This document shows, one piece after another, positions 1-64,000 of a DNA stretch of 64,000 bases (within the stretch, counting starts at the first letter, position 1; each line of letters starts with the position of its first letter). The position numbers were made by a program, and so were the translations under genes. The notes beneath the pieces are model-generated. The model saw only the letters and a list, made by a program, of their open reading frames with translations. It did no database searches and was not told where the DNA came from. The stretch is from Zygnema circumcarinatum SAG 698-1b. Its lineage: Eukaryota; Plantae; Zygnematophyceae. Where the stretch lies: positions 1,364,001 to 1,428,000 of the forward strand of contig CM074807.1 in NCBI GenBank assembly GCA_037447605.1, written 5' to 3'.

Positions 1-1574
1 CCATTTCTAATTCATACACTTTTTCAAACTTAAGCCCGCATTCTTTGTCGGCCCGTAACTTTTCGATTTCAATTTGATAGCCTCCTCATCCACCTCGACT
101 CCCGTAGATACTCCCCCATTTCCGAATGTACGCGGAAGCTTCTCCAGACGGCCGCCGACTCGCCTCGCGCGGCCCCCCGTCCACGTCATCATGGTCCCCT
201 CCCCTGCCCTTTGTCTCTTCTTCCTTGCGCTTGATGCGCGATGGCTGTTTTCCCGGCGTATGCTTCTGAGATGTATCGCGAATTTACTTGCGTTAAGCGG
301 ATTTGCGTCGATCCGATTAGCCGCGGCGTATGCCTCTTAAAGTGTCCTTGGGATCAGCGGAATCGAGGGCGCCAGCGGAGATTTAGAAGCTGGCGCCAAA
401 TGCGTTGGCGGCCAGCGGAGCGGCACACCATCCGTAGCGCACCGGAGCGCTTACGCCAAGATACGCCCGATTATCATTAAGTTGACTATCGAAGGCTCCA
501 TTAGTGGTCGGGCCTCTCGATTAGGCCGATTATTATCGAGAAGGCTATCCTTCACTTAGGCTAAAGATCATTGTCGATGTTAAGTAGATGGGATGTCGAT
601 GATCTTTGTTTGTCTTTTAGTCTTTGGGCTTGATACTTTGTATTTCTTTGTGTGGTTTGTTGTCTTGTTTTGCTTTCTTCTTTTCCTGGCCTACACTCTT
701 GATTCTGGTGTGAGATCTTGTAGTAAAGAGAGAGAGAGAAGGGATTCCGTGCCATAGATAGAGAGAGAGAGAAAGACTCTTCTTCGGCATTAGCATTTAG
801 GCGTCCCCATTAGGCCGGCTAGACAAAGATTTGATTGAGAAAACGATTACGTTATATAATGGCATTCCCGACCAACCGGCGGTACGGGGTGAGTTCAAAG
901 ATCTGACCTTTATCTAAGTTGAGCAACTTTGTTTTTCCCTTCTTTGTCACTATGCCAAAATTTGCCATCTTGTCCTAATCTCTGCCTTAAGCTTATCCCA
1001 ATGACGATGATAGCGAAACTGGTACAAGAGACTAGCCAGGAAGACGGGGAAGGAAAACCCCAAGGGAGATAGCCGGCATCGAATCGGCCGCGTTGGGAAC
1101 ATCTTCGGGATCCCCTCTACGTCTTAAAAGCTGCGGCGTACCTCCCCGAATCCCGGATCACGGCTCTATCTTTGCCGAGCGGACCCACAGAACCAACCCA
1201 ACCCTTCATTAGTTTCGCCCTTGCGGGCTGGCGGTAAACGTCACGCTGCGACTAGCTCGGCTGGCCAGTCTGTTTAGCCCCACTTATCTTTCATCTTTAC
1301 GGGCTTTACTAAAACTCACCTAATCTCGCTCGTCTTGCCGAAGTAAGGCATCGCTCTTCTCCCGTCTTAGCGACCCGGATGTATGGCGTCGTCTGATGCT
1401 AAATGATACGGTATGATATGATGCGATGCGATACGTGCGGTCCAACATGAACTCTAACATAATGCGCCCGTCTACATTAAGTACTTACTTGAACATATAT
1501 ATGTCACAAATTAATATTTTCGCCTCATATTGGCGGAACCGGGGTGATATAGGGAACCCCACTACTTTGTGGTG

Positions 1575-3160
1575 CTAGGAAAATGATGTTTGATTGAACT
1601 CACGATGGCAAGGCCATCAAATGTACATGGAGAAAATCGACATAAGGAACCAAAAGAAGCGGTCACAATGGACATAAGGACCAAGTGAAAGCCTTGGAAA
1701 CGGAAATGAACTTCTAGCGCCAACAACCGGCACTAGAAGCGGCGGAGTCGCCAATGTGTGGGGCGTCGTGCGGGAAGAGGCGAGGAAGACCACCGGGGTG
1801 GCGGAGTCCCAACAGATAGCGACACGTCGAAGGATGATGGAAACAAGACACGGTATGTAAGGCGGCAGGCTCGTTAATGCGATAAAAAGTTATGAATCGG
1901 GGAGGCTTCGGGGGTGCATCTGAAGAGGCGATGAGCACTAAGCGAAGGAAGACTTCAACCCGAGCATCAAAGGCTGACCAAAAATTTGAGCCGCCAATGG
2001 AACAAACTCATCGGCCGAGTCGGCGGTGAGCATGCAGCGCTCGCTACGAAGGAGCGGCGACGGCCCTCGTGGTGTCGCGACGCGGGATAACAAAACACGG
2101 CAGTCGGATCCGGTATCTGAGCGTCCCCAAAAAATAAATGCAGCGCCCGTCCAAGAGCAAGAACAGGTCGGGCGCACATTGGCTCGCCCGTTGAAGTCGG
2201 TCAAGGTGGTATAACATGGGTCGGCTCGCGCTGCACAAGGTAACCCGCCTCCTGAGCCACGGCGGCAATAGCATCACGGACAACATTGTGGGCCAAAATG
2301 CGCTCGCCACCGCGTACACACCGAAGAAGATGCACACCTTGGCATCAATCGAGCGACCACAACCACAGCGGGGGAGAACCTGCCGAGGGGGTGGGGGCAG
2401 GCAGTTCTTGTGACAATTTGGCCCGGCTCGGAGAGAGGTGAAGGGTGGAAAAAGTAGGTAACGGCAATAGCCCTGCACGGGACGGCACAAGATCGCCTTG
2501 TCGACACGGCGCAGCTTGCTCGAAGGGAGAGAGCGCAATAAGGGTAGAAAACTCAGCAGCAACAACCTCCTCTGTCACAATAGTCTGGACGCGCGAAACA
2601 GACTCAACAGCCAGGGAAGCAAAAGGGGGAACACGGGCTTGGGCACTAGAAGGGAGCAAACCATGAGCAGCGCGCAAAGCAATCTGGAAGGGAAGATGAC
2701 CATCATCAACATGAGCAACAACAGACTGGAGCAACGGACGATCATCCACAAGGAAACGTGAAGCTAGAACCGGAGCAACAAGCGCCCAACTACCCAAACA
2801 GGCAGGGGATGCAATACGTGTAGTTGGGACAAGCCCCAAACCGCCTGTAGAAATAGGGAGCGAGGCTTGCAAACGAGCAAGCGGGCCTTCCGGCCGGTCA
2901 AAAATACCCGCACCCAAGAGGCGATGACACACAGAAAATAAACGCTCATCAAAAGATCGCAAAGAAGCAAGAAAAGCATTGGTAGGAGGGAGGGTCCGTA
3001 AGAGGTAAGAGGGACGTAAGGCAAAACAACGAGTAAGGAAAAAGCCACCTGAGGATCAGAAAGATGAGGCAACTCATCAACCTGAGACACATCCTCAACC
3101 AAAGCATCCTCCACAAAACGATCAACATATGATGCAGCTCCAAAAGGGCAACCAAGGTGC
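1575..3160 (-). mobile_element. Degenerate, 5'-truncated non-LTR retrotransposon of the RLE-endonuclease type (CRE-like)
   Basis: Broken minus-strand ORFs (2345-2962 and neighbours) give a post-RT thumb motif QASLPISTGGLGL...SPACLGSW. Across frameshifts follow a CxC..HLLRC..GGER..HNVVRD zinc knuckle and an EFVPLAA.FG RLE-like motif. Stops and frameshifts are present. The 3' tail with a stem-loop is at about 1597-1623. Confidence 0.75.
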
Positions 3161-3904
3161 TAGGGATGGATTAGTTACGATTATATATTATATATTATAT
3201 TATACAACTGTGACGAATAGATAACGGCTGATATATATTAATTTACAACGCCTTTACAACATGTACGGTCGTACGGTCGTAAGACTGTACGGTATTATGC
3301 GGCCCGAGCACGAGCAGACACAGAAAACCAGACGAACGCATTTCGCAACGCCAACGCCAAAACGACCTAATTTTGGTATGGTACGACCATACGACCGTAC
3401 TCGTACGGTCATACGGTCATACGGTTGTTAATTGTTCAAAACGAGTGGGTATAATATATGTAATAAAGTGTTTTACTTTGTAATATATTACTAATTTTAA
3501 ACCCGTTGTAAATTATATAATATATTCGGAATTTATAACGCGGGTAGCACCAATTTGGTGCTACTGTACATCGTATCCATATTCTAGAAATGCAGTGGTC
3601 AATACGATACGATATTGCATTATGCGATACGATCAATCGATATTTCGATACGTTTGTGTGCATGTGAGAAATTGTATTTATCAAATGATAACGAAATGAC
3701 AGTTTTAGTTTTTTTTTTTTTTTTTTTCTGGAAAGCTTCAAAACTTTCAGAGGAAGAGGAGAGAGAAAGGGCGAGGGATATGGTATTTCTGAAGAGGATC
3801 TGAAGTCGGCGGAGGAGAGGAAGAAATATGGTGCAGTTTTTTTTCTCTCAATGATTGGGAGCGTGATGGGAGGCTGAAGAGGAGAGGAGAGGGCAGGGGA
3901 AGCC

Positions 3905-6900
3905 ATGGCTACAAGCTTTGTGCGAGCTGGGAAGGGAGGGCCTCGGGCTCTCCCCCCTGGCACTCGTCCAGGACTCCATGGAACCGTGCTCACATCGTCG
4001 GGCTTGTCAGATCTGGACAATATCCTCCTTTGCATCTTGTACAGTGAACCTTTTAGAATAATGCTCAAACCCTAAAACTGAGCAGGTTGCATTACTTGTA
4101 CGAGCCACTTCGTTCCATAGTCTCGATAGCAAGTGAAGAAAAGCCTAAGGATTCCTTGCAGAACCCCTGACGCATGGACCCTCTTTTTTCTGTTTATCCA
4201 CGCTGCAGCGCAGTTTGTCTATCCACAAGCCTTCATTAAGTATCGTCTTGAAATGAGATGCAGTTCTCTGGTGTACATTTCCAATTCTAAAATGCATACT
4301 ATCAGAACCATCTGTGTGCAATCTCTTGAAGTAGTGGAAGGTGTACTACGTCCTGGTTAGATTGCTCTGAACGAGCCTTTCTCACTGTAAAGGTGGTTAC
4401 ACGCCTTGACTTTACAAACAGATTTTGGGAGGCGGTCTGCCCCTTGGTACCATGCTTGTCGTGTTGGAAGACTCCTTTGCTCCACACCACCTTGTTCTTC
4501 TCCGTTATTTTTTGGCTCAAGGAGCTGCACATCGTCAGGCGCTTTTCTTTTCAAGTCCGGTGCCTTCCCCTCGCTCATTTCTTGCAACTTTACCAGGCCT
4601 TATGACTGGTGGGGAGGGACCGATTCCAGGAGGGGAAGAGAGGGGAGGAAAGTCTTGGAGAGCTTCTCCTTCAGAACCGCAGGTATTAGCGGGAAAACCA
4701 AAAGCTTGCAGTCTTATCAAGTCTTTCCTAATGTTCAACTTGGGTTCGAGGCTTTGTTCCGAACTTTGCGCTTCTGGAAAGCGAGTAGTTTCGCACACGC
4801 TATCTTTACGGGGTTATCATAACTCCACGATTCCCTGTTTTGGATGTACTGTATATGACAGGAGAAGGCTGATGGGCTTCGCATAGCATGGCAATACCGC
4901 CGCTTTATTTCTGAGCAAGATGCACTTGAAGCTCGTCGGCAGAGGCAGACTTCAGCTCGTCCTGTCACAGTGGACCCTTCCTCTACCTCTGAATCGACAA
5001 AGTCTGTAGCAGACTCCTCGCTACGACTCCCACACACTCAAGCTCAAGCTGCGTCTTCTGCTCCTTCCCGCCAGTCTTCTTTTTCTCCTTCAACACCTCA
5101 CGTCCCATTCAACCAGCTCTCAATGGAGGATTCACATCCAGCGGCTACCCTCAGATCCTCCACTTCCATCTCGTCAGCCGTTGCTCAGCCTTCTGGAGGC
5201 ATTTCAGGTCTCAGCTCCCCCTGATTGCTCCAGTTACTGCCTGCAAGATAGCAACAGGGTAACAGGGACATGGGATAGGGACATGTTGCATGTCGCATGG
5301 AAACCTGAGTTTTGCTTCCATTAACACTTCCTTTTAGTTTTTCCTTCTCGACTTTATGTTAACAACTTGTTAATTTGAATTCAGTCGGAGCCTTTTTCCA
5401 GGAAATGATTTTTGCTTTTCATTCGACCTGAGGAAGCCTATCGATAGGCCGACACTCGCTGCCTTACAGGCTGACTGTGTCCATATGGGAGCTGCGGAGG
5501 GGTTTTCTACACTGCATTCACGCTGCTCTCGCTTCCTTTCAGACTTCACTCGCATGCGGTACGGCTTCCGAATGGGGCGTTGTGAAGGAGGTGAGAGCAT
5601 GCAGATTTTGGCTAGCATCGGTTGAAATGTAGTTTTGGCGAGGAGTGGAAAAAGCTCATTTGTTGTTTGCTTGGTAGAACTTGAGAATTGAAACAACGAA
5701 AATGAGTCGGAGATGCCACGCAGAAATGGAGAATTGGGAAGAAGTTGCGATGAAGTTGGGTGACGCGTAGGCATGATCTACTTCTGAATTTTCCTCGATT
5801 TATTGGGAAAGGGGAGCAGAAGGCAGGGGGATACTGTAAGTAAGGTTGGACGAGTCGCCATTCAGTCCCTGGGGGCACCACAGAGCAACCCTTCTTCTCC
5901 TAGCTCTGTAAGTAGTTCCTCATTTTCGAATGTGAGCAGATTAAGCAAGAAGTCAGTCGATCATTGAGGACTATTAGCTTGGGCTCCTTTGCGGAAAAAA
6001 TGATTGAACCAGAATAGCAAGGAGGAAGTAATCACATTGATATGTGGGGATAGCTTTGCAGGTTCTTATACTTTCCTTTTCATGGTTCCAATGCAGGTCT
6101 GGGCAATGTTGGCATGGCTCCATGGACTCAGAAGAGAGCTCCAAGCGTCACAAGCCGTTGCAATGGTCACATTTCCAGCTGCGTTATACTCCCCATCAAT
6201 CGCTATGAGGGTACAACATGTGGCAGATATTGTCATCTCTGTGGAAGCTTTGCATGGTAAGCTCATTGGTCAGAACAAATATTCTTGTCTCAACGAAAGC
6301 CGTTTTTACAATGCTGAGTAGATAGGGGCGAAAGTCTTATTTGGACCATAGAAAGTATGATGTTGCCACTTTGTTTTCTAAATGTTTATCAGAGAAAAAT
6401 CAGTTCATCGATAGCATTTGGCTATCTGAAACATCAGTTCAAGCTTTGCTTCAAGTTTCTGTTTGCAGAGGACGATAAGGAGATGGCCAAACTGATTGCA
6501 GACTTCCCGGATGCACTTGGCGTGCTGCGCGTTCAAAAGCTGCCATGCGTCAATACTCTGGTGCGTCACCCTCTCCTTCTCTTCCTCCTCTCCTTTCCCT
6601 TCGATGATGCCTGCAGTCAGTCCTTTCCATTTGTTGCATGGGGAGCTTGAAGAGCGTGACATCGTGTAGCTAAGAAGAATGCTGAGTCAATGCTCTGGTG
6701 TGCCTCAAACTATCAAGCATTCAGCAAGTGCAAAGGCCCCATACAACATGTGGGTTGTTAGGGTGACCTGTTGCCCTGCGTGGACTCCCTCTATTTCAGG
6801 AGTTGGTGTCCTTTATATTATGTTTTTGTAATGGCTTACTGAAGCGTAGTAGCATGCTGCACTGCTGCCAGGTGCCCGCCGTGTTGGAGAGCTGTGCGTT

Positions 6901-7057
6901 CGTTATGAAGGTGGTGAGGAGAAGGAGGATTGTGTTCGAAAGGATGCATCCGCTGCCGGTGGAGGGAGGAGTTCCGGGAGGGGGCGGGAAGGCGCACTCC
7001 ACTTCAGCCCTGCTGTGCGGCGGCCCTTCAAACGCCTCTTCAGCCCTTGATTTCTGA
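3905..7057 (+). CDS. ELP4: Elongator complex protein 4 (about 8 exons)
   Basis: Spliced translation MATSFVR...SSGLSDLD|KILGGGLPLGTMLVVLED; LRYFLAQG; GLRIAWQY (exon from about 4862); FCFSFDLRKP; VGRIAIQSLGAP; VAMVTFP; FVMKVVRRRRIVFERMHPLP; C-terminal LCGG...ALDF-stop. Confidence 0.92.
4020..4419 (+). other. U12-type AT-AC intron (ELP4 intron 1)
   Basis: Donor ATATCCTCC at 4020, branch site CCTTGAC at 4404-4410, acceptor AC at 4418-4419. Removal restores the frame D-L-D-K-I-L-G-G-G. No GT donor is available at this junction. Confidence 0.9.
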
Positions 7058-8063
7058 TGTCTCCCCCCTTTAAAACAACGCAAATTTTTGGCACCGACCG
7101 AATTCCGCAGAAAGCTGTGAAGGTTGGTTAGGGACATACTTTCTTTTTTAACATGTGCCATGTGGAAAATCAACAGTTTTTGTCATGTCATTGCAAGGAC
7201 GAAGTTGAAGTAAAGGGTTTCGCCTATTTCAAAGTCAAGTGGCAACAGGGAACAGGGATGACATGGCCTCAGATGGTCGGACAAATGGTGAAGTGGCAGC
7301 TGCTACGGAAGGCTCGCCTGGTCCAAGGGGAGAAAGACAGAGGGGAGGAACCACATATTGAGATTGAGCAGATCCAGATGTAGACGCCCGGGATGACGAG
7401 CAGTCGAATGATGTAGGTGTAATTTCGCATTGCCTAAAAAGGTCCGGTCCAGACAGCCATCCTTGAATTTGATCAGATCTCCTGTCACCTCCCAGGCCTT
7501 CTACCAAACACCTATCCCGAATTGCAGTGTTCATTTCAGGAATGTCGGAGTTCGCAACTAACTGCTTTTGACCGGCCCTTTTACTGATACTAATTCCAAC
7601 TTCATTTCGAGGTTTGGGGATCGCCATTGGCCTGCTACTTGGAGTCACAGACTTGTTGCTTACCGAGTCACGACCTGCACTTTTAAAGGAACTCTCCATC
7701 CGCCCTTCAGTCTGTTCTTCTTCTCTCTCCAATATGGAAGTGCCTCCCACAATCCACATCTTCGATTGGTTGTCTTTCTCCGGTACCTTTGTGACCCCCC
7801 TGCCGTCGTTTCCATGCTTGTTGAGCTCACTGCTGAGTTTGCTGCTTCCTGCAATGCAGGCATCCTAAGTCGACAGGCCAGTTTTTCAGAATTGCAACAG
7901 ATTCTTAAATTCAAAAAAGTAAAACAAACAAACCACCCTAAAACATCCCACTCTTAAAGACTGATGAAGACATTTAACCCCAACCCCATACAGCACTTCC
8001 TGAGAATGGCATTCCTGATGCCCAGTACAATCACTCCTGGATGTAGTGCTGCCTTTTCTTGGT

Positions 8064-8325
8064 AATGGTCCCAACCGTTGCAATGGTTGCCAACCATTGG
8101 ACTCATGCATTGGTTGCGTCCAATGGTTGGGAGCCATTGGCGTCGAACGAAATCAACCATTGGCAATGGTCGCAATCGTTGGAACCAATGGTTGCCGACG
8201 ATTCCAAGGGTTGCAAAGCATTGGGCGGCCAACCATTGGCATGTCCAATGGTGAAATGTGTCATGTCATGTGAGATTGCGGATGTGCATGTCCCTCCATG
8301 TGCATGCATGCATGCATGCATGCAC
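8064..8325. repeat. CCAATGG/CCATTGG-rich degenerate array followed by (CATG)n RY-like repeat, upstream of MAEA
   Basis: About 10 CAATGG/CATTGG cores in 8064-8250; tgcatgcatgcatgcatgcatgca at about 8301-8324. Confidence 0.7.
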
Positions 8326-8418
8326 GGGGAGTGGTTGGAGGCTCATCCAGTCATCCTCTCTCTCAGAGCAGGAAGAAGGGCCCATGCTCTGCGTCAGCGT
8401 CGGCTACCGCTAGCGGCC

Positions 8419-11214
8419 ATGGATACGCAGAGCAATGGAGCCATGGCGGAGGGCTTGCCAGGACCTGCGGCAGCCTCCAAGTCTCCGGAGGCGCTGCCGG
8501 AAGCAGCGCGAATGGAGCAGCAGCTACTCCGCGTTCCCCTGGAGCATCTCAAGAAGTGCATTCGCTCGTCTTCTCGGCTCGCAGAGAAAGACGTGGGAGC
8601 GGTGCTTGCAGGGGTCTCTGATGCCGTGCAGAAAGGTATCTCTCGGGAGGATGCGGTTGAACAGCTGGACCGGCTCATGGTGCGACTGCAGGGTCTTAAG
8701 CGCAAGGTCAGTGAATTGGTCCCTGCAGCAGGTTGTCATTTTAGTCATTTTAGTATTTTTTTTCTATTTTCAATTGGAGATCATTTCTACGCAGAGCAAA
8801 GTTTGTCCTCTTTGCCATGCTATTCGCTTGTTATCAACTTGGCGGGACCACTGCTATTAACCTTTAGCTCCTAGCTCTTACCCTTTACCTCTAGCTTTAG
8901 CAGTTTCACAATTTTTTTGTTCAAACGTTGATTATGGCCGCTGAGCGTGAATGTGAATTCACTGACACTTAACTTAGGCTGCTCGTCTGCGCTATGGTCT
9001 TAATTTTAGTCGTTCGTTTTCCAGCTGCTTGACGCTTGTGATTTGTTGTCTCACAATTTGGTTTGGAAGCGTGTCCAAAAACCTTTCAGCTTAGAAGCAA
9101 CCTTAAGTCCTTTCAAGCGTGTTTAGGGACTCACGGTATGTCTGTCTATTGCTTGTTCAGAATCGACAGTCTCAGTGTTGCTGTTCTTGCTCATGCTGGA
9201 ATGGGGGCGGTGAGGTTGAGTAGTCATGTGAGCATTTTAGCATTTTAGCATTTTAGCATTTTAGCATTTTAGCATTTTAGCATTTTAGCATTTTAGCATT
9301 TGTCATGCTCTGCTCGCATGGTGCGCAGCAGATGCTCTGAGCCTGTTTGGTTGCATGTGCGGCTGCAGCTAGACGAGTCCAACAAGGCGGAGCAGGAGCA
9401 GGCTCAGCGTTGTCGGACACGAGTGGAACACTTGGGATTGATGGATGATGGATTAAAGGAAAATGCTCAAAAATGGAACAAGATGCGGGTGGATCGGCTG
9501 CTGATTGACTACATGCTGCGTTCATCGTATTATGAGTCTGCTATGAAACTTGCCGAGCAAACTGAGCTGGAGGTAAGGAAGGATTGTCTTTCGCACGAGT
9601 TGATCACCCTGCGATTATCGAATACATCACGTGAAGTAAGTTGGCAATGGCCGGGGTATAGAAATAGCAAGACATTAATTGTGACGAGCATTTTGTCTTG
9701 CCATCGTTTCACTTCTCTAATGAAGGGAAACACGAAATAAACTAGCCTAACGGAATGTTTGACTTCGAATTCATGCCGAAGTCAATACACAAATGGCACA
9801 ATGTTGACAGATGCTGAGAAAGTGGAGAGGTTGGAGGGTTCCTGGGTGACAGGAGCTTGTCGATATTGACATATTCTTGGAAGCACGAAAAGTCATTCAA
9901 GCACTTAGACAGAAGGACTGCTCTGAAGCGTTAACCTGGTGTGCAGCGAACAAAGCGAGGCTGAAAAAGGACAAGGTACGGTTAACCATCCAAGGCATTG
10001 CACCCTGGTTGAGTCTACATCGGTGAATTCGGCAGTTTAGTTTTGTTAAACCCATCTCTAATTGAAATTCTTTGTGTGCCTTCAAAAGCAGAGCACACTG
10101 GAGTTAAAGCTGCGTGTGCAAGAGTTCATTGAACTCGTCCGCGTTGAAAGAACGGTTGACGCCATTTTCTACGCACGCAAACATCTTGCGCCTTGGGGCA
10201 CAACAAACATGAAGGAGCTGCAGCAGGCTATGGCTACGTTGGCCTTCAAAAATACAACTGAATGCCCTCCTTACAAGGTGACGTGAAGCTTCTGTCTGCT
10301 CTGCGTCTCTGTGTTTTATATTCTCCCTATTAAGCTTTTCGTGGTTGTGTGGCAAATGCGAATTTGAGGTGGGACACTTTTTTTGGGCGCACAGGCTTTG
10401 TTCGATGATAGCCAATGGGGGAGCTTGGTGCGACAATTTGAAGAGGAATTTGTGCAGCTTTATGGCATGACCACACAGAGCCTGCTTCATATTCATCTTC
10501 AAGCAGGCCTGACGGCTTTGAAGACTATGTATCCTCCTTGTGACGTTTTGTTTTTGGGGAAATGGATCTTTCCGCGATCTTTCTGATGCATTTTCCATAT
10601 CGTGCATGATTTCATGAACTTACCCGCTTTATTCTCACCAGAACAGTAGGGGAGAACGAGTCTACACGAAATCTTGCTTGATCTGAGGCCGTGGCATCCC
10701 TGTTCCCTGTTGCCACTTGGGTAGGAGCTTAGGTGTGTGAAAGTGTGGAAGACAGTCCTTGACTTGCTGCTGTGCAGTTTCAGTTACGAAGAAGGCTGTA
10801 CAAAAGAGGATCCACTTTCGCAGGATGCCTTTCGCAAGCTTGCAGAGCCACTGCCCTTTGCGAAGCATATCAGCTCTAAACTTGTGTGTCGCATCACCAA
10901 GGAGCGCATGGACGACCATAACCCGCCCTTGGTTCTGCCAAACGGATATGTGTACAGTAGGAAGGTCTGTTGCTACGGACCCTTCTCTCGCTTGCAGGCA
11001 TCCTCTGACGGTGAAACGATACAATTGTCTTTATCTCTCTCAATTGTTGAATGGTATGGTTTTTGCATGGAGCATTCGGGTATTGAGCTGGAATTTGGGT
11101 GTTCTTTCGCAGGCGATGGAAGAGATGGCAAAGAAAAACCATGGAAAGGTACACTGCCCTCGCTCGGGTGCAACCTTCAATTTCGATCAACTGGTGAAGG
11201 CGTACGTCTTTTAG
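8419..11214 (+). CDS. MAEA: CTLH/GID E3 ligase subunit MAEA (Gid9/FYV10), 7 exons
   Basis: MEQQLLRVPLEHLKK; LisH RVDRLLIDYMLRSSYYESAMKLA; CTLH ELVDIDIFLEARKVIQAL..EALTWC; LELKLRVQEFIELVR; CRA LLHIHLQAGLTALKT; KEDPLSQDAFRKLAEPLPFAKHISSKLVC..NPPLVLPNGYVYS; CPRSG..LVKAYVF-stop. Confidence 0.95.
9231..9301. repeat. Perfect (AGCATTTT)n tandem repeat in MAEA intron 1
   Basis: 8 full units plus a partial unit. Confidence 0.95.
10529..10777 (+). other. U12-type GT-AG intron in MAEA
   Basis: Donor GTATCCTCC at 10529, branch site TCCTTGAC at 10756-10763 about 14 nt before the AG, no polypyrimidine tract. Splicing yields ALKT-I-F-S-Y-EEGCTKEDP. Confidence 0.88.
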
Positions 11215-12411
11215 GCAGAGGAGCAGTCTGTAGATCCAATGTCACAGTATGATTCCCCTCTGCTCCCTTTGCTGTAGACAGAGGTAACTGTACAAAGTGA
11301 CCATGATCGCTTCGTTGTACATATGAATAATCATCGGCGATTTTTTCCGGCAATCTGGATATTGTAACCAGCGAGTCACCTTCCATAGGCGGTGTCATGT
11401 GTATGAACTCCCTGTTGCCCTATGTAGAAGGATTCAAAATGTCAAATTGATGTCAAGTACTCTCTGTCATCAACGATCTGAAGGCAACTTTTGGCCATAT
11501 TTATAACGACGTGGACTTGTTCCAAGAATCGTTTTCATATAAAGGAAGCAAGCAAAATCTATGTTAACAACAGAGGGCTCCTTTTGGACTCGTTCCTCGT
11601 CTGTTCTCGCACTCAGAAGGCAGCAGAAAATGTGGCTAATGTTGCGTAACTGACGAAAAAAAATCTCCTTACCATGCTTATTGGACATGACAAGGCTACC
11701 GGTTTCAGAAGGCACATATCATTTTTCAGGGAACAAAGCATTCAAAGAATTTGTCAAGTTTCCAGTTATCCAAAGCACAGGAGTTTTTGTGAAATGACAG
11801 AGGCACATCAACAGAATTTGGTCCTTTATTTACAAGAAATAGACACAACTTCCTCAATGACAGGAGCGCATTTGAGACTGACAGTGGAAGAACCACCACC
11901 TACCGGGAATCTGTCTATACAACTGAAGGATCTAATCCTCTCAAGCATGGAGTAGTGAGTGCTACCTGCTCTGTACAAAGATAGAAAAGCAACTAAAAGG
12001 CAATACTTCGACGGTTGAAAAATACAATGCGGAAAGGAAGCGGTCTGTTACTCATTAGACAGTTATTTCAGCACGACTTGCCGAAGCTATGAACCATCTT
12101 TATATGAGTTACTTCTAGAGAGAGTGCCTAGCCAATAAAGCCAAGCTGCTGTACTCGAAACTTTGCTCTAGCTGAAATGATTGAATCACCAATAGGCAAG
12201 TTTGCACCTGGTCAAGTTTTTCCTGGCGGCTGGGCATATCAGTTGTTTGCAAAGACTCGCTCGATATTGAAGGGGAGTCCTGGATTGGATAACACACAAC
12301 AGGCTCGTAGGGCACCAAATATTCTTGCCAACCTCGCCTGCAGTTCTTGGAAGGCCTTGTTGAAGACCAAAAAAGACAAGGCCATCACCCTTCCACATTT
12401 TGCATTAGGGT

Positions 12412-13578
12412 CTAAAAGTGAATGGGCCGGCACTGCGTCTGGTTGGTCTCCGCAGGGCAGTAGGGACACTTGAAGGTGCGTGAGCTGCCCTTCCCTAGCC
12501 TCAGAATGGACTGCTTGCAGAGCACATGACCGCATGGCAGGAGCATCGGCGGATTCTCCGCAGAGCTTTGTTCTCGCGATACCGGGCAGGCAAATACAGA
12601 ATGGAAGTGAAAGCCCTTCCCTAGTTCTATCTCCACTGGGAGCTGCCTCATTTCTTGCCAGCTACTAGGTCTTTTGCTACCTAGCAGTGATGCCAACTTT
12701 AAAAGACTTGGAAGCGCATTTGAACCGGCTGTAAGTACCACCTGGAGAGGGGAGGCAAGAGGGCGACCAAGTACAGCACAGCATTGACGCATAAATTCAT
12801 CTTCCACACTCTCCCATTGTGCAGGTGCAAGAAGGTCTTTATACGGTGACGCATCTAAGCGGCCTGCAAAAAGGAGGCAGCCCATGAGGCGCTGAATTTC
12901 GCCCATGTGACTCCGTCCAAAAGGCGCAAAGTTGGCGCGAGCGTAGGACAGTGCAGCATGGCGACCTTGACGGTGCAGCAAGAGCACAAAATGCAGCTGA
13001 TGAAGCTTGAACTCGAAGACATCGTTGGAATTCTGAGAGCTTAACTGAGTGCGGTGTGCCTTGGCCCACGCTAGAGCAGGCTCTAGATTTTGCATTCGAA
13101 TCTGCTGTACAACATTCTGCATCTCCGAGAATTCCTCCCGCAGTGCATCTGAGGGCAGCACACCAGCCTCCTCGCAAAAAATGTCGCCGACCTCAAACAT
13201 TCCTACTCGATACAGGTGCTGAGCAATCACAAGATTCAGCGCCGCTGGATCAAATTCCACCTCTCGCCAGGCTTTCGATATGTCAGTGCAAAAGTTCTTC
13301 TCCAACGCCTTCCCGCACTTGACTACCGCTGCATTTACCTCTTTCTGTGCAGCGGGCAGCTCATCTGTAGCCGCCAGTTGTCTGAACTTCGCCTCCAGCT
13401 CCCCTAGAGCCTGGCTGTGGTCATCCGTGCCGGAAATTGCTGTCTCCAGCAGGCTCTTTGTGCGCGCGAGCTCCAGCAACATGCGTTCCAGCAGTTGCGC
13501 GGTCTTGGTTGCAGCCACACGCTGCTTTTTGGTGACTCGCTCAAAGGCGTCCTTTATCCCTGGAAAGTCCATGGCCAT
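12412..13578 (-). CDS. RMND5: CTLH/GID E3 ligase RING subunit RMND5 (Gid2), single-exon CDS, 388 aa
   Basis: LisH (IAQHLYRVGMFEVGDIFCEEA), CTLH (NLEPALAWA), FEFKLHQLHF, QLPVEIELG..FHSVFACPV..NPPMLLPCGHVLC..FKCPYCP. Confidence 0.96.
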   Translation of the reverse strand: MAMDFPGIKDAFERVTKKQRVAATKTAQLLERMLLELARTKSLLETAISGTDDHSQALGELEAKFRQLAATDELPAAQKEVNAAVVKCGKALEKNFCTDISKAWREVEFDPAALNLVIAQHLYRVGMFEVGDIFCEEAGVLPSDALREEFSEMQNVVQQIRMQNLEPALAWAKAHRTQLSSQNSNDVFEFKLHQLHFVLLLHRQGRHAALSYARANFAPFGRSHMGEIQRLMGCLLFAGRLDASPYKDLLAPAQWESVEDEFMRQCCAVLGRPLASPLQVVLTAGSNALPSLLKLASLLGSKRPSSWQEMRQLPVEIELGKGFHFHSVFACPVSREQSSAENPPMLLPCGHVLCKQSILRLGKGSSRTFKCPYCPAETNQTQCRPIHF

Positions 13579-14053
13579 GCCTGCCTTCGTCCCTCTCCTT
13601 CCTCGCCCCGCGCACCCTTCCCTCCCCTCCCCCTTACCTCCCCTCTGCCTCCCTCGACCCCTACCTCCCTCCCTGCCTCCTCCCTTGCGGCCCCGCCCCT
13701 CTTTAGGGCTCCGCTACGACGGGGGACGCTGGTACGGGCCTGTAACCGTGTTGCTTGCGAAACTGTGCGGTATGTCGAAACTATATCGATATCCTTATCG
13801 ATACGATACCACACTATACGATACAATACGATATGACATCAGAAGCTGTCGGAAAATTAGGTTTGGAAATTCGGTGATCATGTAACGGCCGTACATACTA
13901 TGTACGGACAAAATAAATACAGTAAGCAGTCATATTTTCGCCATGGGTTTTGGCCAATATGAGGCGAAAATATTGATTTTGCAAATATAAGGTTCGTGTT
14001 ACCAATAGACGGGCGGTATTACAGTAGGACCCCATCATATTTTCCACCTACAT

Positions 14054-15558
14054 TAGGGCGTGTCAGACTTAACAAAATGTTACGAATATCGAGTTTTTAG
14101 TATTACGAGAATCGAGGTTACTAAGTACTAAAAATCATCGCGCCCCCGAACCTAAACCGAACCGAACGGAAGTCAACTGTGCTAAGTCAACGGGTCAACG
14201 TTGCGAAGATTGACCCGTGGGGTTTACTGAAATTGCATTTCTTCGCACGATTTTGTTCGCACCCAAAAGAGGCGCCGAAATGGACGTGCGAAGAAAATAC
14301 TGGCGAAAATCGCGTCAACGTGACGTCATGGTTGTTTTCCCGCCCGCGCCCGCGCCCGCCCGTGAGTCCGTGACGCGCAACACGACACAACGACAAGCGG
14401 TCTCCGCGCGCCGCGCCGGCGCTGTTTCTAAGTCTGAGGGCCCCGCGCGAGGGCGAAGTTGCGAAGACGGCGTTTGGAGAAGTGCGAAGACGGCGATCGC
14501 GGAGTGCGAACAGGACCGCGCCGCGAGTGCGAAAAACTACGCTCGGGAATTTTAGTTTTACTGACGTTGACTCCAAATGTTACGAATATCGAGTTTTTAG
14601 TAGGGTAGTGATATTTCCACCCCTTTTTTGGATCCAAACACCCCTTCCCGGCCGGGCAGATTTCAAAAGGGATTAAGAACGGAAAATGCTTTTTCACACC
14701 TTTTTGGAATCGATACCCACCTTCTTCCGTCGGCTGCTTTTATTTTTGCTAACCAAGGAAAATGATACCCCGTCACTGCATTTTGAATACTGTATCCCGC
14801 CTCCCTGAATTTTTTTTTTGAGGGAAAGAAATATCTGCCAGCCCGAATCCGCTCGAAGTGGAAGATCCGTCCGCCACGAGATCGTTCGTGGGTGTCCGTC
14901 CTTCACACGTGTGTGTCAATCGCAGCTGTCGATTCCCTCGCAGATCGCACCACTGCAGGTCACCGTTCGATCTGCAGCCCGGCTCGATCTTAGCGAATGG
15001 AAAGCGCCCACGAGTCCCGTCAAAGCCGAATCGCACGTGCGAGTGTGCGCGTCCGTCGGCCCGAGATCTCGTCATTGTTAGTTACCAGCCAATCAACAAC
15101 TGCCACGTGTTACATTTTTGACGTGGAAAATTTTGATTGGTCCAAGCTCTCAATGTACGAAATTCTGGGTTCCTCAAAGTTGCGACCGTACCACATTTGT
15201 ACGGACAAACTTTTGAGACGAGTTTGGCGGGATACGTGGGCACTTGCCATTCGCTGTGACCGAGCCCGGCTGCAGATCAAATAGTCACCTGCCGTGTTGC
15301 GATCTGCGAGGGAATCGACGGCTGCGATTGACCACACGCGTGAAAAAAATTCAGGTATCATTTTCCCTGGTTAGCAAAAATAAAATCAGCCGACGGAAGG
15401 TGGGTATCGATTCCAAAAAGGTGTGTAAAAAGCATTTTCCGTTTTTAATCCTTTTTGAAATCTGCCCGGCCGGGAAGGGGTGTTTGGATCCAAAAAAGGG
15501 GTGGAAATATCACTACCCTTTTAGTATTACGAGAATTTTTTAAGTCTGACACGCCCTA
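14054..15558. mobile_element. Non-autonomous TIR DNA element (MITE-like); outer element of a nested pair
   Basis: Perfect 19-bp inverted repeats TAGGGCGTGTCAGACTTAA (14054-14072) and TTAAGTCTGACACGCCCTA (15540-15558). The terminal TA may be the target duplication. No coding capacity. Confidence 0.85.
14603..15518. mobile_element. Non-autonomous long-TIR (Mutator/foldback-like) element inserted in the outer MITE
   Basis: About 165-bp TIRs starting GGGTAGTGATATTTCCACCCC (14603-14769 and 15354-15518). Exact 8-bp TSD TTTTAGTA (14595-14602 and 15519-15526). A second internal inverted pair lies at about 14905-14990 and 15260-15342. Confidence 0.9.
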
Positions 15559-15932
15559 TTTGGCAAAAATCGGGCGAAACTATTGTTTTTGGCAAATATA
15601 AGGTCCGTGTTACCAATAGGCGAGCGGAATTATGTTAGAGTTCATGCATGTTCGTACGTATCATATCGTATCGTTTTCTGGAATATCGTACCGCATCGTA
15701 CCGTATCGTTTAAATTCGAGCGCGTAACGGCTACTACAGCTCATACGGCTAGTACCGTATCGGGGAGTTTCGTATCGTGTCGTATCGTATCGAAGCCAAT
15801 AACAAGGGGAGAGGAGTGAGCGCCTCTTACGGCGGCACGTGCGGGGAGATTAGGTGAGTTTTGCGTAAGCCCGTGACGGCTAGTACAGCTAGTACGAATT
15901 GTACGAATTGTACGAATTGTACGGGAAAGGGG

Positions 15933-16628
15933 CGGGAAAAAATCTTTTTCCCGCCCCTTCCGTCCCCTCCGCTGCCCCCCCTCGAACCATTGCGGTTGCA
16001 AAACCCTCACCCGGTTATGAAGGAACGAGGTCGACCTTCTGGCGCGCGCAGTTTGGCAATCAGCCGGGACAAGAGCTATTTCGAGTACGTTGAAGGGAAA
16101 AAATGTTCCAATTGCAAGCAAGCAGGCCACAATTTAAGATCTTGCCTAATTAGGGGTAACCTGAAAACAGAGAGTAACAGTTGCCCAACATTGGTGACCT
16201 TTGCAGTTGTGTTTAAGGTTGCGTTTTTGTACTTAAGCTTAGTTTAGTTTAGTTTTTTGTTCCTAGTTTTTTTATTTTGTGCTTGTTTCATTTGCGACTA
16301 ATTTCTTGTGGTTCCCATGTTGACTTTGTCCATGTTTTATTTGATGGCCTCACCATCTTGAGACCAATGCAAATCCCCTTTTCTTTTGTCGCACATTGTT
16401 GGAAGTCAATAGTGAAAAGGAAAAAACGAGGGGATGGAATGTCCAAAAATAATGAAGGGAGGGGGAATGAAGACAACAGAACTCGACACCTCCCGGTACC
16501 CACCCACAAACTTTACCGTTAAAAGGCAACCGCGGACACAAACGAACGATCATACATTTAGTTTTAGCGCGTTTCGCAACAGGGGGCAGCGGAGGGGACG
16601 AAAGGGGCGGGAAAAAGATTTTTTCCCG
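15933..16628. mobile_element. Inverted-repeat-bounded transposon remnant carrying a CCHC zinc-knuckle fragment
   Basis: 47-bp inverted repeat with 1 mismatch (15933-15979 and 16582-16628). An internal + strand frame reads KERGRPSG...KKCSNCKQAGHNLRSC, resembling the C-terminus of MULE transposases. Confidence 0.6.
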
Positions 16629-18169
16629 AAATATTCAAAACTGGGGGGTAACCAAAACGGGCAGGCAAAATTTTCAAAACGGGGGTGCGAAAGACAAAAC
16701 GCGGGGGTGCAGTAGAGTTACCCCACTCCTTAGGGCGGTAAATACGAGGACCCCCTACTGTACAGTACAGTACCACAGTACGGACACATAGTACGGATAT
16801 GAAGGAGATCCGGCAAAGGCGACAAGCAGATTTCAACCGAGGGCACGAGCGGGAGTTTTTGGCGCCAAAACGAAAATGTAGATGAAACGGCTGCAGATTG
16901 AAGGCGCCAACATTGCCTCTAAAAACAAGGAAGCAAGCAGAGAAACAGACAAGGCCACGACCGCAGATCAGCACTCGGCCCCAAACCGGGACGTGACCAA
17001 CTGAAGACCTCCCATTTAACTCCCTCACTTCCCATTATTTTAGGCTACAGCAATACGACGTCGATGTGAGCATTGTGAGGAGAGTTTATGGTTTTGAGGG
17101 TTTTTAGGGTTGTGGATAGAGGAAGAAGTCTGCATTTAGGGTTGTGGGTAGGATCCTAAGCTTGCTGAAAAGCAAAGGAAAGCATGGATGTAGCTATGGA
17201 AGAGCATCGTAAAGCAGACAACCAGGACGCGTTCTTGTCCAATTTGCAACACTCGCCTTCCGTGCAGGAATCGAAGGGCTTGTTTTGCCATTTCCAACCG
17301 AAGCCAGGACACTTTTCCTTTCGATCCTCCGCTTTCAAGTTTGCATAGAATTTCTCAATACAAAGCTCAAACGTAGTGATTACCCGGAGTCTGTCCTCCT
17401 TGCTGTCTATGTACAGTGCGTACGCAGTGCGTGCTCGATACATGCGTAGTGGCTCCCACCTGCAACTGCCCTCTTTTCTCAACAAGGCTCCCTATACATT
17501 CAACCGTCAATGCCTTCGTCGCAGCCATCCTATGTCCGACGCCCATTTTCCCCTTCAACACGACTCCTCATTGGGGGCATGTACCCTCCGCTACTTTCGG
17601 CCATTCCCCTGCAGCGTAGCTCATTGCTTGAGGCGTGAGCCAATACACTCTCTCTCTCGGGAACCAACAAAGGAGTAGAGCACAGGCTGGAATTTGAATG
17701 AGTGTGCCAAAGTGGGTAGCATTGAATTATACGTAGGCATCAAAAGCATATCGCTTATTTGTAGACCTATTACAGATTCTATAGTAACGCAACAACTCTG
17801 TAAGCTCGCTGTTCGACTTAACGGAACAGCCACCAATTAGCTGCTAATCAAGTTACAGCAGACCCTAGTCTTTATGGGTACCTCGGCTACAACGAGAAAT
17901 TCCCCATCAGTCCTCACTTTGGCCTTATGCATGCGCTTACAAAGCATCAGCTACTCCTCTTGTTTGTGGGCTTAAAAAAAATTCGCCGACTTGCTACAGA
18001 GGCCACTAAACATTCCTCATCTCGAATGCTTGTCCGAGGAAACATTTCATCGTTTTAAAAAATGCAAAAAATACCGCTAATTTTTCCTTGCTTTAGGTTG
18101 CAAAAGCAGGGAGTTAAATGGAGATTAGGGAGCTCCAACATCAGCAAACGTGCTCTCCCCGCGGTGCAC

Positions 18170-20560
18170 TCAGTCGTTCACATGTTCACGTATTCCTGTA
18201 CCTGCTGTGGCTTCTGAGTCTTTGCATAGGCTGCCCGAGCCACTGCAGCCAAAGCTGCCCCAACAATGCCGGCATCGTTACGCATAGTGGCCACTTTGAT
18301 TGGGGTCTTATTTGGAAGGTTCACTTCATGCAGCCACTGCTCTCCCCAACGGCCCAAACAAACAACCCCCTTACGCTCCCATCAGATCTCCGAAACACCA
18401 TAACGCTGGTGTGCACGTAAAGAATGGAACGTCACGCTGAAGCATTTCACGAAAATAACAACAGTCGAATCTACCAACAAAATGAGGCCTCACCTCTTCA
18501 TGTGCATTGCTCACACCCCCGCCGATAACCTGCGCCCAATTCAGCAACATAACCAAACATGAAGCACGCATGAGCATGACCAATTGCAGGATGCCGTTGT
18601 GAGAAAACATTCTTCATCACCAGAGCAAGAATCAAGCCAGCACCGAAGAAACGAGAAAACGTTTACTGTTGGAGTCAGTTCTCTCAGCAAAATAGGGAAG
18701 CCGTGACCCTTACAAAAAGCGAAGGCCACATTAGTCGCTCGAGATACGAAAGGTACCACTGCACTTTCACTGCCCACTCCTTCCACGACCAGCAGTTCTG
18801 CTTCACCAGAACACCTGCGGCTGCCTGCTCTGCCTCCACGCCATCTAACTCAAGGTGGCCAAGCTCTAAATTGGGAACCTGCGGGTACACACAGCAGCAA
18901 ATGATGAGATTTCATCCTATTCCAGTCCACTATCTTTTTGATTTACTCATTTCTAATAATGCTAAATTCAAGGTACAATTTCAACATTACATATCCAACA
19001 TACCACGGCAAAACCAGTCAGGAGGAACTCACCAAGATCCCATTGACAAACATAGCGGTTCCTATCCCCGTGCCAAAAGTGACCATCATCACAATACCAT
19101 TCCGTTTCTCTTCTCCGGAACCCGCTCCAAAGGCAATTTCTGCATATCCTGCGGCGTCCGCATCATTTACCACCACCATTGGCACGCCTGAATGCTCCTC
19201 AAATATCTCCTCAGCGTGTGAGCCAATCCAGCTTTTGTCAACTTCACATCCATCCAACAACCGAAAGAATGCCCATCAGCAAACGTCAGAAGAGCTTCTT
19301 AACTGTCAGTATATCACTGACCTGTAAACTTGACTATTTTGCTACTAGCAGGTCAGCAACGGAGACTCAAGTATATCGTGAGGAATTGAAGGTTGAATAG
19401 TCTCACTATTGGCAGCAGTGCAGACGACTCCATTGCGCACCACCGCTGGAAGGCCTACTCCCACCTCGCCTGTCCACTGCAAAAGAGATTAAAACTGCTT
19501 CAGGCACACGTTTTTACCCTCTTCTCTTGGGTCGAAATTGTTCATCGGAGTATTCTGGAGAAGCAGATCAGCAGCTCCAAGGTCACAAACCAACGAAAAT
19601 TATTTCTCATCCAACTTCTACATCCTTTGTTTAAAAGCCTCCAGTCCCACTACTTACTCTAACTCACTTTACATGGCCCAGCATCTGTAAAAAGTTTTCG
19701 ACAAGGTCTGTAACTGTAGCTTCCAAAAGTCATGATTTGACCCGAGTCCCTCTCAAATCGGAGTGCAGTAAGACGTTCGAAAGCGATTACATTCACGCAT
19801 GAGGCTAGCCACAAGCTGAGAAGTCGAGACTATCTATACGTCTAGCAAAACGGTTCGTGATGTCCATATCAGCATCGAATATTTCAAGTTCTATAGTGGC
19901 AAGAATGAGCCATAGTGCGAAGTGAAGCCATCAGTTCATCGTGCGCCTTGCGGAGCACGATGACTTGTGATATCCTTAGGCGTAAGCCTACTGCCCCTTA
20001 ATGAAGTAGAGCCTAGAAACAGTGACTTACTGAGATGTCCTTGATCCAAAGCTCAAGATCATTGCTTCGCTTTCCTCAAATTGCAACTTGACATGTTCCA
20101 TAGTCTCATCATGCAGATCTGGCAGATCTGGCTGCTGTTGCTCTCCCATCCTCACCTGGAAATGGTCGAGCATAGCTTTAAGGACGCATGCCACTGCCTC
20201 CGGGGTGGCAGGATTAGGCGTATCAATGACATGGCGTTCAGACACCAGGTCGCCCGTGTGCATGTTCACAAGAGCAGCTTTAATGGTGGTTCCCCCAATA
20301 TCAATGCCAAGGATGGTGCGCTCAGAGTCACAGGGCTCAACAACATTTTGAGCTCCATTTCCCTGCTCCAATTGGGAAACAACTGACAGGCTGCTCCGAG
20401 GACGAGGAGCATTGGCAGTAAGCGAGGATTTACCAAACGGCGCCGCATCGATCACTTTTCCTCGCCATGGAGATAACGACAGCTGGTTTGGGGATGAACT
20501 GGAGAAAGCCAAGCTGCCACTTCCTGTTTGAATGGGCAATGTGCATTGTATAGATGCCAT
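18170..20560 (-). CDS. ppgK: Polyphosphate glucokinase-like ROK kinase with N-terminal plastid transit peptide, 6 coding exons
   Basis: Spliced: ILGIDIGGTTIKAALVN..TPNPATPEAV..|WTGEVGVGLPAVVRNGVVCTAAN|IDKSWIG..VVNDADAAGYAE..VTFGTGIGTAMFVNGIL|VPNLELGHLELDGVEAEQAAA..WSWKEWA..LERLMWPSLF|VIGGGVS..|..RNDAGIVGAALAA. All introns are GT-AG. The N-terminal 65 aa are Ser-rich and acid-poor. Confidence 0.88.
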
Positions 20561-21499
20561 TTTTCTGTCAGAACAAGGGAGTAAAAACTCTGATCGCTGA
20601 ACAGGAAGGCAGACGCACTCTCACGTCAAAACGACTGTCACGGTTGAGGCACCGATAAAGTTCAGCAGGCCCTTCCAAATATGTTCATCAGTCTCTTCCA
20701 GCTGGCAGAATCTTGAAGGTATCTGCAAATTGCAAGTAGCTTATACCTGCAAAAAAGGAAGAACAAGAAGTCCCCAGCGTTTTAAAACCATCGCCTCAAG
20801 TCATTGATACAGAGGAGATGACGATAAAGGCTGTGGTTAAGGTAAATTAAAATAACACGAGCGGGCCGAAAACTGAGGAGGAGGCAGCAATAGCCACCGA
20901 GCTGTGACAGAAGAAAAGTGTTGAACAGTAAAAAAAACGAGCAAGGGTAATGACGCTTGACTCTTCAAAGCACGTCAGCTGCATTCCATTTTCATCGCTC
21001 ATACGCACCACTATATTTGCGTATGCATTAGCTTGTCCTTTCCAGGAGCATACAAATACTCTAATACAGAGCTACTGGCATACGCCCTGCATCGACTCAA
21101 CTGCAGAGATCTCGGAAAACCGAGTTCAATTGACCGCACCTTAAGCCAAATTTTGACAAGATCTCAAGCCTGCTTCTAATTATAAGTGCACTCCTCTCGC
21201 CTGCACTCTCACAAAGTCCCAAATCTCCCCCTCTCTCTTATCCTCCTCATCAAACCCAAAGCAAAAGATGCCCTTCAAGGCAAAAATAAATTCTAGCAAG
21301 AAGCGCACTTTCTGCCGCGGGGGCGCCGCTTCCTGCAGCTTTAGAGAGAGGCTCCCTGATGAGAAAGGCTCCTCCTGCAACCTCCTCCTTCAGGCAGCAC
21401 AGACAGGCTGCTTGAAGCGGGGCCGTCCCCCTCTTCCTTCTGGGGACAGGCCGTCCGTCCTCACAGGACGTCTCTTGAAAGCACTTCTAAGCGGCCCAA

Positions 21500-22683
21500 A
21501 GGGATACCGCGAGGGCGTCACCCTACGCGTATTTTTTCCCAATGAGGTGGCGCCACGTCAAGGCTTGTACACGTGGCATCTAATAAGAGGTCAGGTGGAC
21601 GTCCTCGTGGCAGCCGTACATGCGATTCCATGGAAATGACGCAGAATGACGTGCAGTTGCTGATCGTCCGACGTGTCAGATGACGTCACGCGTCCCGGTC
21701 CTTGTCGGGCCGCGCGAGAGTATTTTTTTTTTTTTTTTTTTGCTGCTTTGCTCGCCTCTCCTCTCCTCTCCTGCAGACTTCAAATTCTGCAAAGCCGCCG
21801 GTTCGCGCCGCAGTCACAAATTTTTTCACAATTTTTTTCAGGGAAGGGTTGACGGCATCATCGGATGGTCCACCTGTCCGATCTGCCACGTCGATGCAAT
21901 CGACGGTCCTGCGCTGCGCGATCCGAACCCTAAGAGCGCTGGTTTCCGCCACAGCACAGAACTGCGCCTCCATGCGACACCACCAGCGCCAGTCCGTACC
22001 TGGGGTCGGTGGTGATTTCGCACAGTTTTTTGTCCCAGTGCACAGTTCAGTGTTGCGTTTCACAGCTCTACGTTGAACAGCTCAGTTCTATGTGTTCTAT
22101 GTGTGCAGTGCTGCTGTGAAATCTGAAAATTTCATGTGTTCCGTAAATTTCGCCGTGCAACTGTCACATGAAGGCCCGACATATGGGCCACGTGGCAGCC
22201 GGTATGACCTACTACTTGGCATGCCCACGTGTCAACACATTTAACGGTCTCGAAATTCCTTGGAACAAGAAGACGACGCGTGTACAAGACGACGAAACAG
22301 ACCTGGACGTTGATAAAATATTAATTTTTGGTTCTGAACTGAGCAGACGTTTTGGTTCTTTGAAACGTTTTGGAAACTTTTTCGTTTTTTGAGACGAGAA
22401 AAAAGTGGAGACAGTTACTGCACGTTCAGAAAACAAATATTTCTTTCCGTAAAACGGTCAGAAAGAAATAAAATAGAACCAACAGAAACTCAGGTTTAAT
22501 CCGTTACTGACTTCCGACTGGCAGAAAAGTTTCCTAAAATGCTATTTTCACACCTTTCTTTCTAGGTACACACCTTTTTTGGTGATCAGATTTTATTTTC
22601 TGGTTTTTAGGGTAATGGGAGGTTTTTTTTTTTTTTCTAAAGGTGTGTATCTTTACGAAAAGGTGTGTAAATAGTAATTCCCT
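21500..22683. mobile_element. Probable truncated DNA-transposon remnant
   Basis: Non-coding and CpG/CACGT-rich. The right end (22530-22683) has inverted CACACCTTT/AAAGGTGTG motifs that also occur in the TIR of the 14603-15518 element, and ends ...AATTCCC. No matching left TIR was found. Confidence 0.35.
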
Positions 22684-22887
22684 ATGTAATATCGTATTGG
22701 TTATATCGAAATTATACCAATATCTTTGAGGAAATGACGCTACGACTAAAATATAATGGATACGTTACGATACGTTACGATGGTATCGTATTATCTGTAT
22801 CGAAGAAGAGGGCACGGAACGATACGATACGTTCCTCCTCCGGAACAGCCATGGCGCCGGAGCCCTCCTGCCGGAGGCGCCTTCGCC

Positions 22888-23993
22888 ATGGCGGATCACT
22901 CGCACGTGCGGTACTCGTCTATACCGCCTGCCGAGGCCGGTCTCTCTCAACGGAAGGGGCCAGGAAGGGAGGGGCGGGAGACTCAAGACCTTCGATATAC
23001 GTGGGAGCCCAAAGAAGAGATTCCTTGGAAGGCCATTCTTCTGGCCGTCTTTCTGCTGCTACTCGGAACGCTGCTGCTTATTATTTCATACCTTATTCTG
23101 AGCGCGCACATGGGAGGAGATAAGGCGCAGGGATATGGATTTTTGACTCTCGGGGTGCTTGTGTTTCTGCCAGGTGTTGCCTCCTCCTCCTCCTGGACAC
23201 GCTGTATATGCTGTTGAATTTTAAACGCGGCTGTGAAATTATCAGTGTTAAGGAGAAGGGGAAATTCATGCATACAGACAGACAGACCTACATTAGGAAT
23301 GGATACATACGTGGGGATGAACCTGGTCCTATCCAGGTTACTCATAACCGGCTGAGGTCAATCTGCATACAATATAGCTTTTTGAAAGGATCACACTTTG
23401 AATGTTGTGAGGGGCCGGGAGGGGCGGGAATGGATATATGGCTGCTTTGCATGGCTAAGGAGCTTAATCCGTTAGGGGTCATATCTTCATGCTGAGCATG
23501 AGGAACTTGCTCGACTAGTCACCAGGCCACTGATCATCTTCATAACTATTTTGAATTTCAACCTTTTCATATTCTAGACCTGCTCTGCCCTCTGATCCTG
23601 GAGCTGCGAAATTTTTTGTCCGACTTGTCCGACTGCCGTGAAACTTTAGCAGGCATTGCAAAATTCATTGGACTGTTGGTGCCTATCCAAGCATCGTACA
23701 TTCTAGGCGTGAACCTAACTAGTAATTCAGAACGTTTAGGGTATACAAATTTATGCTTTCCGAGTTACGACAAAGCACTTAACTGATACGTTGCTTTCTG
23801 CTTGCTCTGAAGGAGAGGTGGTCGCCTCTGAGAGAATCCTGAAGGTTCTTGACTTACGTTGCATGGTTTCTTGGCAAGTCTGGCTGTTGAACTTACTAGC
23901 GTTGAGCTGGCTGCAGGGTTTTATGAGACCCGGATAGCATATTATTCATGGAGGGGTCGAAGGGGATACACATTCAGCAGAATACCGACTTGA
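22888..23993 (+). CDS. TMEM230: TMEM230/TMEM134-like (DUF872) membrane protein, 2 exons
   Basis: MADHSHVRYSS..IPWKAILLAVFLLLLG (TM1)..GYGFLTLGVLVFLP|GFYETRIAYYSWRGRRGYTFSRIPT-stop; intron about 23174-23916. Confidence 0.9.
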
Positions 23994-25051
23994 AGCCCCC
24001 AAGCGATGCTGCCGTTAAATGGCCTCCCCTATTTGCTGATCCAATGTGTAGCTCGCTCGCTTCCAAGGCTCTCATTCATTTTCAACGCTCTCATCGATTC
24101 GATGCACACTTGTACAAGTCAGGTTTCTTTCACTTTTGATTGACTATGGCGGAATTCATCACCAGCGCTCCATCCATTCGTCTCTCCTCGGCCTGAGAAC
24201 GTTATTCGACATAATGAAGGCGATGCTCTCGGAATGTCCAAACAGTACGTTGAACTCGCAGCAAGGCTTTCGTTGGCTTCGTCTTGAAACCGGATTACTG
24301 TATACATCCAGTTTCCCATTTCGATGATTGGCTGGTTCATGGGGCTCTGACGTTGGGCCCACTCGGAGCGAATCTCTACGGTTGTCAAGAGAAAGGATAG
24401 AAACAAAAAAAAAAACGAGATAGTACTCTAGTTGTGTTCCCTTGGAGCAGATTGACTTATTAGCCAAACCATGTAAAGAATCTTTCTCAAAACGACCCTA
24501 TCATGCTCGTCAGCATGAGTTGCTTTCAGGGCCAGTCTTTGTCGGTAGTGGGTTTCTGGATGGAGCACAGATTAGACGGAGGACATGATATCGTCTGTGA
24601 CTTTTCATTAGTTTCTTTGGAACGGCAGGTTTAGGCTTGCTTTCTTTCTTGAGCAAAGCCGATGAAAAAAACCATTTGTTACAGGATTTCTCATGCCATT
24701 GTGCCGCCAGAAGTGCTCCTTGTAATTCATTGTCTCATGGTCTTGAATGCCTACAACACTGCACACGACATTCTCAGAATCGGACATATCCTTGCTGCGT
24801 CTAATACAAGTATCGTTGAAGTGTGACAATGAGCTTGGACTTGGCAACCAACTGATTGATCATTTGGGAGCATGAACGAAAGGTCAAATCGACTACGCAA
24901 GAAAACTCATTATAAAGTTCAGAGCATCCCATCGACACGCAGATTTGCAACGATAAACATCACATGACAAAGCAACGGGTTTTATGAATGGCAACAAACT
25001 TTCGCAATGAAATTTACTGACATGCTCTCCTCCACTGACTTCACCTGTATT

Positions 25052-27116
25052 TTAAGATTTCTTCTGCAATGCACTGGCTTCTCTAAGTCCGTCCCTTAAG
25101 CTGCTGTCTACATCGCTGCCCTTTTTTTTCTCCTGAACGCCATCACCAAAAAGGTCATCGTCGTCTTCCTCGGCAGAGCCCCTACTGTCTTTTTCTTTTT
25201 GACCACTGTCTGTTTCAGCCATTGGGCCGCCGCCTTCCCCAGCTCTGGGAGTAGAACTTGTCTTCTCTTCCTCTCCAACTTCTGGACGAGCTTCAGTCTG
25301 TTGATTAGAACTCCGCGCAGCCATGCCTCCCCATGATCCACCGACAAACGTCGTGGTTGTTTCCCCAAACAATCCTCCATAAAGACCTCCTTTACCTGGA
25401 GACTTCACTCTATTTAAGTACTCTTTTAAGCTGTCTGTCACTCCAGGAGAAGTACTTTTGGGAGAATCAGCTGCGGCAGCAGAAGGCTTCCCTTTTGTTG
25501 GGTCCCTCGGGATAACAGTGGTCTGCACCAAAGAGTCGAACTTGCCAACTAGGCTGCTGCCTTCCTTTACTCCTATGGGCCCTGGTTCTGTGCTCACATC
25601 AGCACCATCAGAAACGCCCACAACAACTGCCAACTCACCCCCACATTCATCTCTGAAGGAGACATGCTTCGCCTCCTTGCTAATTGGACTCCCTGACCCA
25701 ACCGTGGTAGAGCTATCAGGAGTCTTCCTCTTCCGCGAACCAGGCGTTCGAAAGCCTTCTTTCGCACCACCATTACCTCTATCTTCTGCCAAGCTAGGGT
25801 GATCCACTTTCTGATTATTCGGATGAGCCACACCTAGCCGGTTTAGCATCGTGTTGTATGCAAGAACTGCCTCCGCATCCTGCAAATCTGGGGCTGGCGG
25901 CAATTCAATGGGCAGAGGCTTATCTGGAGTAAAGATTGAGGTGTTCTTTACTGCTTTGCGTAACACATACACTCTGGTGGATGCCGCAAACCGCACTGAT
26001 TGACCGGGCTCGAATTCTACAGGCGTCTCCTTTGTAACACGTTCACTGGACACGAAGGTCCCATGCACTGAACCAAGGTCTATCACATACATTCTGCACG
26101 GCGACATAAAAGTAACCACTGTAAGCAAAGCCCAAACCAAAAATGAAGGTTTCGACATGGAAACACTATCAGTATAGTGAGACCCAAGATTATGCCTTTC
26201 AAGGGCAAAGGACTGCAAGTGAGTGGGTTGACACTATTTAAAATACTCCCAGGCCTTCAGACAGGATCCCCAATCTCGATCGCTCGTAAAAAAAGTGGCA
26301 ACGAACATCACTTTTCAACGTAAGAAACCAGTGTCTGCTGATAGTCGTATTTGTGCAGAACTCGTGGTGGTGACGGAAACCACCAAGCATATACATGTGC
26401 ATTAGTCTATATGCGAAACGAGTCCTTCATGTATAGGTGCTTGCACTTCAACTGACAAGCGCTTTATCGTAAAAGCAGACTTTTGTTTTGTCAATTGTCC
26501 GCCTTTGAGACAAATAATTGTAAAAAAAATAAGAAATGGCTTGAAACAGAGGTGCATTTGCTGGCTCAGCCACACCTGCCATTTTTATGGTGCACCAATG
26601 CAGCATGTTGTCGGGACAATGACGGATGATCCAAGACAAAATCACACGTAGCAGCTTGCCGTCCAAAGATGCTGCGCTTTCTTTCCAAGACTATGGTGTC
26701 CACCACATTTCCGTCCTGCCAAGGCCCATTTTTCATCATCAGCTGAGCATGAATTGAACACACCCTTGCTCTCCCTGCCTGCTCACCACAAACAGCCTTG
26801 AATTGTAGTAGTAGAATGTCGGTGAAAAACTCCATACCTTTAGAACCTCTAGAGTATACATCCCTGGCTTGGGATCTGCAGCCCAATCTGGTGGCTGCCA
26901 TGTTGATTGCCCCCCTCCAATCGTCGTTGCATGACTAGCAGGTGTGCTGACAGCTTGCCCGTTAGGCTGTGCCACTGTCGCTGTATTTCTTAAAGGAAGT
27001 GGAGTCGCCATGGATGCATTATGCGCTGCAGGGGTTGCTATAGGCATGGCTTCAACCTTAAATGGCTCAGCTGACTGAGCCTTCTTGAAGCGGTCTAAGC
27101 CTAATCGGTGGGCCAT
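25052..27116 (-). CDS. FHA-domain protein, PP1 regulator NIPP1/PPP1R8-like (plant type), 3 exons
   Basis: GLDRFKKAQ..WQPPDWAADPKPGMYTLEVLK|DG..IFGRQ..CDFVLDHPSLSRQHAALVHHKNG|RMYVIDLGSVHGTFV; RVxF-like KHVSF; EPGPIGVKEGSSLVGKFDSLVQ. Confidence 0.88.
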
Positions 27117-27575
27117 GGCTTCAAGATATGGAGATTCTTCCAAAGTGGACTGAACAGGAGGAGAGATTCGTCTGCTACCTCCTCAGACGCCACCTCCCCC
27201 TTGTCTTTCTGCTTCCTTCAGAAGCCTGCACACCTCCGAAAATTCTTCTTCCTTCTCAAGTGCCAGAGGCGAGCCAAAGCGTCCCGCACTCTCCATCTTG
27301 CTGCGGAGCCGCCATGAAGGCGGCTGCTGCTTCCGGTCGCCATGTCGCGCTGCTTTGGCTCCTTCCAAAGACGAGTCTGCGCGACTCAGCGGCTTCTTTC
27401 TACTGAGGAAGAGCATCTCCGGGAAGGAATTTTTGGGAGTTTGGGTGAGCTTTGGAGAATGGGGAGAGGGCACAGAACATCAGTGTGGCCTGCGAGGAGC
27501 GAGGAGCTGAATTGGAGAAGAAGATGATCGTCTCAATTTGATTGTTGCAGGCAACAAGGGCTGCATCTTTTGGCC

Positions 27576-30500
27576 ATGGATGGCCTCTGCGAGCGAGTGG
27601 CAGAGCTTCAGCCCGGCCTTCCGGAGCCACTTTTGCAGCTTGCAGTGAGCGAGGTTGTGTGTGCATGTCTTTGTTTTCCTATGGGGGAATGCAGAACCTG
27701 GGAGTCAGCTGTTGCGAAAGCAGCGGCTTCGTCGGATGAAATACTGCAGGACTGTATTCAGAATTGTTTTCTGAAACTGAAGGCTGCCTTTTTAGGAGGG
27801 GATGATTTGGCTCCCTTTTTGGAAAAAACTGCTAGAGGGAAGTTAGAGAACTTGCCAAATGCGCTTGAACTTGAGCGATCAGTACCAACGCATTCAAAAG
27901 CTGAACCTAACTTCAGGCATGCACAAACTCAATCAGGAATTCACACTGATGAGCTCTTGGAGAGATCAATTTCTACTCTTTGCTGTGCAATTTGCGAACG
28001 AATTGGCATGACGGGAGAGCTGTTCAGTAAGTCTGAAGCAGTACCTAAGAGAATGCGAATGGATGTTCAAGACTACAGCGTTCCATATGGCTCAGCTGTA
28101 ATATTGGTGGATTGGATGCACTCTAGCTGTTCCGGCAATGAGCACGAGAAGCGACTCTTGGCAGCTCTGGAAGGAGGGTGGGAAACGCTGCAAGCCAACA
28201 AGGAAGGGATGGAAATCACGGGTTCCCTTGACTTTGGTATCAAACGAACAGGTGCCACACTTGAGGAAAAAAAGGCTTCAGGAATTGCAGCATTGGAAAT
28301 TTGGAGGGATGACATCGTCAAGTCTTATTACCGTTCCATTACAGTTTTTAATAACGGAACTCACCCAATAACCCTTCTCGAAGTACGCGCTGTCCCGTTG
28401 ATGGAGGAATCCTTTGCAGTTCATCATGATTTGACCTGCCAGCAAAAAAAATATAAAGTCACAAAGCTGTCTCAGGTGCCTCCGACTTCAGGAGTGTTGC
28501 TTCAACCGGGTACTCAGTATCAGATCACAGTGGTAAACTTTCTCAACGGTCCTGTTTCCCATCGTGCAAGCAAGCTAGTGAACGAGGGACCTGAGGATTT
28601 TCTTGTTCTGTCATTCACAATTTTGTTACTTTCTTTCATGATACACAGTTCAAAGCGAATGCTTGGCAGTCAGTGAAGGCTAAATGGCCCTGATTGAGAC
28701 AGCTTGTAGGCTAAGCACTTGCCATAAGCAGCAAACACCTTGTTTCTCATACAGAAGCCTATTGTATGCCTACGAGCCCAATATGGCTCCTTGGAGCCCT
28801 CCAATTGCTTGGTTCTCGATCTACTTCCCAGACCGGCTTTCATAGTTCTTACATCATGTTCGTATACGGCAAATCAAGCACGAATTGTGCATCAAACTCA
28901 TGTTAATGTGGATAAGCAATAAAAACATATTTGGCCATTTCATCATGTTGTTTTTATCGATCACATTGTCATTTTCATTGTGATCCTGCCGGCCTTGCTC
29001 ACCAATTACCGTGGACAACTGAAGCATTTATTTTTCCACTGCTTGGGTAGTTTCGTATGGTCGCGTATGCAAGTCCAATGTTCGTGTCTAATCTTTCTCT
29101 AACGGTTAACCTACAAACTGTTCCATTTGTCAGATTTCAGAAGTCGATGCAACTACACTAATGAACGGATGTGCTCTTGTGCTTGTGGACCTGCAATCGA
29201 GTACTTTCCTTATCTGAGTGGATGTCAAGTCGCTTTCGTTGGATGTCTAAATTCAATGATCAGACCACCATAGTCCTCCCTTATTCTTCCTTTGATCACT
29301 TTTATTCATCCATCATTTCATCAGTTCTTAGTATCACTCGACCACTTCTTTCCCCCAGTATCCAGCTTGTTCCCTCCTTCCTCTATCCTCGTTATTATCT
29401 GTTCTATTTTTTCCCTACATGTTTCCTCCCTTCCCAAAATCCTTTCGGCTTGTCCCTTTGTTCTAGTCTCTTGTGTACGCCTGCAAGTTGTTACACCTGT
29501 GCCTACTGTATGGCGGGCTGACTTTTCTGAAGGCAACAACGACCTTTTTTAATTTTGCTTATTTAAAAGAGAAGCAACTGTTTGCCTGCAGCATTTAATG
29601 CCGATTACCTGGATTGTTTCTATGATTAGTTGAATTCCAGGATTCTTAGTTGTTTCATGAAGTCCTTTTGACTGTTGCAGGAACTCAAGTGCGGCATTCA
29701 AGATCCGGCTGTCTTACATCAGTGGCTACTCCTCACGTTTGCAAAGGAAGAGCCCTCTAATGAAGTGTTCGTAATAGGGCGTCAAGTGATCGCTGCCGTT
29801 GCTCAAAACGAGCGTGACTTGCACCATTGCTTGAGGTCTGTCCCTATCCTGTAGATGCTCCAATCAACTTGCAGATATTCCATTGCAACTTCATTTCACA
29901 GTAATGAATGTGCTAAACTGAACATGATTTGGGTATCTAGGGCTTGCTTCCGTCCGGGCTGATTCTACGTGTTGCATTGTTTGTCTGACCATCCACTGCA
30001 CGCAAACAAAGGCCATCTCCCAAGCCTTTGTCTTTGCTGCTGCTTGGCCTCCTGGCCTAAGTTATAGCTTGTCTCTACATTCCTTTGTGATGATGCTTTC
30101 TCAAGAGCAATTGGATGGGTGGTGGGGTGATGGGTTCGCGTGGGGTGGGGTGGGTTGGGAGCGGTGTTACCTCACCTTTCCGAACAATGTCAGTACAGAG
30201 GCCAAGCCCTTCTTTCCAGCCAGTCTGTGGAAGCTTTTTGACACTTGTCCTTCTGAGTTTTTTGTAGCTCAGCCTCCCCTTATCCTTCCTTGGATGGAAA
30301 CCTTTCGCCTGCCCACATTTCCTGCTCACCGTTTGTCTGGGCTGCTCTCTGCGTGGTCTGACTCAACTCTGTATCCCTTGGGAGGAGAAAGTTCCATTTC
30401 AGGGGGAATACCTGTTTTTGGTTCGACCCTTGAGGAGGAAACGATAACCATGCCATCTCCTCTTCCTTCTCCACCAACCGCATCTTCTCTCTCTTATCCA

Positions 30501-33500
30501 TCAACCATTCCAGCACCAATGCCACTTCTCATCACCTCTCCACCTTTCTTTTATCCACAAGTTGGCAGTTGGAACCCCAACTTTCCTCAAGTGAGCCAAT
30601 CTGACATTCAGATGCAAGGGCTTCACCTCCCTTTTCAGCAGCGGCAGCAACATATGGCGCAATATCACGTGGCCAATAATGCAATGCAGGCTCAGTCTGC
30701 ACCATCGTCCCTGCTTTCCTCTGCCTACCCAACCGCTCATTCCATGCATCCTGCTAACTATGCGCAACAGTTTCCACCACTCTGGCCAACATTGCCTCAA
30801 CAGTTACCTGCTGCCGGCCTTTATCGTCCCCCCTTCAGTAGTGTCCCCGTGTCGTATCCTGCTCTATCTCCGTTTCCAACTGCTCCTGCTGCCACTTTTC
30901 ATAATTCGCCATGGGGCTTCCCCAAGCCTATGACAAGAACAAACAGCATTCAACCTAACAATTTGCAGAGACACCCTACTTTGACCACGAATGCAGTCGT
31001 GCGTTTTCAAGCTTCATTGCCAATTGTAGGACGTATGCAAGAGGTTGGCAAAAGTTCGCAGGTGTCAGCAGTCTCCAAAGAGTATGGCCCCATAGGAGCC
31101 CAAGGGAAGGATGAGAAAGTTCAACCACCCGCGGCGGTTAAGGGCAGTGCAAGCAGTGGACTGAGCATAGCTGAAAGTGTGTCCGGCTCTCCAGAAGAAG
31201 GGGGGGCAGGCAAGAATGGCGGGTCTAAACGATGCCTTGCAAATGTTGAAGAGCAGTGCACTTGTATCGCCAAGCAACTTCTGCAGGTAGCCGGAACTCC
31301 TGCCCTTTTTTCTCGCAAATAACTGCATGCAAGGAGTGTTTGGTAGCTAGCTCTGGTTACAAGGTGCTGCCATAGTATTTTCACGGATTGGTTCTTATGC
31401 ATGTTCTCTGGAGATGCATACAGCTGGAAAGACTCCTGGCATTGGAAGAGGCGACTATGGAACGAGACATTCGACACTACACCCTCTTCAATGTACACTT
31501 GTCCCTGTGGCGGTTGTCTTGCGGTTATAACTCCAACCTGCGGCTCTTTTGCCTGGAGGTTGGTTGCTGAGAAACCCCAACGAAATGGTTATTCTTCTTC
31601 ATCGCACCTCCTTTCCTTTTCAGCTACATACTGTGTTTTTCATTTTACCAGCAAGCTTGACTTTCTTCTTGTCTCTTCTCTTCTCTTCTATTATGCTTCC
31701 ACAGGTGCCTGGTCTGCCAGAAAATCGACCCTCTGTGTTGCGTGGAGATGTGGTCTATGTACGAGCATCGCGGTTGACCACCATAGAATGTGCCGCCGCT
31801 GTGCATGCTCTGGAGATGCGGCCCATGGCTCGTCTCTTCCTCTCTCTCTCTCCGGACTTTCTGCAGCGGCTCACCGGCACTTCAGACCTCACGGAGGGGA
31901 GTCTCGCTGCAGTGGAGAAGGAGCTGTTCCACGTTCGTTTTTCATTTGATAGGCTACTGATGCGGGTGAGTTGTGAGTTGCGAGGTAGAGTGTATCTTGT
32001 GATGAACCATTTGTCAGATACTCGTGGGGCATGTACGTATATTGCAATGGGAACTCAGGTTCAAGCCCTGTCTACATGTCTCATGTTTTTGCACGGGTTG
32101 GTATACGGGATGGGGTCAGCGCATGCATGCAGCGGTCCTTGCGGCAAGAGGGTCCCCTCTACAGCTGTTGCCTTGCTTGTGTGAACCTAAAAAAATGTTT
32201 GAGGGAGGAGAGAAGAGGAGGAGGAGTAGAGGGAGGAGAAGGAGAGAAGAAGAGAGAAGAGGGAACGGAGAAAGAGGAGGTGGAGGGGAAGGAGTGGAGG
32301 GCGAAGAGGAGGAGGAGGAGCTTGTTTTACCGGAGAGTTTGGACGTGGACTTTTCGGCAGCCGTGCAGGACAAAGAACTCGGGTCAGTTTCTGCTGCACC
32401 GTCATGCTTAACAGTTTCATGGGGCAACTGTTAAGTGTTTGATATTCAAGCATAAGTTTGAGAGCAGAGAGGCAGTGAAACTTTTTCTCGGATGCTTAAA
32501 ATATGGCAGAGCGATGATATGAGAGGGGCGATTATTGGGGAGCAGGGACCACCTATCTTCTATGCCACTGCAATTGGTAAGAACTGCTACTTCCCTCATG
32601 GGGGGGAATGCCTTCAAACACAGGATAGTCATGTTCTATGTTTAGTAACTAATCATGTTTGTACACGTGTCGTGAAATGCATGTGTTGCATGAATGTTTG
32701 CATCCAAGTTAGCGTCAGACGCTGTATTCGCACAGATTGACATTCACTGGACTTGGCTAATAATCATATGACAGGCTAGCAAGTGCAACCTATATGGAAA
32801 TCTCAGATTTTCTTTATGATCATATGAACGATGTCTTGCCGATTGTCTACGACTCAGGTAAATCCGCAACTGAATTCAGAGCAGCAAGAGGCTGTACGGA
32901 ACCTACTTGAGGCAGAGAAGGGTGCGGGGCCGTACATCTTCTTCGGACCCCCTGGCACAGGGAAAACTGTAACGGTGAGAAACGGGAATGCGCAAACCTT
33001 CATTTCCTAACTTTCCCAAAAGATCGCTCTCTTCACGGGGTGCGTGACACTGTGTATGTGAACAAGGAAGCTGGGAATATTCTGGGGATGGAGACCCATC
33101 ACCTACATCATGTGATTTGATGCAGTTTTAGATGTTATCATCCTGATCCTCTGAAGCCCAAGACGAGTCAGTAGCCATATCTTGTTGGGGTTCATTGGCA
33201 TCTTAACAGTTCTCAATTGTGTGTTGAGTGATCATGTAAGTTGGAATGTTTGTATAGGGCTGATTCACCCTTGAGAGTGTGAAGCAGGTTGTAGAGTCAG
33301 CGCTGCAGCTTCTGAGAAGGAATGAATCGTACCGCATTTGCCTCTGTGCTCCTGCCAACTTTGCAGCCGACATTCTTTGCAGGTCTGTCGTGCATTCTGA
33401 GCTCAGCCTTCTTCGTTTTTCTTCAGGGAGATGGGTTGCACAAGCATTTTCCTTCCTAATGAGTAGTTTTTCTCAGGAGTATTCTTGTGGGTGGATGATG

Positions 33501-36500
33501 GACGGTTTCCATTATTTCTATGCGGCTTGCAGAATGTGAATGCTTGGGGTTGCTCGGGTTTGACTGCAGTGGTCTTGCAGATGCCGGAGTGACTCCCTCG
33601 GAAATGTGGAGATTAAACGATCCACGAAGAATGCCTGCATCAGTTAAGGACGATGTCATCGGGTGCGTCCAGATAGTTCTGTAAACTGCATATGTTGCAT
33701 TTGTTTTGGCTCTGATAACCTCAGGTCAAATTGTTGATCAATTTGATTGTAGATCAAGAAGATCTGAAAACCCTAAAAACCGTAAAAACCCTAAAAACCC
33801 TAAAAACCCTAAAACAATTAAGGAGACAGATGAGAGGTTTTGATGGGAGCAGACGAGTCGGAGGACCCGAAAGAAACTTCTGCACGCTGAACAAGGAGCT
33901 GAATTTGTTTGATCTTCATCCCAACCCTCACCAGATCCGAGTAGTCGTCTGCACTTGCGCTGCTTCCTCTCTCCTCCACGAACTGCCTGCTCTTGCGGAG
34001 TTCCGTTTTACCCATATCCTCATCGACGAAGCGGGTCAGGTGCATATTATTATAATAATATGTACCTGATTATAATTATCATATTATTATTTTTATTATT
34101 ATTATTATTATTTTTTTCTTTTATTATTATCAGGTGCATGCCTGTCCCTTCTGCTACTCCTCCTCGAGCCCAACATCTTTCACCGGCAGAAATCCTAGCC
34201 ATGGTTGGAGGTGGTATACCGCAAACCTGGATGCTGAATCTATTACCGTGATGTTTCGATTCTGTGTAAAATACAGTATATGTATTCATGCTTTAGAAAA
34301 CATCAAAACTAATCAATAACTCATCATCATCGTCCATGATGTGCAGGCACTCATTCCGGAAACTCTCATTCCTTTCACTCTCGCTCAGCCGGAGACAAAG
34401 CTGCTTCTCTGCGGCGACCCGCAGCAGCTTGGCCCCGTGGTGCGCTTAACTGCCCTTCACTGTGGGGTTAATGTTACTAGAAAAGTGAGGAAGTCAGAAA
34501 GGACAAGTACGCTCGCCTAGGGTTCATGGCTTTGCATGTGCTTGTGTGAAATCAGTCCTGAATCTCCAAACAACTTTCGGGAACTGCAAGGGGAATTCTT
34601 GTCGAATTCTTCTATAAATTGATGTTGCTACTCTTTCCGGCGGGTCTTGCAGGTCCATTCAGCTATGGCTGGAAATTTTGGCTTTTCCCAGTCTTTGCTG
34701 GAAAGGTTCATGCACGCACCGCGGTATCAAACGCAGAAGAATGGACTCGTTACCAAGCTTTTGCGAAACTATCGTTCCCATGCCAAGGTGTGCCCGAGCC
34801 CTTATAACCTCCCCCCCACTCCATGCTCAGAGTCTCTGGTTTGTAAACGTAGCTCTAAATGAAAGATCTGCTTTCACTCCTTTACTTGATAGTCAATAGA
34901 CAACTCGAGTTTAACAAATTTAAGTGTGTGTGCAAACGCTTCAGTGTGTGCTTTTTGTTCTGGAAAGATGAAGTTAGCCAGCAGCACCTCGGTGGCTATC
35001 AAATAAGAAAGTTTAGTCCACATTAGTCAGGAGGCCATTCACAATATTGTTTAGCTGAAAAAGCCCATCAGGGATGGAACTGCAGAGGAAGTTGCTCCTT
35101 CTCTGAGTCATAATGCAGTGATGTTTGGTAGTTTACTAGTCTTTGTGGTATTTTGCCAGAGGACTGAGGCATGTTTAGCAAAGATGGGTAACAAATAACG
35201 GTTTGTTTGCGGCATTGCAGCTCTTAGAGCTTCCATCACGCCTCTTCTACAAAGGGGAGTTGATTGCAAAAGCTAAGGTGCTCTCAATTCACTCCCAAGG
35301 GAACAATCGGTCAAATATGTTCAATCTGCACTTTCTTTCTGGCAATCATTCGTTTTTCTTTGGTCATTCAACTTGGACGAAACGTAGACGATGCTTGCGA
35401 AGGTGATGACTACTTTTCCAATCATAAGTAATCGAAGCAGATCGCTGTAAAAACGTCTCTGTGTCTGCTTCCCCGTTTTGTATCGTCATTCTTCACTTGT
35501 CAAGCGTAGGCTTGGGGGTGAAGTTATGTGGTACGGCCTGAATGCGTGAATGGATGTCAAACCTCACCGACAGCTCAGTTTTCCTTTCAGGAGGAGGATG
35601 TTGCTCCCCCAGTGGGGTGGGAGGAGCTGAGTGGGAGAGACTTCCCTATGCTCTTTTACGGAGTGAAAGGGCAGCAGATGCGTGAGGGGGAGTCTCCTTC
35701 CCTCTTCAATCCCGGTAATGGACTGTTTGTATGGCAGAGCATCCAGTGGTCCTCTCGCCATCCCTGCCATTGGTCCCCTCACACTATTGTCTCGGGGAGT
35801 GGTGAGGGAAATGGAGACAAGTGTGTGTGAAGACATTGAAGAGGGAAAGATTTCCCACATTCTATTGTCTCCTGTGGACATTTCCTTACTCCCTTTGTCT
35901 CGGGTGTGAACACGAACACAGTTGAAGCGACGCGATTGGTGGAGCTGCTGGTGGGCCTCTTGGAGCACCGCCACGTGGTTCCAACCGACATTGGGGTAAT
36001 GGCACCATACAGGACGCAGGTGGGTGGGCCAAAACTCTCTTCCGAAAGTGTAGATATGATGTATCTGTTTTACTAGAACACTCTGAAGGCTGTTCAAGAT
36101 CGAAAGGTCTTGCAAAATGAAAAATTGCAAGAATGCACATGAGATGTTTGTCCATCCTCGATTCGGTGAAGGAGGCAACTTGCTATTGGGAAGATGCAGG
36201 TTCAAAAGCTGCGACTCCTTCTGCGAGATCGGAACCTTGCGTCAGTCCGTGTGGGCACTGTAGACGACTACCAGGTATGTGCATTGTCGGTTGTCTTATT
36301 CTTGTTGTTAGGGCTTCCTCTCGCACTTTTTTGAAAAGGGGTCCCTCAATGTCTCCAGGACGTATTTCATACCGATGGGCTGCTTGACCTTATCACGTGG
36401 CAAATACTGTTTCTTGAATCTGCGAGGAGTGAGTGACAGATATCAATCACACTCACAGCGAATAACTGGAAGCAAGGAGTGCAAGTTTTTGTGTCTTGCC

Positions 36501-37261
36501 TTTGCTGAGGAGGTGGAACGGTTGAGCCCCCCCTGCTGACTGGTTGGAGAGATGAATGGTGAGGTGCAGGGGCAGGAGGAGAAGGTGATCTTCATCTCTA
36601 CAGTGCTCACTCGTCCACAAACAACAACAAGAGGGGGGGCAAGAGAGGGCGCTGCGGACTCTCACATTGGACTGCTCGGGAATGCCAAACGCTTTAACGT
36701 CGCTATAACTCGCGCCAAGGTGCTGTCACTTCTTTCCTTTGCCAGCTTGGTTGTAGTTTCCACATGCAAATGCAAACTAGCTGGCGAAACCAATGACTTC
36801 CATTCGTCATATTTGAGTAGGCCCTGCAACAACACGGCACCTAAATCATCTCTATTGCCGGTCGGTTGCAGGCGCTGCTTGTGGTTGTGGGCCACCCCCT
36901 TGTTCTCTTGGAGGACCCCAACTGGCAGGAGCTGCTCAAATACTGCCTTGCCAGAGATGCATATCGAGGGGCCGGCAGTGAAGCTGTGCCTCGATACTTG
37001 CCAGCAAATGGAATGAAAGGACAAGATTGGACAGAGGAATCGGAGAGTCCGAGAGACTTCGAGAAAATGAGTGGCGAAGGGGAGGAGGAGGAGGAGGAGG
37101 AGGTGTGGGGAGCGGAAGATGACGAGATCAGACTCGCTGTGGAGAGGATGGCGGAGCTCTCTCTCCTGGGGATGGGGGACCAAAACCGGCTGTTCCCGGA
37201 AAGTCTGGCAGACATGTACTCTGCTTATGGCGATGAGATGGAGTGGAGGGTTGCTCTGTAG
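27576..37261 (+). CDS. UPF1-like SF1 RNA helicase, MOV10/SDE3/Armitage family (about 20 exons)
   Basis: [15 protein letters not shown]; [20 protein letters not shown] (about 32860-32975); [11 protein letters not shown]; [11 protein letters not shown]; [10 protein letters not shown]; SLLERF..LRNYRSH; SPSLFNP; [11 protein letters not shown]; VGTVDDYQ|[12 protein letters not shown]; [11 protein letters not shown]. The N-terminal exon boundaries are less certain. Confidence 0.88.
33767..33814. repeat. Interstitial telomere-like array (CCCTAAAAA)x5 in a helicase intron
   Basis: aaaaccctaaaaaccgtaaaaaccctaaaaaccctaaaaaccctaaaa. Confidence 0.85.
34045..34130. repeat. Degenerate (ATT)n microsatellite, intronic
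   Basis: Directly visible ATT/TTA runs. Confidence 0.8.
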
Positions 37262-38304
37262 CTGCCGAGGGCGTCTGGGTGGAAGGGTGGGGGGCTTTGT
37301 ACATTTTGTTCTTGTTTCAAAAGAAAAGCTGTAGGATTTTACATTGTTTCTTGTTCTTATTTCATAGTTGTTATCCGAATAATGAAGGGTGAGGAGTCAG
37401 GCGGCGTTGGATACAGGGCGAGGAAGAAGAGGCAGGGCTTGAACGCTGTTTCGGATAACTGTCCTTTTCTGTTTCTGTGAATGAGTGGGAGAGGAGAGAG
37501 AGGCCATGGCCTCATGTTGTTGTCCTCTTAATGCCCGTATGTATGAGGTACGGCGGTGGTTCATGGCAAAGTGGGGGTGAGTCTAGGGGCTAATTCTTTC
37601 CTCTGAGAAGTTCAAATTTATTCTTTCTCTGCGCACGTCTACCCAGATTGTATTAGAGGGCATGTTTGTTTCTCAAATTTTAAGCTTTGAGAAACAACTT
37701 CTCTTGGTTTGAGCATTTTTTTGCCTAAAAAAAAGTTGAGCTGAAATGACCAAACCAACCTTTCTCGCCCATTGCCGGCTCCCAACGGTCATATTCGCGT
37801 ACTGTATCGAGGCGACTTCCCCATCTACCGGACGATACCGTTCTATGTCCTCCCCAAAACTGGAAATCCAAAACATCCGTTCGACTACCTCACTATCTGC
37901 CGAATTCACCATCCTCCGAAATCCCAAAAATCCGGATTACTTATTTTACCACTCTCTTCGCCCTCAATGAGTGGTCCACGTCATTACTTGCACATGTCAC
38001 CACCCTCTTCCATTGGCCCTTTTCCCCCCACACGTGCGCCCACTGCCGTGCCGCGTGGCCGCATCTGGAGCGTCCGCGATCGCGCCCTCACACGATTGGT
38101 CGTGCAGATTTCGCTATCCACATTCCCTTTTACACCCGTCACGTTGCGTCACGGGTCGTCATGTCTCGTCACGTCACGGCTGAGTTTGAAGACGACAGTG
38201 GGCCGTCGCCAGGCGGCGACGTCGCTCCGCCTCTCATTCTCTGTGTCGCTCTCTCTCTATCTCTCGCCGCCTCCGATCTCTGAAGGCTCCAGAGGCCGAT
38301 CGCC

Positions 38305-38922
38305 ATGGCGGCTGCAGCGCTCCTGTCGGCTTCTTCGGCGTGCGTGACGGGCTTGGCTGCCCCACAGAAGGTTGCAGGAGTCGCATCCAGCAGGGCGGCG
38401 GTCAGATTGAGTGGTTTGAGCCCCCTGAGGCTGAGGACGAGCTGCAGGAGCAGCAAGTTGGTGGTGAAGGCTGCTGTCGCAGAGTCTCAGGATGAGACTG
38501 CGCAGAACGTCGCTGCAAGGACCTTGGCTGGATCCCTGTTCGCGTTGTTGGCGAACACGGGCAGCGCTGCCGCAGCTCAGGAGGTAATGCAGCTTGCAGA
38601 TGTCGACTCCAGGCCACTCATCCTGCTTGTGGTCCTTGTGCCTGCCGTCGGATGGGTGCTCTTCAACATCCTTAAGCCCGCATTGAACCAGCTTAACAAG
38701 ATGCGCGGTGTCAAGTCTCTGGTTGCCGCTGCTGGTCTTGGAGCCGCCGCCTCTCTCCTGGCAGTACCTGAGGCAGACGCTGCACAAGAGATTGCCCAGA
38801 TTGCCGTTGACTCTCGCCCTCTCATCTTGCTAGTGGTTCTCCTGCCCGCCATAGGCTGGGTGCTCTTCAACATCCTTAAGCCCGCTTTGAATCAGCTTAA
38901 CAAGATGAGGGGCTTAAAGTAA
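38305..38922 (+). CDS. PSBY: Photosystem II PsbY polyprotein precursor (two PsbY units), intronless
   Basis: Transit peptide followed by two copies of DSRPLILLVVL.PA.GWVLFNILKPALNQLNKMR, each preceded by a hydrophobic thylakoid signal peptide ending A-x-A. Confidence 0.96.
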   Translation: MAAAALLSASSACVTGLAAPQKVAGVASSRAAVRLSGLSPLRLRTSCRSSKLVVKAAVAESQDETAQNVAARTLAGSLFALLANTGSAAAAQEVMQLADVDSRPLILLVVLVPAVGWVLFNILKPALNQLNKMRGVKSLVAAAGLGAAASLLAVPEADAAQEIAQIAVDSRPLILLVVLLPAIGWVLFNILKPALNQLNKMRGLK

Positions 38923-40142
38923 ATGCTAGTGTAGGACAATGCTGCAGACCGGTTGTAAACACTGTAATGAGGCGCTTATTTAAAATTAAAGGAGATCTTT
39001 TTTTTTATACTGGTCATCTCCTCGCTATGACCACCTCAGGATGCCTTTTTTCCAATGATACCTTTGTAAAGGGACTTCCTCTTCTTGTGTTGTGGTATTT
39101 TGGCTTTCTCCCGTTTCATGATGTCACTTTTGGTCCTGTTCTGATGAAGGTGCGAATCTAAACTGATGTGATGATGTGAGCGAAGGAACAGAAACGTCAA
39201 ATGTGTGACAGGTCGGTCGGCGCCTCATGGTCATGTGTTGATTATTGTATACACCGAGCACTTGCTAAGAAATCCTATCAGAAACGAGTTGTTTTGATGT
39301 TTGTCTCGCCCCCTTCCTTTCATTGGAGAGTGCATTGCCTCGCTGGGCCCCGACTTGAACAGTTACGGACCTACAAACGATTAGGGCACTGTGCTGTTGA
39401 CCAACTTTTCAAGAGTTTTAGTCCACTCGAGGACAAATTTTAATGCTTTAGCTAGTAGCGCAATTGGGTCATCCTTAACATCTTGAATACGAAGGAGTCA
39501 TCACAATACTGTCCGTTCTTCCTAGTGTAGCAAATGCCATTTCTGCATTTACCGGCAAGTTTGTCAGATTTTTGTTATTTAGCTTGTTGATTATGGTGTC
39601 CGAAGAAAAAGCCCCCCTGTCCCTGCTCCACTTTTCCTGTCGTGTTGCAACATTCTCAATCTGCTGAGATTTAACCAACGCCTTCGCAATTCCTTTGGGT
39701 TCTTGTACGATGTGATTGGGCACGTGTATAGAATGAGAAACTGATAGTGATAATGAGCCTAACAGGAAAGCAGCTGTCTGTCAGCTCATTGCTCCGTTCC
39801 CAGGGTCAACATTCATTGCATTTTGCGTAAAGATTACCTTCACAAGAAAGGATGAAGGCAATGTCAGACAAAGCCCACTCGTCCTGGTCTAATGCCGCCT
39901 TGCAAGGTTTGAGAGCTCCACTAAAATAAGATAGGCCTAACTTTGCCAATGCTGCTAGCCAACGTGTCGCATTATATCAAATACAATCCTTTCAAATAGG
40001 GACACCGCTGGTGCCATCTAATCATAACACGACAAGCATATCTGAATAAGCAAACGCGAATAAAATCTACACAAGGCTGCCACCGAGCGACCTTGAAACA
40101 TCACTTGTTGTCAGGTTGGCGGTAGTCCACCAACCGCAGGGC

Positions 40143-44000
<3,858 letters not shown>

Positions 44001-44219
44001 TCCGCCTTCAGCCCGTGCACGCCGTTGCACAGAGAGGTGAGAGCGAGCAGGAGGGAGGGGCCGACAGAGAGAGAGCGAGAGAAAGCGAGCGGAGAGCCCG
44101 ACACTGTGCAGGGAGAGAGAGAGGGAAGGGGAGAGGGAGAGGGAGAGGGAGCGAGAGAGAGAGAGGGAGAGATAGCGGGGGGCGTAGGTGTCTACTAATG
44201 ACGCGAAGGGAGCCCGTTA

Positions 44220-44365
44220 GGTGGTGCCACGTTGCAGGGTCGCATCGACAAAGCTAGGAGTGGCGCGTAGGTCGGTGGCAAAGGCTGGGCCGCCACGTGC
44301 CCCACTTGAACGTTACGGCTGGGCACGTGGCGCGCAAAGGAGGACGGTCGGTTGCTACGTGGACG
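44220..44365. promoter_or_regulatory. G-box/ABRE-like cluster upstream of BAM2
   Basis: GCCACGTT (about 44226), GCCACGTG (about 44292), CACGTGGC (about 44324) and TACGTGG (about 44356), 220-360 bp upstream of the ATG. Confidence 0.5.
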
Positions 44366-45468
44366 GCTGAGCGGATTTTACGGGGATCAGATCTTGAGAC
44401 TGTACGGCTGCAGCTACAGGCTGTGGACTACGGAACTGGTGGCATGTGAACGCAGTTGGCAGGCAGCGACCATGGAATAGCGTTGGGGGGACTGCGTGGG
44501 GGCCAAGGGGGGGCCTGAAGGTGAACCTGAAGGACCTTCAGCTTGAAGGTGTATGTAGTTTTTTTCGTTTTTGAGGTAGAGAAATAGGTTGATTCAGAAC
44601 TTCATCCCATCAACTAGTATAGCTGTTTAAATACGTATCTGACGTTTTTGAATAGTATATGATGAAGGTAACTTATCATGTTTGGGATTGGCCGAACGAA
44701 ATGGCAATTTTTTCCTTCTCTTTAAAGGCAGAATCACAGGGTTAAGGAAACATGCGGCTGAGGGAGCTACATTGAAGCAGGATGGCTGGAATCGGAGAAG
44801 CAAGCAGGCAATGTAGTTCTGACGCAGTCCAATGCAGTTTCAGTCCTTCAAATTTGCTGCACACCGACCTGGAATGCGAAAGTCCTAATCACAGATCATA
44901 AGCATTTTTCCAAGGCCATATGCTCGCGCAACCCTCAACAGGACCATGACCATTCCTCTTCAGCTGCACAAGGATCGGCCGCGCCTCCGCCCCCCTACCT
45001 TGGATCCCCATGACTGCCAAAATCTACGTCAAATTCTAGCTGAAAAGCCGCATTCTTCTCTGCCAAGGACTCAGCAGTGACTACACTTCGCTACAAGACA
45101 ATACTTTCTAGAGAAGTCACTCTACTTGTTCCACTGCGACTATGTAGATGTCAGAATCATGCACTGCAACTGAAATCGCAGCTTTGGGAGATGGGCGCAC
45201 TTGACAAACACACATGGCCCTGCCTCCTTACATCTATTGGAATCCTTTCCACATGGATAAATGCGACCCTGAGAGTGAGAGTATCCTTTTAATTTCACCC
45301 CTTAAAGGGAAAATAGCCGACAAATCTCACTCTCAAAGACCATTCCTCCACAGCGGAGCTACATCACATATCGTTACACCTTCAGTGCCTGCCATGAACC
45401 TTCAATCGAACACCACCAGGGTGTGGTGATGCTGAACCCCTCTCTTATTCTCCATTGCTGGTTCAAGC

Positions 45469-48400
45469 TCAATAATCGTTATCTTCTGGAACATACGGAT
45501 TAAAGAGAGTGGTGCAGGGGTCAGGGTCATGCCTCATGACGCGAGCTGCGCGTTGGAATTCATCCCTCAAAAAACGCATGGAATGGCGGTCCACCACTCT
45601 GCCAAGATCGTGGCTGATCTCAAAGGGGTCTTCGATGCAGAGCAAGTGGCGCTCATTTCCAATTCGTCGAGTCCAATCTTTCTGATCCTTGCTGCATGCA
45701 CCACAACAAAGCCGCCAACCACTATGTAGAATTTTAGGGTTTCTAACTCCTGAAAGATGTTCATGCTTGCAGCTGCTCCAACCTGCTGGAGTGAAGATTC
45801 CATTCCTTTCCTGTACAGCCTACTTCCACGAGCATCTGAAGGGGGAGAAGAAGAGGCAAAGTGCAAGTGGAAAGTGGGGTGTATACCTGATATAGCCTCC
45901 AGTTCGAACGCTAACAACTGAGCGATTGTAGTCGTGCCGGAAACCCCAGTACTCGAAAAACCCTGTCAGAATCTCCCCCACAGTCTCGTGATTGGAAGCT
46001 CCAAAATCACGCAGGGTCTCCACTCGGTCGAAATAAGCGCAGACGATGTCTCCAATACGCACACGGTATGTAGGCTCCATGCTCTGTTCAACATCACATC
46101 CATCAGGTAACATCATATAGCATTCACTAATGCAGAAACAATCGTTTCGTTCAAGATGAACCCGGCATTTCCCACTCTGCCTATTTCTGTTGTCATCTAT
46201 CCTTTTTCAGCATCATTTAACTCCCTATAGCCGTTGGCAAATTCTAATCCGCCAATATATAATCAAAGTGATCAGCAAAGATAATGCGTTATAGAGATTC
46301 GGCAGGGCAGTTGCTACTGCACTTTCCTGACACTAAGCGAAAGACGGATAAAAACAATAATCCAATTTTACAGAGCGGCTCATACCTGCAGGCATGGTAA
46401 GATAGGCGGGCGCCGCTGCTGCAGATAATGAATGCACATCATCACATACCTGCATAAGGCACCACCCATCACCCATCTCATCATCTAAGCCCCTACAGTT
46501 GACACTACAAAAATCCATTCTTCACTCAGCATCATGCCTCCTTGCTGTACTCTCATGGCAAATGTAGCCTTTCCCAGGGATAAAGTAGTCGATATGTAAT
46601 GTGATAACGAGAAAGAAAAAAGCGTATAAGTAGTGGTCATTGACTCTGAACCAAAGCTTTTGGGACATACGCATAAGATGACAATGTCCCTCGGTAGGTC
46701 TCGTTGACTTGGCGCCTTTTGGCCCAGTGCTTCACTAAGAAGGCCAACTGCCGCAGCCGCTCATCCACTTGAGCATAGTCGCGAAGCAGCTTCGTGTTGG
46801 CCACTGCCAGCATGTTGTTCACGCAAATGTCGCATGCAACTTCCGTCTCCGAATCCACAAACTTCACTATTGGAACTCTAGCGTGCGTCAGTGCCTGTTT
46901 CCGGGCTCATGGGAGAGAAACAGGTAATGAAAAGTTAAAAGCCTACCTAACAGGAAGGCTGATCCACCTCACAGAAAGAGGCAACCAAAGACCATACAAC
47001 AACCAAGTCTTCTCAAAGCATACAACAGAATATTTCAAGGATCAAATAATACCTGTACTTGGCGCATCCCCTCTGCGTTCAAAATGGCTGCCATCCGGCT
47101 TATCAGCTCCGGCTTGGAGGCATTCGAATCATCCACAGCAAGACACACATCAATGTCGCTATTGCGAACGCCGAATGCGTTCGCACAGGATCCGTAAAGA
47201 AACAATTTTGCATCTGCCCAATTGCGTGCTAAAATGTTATCCAAACGCTGGAGAAATGTGCGCCTTCGAAACTCCTCCTGCGGGGTGGGGATGAGACTCT
47301 CAAAGGTGGCGAGCAGGCGAGCTGTGATCTGCATCATGTCCAGTCGATACCGCCCCTCTTGGCGCGGCTGCAGAGCAGAGCTCGGATGAGACAAAGGGAG
47401 GGGTCGGTTGCCCTCCTCCCTCTGCCTCCCCTGCCTGTTTCGATAATTCTGCTCAGCACCCTGCAGCTCCATGCCCTACTGTCAGACTCTGTCCATCATC
47501 ATTATGTTCGACAGTCAGACCGGAGTAGCTGCTAAGGCATACACCGAGCATCAAAAGGAGCATCTTTCATGGAAAGCAAAACAGAGTCCAGAATGGTTCT
47601 GTTAGTGCTAACTACAGCCAACAAAAGAAGAATGGGATATTAAAAGAAGCCGCACATAAGCTAGCCCAAGACGTTTCGATGCATAACCAACACACAAGCC
47701 GTAGGATAAACTACGATAATCAATAACAAACATAGTTACAACAAAACAAAGGCCAGATGGTCCATGTTTACAATATATCTTTGCCAGCACTCATAGTCCA
47801 CAGTTCGAGAAACTCGAGTAATTACAGGCGGCAGCATAGCAATTTTTGCCCTATAGGCCCTCGTGACTTCTATCTTACCTGGAGCTGTTGATTTCTTCCC
47901 ACTGTGCTTGTCCCTTGACCTAGGTCAACTTGCTCTCCTCCCACATCATGCTGGTCTATAGCCTGCTGCATCTCTACTGCCATGTCAAGAGCATCCGGCA
48001 ACTCCGGGTATAGCTGCTGTCCTCGGACCCCATCAGTCCCAAAACCTTCAACGGTGCTTCCGATACTTCCACTTGACTGATTTTCTATGCTTGAAGTGCC
48101 ACTACTCAATTGCAGCTGCGTCTTCGGAAGCTCCTCTGTCTCTAGTTTAGCATCCGCCGCCTCTGCAGATGTATCGTCTACAAGCTCACGAAAGCTGAGC
48201 TGATTCCATCCTCCCCTTAGACTGGCGCCTTCAGCTTCTCCTTCTATTTGGTCCTGCCCCTTCTCCAACTCTGACTCAACCTTCACCTCTGGGTCTGTGT
48301 TACTTGCATTACCTCCTTCCATTCTACCGTTCCGGTTCCTCTCACCACTGTTCCCACCACCATTTTCAATATGCACTATTCCACCATCGCCAAGCTGATC

Positions 48401-51205
48401 GGCTCTCTTCCTCATGTCCGTTTCACTATCCTCATCCGTTGCATCCCTTTGGACAGCATGGTCTCCTGACTCATTTCTTGCGTTGGCCTCCGAAGTTTGC
48501 CGCTTCGCCTCCAGGATGGCATCTCCTCGTTCCCCATCGGTAACAGCAACCATTGCAGAAGGCAGCCCTGGATGATCGAGCTGTGCTACCAGAGGAACCA
48601 CCCCAGGAGCTGCTCCCGCATGACTAAAGTGGCCTCCAACTCCATTCTCCACGTGGCGCTCACTCCCTGAAGAATTTTCTGCCCTCTGAATTTCTCCCTC
48701 CAGCCCAGTACCATCTTGCATCTGGCCTTGATCTGAAGGCTGCTTCAATCGCCATTCTTGGACAGTGTTTTTGCGCCTCCGTGGCTCCTCCCTGCTGTCG
48801 TAACTGCGTCCTTTCATCAGCTCTGCTTCTTCTCCTTTCAGCGCCCAATCCTCCCTCCCCTTCCCATCCTCTCGCTTTCCTCTTCCAGAAATTGGCCGGC
48901 CATCCCGTCCTCGCCCGTGCCCTTGTTCCTCGCCCCAGTTTCGGCCATGCACAGCATCTTCACTTCTCAGAAAACCACCCCCCCTGTCCAGTCCTTCCAC
49001 GATTTCAAATCTGCTTCCTTCCCAATCTGCAGTTCCACGCTGACCATAAGGCCCACCATAATCCTCTTCCCGCAGCCCCTCGTCCTTACCTATTCCCGGC
49101 CATGCCCCCCCGGTCCTCGCCCCTCTACGTCCGCCCTCTCCCCTGCCTGCACGTCGACCCCCAACTCTCCCTCCGTCAATCACCATTCCCTGCCTGCCAT
49201 CTCTGCCATACCTGCCTACGTCCGATCCTAAGATATCTCCTGGTTCAAACATGCGGCCCTCTTCATCACGCATGTCAAAAGCAGCCATTGCTTGGAAGTT
49301 TGCGTCGTGAAGCATTCCCATTCCACGACCAGGAGGAGTTCCAACCGGACTCCGGTGAGGGCTGCGATGTGGGCTCCTTTGTGGGCTGCGATGCGGCACT
49401 GCCATTGGCCCGCGCTCCCCACCTGGCCGTATAGGGCCATACATAACTCCACCACCTCTGGCTCCATTATCAGCCCACCCATGCCGCATACCCCCTCCAG
49501 GCCCTTCTGGAAAGTCCATGCTATCTGGAAAGAACTCCTCAGGATGGAAATTGGGGCCATATGGTGCAGCATGAGGTGAAAGAGGCTCTGGGTTTGGCGG
49601 AAAAGTGAAGGAGGGGTCAAACGGTGGGCGAGGCATGGGACCTCCCCTTGCACCAGCAAAAGGAGGAGGAGACATGTATGCAGGCGGCATCGGTGGCTCT
49701 CCAAAAAAGTCATGTGGCCCTCTAAAGGCAGGGCCCTGGGGCGAACCAGAAGCATGAAAAGGAGCTGCCCTGGGTGATCCTGATGGCGCAAACCCTCCCC
49801 CTCTTGGAGAGCCTGGAGGATAACCTCGTGCTCGTGGACTCCTGACTGGCCCATTTGGATGAGGAGGACTCGGGCAGCCAAATGGACCTCGAGGACTGTT
49901 CGGATTTGGAGGACCTACAGGGCCTGGGCCCCATATCCTTCCCATGAATTCTCCGTTCTCATCGACGCCAGGTGGCAGGTCTACATCCTTGGGCATTCGA
50001 TTGTGAAGGTTGATACGACTCGGAGATCCTCCACCACCATGTAGAAGGTGTGGACTTGTTCGATCCTGGGGCCCTTGCAGCATCCTAAGGGGAGGCATGG
50101 GCTGTCCGTGATCCATGCCAGCGAAGAAATCTTCAGGCATTCGGCGCACCTCCCGGGAGGGATCAGGAACCGGCCCGTGAGGGAAGCGGTTCATGGCGGA
50201 AGGGGGTGATGGGCTAGGACGCCTGCCCTGCAATAAGCGCAGAAGCTCCTGCCCATTGTGATAAGGATCAGGGCCTGCATGTGAGGGGTTGTGATGATGC
50301 TGCTCTGGCGGCCACATGCCTTGAAGTGAAGGGTGCATCGTGGGCGGAGGGCGAGGCTGGCCAAGCAGAGGGAACTGCTGCTGCTGGTGCTCCTCCATAT
50401 GCTGTTCATAAAGCAGCCTTTGTTGAGCCTGCTGCTGATGCTGCAACCGTTCGAAATGCTCTGCCTGTAGCTGCCTCTTTAACATCAACGCATCACGTGA
50501 GCGTGGGGATAGCGGAGGCTGTGCCGGAGGAGTATTATGGCGGTCGAGGCCAGAAGGAACAGCAGAGTTTGGATGTAATTCTTCCTTCACCTTATCCGGC
50601 AGACCGAGACGAACTGGCGGCAGCTTTAGGTCCGCCGCCTCTGAAGATGGAGGTCCAAGGTTGTCAAACCATGCAGTAAAGGATGGAGCAAGGGAGGGCT
50701 TAGATGGCTTCCAGTCAGCATTCTGCTGAGAAGAATGAAAGTTATTGAGTTTTGCAGGAATGCTGAAAGGAGAAGGCCACAAGTTCGAGCTATTGGATGA
50801 CGCCAACGGGGGCACCAAGGGATTCATCCCCGTCTGCATGGCTTGCTCAGCAGGGCCGGGAGTGGACGACGGCACTGCAAGAGGCGGCGTGGCAGTGGGA
50901 GACCTTCCCGAACCAATGGCTGACATTACGGCTCTTCCTTGGCCGCCATGGCCATCAGCAAAAAGCCTGGGTTGGAATTCAGGGCCAGACAGGGAGGTCG
51001 ACATGTCGCGGAAAGACGTTTCCCGCTGCATCTGCATGCTCGCCTGCGCGAGGGAATTTTGAACGGAGGCGCCATGGCTTGAGGAGCCTTCCTTCAGACT
51101 GAGCAGACGCAATAGCGCCAATCCCCCTTCCGTATACCCGTCCACATCCAGCCCATCCTCCGCCTGCTGCTGCTGTACCTGCGCCTCTCCAGCAGGTTTC
51201 TCCAT
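45469..51205 (-). CDS. URT1: UTP:RNA uridylyltransferase 1 (TUTase), 6 coding exons, very long disordered N-terminus
   Basis: [20 protein letters not shown]; [15 protein letters not shown]; [27 protein letters not shown]; FFEYW..HDY..VSVRTG; [40 protein letters not shown]-stop. The N-terminus carries the URT1-type QLDHPG motif. Confidence 0.93.
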
Positions 51206-51299
51206 CAAAACCTGAGCGCCCCCTCTAAGAGGGGAGCCAGGTAAAGAACCCTAGATACGTCCACTCAGAATCTCAATGCATCTTTCCAGACTTGTCACG

Positions 51300-51435
51300 T
51301 GGCCCTCCCTCCCTTCCCCCCTCTCCCCTCTCCCCCTTCCCCTCTCCCCTCTCCCCTCTCCCCTCTCCCCTCTCCCCTCTCCCCCCCTCCCCGCCCTGCC
51401 CTCTCCCCTCCCAAACTTCCCCTCCCTCCCTCCCC
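51300..51435. repeat. (CCCCTCT)n-like polypyrimidine tandem repeat in the URT1 5' region
   Basis: Directly visible 7-mer periodicity. Confidence 0.8.
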
Positions 51436-52735
51436 GGCGTGTGCGAGCAGGACGCCGTGGCGCGGGTTCGTGCGCCACGTGGCGGACGGCGCACGCTCCT
51501 CGGCCCCCGGGCCGCCTCGGTGCGCGGCGAGCGGGGGGGGCCGCCAACCGCCTGCCGCCCGCCGGCCGTCAATCGGCCGCGGGCGCGCCACCCCCCGTCC
51601 ATCGGACGGCCGAGGGAGGGAGGGAGGGAGGGGGGCCGGCCTGGAACGAGGGCTGGGATGGGATGGGATGGGAGGGGAAACCGTCCGTACAAGAGACGTT
51701 TTTAGAGTTTTGGGTTTCAGTATTAGAACGTTCTAATATCCGATAGTTTCAGAGTTTTAGAACACTTTTAGAACGGCCGTATGGCCGTTGACATTGAACA
51801 GCATGTACGGTCGTACGGTTGTCGACCTGAATTTTAGGGTAGGTTTCGGCGTTGCGATTCTTGCGAATGGCGCTGGCCGGTCAACGTACGAACGTACGAC
51901 AGTACAATTATACGGTCATTCTTAAAGTGTTTTATAAACCGGCCTGCCTTTTAGAGTCTTTGACCTGGAATTTTAATACACGACGCTGCGTTCTAAATAA
52001 TACCCATCCCCGCCCGGAACTTGAGGGGAGGGGAGAGGTTGGCGACTGGCGAGGGTGGCACGGAGGCAGCCCTCGTCCGCCGTACATCCTATGGATCCGT
52101 GCATCCTATACATCCGTACATCCTATGTACCCGTACATCCTACGGCCCACAGGAGGGTGGAGGCCATGGCCGCAGGCGCTCCTCGTGGGTCCTTTGTGAG
52201 CGATTCGCCGTGGTCGTACAATGTGGGTTTGTCCCTTGTTTTATGTGTCGATGTGGCATTTGATGGCCTCGCCACCGCGAGTTGAATGCCAAATCATTTC
52301 CTCACACAACCAGTTGGGCCAGTTTGAATTTTTTCAGGAACAACAGACAAAGTAGTAGACTCGTCTCATTGCAGAAGGGCGATATTGAACGTTATGTACT
52401 GCACGGCACTGGACTACCAAATCGTCCAAAACCTGAAATTCCTTGCTTGCAAAATTGCATGCACCTGCATTGGTCGACGTGAATTGGTCGACAGTAATAG
52501 AACTGACTGACCGACTGACTCACCACTCGAAAATGGGCCGAGGGGCTCCAAGGGGCTCTTTGGCTAGCGAACATTCTATACAGAAAGCCCCAAACCTCAA
52601 AAAGTGTCGCTGGGTCACCCATCTTCATACTGTTACTCTTCCATGTACAAACTTTACAAGCACATCCGTGAAGGTTGAACTCTGGTAGATACTCCTTGAA
52701 GGAAGACCAGATACACCTTCTCTGACAGGCGGCCG

Positions 52736-55283
52736 TTAGCTTTCTGGCAGGTCCGCAACTTCCTCTTCCTTGGCAAGCGGCTGAATCCCTCCTGTCAAAA
52801 AGAGGATACGCGATTGAACAGCCGCTTTCCCTTTGCTTCGCCGCAGCTTGGCGACTCGATCAAGAAACTTCTTCTTTCCACTCTTGCAGTACTTTTCCAA
52901 CACTGCATCTTCTTCAGGTCTCCAGAAGGTTCCGATCTCCGTCACATCCGCTGACACATCATATATTTTCAATCAGACTAACATTCCTATCCTGTTTGAG
53001 GAAGGGATACATCCCTCCTTTTGCGCAGTCAGGTCAAAACTAAAGCATAGACGAGCTTTAAAATTAACAAGGCTCAAACGCAAGGTATTACCAGACACAG
53101 GCCAAAGAGTATTTCCTTACCATCAGGTCTTTCCAGAAGCCTTTTTGCTGCAACGAAGCTTCCTCCTGAAGCTGCAAGGGCCTTCAGAACCTCCACCTCC
53201 GTAGCGCAACTCTAAAGACCCAAAACCAGGGGAGACCTATTAAGGGCAGGAACACTCGCAGGGAGGGACTTCTTCTCTCTCCATGATTGGCTGATACATA
53301 TGCATATTACCTTTTTTTAACAGTTGCACGAATCGAGCCACAAAAGCATGGAATCCCAATCACAATTCCCTTCTTTCCCTATGCTCCAACTGATCACACT
53401 CACCAGCTCTTGCAGGTTCCTGACTCCTCGTCGAATCTGGTCAATCCTTTCCTTCTCTTCCTCTGTCAAAACAGCTTCCTGGCCACTTTCCTGAACTCCT
53501 TCTCTCACATCTCCCTCCTCCGCCACGTCCCCATCCGTCCCCTCACCTCCATCATTCCGCATTCGCGGCCTCTTTTTTTTTTGGCTTTCTTCTTGACCTG
53601 CTGCTTCTTCCTCCGTTCCGCGAACCCGGACCTCGGCCATGCTGTCTGATTCTCTTCCTTCGTCAAAATCGAAAAAATGTACACTCCTTGGACGATCCCC
53701 TCTAATCTCTTCGGATGCCGGAGCTGCAGGAGCTGTTTTGAACCCTTCAGCTTCCGGTTGCGTATGAACATCCCCATTTCCACCCGGGGCTCCTTCTTTT
53801 AACCCCTCTCTGTCCTGTTTTTGGATTTCAGACTGTGAATCATGGCGGGCTTCTGCTTGTATTGTCATCAACGCTGCGGCTGTTTCTCGCACTGAAAGAC
53901 TCTCCTCTTGCTCTTTTCTCCGCTTTTTGCGTGGTGTGTCAGTGAGCGCATCACTCATACTATCCACCTTCGTTTTATCAGGCAGCGCTGAATTATCCGC
54001 AGCTACCTTGCCAGTCCCTGCATCACATTCAGCAAGGGGTCCGGCCAATATGACGCTGTTCTTGAAGCAGGGACAGATATAGCAAAGAAGCAAAAAAACT
54101 ATCCAGCTTAGAAACTGTAAGCGCTTGCTTAATTTCATTCACATCCAGGGCAGTTTCAGCGCGCCTTACCAGTGATCCTCTGAGTATCACGAGGTGCAAT
54201 ATCAGGAGTTTCAGGAATAACTATAACAGAATTTTTAGGCTTTGATCGGTCCTCCTCTTGCTCCACACGGTTGACTGGTGGACCCATAAGCGGAGGTTTC
54301 GCGCATTGGATGGATAGTCCTTTTTCCCGCGGTGAAGTAACTTGAACCTCCGGAATTTCAGCTGCCTCAGATTCTTCGGCTTTAACTCTAGGTAAAATGT
54401 GATGAATGTAGCGGTTTTTTAGCGACTGCCACGTATGGCCACAACCAGTCCATTCAATTTCCACTTTGTGCCACAGCTTCTCGCCCTTCACAGACATTGT
54501 GCTTTCATGTTTGTGAACAAGTCCGCGCAATGTGCGATCATCTTCCTCCGTGAAATACTTATGCTCCCGCTTTTTAGTTTCAAGAGCCTTTATTATGTAT
54601 GGTTCAAGTGGCACCAGCTTCTTCTCCGCGACACAATTGTCCACATAACTTGTAAGGTAAAGCACCTAAAAAAAAAAAACAACAAACAGACAGAGACCGA
54701 GAACTGCTCGCTTATAAGTGCCTTCCTACTCTCACATAAAAATCTCGATGAAAATCCAGCTTATAATTTACATATCATTTTCGAATAGTCTAAAAAATCC
54801 ATTATCTATAGTTTCCCCTCTCGTTTGAAGCCATAATTTCGACTGAAAGTGGCCGGTTCTAATAAAACCAAAAAAATTGGAAAAACTAAAACAGAAACAA
54901 ATTCAAAGCGTTTCTTTCATGCTTTCATTGATCCTGCGACCATCTCCTATTAAAAAGGACCGCCTTTACCTTACACAGATATACGGCCGATGCAAAATAA
55001 AATCGCAGCAAGCACACACCTGGTCCGGCCGCAGCTGTCTCAGAAATATATCCCTGTCCTTCTCCCGCACGAGCTCAAGCAGGCCTTGCTCTCCTCTCGC
55101 AGCCGCGGGAGACACCCACTTCCCGCCGTGCTTCTCCACCAGCGAGCGGATGCGAAAGCGCTCCGCAGGATAGGTCGGGTCCGTGGAGACGCTGCGCATA
55201 AAGAAGCAAATGCCTGACCCGTCTTCTCTTCGAAACAGCCTCTCCTCCGCCCCCTCCGCGCCATCCCCCCCCTCCTCCGCCAT
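52736..55283 (-). CDS. RAP1: RAP1/TERF2IP-like telomere protein (BRCT - Myb - acidic linker - RCT), 5 exons
   Basis: Exons 55283-55020, 54665-54170, 54017-~53404, ~53211-53121 and ~52951-52736, all GT-AG and phase-compatible. BRCT: LFRREDGSGICFF..LVEKHGG..TSYVDNCVAEKKLVPLEPY. Myb: FTEEDD..VKGEKLW..HTWQSLKNRYIHHI. RCT-like: EVLKALAASGGSFVAAKRLL..FWRPEEDAVL..KGKAAVQSRILFL. Confidence 0.85.
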
Positions 55284-55610
55284 GGCCCTTCCCTCCCTCT
55301 CTCCCGGAAGGCCCAGCCCTTTGGAGCACAGCAACTCGGCGTTCCCCTTTCATATCGCTTCAGATCTCGATATATCATATCGTACAAAACTATTCAATAC
55401 GAATCCCGTATCGTATCGTCTCGTATCGTATTGTATAAAATGGTATAATATCGTATCGATTTTACTGTACTATCGTATCGGTTGCGTGCTACATGCCACA
55501 TGCAGGTAAAGCGCTGTAGAACAAGAACCGTAACTGGCCGCATAGAAAATATTTTTCTGCTTAAACGGTGTCCTGGAGCAGCCATAGTAAAATTCTTGGC
55601 AAGGGCAGCC

Positions 55611-57397
55611 ATGGCGGCAGTGCTCCGCCTGCAGTTGCCGCGGCCTGCCTTACACGGTCATCATGGCGGTCGTGCTCTTCTGGACGATAGCAGAAGTTGT
55701 CGAGTCGGTTTTTCTCTGAGCTGCGTGCAGGAATGCGGGAAAGGGAGCTCAAGAGCGAGCAGTTTGAGAGTGCAGCACGGTGGGAGGTTTGAAAGACTTC
55801 CGAGGCCTCTGCAGGTGTATGACCCGCAGGCGCGTGTTGATTTTCCCCTTCGAGACGAAGATTTGGAAGGTCAGTGAACCTACTGTGCTGGCCTGCAATG
55901 GTTCGTCTTGCATACTATCGCGCCTTGTATTGCACCTTCATGGAGCTCCTTAACATTTTCCTTCTAGGGAGTTTTCACTTCACTTCTCACATTGGTCTCT
56001 TTGTGTCATGTGACCTTAACGGGGGACTCCACTGGTGGACTCCATTACTGATTGAGGACTTGGGAGTTGGCATTGGGATTTTGTCCTTTTCAGTTTGCAC
56101 ATTCTCGTATGCTCTTGTAAGCATGTTTTTTTGAGCTGACCGATGGCTTCTGCTCCCTGCAGGCCGACGTTTGCTGATACTGGCTCCTCCTGACTTGCAG
56201 CTGACTCAGAAATTATTCCGAGTCCGCCTCCAACTGGTGGCCGCCTTGAAATCATTGTAGACAAGGAAGCCATCAAACGGGTGGATTTAACAGCAGCACA
56301 TGATGTGCTACGCCCCTACGTCTCTCAAGTTGGTGAGTCTTTTGGCTTGGCATAAGGTTAACACGGTGGAGGAGTGTTCAAGACTTAGAACTAGTGCTGC
56401 GTTTACGTGCTCTTCAAGTTGAATAACGGCTTTCAACAAGGTTGAGCACTCGTCCATCGAGAGTTCTCCGATGTTGCTTTCCTCCTATAGACGCCTGACA
56501 GATTAAAGGTTTGCTCACATAAGTGAAACTAAATCCTTTAGTTGGAGAGCAACAAGTCTCCTACTTCGTCGGGAGACCTCTTTATTCAGCTGCCCTTCGC
56601 TCAACACTTGCTGATGATGCTGCAGGAGATAATGTGGGCGAATCACGGAAGGACCCTCGGGAACTCATGGAACGCTCGGTTGGCTTTACCATTAACTATG
56701 AGCGCGAGGACCCTCTGGATCCACGCGAACTTTCTGAATTATCAGATGTCCGGATATGGTTCGTGAGGCTGGACGATGCCTATCCATGGCTTCCAGCTGT
56801 ACTTGACTGGAGAGGAGGAGAGCTTGCGCGGTACACTGCCATGCTTGTCCCACATCAGGTACATGCCAAGTCTCACAGCAACCTATTCCTGCCTTCGCTG
56901 TTGTTTGTCTAAAGGGATCAGTGTCCTTTTGTGGGTTCTCAAATATACTGACATCTCCTGCAAATATGATCGGACCTTGCGTGGCTCATTCACACTTTCC
57001 GATAGTTGTGTTTGTTTCAGTGTGCTTTTTGTATAATGTTGTTCTAGGTTGCCTTGGCACCAGTTTCACACAGTGCGATTTTGAATGCAAGTGCCTTGGC
57101 TCGTTTGGTTCAAGTGAAAGCACTTTGTCATCTTTGTTTAAGTGGTAATGCTAAGGAGACATGGAAATGCTTTGGTTTCGTGCTGGTAAACAGATGACTC
57201 GACGCACAGGACTTGTTTTCAATCCAGAGGCCCTGGAGATCTTCTCGCTACGAAAATACTTTACGGTTTATGAATGGATGCGAGCACGAGGACTCCCAAG
57301 ACCTGACTCTCGAGTGAAGGACATGATGAAAGTGCTCGGGTTTTCCATTGACGATGCCCTCTATACCATCATGGAGCAGTCTCCGCCGCCCGCTTAG
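55611..57397 (+). CDS. CRR6: CHLORORESPIRATORY REDUCTION 6 (NDH assembly factor, DUF1817), 4 exons
   Basis: Transit peptide; SVGFTINYEREDPLDPRELSELSDVRIWFVRLDDAYPWLPAVLDWRGGELARYTAMLVPHQ|MTRRTGLVFNPEALEIF. Confidence 0.94.
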
Positions 57398-57866
57398 ACA
57401 TATTCACGTTCTCACATGGCGTCCCACCAGCCCTTAGGACTCTCCTTAACCGAACTGTACAAATGGATGGAGCTGGGCTGCAAGCTAAGCTGGGCCTTCA
57501 AGCCTAGTCCGCCACAGATACTTTTTAAATTCTTGGTTAGTGTAAGAATCGGTTAGAATGGAGGTCCTTTGTCTTCCTCTTTCTTAGTTCATTCCATGTA
57601 TCAAAAGGGCCTTAGACAGAGTACCAGAACAATTTCAGAGTTCGTATTGCTCGGATCCGCGGCTGTTCCTCTTAACAGGCTGTTCAGAGAGCGACATATG
57701 AATGGACCAACCATCCAAAACGCTACCAATAAAAAAACCAAAGGGTCCACCGACCAATTGCTGTCCTACAAGCATGTACGAGCATGCGCCTACTGAGGTT
57801 CCCAGACAGACTGAATGGGTGTCTAACTGATGAACCGCTGAAAGTGATATGGAAGGGCACATGTGC

Positions 57867-60800
57867 CTACGGAAGTGCCCATTGGCGGATGCAGACGTCG
57901 TCCCCCACAGAGAGCAACGCCTCCTTGTCTTTGAAGGCAACACATGTCACGCCGCCCGGATGCGCGCGCTTGATGGTGAGCCTCGCAGAGGGCGGCTTGG
58001 AGACGTCCCACACAATGACGGAGGTGTCCAAGGAGCCTGTGGCCACCCTCGTGCTGTCGGGGGACCACGCCAGGCAGCTCACCCGAGCTGTGTGGTACAG
58101 CATGTTTTTCACCTTCGCCTGCACAGAGGGGAAGGGACTCCGTTCAAACATGCTGAAGGGTTGCCACAGTCATGGGGATGAATGGGCTGGGCCATGTGAA
58201 GATCAGGATGATAGGAAGACAGCCCAGAACTATCTCTTCTCTGGGAATTGATTGGCCATGGGGAATTAAGCTTCCTCAAAGAGCACAAGAAATAACGGCT
58301 TTCTCCCTATGATAACCTTGCTAGTAAGACAAGAAGGCCCCAGCATCTTTTAGATCACAGACAAAGCAGACACGCAAACAAAGCAGACCTGATAAACAGA
58401 GAAAACTTAAGACAAAGCCAAAGACGACACGACAAAGCCTCAGACAACACGACAAAGCCTCACCTCTCTGCTGATGCTATCCCAGATAACAACTTCTGGT
58501 TTTTCGTCTCCAGATGCCACCATGGACCCATCAGGCGAGTATGCCAGAGTAGTAATAGCTGCTCGATGCCGCTCCAATTCGACTTCCTTGGATATGGTAT
58601 CGCCTCTGACAGCATACACATGAAGCTTGCCGTTGGAGGATCCTACGATGGCTTCCTTTCCGTCAGGGGATATGCCGACTGCTGTTGCTTGAAAGCCCAG
58701 TGGCGTGGTGGAAAGCAACGTGTTCCCCTCCAATAGAGCGAGGCCCTTCTCTGTGATACATATCACGACCTTGGGGTTGTTGGTGGCCACAGAGATGTCC
58801 TTGGGCTGTGAGCCCACATCTGTCATTCCATCGCTGCTATACTGCTCAGCTGGAAGTTGCATTTTTCGCACCTGGCCCATAGCCCACGCTCCTCCACAAG
58901 CATTAGGGTTTGCTTCGTTCAGCTTCCTTTTTCCCAGGACCCAAAGGTTCATCACAGCGAGCAATGCCTAACAGCAGTGTGAACCGTCTCCATGAGGGAA
59001 AGTCATGCAATGGTACTCTGAGCAAAACGCACACCTAAGTCGCAAAGCAAACAGCCAAATTCAGGCAACAATAGTGTACCGTGTCATCAAATGAACAGGT
59101 TATAAGATGATCATCTCCGAGAGCCATTTTTCGGATAGAGTTGCCCTGCCCTGTGCCCTGAAGCCTTCCAAGAGACCCTTGTCCAACCCTCCAGCGAACA
59201 AGTGCTCCATCATAACTGCTGGTGTACAGTTCCACTTCCCCTTCAGGACCATGGAACACCTGCATGGCGTTAATGAACTTGTTGTGGCCATGAAGGATAC
59301 GAGAAGGCAATCGAGGGTCAGATAAAGACAGATAGTTGATGTCTCCAGACAGGGAAATGGTCACAATGTGTTTTGGTAGCCAGAGACATCCCACCTGCAC
59401 CAAACCAGCGCACTCCCAAGAAACTGGAAAGACTTAGCTTTCAGAACAAAAAAAAAAACAACCCATACAAAAAAAACTCATACAAAGACAACCCCAACCC
59501 AACCCTTTACCGTTTCTCAAGTTAATCCAAGCTCCAAGCTGGCAACGATGTAGTTTAAGGATGGCTTAGCTAGGAACGGATGTTGGTTTTCTTGCCAGCA
59601 TGGAAGGGACTTGCGCTTACACCCTTTCACTTTCCCAAAAGAAAAGCGGACGGACTTTCCAAACTTACTTGCATATGCTCCACACCTGGTTGCTCCGCAA
59701 AAGTAAAAGTGGTGTTTACAGTGCCCGTGCCCTCCTCTGATATGTCCCAGATTTTGGCTGTCTTGTCTGCAGATACTGTGATCAACTGCCAACAACAGAA
59801 AACTTGTTAGTCGAACATACAATGTGAAGTCTTCAGGGCAAAAAAAGCCATAAAAAATGCCTTGTTCTAGGGGCAACATTGAAGAGATCAGACTCTGCAA
59901 ATCCGAGTTATAGGAGGAGGCACCAACCGCCAGGGGGCAGCTATACAGGAAAGGCTCAGCCGACCTGCTTCCCATCGGGACTCCAGCAGACAGCGTAAAC
60001 GCTCCCTGAATGACCATCCTCAGATGAAAGTTCGCCCATCTTGCTGCCCGACTTGCCCTCATAAAGAACGCACTTCTTGTCCGAGCTTACAGATATAAAC
60101 TTGCTGCCATCTGGCGAGTAGCGTATACAGTGGACATAGTTTGAGTGCTCCCTGCTCAAAGCAACCGGAACATGTGAGTGAATGTTTTGGGTTTGCTTAT
60201 AGGCGGATCAGTCACCAGTTCTAACAACAAGAGAGGGCAGATCAATGCATCCGTACGATATGTCGAAGTGGGTCAAAGACAAGATGCACGTGCAAAAACG
60301 ACAAATGCAAGTTCACAAAATCTGGGGAGAGTGAAAGGGGTCTGAGTGCTTGAGTCAAGCAAAACGAAGACAGAGGCAGAGTATTGGATAAGTGGTGAAC
60401 AGGGTTTGTCACGTAGAAAGGCACGGTCTGTGTCCCCTAGATTTGGAAGTATTTTCCGACTGTCGAGAAAGCCAAGTAATCTAAAGAGTAAAGCGATACC
60501 ACTACTAAGCTCCTATAATTCCTAATTTCCAGATTATAATGGATCCAGCATCCACTATAGGGAGATGATTGATGATCAGACATGCTTCGAAGTTTGGCAG
60601 GGCTATGATCTCTGGACGGATACTCGGGTCCGCTTATTAGAACATGGAAGAGTGGTGCAAACATGAGACAGAAAAGAGTAGCAACCGCGTGTACCTGTTC
60701 GAATGTGAAAACCGAAATGGTGGCCCTTGATAGAAATTGACGAGATTATCCTCTCCACAAGTGACCATGCGAAATGGGCGGACTGGGCGCAGACTGCAGC

Positions 60801-61773
60801 TGAGAACGCGCTTTGAATGGCCATCGAACTCACCAACATTATTGCCAGAATCCCACCTGCCAACATGACATGGCAATATCTTTTATTATTCACAGTGCAG
60901 CAGCAAGTTCGTTTTCAAATACCAGTAGCTGGACCCACTTTCTGAATCATTGCCCTTTTGGTTAATTCCGACAATGGATCCTTATCATAGATGGAGGTAT
61001 GGAAAAATGAGCACAAACAATTTGGGCAGTGGAGCCTTTTTCTGTGGAAGCTTTCCTAACTGTGCTAGACTCCGGCTTTAGCCATCTGAAGTCACTTCGG
61101 TCATTGAATCCAATGCTGCCAGACAGAGAGCCATCCCTTTGGCAATATGCCAGGGAAAGATGAGAGCAGCTTAGGCTTCAACCACGTAGCAGATGCAAGG
61201 CAAATGCAAAGTGCATGCAGCACAATGCAAATGAAAGGGAGTTCTATTTCCTTCCTTCCACTTGTCTATCAACTTTTTCATCCAACTGTGTACCTACCAA
61301 GCCTAAAGTCTTCAAAAGAAGATACGCCTCTAAAGAATAGGTCACATTTCTGAAGGGGCATGAGGAAATGCTTACATGAAGCAACGTACAAACTGCGATC
61401 CTTTCCCATCTCCTGCAACAGCTATGCGCTCCCCGTCAGCCGACCACTGCAGATCCTCAATGCTGCCAGAGAGAGCACGAATCTCAAACTTCAGAATGTG
61501 ATTATGCTCCGCCCTCCTTGCCCAGACCCGCACATTTCCTGTAACATCTCCAGATGCCACCCACTCCCCGTTGGGAGAAAAGCGTGCCACCGTGGTGTTG
61601 TGCACATGCTCAGTGTACACGTCGACCTGCAAGGGATCATCCAGGCTGCGCAGGATGACAGCCCTTCCATTGCAATATGCAATAGAGGAACTCTTTGGAT
61701 CGCCTGAAATAAGCACTCTGCGCCCCCGCTCAGTGGCAGGAAGGCTTACATACGTAGTTTCCAGGCGTGCCAT
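57867..61773 (-). CDS. AIP1: Actin-interacting protein 1 (WDR1), WD40 double beta-propeller, 7 exons
   Basis: [35 protein letters not shown]; [43 protein letters not shown]; [14 protein letters not shown]; [23 protein letters not shown]. Confidence 0.95.
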
Positions 61774-62002
61774 CAAGTCTAACCCTTCTACGGGGAGAGG
61801 GGAGGGCTAGAACCGGGAGAAAAATGCAGCGTGAGAAGGTAAAATGTGAGGAGAAGGGAGAGTGGGAAGCAGAGAGCTTTCACCGTAACCCTTTGTGAAG
61901 GAGCAGTTCGATCAAAATTAGGGTTTGGCTCGTTTTGGGGAGCGGGGACCGGAAGGCGGAGGCCTTGCTTGTTTTAAGCTTCGTTGCAGACAAACTGCTG
62001 TC

Positions 62003-63639
62003 ATGGCTACGCCGTGTATCCAGGCTGCTGCGGGACAGATATGGCTGCGGTCGGAGGCTTGGGAGGGAGGTCTTATATTGAAAGCTCCTTTGATGCAGAG
62101 GAAGTTTGGTGAGGGGCTCCATTTGGAGGGTACACGACAAAGGAATGTGAGGCTTTCTTGCTCCAAGATTAGAACTTCTTCTCTAGAGAAGAGATTCACT
62201 GCAGGTATTAGAGGAGGGAGGACGCGTGTGGTCCAAGAAGGAGCTTCAGAGGCTACCACTTTCTCTGCTCCTTCCGTGGAGGCGACTGTCGACAGACTGC
62301 TGGAACTGGTACAGCAGCATTTCTGCTTTCTTTTTACTCTTTGTTACTCGGCAAAGGGAGCCCTACTATTCTGCTTTCAAGTGCTACTACTCGTGTGTTT
62401 CTCACCTGCTGTAGGCAAGTTTACAACTCTGAGCTGGATTTTAGGGTTTAGGTTGCCGAAACTGACAGGGGAGCAGAAGCAGAGGAAGCGAGGAGAAAGG
62501 AGGTGGAGCAGCTGATAGGCCAGCTGGAGAACAGGGGTCTGGACGAGCCTTTGAAGAGCCCGCTTGTGTTTGGCGGTGAGTTGCGGCCGTCTTTCAAATT
62601 TCAACGCCCAACAATCCTGCCTTTAGTTGCATTAGCCTTCACTGCGAAGAATTTCTGGACATTCAGGGTCTCTCTGTGCAGCAGCCGAAGACCGCTTTAT
62701 TGCTTGTCACGCTATTTTATTATTTTGTTTTTGAAATAAACGGTCGGGACCTGAGGATGCATCATGCTGGAACGTCAACCTATTGCAAGCTGGCGGAGGA
62801 GTTACTTTAATCATTGTCTGAGCTTTGAATGGAGAGGACGGTTTATGCCGTTTGGTGTACCGAGTGTTCTTCTCAGTTTGTTCTTGTGCGAGTATCACTA
62901 AGTCTTCTTGGAGCGATTTCATTCGATGCGCTGCCTTCTTCCATGTAGCCATCACTCCCATACTTGTCACGGGTAGAGCAAAAGGCGTGAAAGCTAAAAG
63001 ATATGGGATCTGCTGATGGAATTGCTATCATTTCTGATACGACTAATAGCATTTGGAATGAATTCACTGGTATTGCAGAATGGGACGTGGCATACACCTC
63101 AAGTCCTACAGCGGCAGGTGGCTATTATCGGTCCCTTCTCGGAAGATATATTTTGAAGACAGAAGAGTTAGTGCAGACAATCAGCGAGCCTAATAACGCA
63201 GGCAATCGGTTGGTCTTCCGAGCCTTTAATGTCATTCCAGGAGAAGTGACACTCCAAGGTATTTAGTCATGCACGTCCTTACTGCCCTTGGAGCTCTTGT
63301 TTTCTGTTGCGTGTCCCTCTGCTTGGGGGCTCGTCAGACGTGTATGGAATCAGAAACTACACAGCTAGCAAGCTTTTCCCTTTTATAGCAAAATAGAGGG
63401 GAAACGGAGCCACAGCATTTGACCCACACTTCTGTGTCTTGGTGGGTGTAGGTAAATTTGAGGCGTTGGATAGCAAATGGGTGAAGGTGGTATTTGAAAA
63501 GCCCACCTTTCAGCTGGGGCCCTTCAGCTTCAGATATGGAGGCATCAGCACTGTGCAGCTCTCTGTCACCTTCTTGGACGACCGTGTTCGCATTGGGCGA
63601 GGATCAAGGGGTTCCTTGTTCGTGTTCAAACGGAGATAG
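62003..63639 (+). CDS. FBN6: Fibrillin/PAP-domain plastid protein, FBN6 (PAP8)-like, 4 exons
   Basis: Transit peptide; SPLVFG|EWDVAYTSSPTAAGGYYRSLLGR..GEVTLQ|GKFEALDSKWVKVVFEKP..TFLDDRVRIGRGSRGSLFVFKRR-stop. Confidence 0.85.
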
Positions 63640-64000
63640 TGATGGCAGGAGCCACCTCGAGCCCCTCTCTCATTGTGGGGTGGTTTGAACTTAACATGGT
63701 GGCGCCCGATCCCCTTCTTCGTGTGTGAAGTCACCAAATCGTTTGGAGGGTACTCCCCATGGAGCTCTGGGAGAGTCATTGTCATCAGAGTTTCGTTACG
63801 TTTTCTTATTTCCAGTAACAGCAAGTTTTGGCGTGATCTATTGTAAATGAGAGTGATTGTTTATTGTCAAGAGAAGTTAGTCGATGTGTATACGTTAGTA
63901 ATCGACGTAATCTAATCAAATCAATTTGAAGGCCGAATGGGGGCATGTGCGGGCTCCGCCTGTACTTTCAGCCTCCCTGAAGTTTGAGATGTGCAACCCA

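Follow-up and report, generated by a model that had tools for sequence, protein, structure and literature searches.

An expressed, intron-bearing nuclear gene of the bacterial polyphosphate glucokinase family in Zygnema circumcarinatum and its streptophyte-algal relatives

According to recent reviews, PPGK and PPGMK are exclusively bacterial and land plants phosphorylate glucose by hexokinases only (PMC12696579, PMC7332688). Among oxygenic phototrophs, a PPGK has been characterised only from Anabaena sp. PCC 7120 (All1371, a strictly polyphosphate-dependent glucokinase), and PPGKs exist in some cyanobacteria (PMC4252912); these cyanobacterial enzymes have been found only in heterocystous N2-fixers, in which they constitute a subfamily of their own (PMC7332688). 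PPGMK has been reported to bind phosphate between its two domains and to depend on residues with a positive charge (bioRxiv 10.1101/2023.07.27.550799). In our literature search, no paper tying PPGK or ROK genes to streptophyte algae was found, and in a Nannochloropsis transcriptome paper the label "PPGK" has been used without analysis.

The gene described here is located in a 64,000-nt stretch of the Zygnema circumcarinatum SAG 698-1b genome (contig CM074807.1), which is called the window in this report and to which all coordinates refer. Its product has 45-55% identity to the bacterial PPGK and polyphosphate/ATP glucomannokinase (EC 2.7.1.63; NF045942; 1WOQ of Arthrobacter sp. KM), with the same fold and core length, the phosphate-1, connect-1 (catalytic Asp), phosphate-2, ExGH and GGG motifs and no Zn-Cys motif. 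Unlike the bacterial genes, the window gene is nuclear and is composed of six exons. Its protein has a conserved C-terminal tail, an insertion of 2 aa and, at the N-terminus, a leader with a length of about 82 aa; basic residues have been replaced at five near-invariant positions, as have two glycines of the phosphate-1 motif. All1371 belongs to the same PPGK family as the window kinase but to the separate subfamily of heterocystous cyanobacteria, and it does not figure among the nearest relatives of the window kinase (the best 80 of 551, see below). Plant plastid stromal hexokinases (e.g., moss HXK1) perform the job proposed for the window kinase, i.e., conversion of glucose to glucose-6-phosphate in the stroma, while eukaryotic hexokinases have no sequence relation to it.

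Gene structure and transcripts

The coding sequence (20560..18178, minus strand) consists of six exons with 1044 nt and encodes a ROK kinase of 347 aa (Table 1). All five CDS introns, with lengths of 679, 165, 154, 184, and 157 nt, are of the GT..AG type; the exon 1 donor GTGAGG is located directly after ...HFQ, and an in-frame stop is found 21 codons upstream of the ATG within the same exon. Genes neighbouring the kinase are eukaryotic.

Table 1. Features of the kinase gene, in window coordinates
Feature	Position	Strand	Description
5'-UTR intron	20747..21139	-	20747-21008 or 20747-21139, depending on which of two donors is used; either form reads CT..AC on the + strand
5' UTR part of exon 1	20561..20746	-	contigs reach 20746; in-frame stops inside
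Coding exon 1	20156..20560	-	aa 1-135; ATG, leader, phosphate-1 motif DIGGTTIKAA
Transit-peptide-like leader	20315..20560	-	aa 1-82, by composition
Coding exon 2	19407..19476	-	70 nt; WTGEVGVGLPAVVRNGVVCTAAN + 1 nt, phase 1
Coding exon 3	19033..19241	-	209 nt; IDKSWIG, catalytic NDADAAG (connect-1), TFGTGIG (phosphate-2)
Coding exon 4	18714..18878	-	55 aa; sugar-binding PNLELGHLELDGVEAE, WSWKEWA; no Zn-Cys motif
Coding micro-exon 5	18494..18529	-	12 aa, VIGGGVSNAHEE; adenosine/phosphate loop GGGVS, then NA..E
Coding exon 6	18178..18336	-	52 aa + stop; NDAGIVGAA motif, type-B-specific C-terminal tail ...ARAAYAKTQKPQQVQEYVNM
3' UTR	17900..18177	-	runs about 430 nt below 17900 per one contig

Assembled contigs constitute all of the transcript evidence. 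In three independent studies, transcripts of this organism were assembled into contigs that are 100% identical to the window and skip the five predicted introns exactly; the spliced joints observed are 19476/20156 (in three runs), 19241/19407, 18527/18712, and 18336/18494. Since the spliced transcripts skip the same five introns, the gene model is confirmed and the gene is expressed. The complete six-exon ROK kinase that had been proposed from the DNA letters alone (hereafter, the sequence-only reading) is therefore borne out by the all-GT-AG model and by spliced contigs from three studies, and the objection foreseen there, that the gene might be silent, is answered by the same contigs. A fourth transcript set (contigs of a 2017 study) contained none of the gene stretch. 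One contig covers 17900-18336 and has 429 further letters past 17900. Concerning the 5'-UTR intron, loose contig ends at 20746-20748 have unique counterparts in the window, at 21010-21039 and at 21142-21171, and its boundaries, with the upstream non-coding exon sequence beginning at 21009 or 21140, have been inferred from the genomic sequence.

Family membership and relatives in streptophyte algae

The NCBIfam profile NF045942 (polyphosphate-glucose phosphotransferase) was the top match for every scannable exon, and the matches are collinear: aa 84-134 of exon 1 correspond to profile positions 3-53 (57.9 bits), and exons 2, 3, 4, and 6 to positions 55-77, 79-145, 146-200, and 216-241 (21.7, 74.5, 51.9, and 22.9 bits, respectively). 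These scores sum to 228.9 bits, as obtained exon by exon and without the 12-aa exon 5, and the curated cut-off of the profile is 250 bits; full-length orthologues of type B, the group containing the window gene (see below), reach 270-307 bits, with the next family at 84 bits or less. Pfam ROK matches were found on exons 1 and 3, and the best PDB match by sequence, including that of exon 3, was 1WOQ. This structure was also the best match to the predicted fold of the closest orthologue (P0181, 76% identical), with a TM score of 0.91 and an rmsd of 1.4 Å. Of the columns with a conservation of at least 90% among 77 family members, the window protein has kept all 74.

The kinase core begins with ILGIDIGG at residue 83, and the protein contains TAANIDKSWIG (spanning the exon 2/3 junction), NDADAAGYAE, TFGTGIG, PNLELGHLELDGVEAE, WSWKEWA, and WPSLFVIGGGVS; every motif quoted in the sequence-only reading as characteristic of PPGK has thus been found. 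That reading was also right in noting the lack of a Cys-rich zinc motif: CxCGxxGC of ROK proteins is absent, a single Cys follows GHLELDG, and there is no insertion at this place relative to 1WOQ. The results support the view that the window gene, which is nuclear, complete, interrupted by introns and expressed, belongs to the PPGK family of bacteria.

The gene is not private to the Zygnema genome and belongs to an old streptophyte-algal family. In an unrooted tree, which was built from PPGK-type sequences only and whose bacterial members were all non-cyanobacterial, the 21 eukaryotic sequences form one clade (support 97/89) that sits among the bacterial sequences. The clade is divided into types A and B (support 100/99 each). 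Type A is composed of Klebsormidium (nitens), Mesotaenium, and Closterium sequences, and type B of the window gene, Spirogloea, Mesotaenium, Closterium, and unnamed transcripts; named members of type B are Zygnematophyceae only, and the window protein nests among zygnematophycean sequences. Land plants, chlorophytes, red algae, and glaucophytes were not found among the top matches, and the named eukaryotic carriers are streptophyte algae only.

Type A (Klebsormidium P0317, Mesotaenium ME000225S03396, and Closterium P0312) resembles the window gene in its introns, in transit-peptide-like leaders of full-length models and in an insertion of 2 aa, P(G/N)(G/K)TP, that is common to types A and B. 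All five intron positions of the window gene, including those of the 12-aa micro-exon, are found in Klebsormidium type A, introns 1 and 2 in Closterium type A, and four of the five in Closterium type B. The type A proteins differ in that GTGIKG is still found as the phosphate-1 loop, and SWKKWA and all basic residues of the bacterial enzymes have likewise been kept; they have no type B tail, the C-terminal tail being conserved in type B only. The stem of type B has a length of 0.45 substitutions per site. The Klebsormidium nitens member of type A (P0317) has already been annotated as "polyphosphate glucokinase ppgK".

One Closterium sequence (P0044) was placed among bacteria in a quick first tree, and a second transfer or contamination was considered. 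This was rejected because introns 1 and 2 are shared, orthologues exist in Klebsormidium and Mesotaenium, and the sequence joins the eukaryotic clade once those have been added. Three fragments were matched by the exon 1 ORF: P0001 and P0002, in which exon 1 of an orthologue on a short contig is read through, and P0003, which comes from a bacterial contig and represents its truncated end.

Donor-site residues, leader and probable function

Five basic columns (111, 253, 291, 292, and 295 in window numbering) are nearly invariant, with K/R in 85-100% of 79 bacterial PPGKs, and a basic residue is found at each of them in 8/8 type A sequences, which keep every near-invariant bacterial basic residue. 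In essentially all type B members, the bacterial R111, R/K253, K291, K292, and K295 have been changed to V, V, N, A, and E/Q, respectively. In the window protein, V253 in exon 4 replaces the bacterial Arg/Lys, and NA..E follows GGGVS in micro-exon 5, as against KK..K in bacterial PPGKs and type A. The phosphate-1 loop, GTGIKG in bacteria and type A, has become GTTIKA in type B with a change of two glycines. Among 87 bacterially conserved columns, seven have been lost in type B and none in type A; four of the seven fall on basic columns, of which there are seven in all (Fisher p = 5e-4), and another two lie in the phosphate-1 loop. The core net charge does not separate type B from bacteria, and only the specific columns do. 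Catalytic and sugar-binding columns are otherwise intact (N/D of NDADAAG, E and H of ExGH, and the following Glu).

The reading that we prefer, with a probability of about one half, is that the window protein is an active, probably plastid, hexokinase-like enzyme favouring ATP. It would be a ROK-fold glucose (hexose) 6-kinase descended from a bacterial PPGK. Evolution was rapid on the stem of type B, where the five basic residues were lost, the phosphate-1 loop was changed and the C-terminal tail was gained. Type B would most likely use ATP or another NTP, with polyphosphate use lost or weakened, given that the donor-phosphate site is flanked by the basic residues that were lost; a role of these residues in polyphosphate binding is suggested by their position next to the phosphate-1 hairpin and the loop GGGxS. 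The ATP-dependent ROK glucokinase 3VGK (Streptomyces griseus GK), which has DIGGTKIAAG and GGGVSDEGE at the places changed in type B, is likewise non-basic at the phosphate-1 loop and after GGGVS, although it is only about 26% identical and the window protein is without its Zn motif and adenosine-clamp element.

Alternatively, the protein could be a plastid-targeted glucokinase that truly depends on polyphosphate or accepts both polyP and ATP, and through which glucose derived from starch would be connected with a polyphosphate store of the plastid. In favour of this stands its assignment to the PPGK family by HMM, fold and tree. Basic residues have been kept in the window protein at the phosphate-1 Lys (K94), R109, and K/R266, and others have been gained in most type B members at columns 101, 206, 254, 276, 301, and 329, so that a relocated polyphosphate site in type B is possible. 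In 1WOQ, a polyphosphate user, part of the changed positions tolerate acidic residues: Glu stands at column 295, and the acidic SWDEYS is present. Furthermore, the VTC polymerase is mostly missing in streptophytes (PMC12526157), which makes a bacterial-type polyphosphate system plausible. These points have to be weighed against the replacement in type B of the five basic residues and the two phosphate-1 glycines, against the leaning of the changes towards the state of ATP-dependent ROK glucokinases, and against the long type B stem, which fits a changed function. We consider this alternative rather doubtful, as is polyphosphate as the donor for the window copy, and if a true polyphosphate glucokinase is sought, the type A paralogue is the more promising candidate.

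Concerning location, the extension of about 82 aa has no counterpart in bacterial homologues, and its first 62 residues or so are Ser-rich, which is close to the transit-peptide-like stretch of about 65 Ser-rich residues described in the sequence-only reading. It starts with MAS and has no charged residue before R33, i.e., the first 32 residues are uncharged; within the first 40 aa, S+T amount to 28% and D/E to 3%, with the first acidic residue at position 38, and the Arg content of the leader is only about 6%. Leaders of 78-128 aa without sequence conservation are found in P0181, P0178, P0179, P0180, P0001/P0002, and the full-length type A proteins P0312 and P0318, and a leader is present in most full-length proteins of both types; in the model of P0181, the leader-equivalent stretch is disordered (pLDDT <50). 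The window extension fits a hydroxylated, acid-poor, unstructured and poorly conserved leader that is absent from bacterial homologues.

As judged from this composition, the window kinase is probably located in the plastid. The uncharged Ser/Thr-rich leader of 60-80 aa would direct it into an organelle, with the chloroplast stroma as the likeliest destination, where it could phosphorylate glucose released from starch or maltose. N-termini of the Mesotaenium P0010 group and of the Closterium type B models are acidic or His-rich and unlike transit peptides, and algal presequences are difficult to distinguish; the kinase might then be non-plastid, with a leader that serves as a presequence for mitochondria or for dual targeting, or that is a disordered extension of a cytosolic protein. 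This is unlikely in view of the composition of the window leader itself and of the similar unconserved leaders in several type B and full-length type A proteins.

The long stem and the conserved, clade-specific C-terminal tail of type B might also reflect a change of acceptor and not of donor, either to another sugar or sugar derivative or to a role mainly as a sugar sensor, but we regard this as quite improbable, since the sugar-binding and catalytic columns of PPGK are all unchanged, the type B changes cluster at donor-side elements, and the Arthrobacter mannose-linked heptapeptide is absent.

Origin of the gene and its significance

The eukaryotic sequences form one clade among bacteria, their occurrence across eukaryotes is patchy, and the gene is truly integrated in the nuclear genome; it is thus of bacterial horizontal origin. 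Because the single clade, the 2-aa insertion and the five common intron positions go together, the evidence points to one old bacterial transfer into a streptophyte nuclear genome, followed by duplication. After the transfer, five introns and the 2-aa insertion would have been gained, and the gene would then have been duplicated into types A and B. The nearest bacterial neighbours in the tree are Myxococcota, Entotheonella, Burkholderiales, and Latescibacterota, which do not single out one donor phylum, and nothing found appears to point to cyanobacteria. A horizontal or endosymbiotic transfer followed by domestication had been proposed in the sequence-only reading; its bacterial origin, introns and leader stand, but the endosymbiotic part finds no backing, since, with one genome taken for each bacterial species, no cyanobacterium stands among the best 80 of the 551 relatives. 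Inheritance from the cyanobacterial ancestor of the plastid is thus very improbable, even though All1371-type PPGKs exist (PMC4252912), the product bears a plastid-type leader and the trees contained no cyanobacterial sequence, when the neighbours listed above, the restriction of named carriers to streptophyte algae and the separate, heterocystous subfamily of cyanobacterial PPGKs (PMC7332688) are also taken into account.

Two genes of the PPGK family, which are expressed, rich in introns and provided with leaders, occur in the algal lineages that bracket the origin of land plants; therefore, the gene already existed in land-plant ancestors and has been lost since. The contrast between types A and B provides a short list of candidate residues for the use of polyphosphate versus ATP, and residues for donor specificity matter for ATP-free biocatalysis. 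The findings also bear on whether the chloroplasts of streptophytes hold a polyphosphate pool. We tentatively suggest, as a rather speculative possibility, that streptophyte algae keep an organelle-targeted PPGK pair, in which type A would work on polyphosphate and type B would have been switched to ATP through the five basic residues and the two loop glycines. If this is true, the pair would pinpoint the long-sought determinants of donor specificity in PPGK.

Gene structure and transcripts

From a frame reading of both strands, six coding exons have been assigned to the gene, which form a single joined frame of 1044 nt encoding 347 aa, and all five introns have GT..AG borders. An in-frame stop lies 21 codons 5' of the ATG (20560) in the same exon, with no other start in between. 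The kinase motifs quoted in the sequence-only reading were all found in this protein, which, as had been claimed, has no ROK zinc-cysteine motif. The window has a G+C of 49%, with no compositional break where the gene sits.

Coding exons and introns of the kinase gene (exons from the frame reading of both strands; introns are the segments skipped exactly by transcript contigs)
Feature	Position	Strand	Intron length (nt)
Coding exon 1	20560-20156	minus	
Intron 1	19477-20155	minus	679
Coding exon 2	19476-19407	minus	
Intron 2	19242-19406	minus	165
Coding exon 3	19241-19033	minus	
Intron 3	18879-19032	minus	154
Coding exon 4	18878-18714	minus	
Intron 4	18530-18713	minus	184
Coding exon 5 (12-aa micro-exon)	18529-18494	minus	
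Intron 5	18337-18493	minus	157
Coding exon 6	18336-18178	minus	

Three studies of this organism supplied six runs that hold 54-66% of the locus's sampled words, and contigs from one run per study are 100% identical to the window. Since the joints of these contigs are explicable by spliced RNA alone, the exon model is right and the gene is transcribed, a point on which the sequence-only reading had made its proposal depend. Weak contigs cover most of intron 1 in all three studies (depth 6-9 versus 100-225 on exons), which may reflect small amounts of unspliced RNA, as retained intron or pre-mRNA, or of carried-over DNA. The 3' UTR extends beyond 17900. On the 5' side the exon stops at 20746 and the contigs go on with sequence found at 21010 or 21142, indicating that the 5' UTR contains an intron spliced from either of two donors (20747-21139, minus strand), upstream of which the sequence resumes at about 21009 or about 21140. 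There is a third loose contig end, of 28 letters, at 20746, and one contig reads A for G at 19383 in intron 2. Three 2017 runs under the same species label (X7-X9) contained 0 locus words versus 54-66% in the 2019-2024 runs, and two distinct strains or species may be filed under this name.

Family membership and bacterial descent

Family searches were run exon by exon. Pfam gave a ROK match on exons 1 and 3, and NCBIfam NF045942 (polyphosphate-glucose phosphotransferase) was the top match for all five scannable exons, with collinear matches at model positions 3-53, 55-77, 79-145, 146-200 and 216-241. The best solved-structure match was 1WOQ, the Arthrobacter polyphosphate/ATP glucomannokinase. 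Full-length relatives were gathered using HMMER with exon 3 against 1.84 billion representatives and then by word searches; the nearest are P0181 (76% identity) and P0178 (67%). On NF045942, orthologues of full length reach 270-307 bits (cut-off 250; next family at most 84 bits). When P0181 was modelled with AlphaFold, pLDDT exceeded 95 in the core and the N-terminal residues 1-78 were disordered; the model superposes on 1WOQ with TM 0.91 and rmsd 1.4 A. Because the window protein retains 74 of the 74 columns conserved in at least 90% of 77 family members, its catalytic apparatus is intact. The gene is expressed, intact and constrained, and it encodes a kinase of the PPGK family that descends from bacteria.

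A search through bacteria, with one genome for each species, found 551 relatives, the best 80 of which (43-52% identity) belong to Actinomycetota, Chloroflexota, Pseudomonadota, Deinococcota, Bacteroidota, Verrucomicrobiota, Planctomycetota and others. Maximum-likelihood analysis of 86 sequences places all 21 eukaryotic proteins in a single clade amid bacterial ones (ultrafast bootstrap 97, SH-aLRT 89), which, together with the NF045942 matches, bears out the earlier PPGK assignment. The nearest bacteria, with weak support, are Myxococcota, Entotheonella, Burkholderiales and Latescibacterota intermixed, so that the tree singles out no donor phylum. Horizontal or endosymbiotic acquisition had been proposed; the bacterial descent stands, but an endosymbiotic (cyanobacterial) origin is not supported by the relatives found, since no cyanobacterium is among the best 80 of 551; the tree covers PPGKs of other bacterial phyla and of eukaryotes.

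Two paralogues in streptophyte algae

Among the closest relatives of the window protein, those with a named source come from Mesotaenium endlicherianum (two genes), Spirogloea muscicola and several species of Closterium, and in trees it sits among zygnematophycean sequences (type B). A search from an odd Closterium protein, P0044, led to a second, bacterial-like eukaryotic group (type A) from Closterium, Mesotaenium and a EukProt transcriptome (P0312-P0314, P0316, P0318), including a Klebsormidium nitens protein (DF237009.1, L087:2501-8101) already annotated as polyphosphate glucokinase ppgK. Each type is supported at 100/99, and the type B stem is long (0.45 substitutions per site). In either relative list, no sequence of land plants, chlorophytes, red algae or glaucophytes stood above the bacterial matches.

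A 2-aa insertion, P(G/N)(G/K)TP, is common to both types and absent from bacteria. Introns 1-4 of the window gene are found in Closterium type B, introns 1 and 2 in Closterium type A, and all five, with the 12-aa micro-exon, in Klebsormidium type A, which has one more near the N-terminus. The insertion and the intron positions are two independent characters that back a single origin of the eukaryotic clade, and being common to A and B they place the introns before the A/B duplication. Since Klebsormidium has the same introns, the gene was intron-bearing before Klebsormidiophyceae split from the line of Zygnematophyceae and land plants, and it must have been lost in land plants.

Several gene models are irregular. 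The 3' part of Closterium type A models (L086:5001-7657 of Closterium sp. Naga37s-1; proteins P0044, P0313, P0314) repeats a segment encoding ...FLHLLSVPGGTPIVAAEM..., which stems either from tandem duplication at this place or from faulty gene models. Several Closterium type A models begin at an internal Met and lack the leader present in P0312, and the GGGVS micro-exon is missing from Mesotaenium P0010, probably through incomplete annotation. P0003, the sole NCBI match of the first word search, was rejected as a eukaryotic relative, being a PPGK gene truncated by a bacterial contig end (L001, GCA_054000515.1); its neighbours CarboxypepD_reg, DUF4421 and PhoH suggest Bacteroidota.

Donor-side residues and proposed function

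The kinase core is preceded by 82 residues starting with MAS, whose first charge is R33 and whose first 40 residues contain 28% S+T and 3% D/E. Leaders of the same character (78-128 aa), without sequence similarity, are found in P0181, P0178, P0179, P0180 and P0001/P0002, and such leaders also in full-length type A P0312 and P0318. The pattern is that of a cleavable presequence, which looks more chloroplast- than mitochondrial-like because of low Arg and the uncharged N-terminus. In a Mesotaenium type B subgroup (P0010, P0177, P0300; C-terminal end ...QVDVLCM), an acidic, His-rich N-terminus replaces it, and this may be a cytosolic isoform.

We compared 79 bacterial PPGKs with 8 type A and 13 type B sequences. 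K/R occupies columns 111, 253, 291, 292 and 295 (window-protein positions) in 85-100% of bacterial sequences and column 200 in 74%; type A has K/R at all six (8/8). In type B, including the window protein, columns 111, 253, 291, 292, 295 and 200 are V, V, N, A, E/Q and S/A. Among 87 bacterially conserved columns (at least 85%), type B has lost seven, one of which is also changed in type A. Four of the losses fall in the seven basic columns (Fisher p = 5e-4) and two are phosphate-1 loop glycines (GTGIKG to GTT/SIKA). By the secondary structure of the P0181 model, three lost residues directly follow the GGGVS loop, at the start of a helix facing the donor site, and one is on the strand adjoining the phosphate-1 hairpin. 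A conserved C-terminal tail, ...ARAAY..T.KPQQV.EY, is a further gain of type B. Donor-side positions are remodelled in this copy. At the changed spots 3VGK, an ATP-dependent ROK glucokinase, reads DIGGTKIAAG and GGGVSDEGE, so type B has shifted towards an ATP-kinase state.

In 1WOQ two phosphates are reportedly bound between the domains, and positive residues stabilise polyphosphate (bioRxiv 10.1101/2023.07.27.550799); ATP and polyphosphate are likely to have a common site in the region of the phosphate-1 Lys (PMC4252912). We propose that the window protein would act in the chloroplast stroma, converting glucose to glucose-6-phosphate there as stromal hexokinases do in mosses and seed plants, and would use ATP or another NTP (probability about 0.5). 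Polyphosphate is the less likely donor in view of the lost basic residues and glycines, even though type B has gained basic residues at other columns and 1WOQ, too, carries an acidic residue at column 295. For polyphosphate-driven glucose phosphorylation, type A would be the better candidate.

PPGK/PPGMK has been described as exclusively bacterial in reviews of 2020 (PMC7332688) and 2025 (PMC12696579), and our literature search found no paper tying the family to streptophyte algae. Since the Klebsormidium annotation is public and Closterium, Mesotaenium and Spirogloea proteins have also been deposited, the presence of the family is no discovery of this window. What is new is the two-paralogue structure of streptophyte-algal PPGKs, the introns and insertion common to both types, which date the transfer, the loss of the gene in land plants, and the disappearance, throughout type B, of basic residues typical of PPGKs, type B being the group to which the copy in this window belongs.

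What the first reader, a model, noticed from the sequence alone, without database searches (positions are those of the whole stretch)
52736..55283. A full-architecture RAP1 (shelterin TERF2IP) homologue in a green-plant genome
Seen in sequence: five phase-compatible GT-AG exons encode, in order, a BRCT-like domain, a Myb domain, a long acidic linker and a C-terminal helical domain. From recalled knowledge of human RAP1, the motifs align in the same order: LFRREDGSGICFF vs LFVRDDGSSMSFY; SYVDNCV..LVPLEPY vs QYILDCV..LELEAY; FTEEDD..VKGEKLW..HTWQSLKNRY vs FTDADD..VTGNALW..HSWQSLKDRY; W..EED..L..G...V..RI.F in the RCT. RAP1 is known from animals, fungi and trypanosomes but is generally reported as not found in flowering plants. 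Inference: this lineage retains an ancestral shelterin component later lost in land plants, implying an undescribed TRF-like/RAP1 telomere complex. The neighbour 327 bp away is the plant-specific CRR6, which argues against contamination. The ORF track splits this gene into four uninformative pieces.
Basis: partly seen in the sequence, partly recalled or inferred. Interest (0 to 1): 0.9.

Follow-up and report, generated by a model that had tools for sequence, protein, structure and literature searches.

The report
Telomere protein RAP1 in streptophyte alga
A green alga closely related to land plants has an intact, expressed gene for RAP1, a chromosome-end protein known from animals, fungi and trypanosomes but listed as missing in Arabidopsis, so plant ancestors probably had it and it can now be tested at algal telomeres.

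Summary
Five minus-strand GT-AG exons (55283-52736, 559 aa) are in frame, and all four junctions appear in transcript-like contigs from four studies. Exon 2 passes the Pfam Myb_Rap1 cut-off (46.7 vs 27.1 bits), and its best PDB match is human RAP1 Myb. BRCT and RCT are split across exons and weak on their own. The closest relative (P0002, from a probable Zygnema transcriptome) matches all five exons in order and passes the BRCT_2, Myb_Rap1 and Rap1_C cut-offs. Its predicted domains match human RAP1 structures best (3K6G Z 11.9; 8RD4). Homologues from Mesotaenium and two unidentified transcriptomes join the gene in one clade, apart from animals and fungi. Host genes place the window in a streptophyte alga, probably Zygnematophyceae. 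This is a real, probably vertically inherited RAP1 with one Myb domain. No paper I could search reports RAP1 in green plants, though unnamed homologues are already in databases. Loss in land plants is likely but only weakly tested. Telomere location and partners are inferred, not shown. I found no earlier scan note on RAP1 in this genome. The joined protein was not searched (operator rule).

The parts
55020..55283 (-). Exon 1: ATG, short Gly/Glu N-terminus and the first ~70% of the RAP1-type BRCT domain
   Evidence: junction; 41% identity to P0002 residues 9-81, E 6e-19; non-green BRCT profile 11.1 bits, 1 of 300 shuffles as high
54170..54665 (-). Exon 2: last strand and helix of BRCT, basic arm (KKR), single RAP1-type Myb domain, start of linker
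   Evidence: Pfam Myb_Rap1 46.7 bits, cut-off 27.1; best PDB hit 1FEX human RAP1 Myb, E 3e-5; BRCT tail 11.7 bits, 0 of 300 shuffles
53404..54017 (-). Exon 3: poorly conserved charged linker with basic clusters (possible NLS; inference) ending in RCT helix 1
   Evidence: its last ~30 residues match P0002 402-432 and P0011 256-277
53121..53211 (-). Exon 4: RCT helices 2-3 (UBA-like bundle, the partner-binding half; Leu at the human F336 position)
   Evidence: non-green RCT profile 12.1 bits, 0 of 300 shuffles; 43-46% identity to P0002 and P0011; alignment
52736..52950 (-). Exon 5: C-terminal half of RCT (W..EED..L...RI.F) and stop codon
   Evidence: Pfam Rap1_C 16.4 bits over model positions 47-83; 45% identity to P0002 468-527, E 2e-16
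52314..52735 (-). 3' UTR, as far as transcript contigs reach (52314-52363 in four runs)
   Evidence: table 8
55284..55610 (.). 327-bp interval between the RAP1 and CRR6 start codons (shared divergent promoter region), with a degenerate (CGTAT)10 array at 55407-55458
55611..57397 (+). Neighbour CRR6 (plastid NDH assembly factor), spliced; used as a host marker, not functionally linked
   Evidence: Pfam Crr6; junctions

Best explanation
This is the alga's own, vertically inherited RAP1 (TERF2IP) orthologue, with the vertebrate-like layout of one BRCT, one Myb and one RCT domain. Shown here: gene structure, splicing, the three domains in order, and a separate algal clade. Inferred from how RAP1 works elsewhere: it is a nuclear telomere adaptor. 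The RCT helix bundle docks onto a helical motif in a double-strand telomere-repeat-binding Myb protein (a TRFL7/TRF2-like or other telobox factor), which places it on chromosome ends. There the BRCT and Myb domains restrain end-joining and recombination, possibly by contacting Ku as human RAP1 does. A side role in gene regulation at internal telomere-like repeats is plausible.
For: Myb_Rap1 above cut-off on exon 2; human RAP1 Myb is the best PDB hit. P0002 matches all five exons in order and passes BRCT_2 (34.7/27.3), Myb_Rap1 (48.2/27.1) and Rap1_C (37.2/24.2) without any alignment. P0002's RCT model (pLDDT 91, six helices) matches 3K6G best: Z 11.9, rmsd 2.5, 92 aligned, next hit Z 7.0. Its BRCT+Myb model matches 8RD4 and 7OZ0 best. 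Profiles built without algal sequences find exons 1, 2, 4 and 5 above shuffles. Algal clade support is 98/94 and 98/98. P0002 and the best RMD5 hit come from the same run. Hydrophobic residues are kept at the human I318 and F336 positions, as Val and Leu (their role in TRF2 binding is from my own knowledge). K39 is Arg in all five algal-clade sequences. BRCT-Myb-RCT is the defining RAP1 layout (PMC10813129). TRFL7, a proposed TRF2 orthologue, is reported in Klebsormidium and Chloropicon (10.64898/2026.01.29.702503). DNA-PKcs is reported in Mesotaenium and Klebsormidium (PMC10419180).
Against: No functional data. The human Ku-binding patch is only partly kept: K39 to Arg, but R40 to Phe and R55 to Ser. 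R133 is not in register; His sits there and a KR pair lies two residues upstream (residues from PMC12221994). The TRF2 RAP1-binding motif is not conserved even in fish and invertebrates (PMC8653790), so the partner may bind differently. The structure models used alignments that included known RAP1s, so they are partly circular, and they are of P0002, not of the window's protein.
Confidence: 0.62

Rival explanations
1. The gene is a true RAP1 orthologue but binds telomeric or promoter DNA directly through its basic Myb domain and arm (budding-yeast or trypanosome style), or acts mainly as a non-telomeric transcription or chromatin factor, while plant-type TRB proteins do the end protection.
For: The Myb region is net basic (+5; +5 to +9 in three relatives), and a KR arm is kept in all five algal-clade sequences. 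RAP1s differ in how they reach telomeres (PMC10813129). Earlier scan notes describe many internal TTAGGG arrays in this genome (unchecked).
Against: Only one Myb domain, whereas yeast DNA-binding RAP1s use two. Fish RAP1 Myb regions are similarly basic (+3, +6), and the Mesotaenium one is neutral (-1). The RCT partner surface is conserved.
Confidence: 0.3
2. The gene came into these algae by an old horizontal transfer from a fungus, animal or protist, so it says nothing about ancestral plant shelterin.
For: Patchy detection: no named Klebsormidium, Chara or chlorophyte hit among the proteins looked up. The deep branches of the trees are unresolved.
Against: The algal sequences form their own long-stemmed clade, not nested in fungi or animals. 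RAP1 in trypanosomes already implies an origin near the base of eukaryotes. The patchiness fits the limited sensitivity of a 105-aa single-sequence query.
Confidence: 0.05
3. Contamination, or a chance Myb plus BRCT protein unrelated to RAP1.
For: BRCT and RCT do not reach Pfam cut-offs on single exons.
Against: Spliced transcripts in four studies; plastid-function neighbours CRR6 and PsbY; a relative in the same algal sample as the best RMD5 hit; RAP1-specific best hits for all three domains.
Confidence: 0.02

Closest known systems
Human/vertebrate RAP1 (TERF2IP), shelterin subunit
   Same: BRCT - single Myb - long linker - six-helix RCT, in this order; best sequence and structure matches (1FEX, 8RD4, 7OZ0, 3K6G); hydrophobic I318 and F336 positions kept; K39 kept as Arg.
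   Different: Low overall identity (P0002 is 26-30% identical to a fish RAP1 over the domains); 559 vs 399 aa; a 7-residue insertion in the first BRCT loop; an insertion of about 8 residues before RCT helix 5; R40 and R55 not kept; R133 arm shifted; no partner shown.
Fungal Rap1 (S. pombe Rap1, S. cerevisiae Rap1)
   Same: BRCT, Myb and RCT domains; the RCT fold matches 3CZ6/3OWT/4BJ5 at lower scores (Z 6.5).
   Different: Yeast Rap1s have a second Myb-like domain (S. cerevisiae binds DNA directly); this protein has one Myb domain.
Trypanosoma brucei RAP1
   Same: A RAP1 outside opisthokonts with BRCT, Myb and RCT (PMC10813129).
   Different: TbRAP1 adds Myb-like, RRM and DB modules; none was detected here. 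It was not compared directly.
Plant TRB / TRFL telobox proteins
   Same: Myb-containing telomere proteins of the green lineage; candidate partners.
   Different: Telobox Myb rather than Rap1-type Myb; no BRCT or RCT; a different family.

Membership tests
RAP1/TERF2IP | Central Rap1-type Myb domain (PF08914) | tested here: met
   46.7 bits vs cut-off 27.1 on exon 2; best PDB hit 1FEX
RAP1/TERF2IP | N-terminal BRCT domain (PF16589 type) | tested here: met
   Split over exons 1-2, so below the Pfam cut-off alone; both halves found by a non-green RAP1 BRCT profile above shuffles; P0002 passes the cut-off and exon 1 is 41% identical to it; model matches 7OZ0 and 8RD4
RAP1/TERF2IP | C-terminal six-helix RCT domain (PF11626) | tested here: met
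   Exon 5 partial hit 16.4 bits; exons 4 and 5 above all shuffles; P0002 37.2 vs 24.2; model Z 11.9 to 3K6G
RAP1/TERF2IP | Order BRCT-Myb-linker-RCT on one transcript | tested here: met
   Frame check; all four junctions present, one contig across the gene
RAP1/TERF2IP | Telomere localisation / binding of a TRF-type partner through RCT | not testable with these tools
   Needs experiments; hydrophobic partner-surface positions are conserved
Mammalian RAP1 (Ku/DNA-PK-inhibiting type) | Basic patch K39/R40/R55 and Myb arm R133 | tested here: inconclusive
   K39 is Arg, R41 is Arg, R40 and R55 not kept; R133 position is His with KR two residues upstream; R40 also varies in fish (P0102)
Budding-yeast-type DNA-binding Rap1 | Tandem Myb + Myb-like (PF09197) domains | tested here: not met
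   Only one Myb domain in the exons and in P0002/P0011/P0055

The most novel reading that the evidence does not exclude
[quoted passage not shown] In it, RAP1 blocks Ku/DNA-PK end-joining at telomeres. RAP1 was lost at or near the origin of land plants, as TRB proteins and Ku-capped blunt ends took over end protection.
Probability: 0.3. Interest if true: 0.85.

Novelty: new member of a known kind. Interest (0 to 1): 0.62.

Why it matters
Whether plants have, or once had, an animal-like shelterin is an open question. A 2024 review tabulates RAP1 as absent in Arabidopsis (PMC11577926), and a 2026 preprint has just proposed TRFL7 as a plant TRF2 orthologue present in green algae. An intact RAP1 in streptophyte algae, including the Zygnematophyceae (sister group of land plants), supplies the missing partner. 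It extends RAP1 to another eukaryotic supergroup and makes a specific test possible: does algal RAP1 bind algal TRFL7/TRB and Ku? It would also date a loss of a shelterin subunit to around the move of plants onto land. The protein itself is an ordinary RAP1; the interest is in where it occurs.

Tried and rejected
Word-index homologue searches with P0002 and with an algal alignment returned only the query; they are uninformative at about 40% identity, not evidence of absence. PDB sequence searches with exon 1 or exon 5 alone gave nothing significant, and BLASTP of exon 1 against a fish BRCT failed; these pieces are recognisable only through P0002 or profiles. ESM Atlas searches gave only fungal and animal RAP1 clusters; clusters under 50 members are not searched, so this says nothing about plants. 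Alternative exon-3 acceptors at 54060 and 54055 would shift the frame and are not used. The UBA hit on exon 4 was rejected as a separate domain: the first three RCT helices are UBA-like. Attempts to tie SRR81289xx or ERR126841xx to a named organism through papers did not give a direct link. Literature searches found no report of RAP1 in algae or plants; subscription papers are not covered. Chen et al. 2011 (RCT residues) was not held.

Full report
Observation. The gene lies on the minus strand between 55283 (ATG) and 52736 (stop). Five exons of 264, 496, 614, 91 and 215 nt are separated by GT-AG introns of 354, 152, 192 and 170 nt in phases 0, 1, 0, 1. No exon has an internal stop, and the total is 559 codons plus stop. 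Contigs from four runs of four separate studies skip exactly these four introns, and a 1963-nt contig lies across the gene from exon 1 into a 3' UTR that reaches about 52314-52363. The run types are not on record, but the spliced contigs behave as RNA.

Domain identity. Exon 2 hits Pfam Myb_Rap1 at 46.7 bits (cut-off 27.1), far above generic Myb (15.5). Exon 5 hits the second half of Rap1_C at 16.4 bits. The best PDB match of exon 2 is human RAP1 Myb (1FEX, E 3e-5). BRCT and RCT are cut by introns, so I tested them in two ways. First, profiles built without algal sequences (named animal and fungal RAP1s plus some unnamed non-algal ones) found the two BRCT halves in exons 1 and 2 and the two RCT halves in exons 4 and 5, in model order, with 0-1 of 300 shuffles reaching those scores. 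Second, an exhaustive HMMER search with exon 2 returned P0002 (527 aa), which matches all five exons in order: exon 1 41%, exon 2 38%, end of exon 3 45%, exon 4 43%, exon 5 45%. P0002 on its own passes the Pfam cut-offs for BRCT_2, Myb_Rap1 and Rap1_C. AlphaFold models of P0002's domains are confident (pLDDT 91 and 94). The RCT model's top structural match is human RAP1-RCT 3K6G (Z 11.9, rmsd 2.5 A, 92 residues; next hit Z 7.0). The BRCT+Myb model's top matches are human RAP1 in 8RD4 and 7OZ0, ahead of all other BRCT domains. These models used alignments containing known RAP1s, so they confirm rather than independently prove the assignment. BRCT-Myb-RCT is the shared layout of all known RAP1s (PMC10813129).

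Host and distribution. The neighbours are plant-type: CRR6 head to head at 327 bp, and PsbY. The single-exon RMD5 gene in the window is closest to a protein from run SRR8128904 (72%), then Mesotaenium (57%), Chara (50%) and land plants (46-56%). In a tree it falls outside the land-plant clade, with Mesotaenium and other algae. P0002 comes from the same run series, so the RAP1 gene and the housekeeping gene share a nearest relative, as expected for vertical inheritance. These runs may be the Svalbard Zygnema mat project (PRJNA498913: two layers x three replicates plus a reference); I could not verify this link. The host is a streptophyte alga, probably Zygnematophyceae (inference). Further homologues with the same three domains are Mesotaenium endlicherianum ME000167S01841 (P0055), an EukProt transcript (P0011), and P0099/P0151 from ERR12684111/ERR12684107; the hosts of the last two are unknown. 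These group with exon 2 at 98/94 support, and in a BRCT+Myb+RCT tree they form their own clade at 98/98, not nested in fungi or animals. No named land-plant protein was seen among the hits looked up, and no other hit joined the clade. This is weak evidence for loss in land plants: the query was a single 105-aa piece, only about 30 of the 150 hits were named, and Klebsormidium and Chara orthologues were not seen either.

Mechanism. Shown: an expressed, single-Myb RAP1. Inferred: it works as the vertebrate and fission-yeast protein does, as an adaptor recruited through RCT to a double-strand telomere-binding Myb protein. The partner-facing positions I318 and F336 of human RCT are Val and Leu here (their role is from my own knowledge, as the paper was not held). 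The interaction is mediated by RCT helices 1-2, but the TRF2-side motif is poorly conserved outside tetrapods (PMC8653790), so the partner cannot be named from sequence. TRFL7, a proposed TRF2 orthologue found in Klebsormidium and Chloropicon (10.64898/2026.01.29.702503), is the obvious candidate. Human RAP1 blocks ligase IV by binding Ku through BRCT K39/R40/R55 and DNA through Myb R133 (PMC12221994). In the alga K39 is Arg in all five clade members, R40 and R55 are not kept, and the R133 position is His with a conserved KR pair two residues upstream. The Ku-blocking role is therefore possible but unproven; DNA-PKcs is reported in Mesotaenium and is lost only in angiosperms (PMC10419180). The main rival is direct DNA binding or a mainly transcriptional role; the Myb region is basic, but so are those of fish RAP1s.

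Novelty. This is a new member of a known family in a lineage where I found no report of it. A 2024 review lists RAP1 as absent in Arabidopsis (PMC11577926). Six full-text searches found no paper on algal or plant RAP1, with the caveat that subscription papers are not covered. Against higher novelty: homologues with automatic Pfam labels are already in public data, RAP1 is described as present in many unicellular organisms, and its presence in trypanosomes already implied great age. I found no earlier scan note on RAP1 in this genome. Interest 0.62: real, probably unreported, and it makes the question of an ancestral plant shelterin directly testable, but the protein is conventional and its function is untested.

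Noticed in passing
window 55407-55458 (also 3604-3612, 15666-15788, 22819-22827): A degenerate (CGTAT)n array lies in the 327-bp RAP1/CRR6 divergent promoter. TCGTATCGT occurs 7 times in the window against 0.16 expected; it may be a genome-wide promoter motif or a small repeat.
   Followed up: partly
window 54638-55046: Low-depth contigs cover RAP1 intron 1 in three of four runs: pre-mRNA or intron retention.
   Followed up: no
window 57191-57700: CRR6 transcript contigs run on into 3.2-4.6 kb contigs towards the convergent WD40 gene (57870-58964), suggesting overlapping 3' ends.
   Followed up: no
window 55020-55283: Exon 1 has GC3 0.76, against 0.40-0.54 in later exons: a steep 5' GC gradient.
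   Followed up: no
window 47870-51208 (-): A 1112-aa Pro/Gly-rich open frame with no Pfam hit, directly downstream of the RAP1 gene.
   Followed up: no
window 38305-38922 (+): Single-exon PsbY polyprotein with two PsbY units.
   Followed up: no
protein P0001 and similar hits: Unnamed Logan proteins with three to four Rap1-type Myb repeats; host unknown.
   Followed up: no
protein P0039: The Aldrovandia RAP1 model has a duplicated BRCT-Myb and no RCT, probably an assembly or annotation artefact.
   Followed up: no
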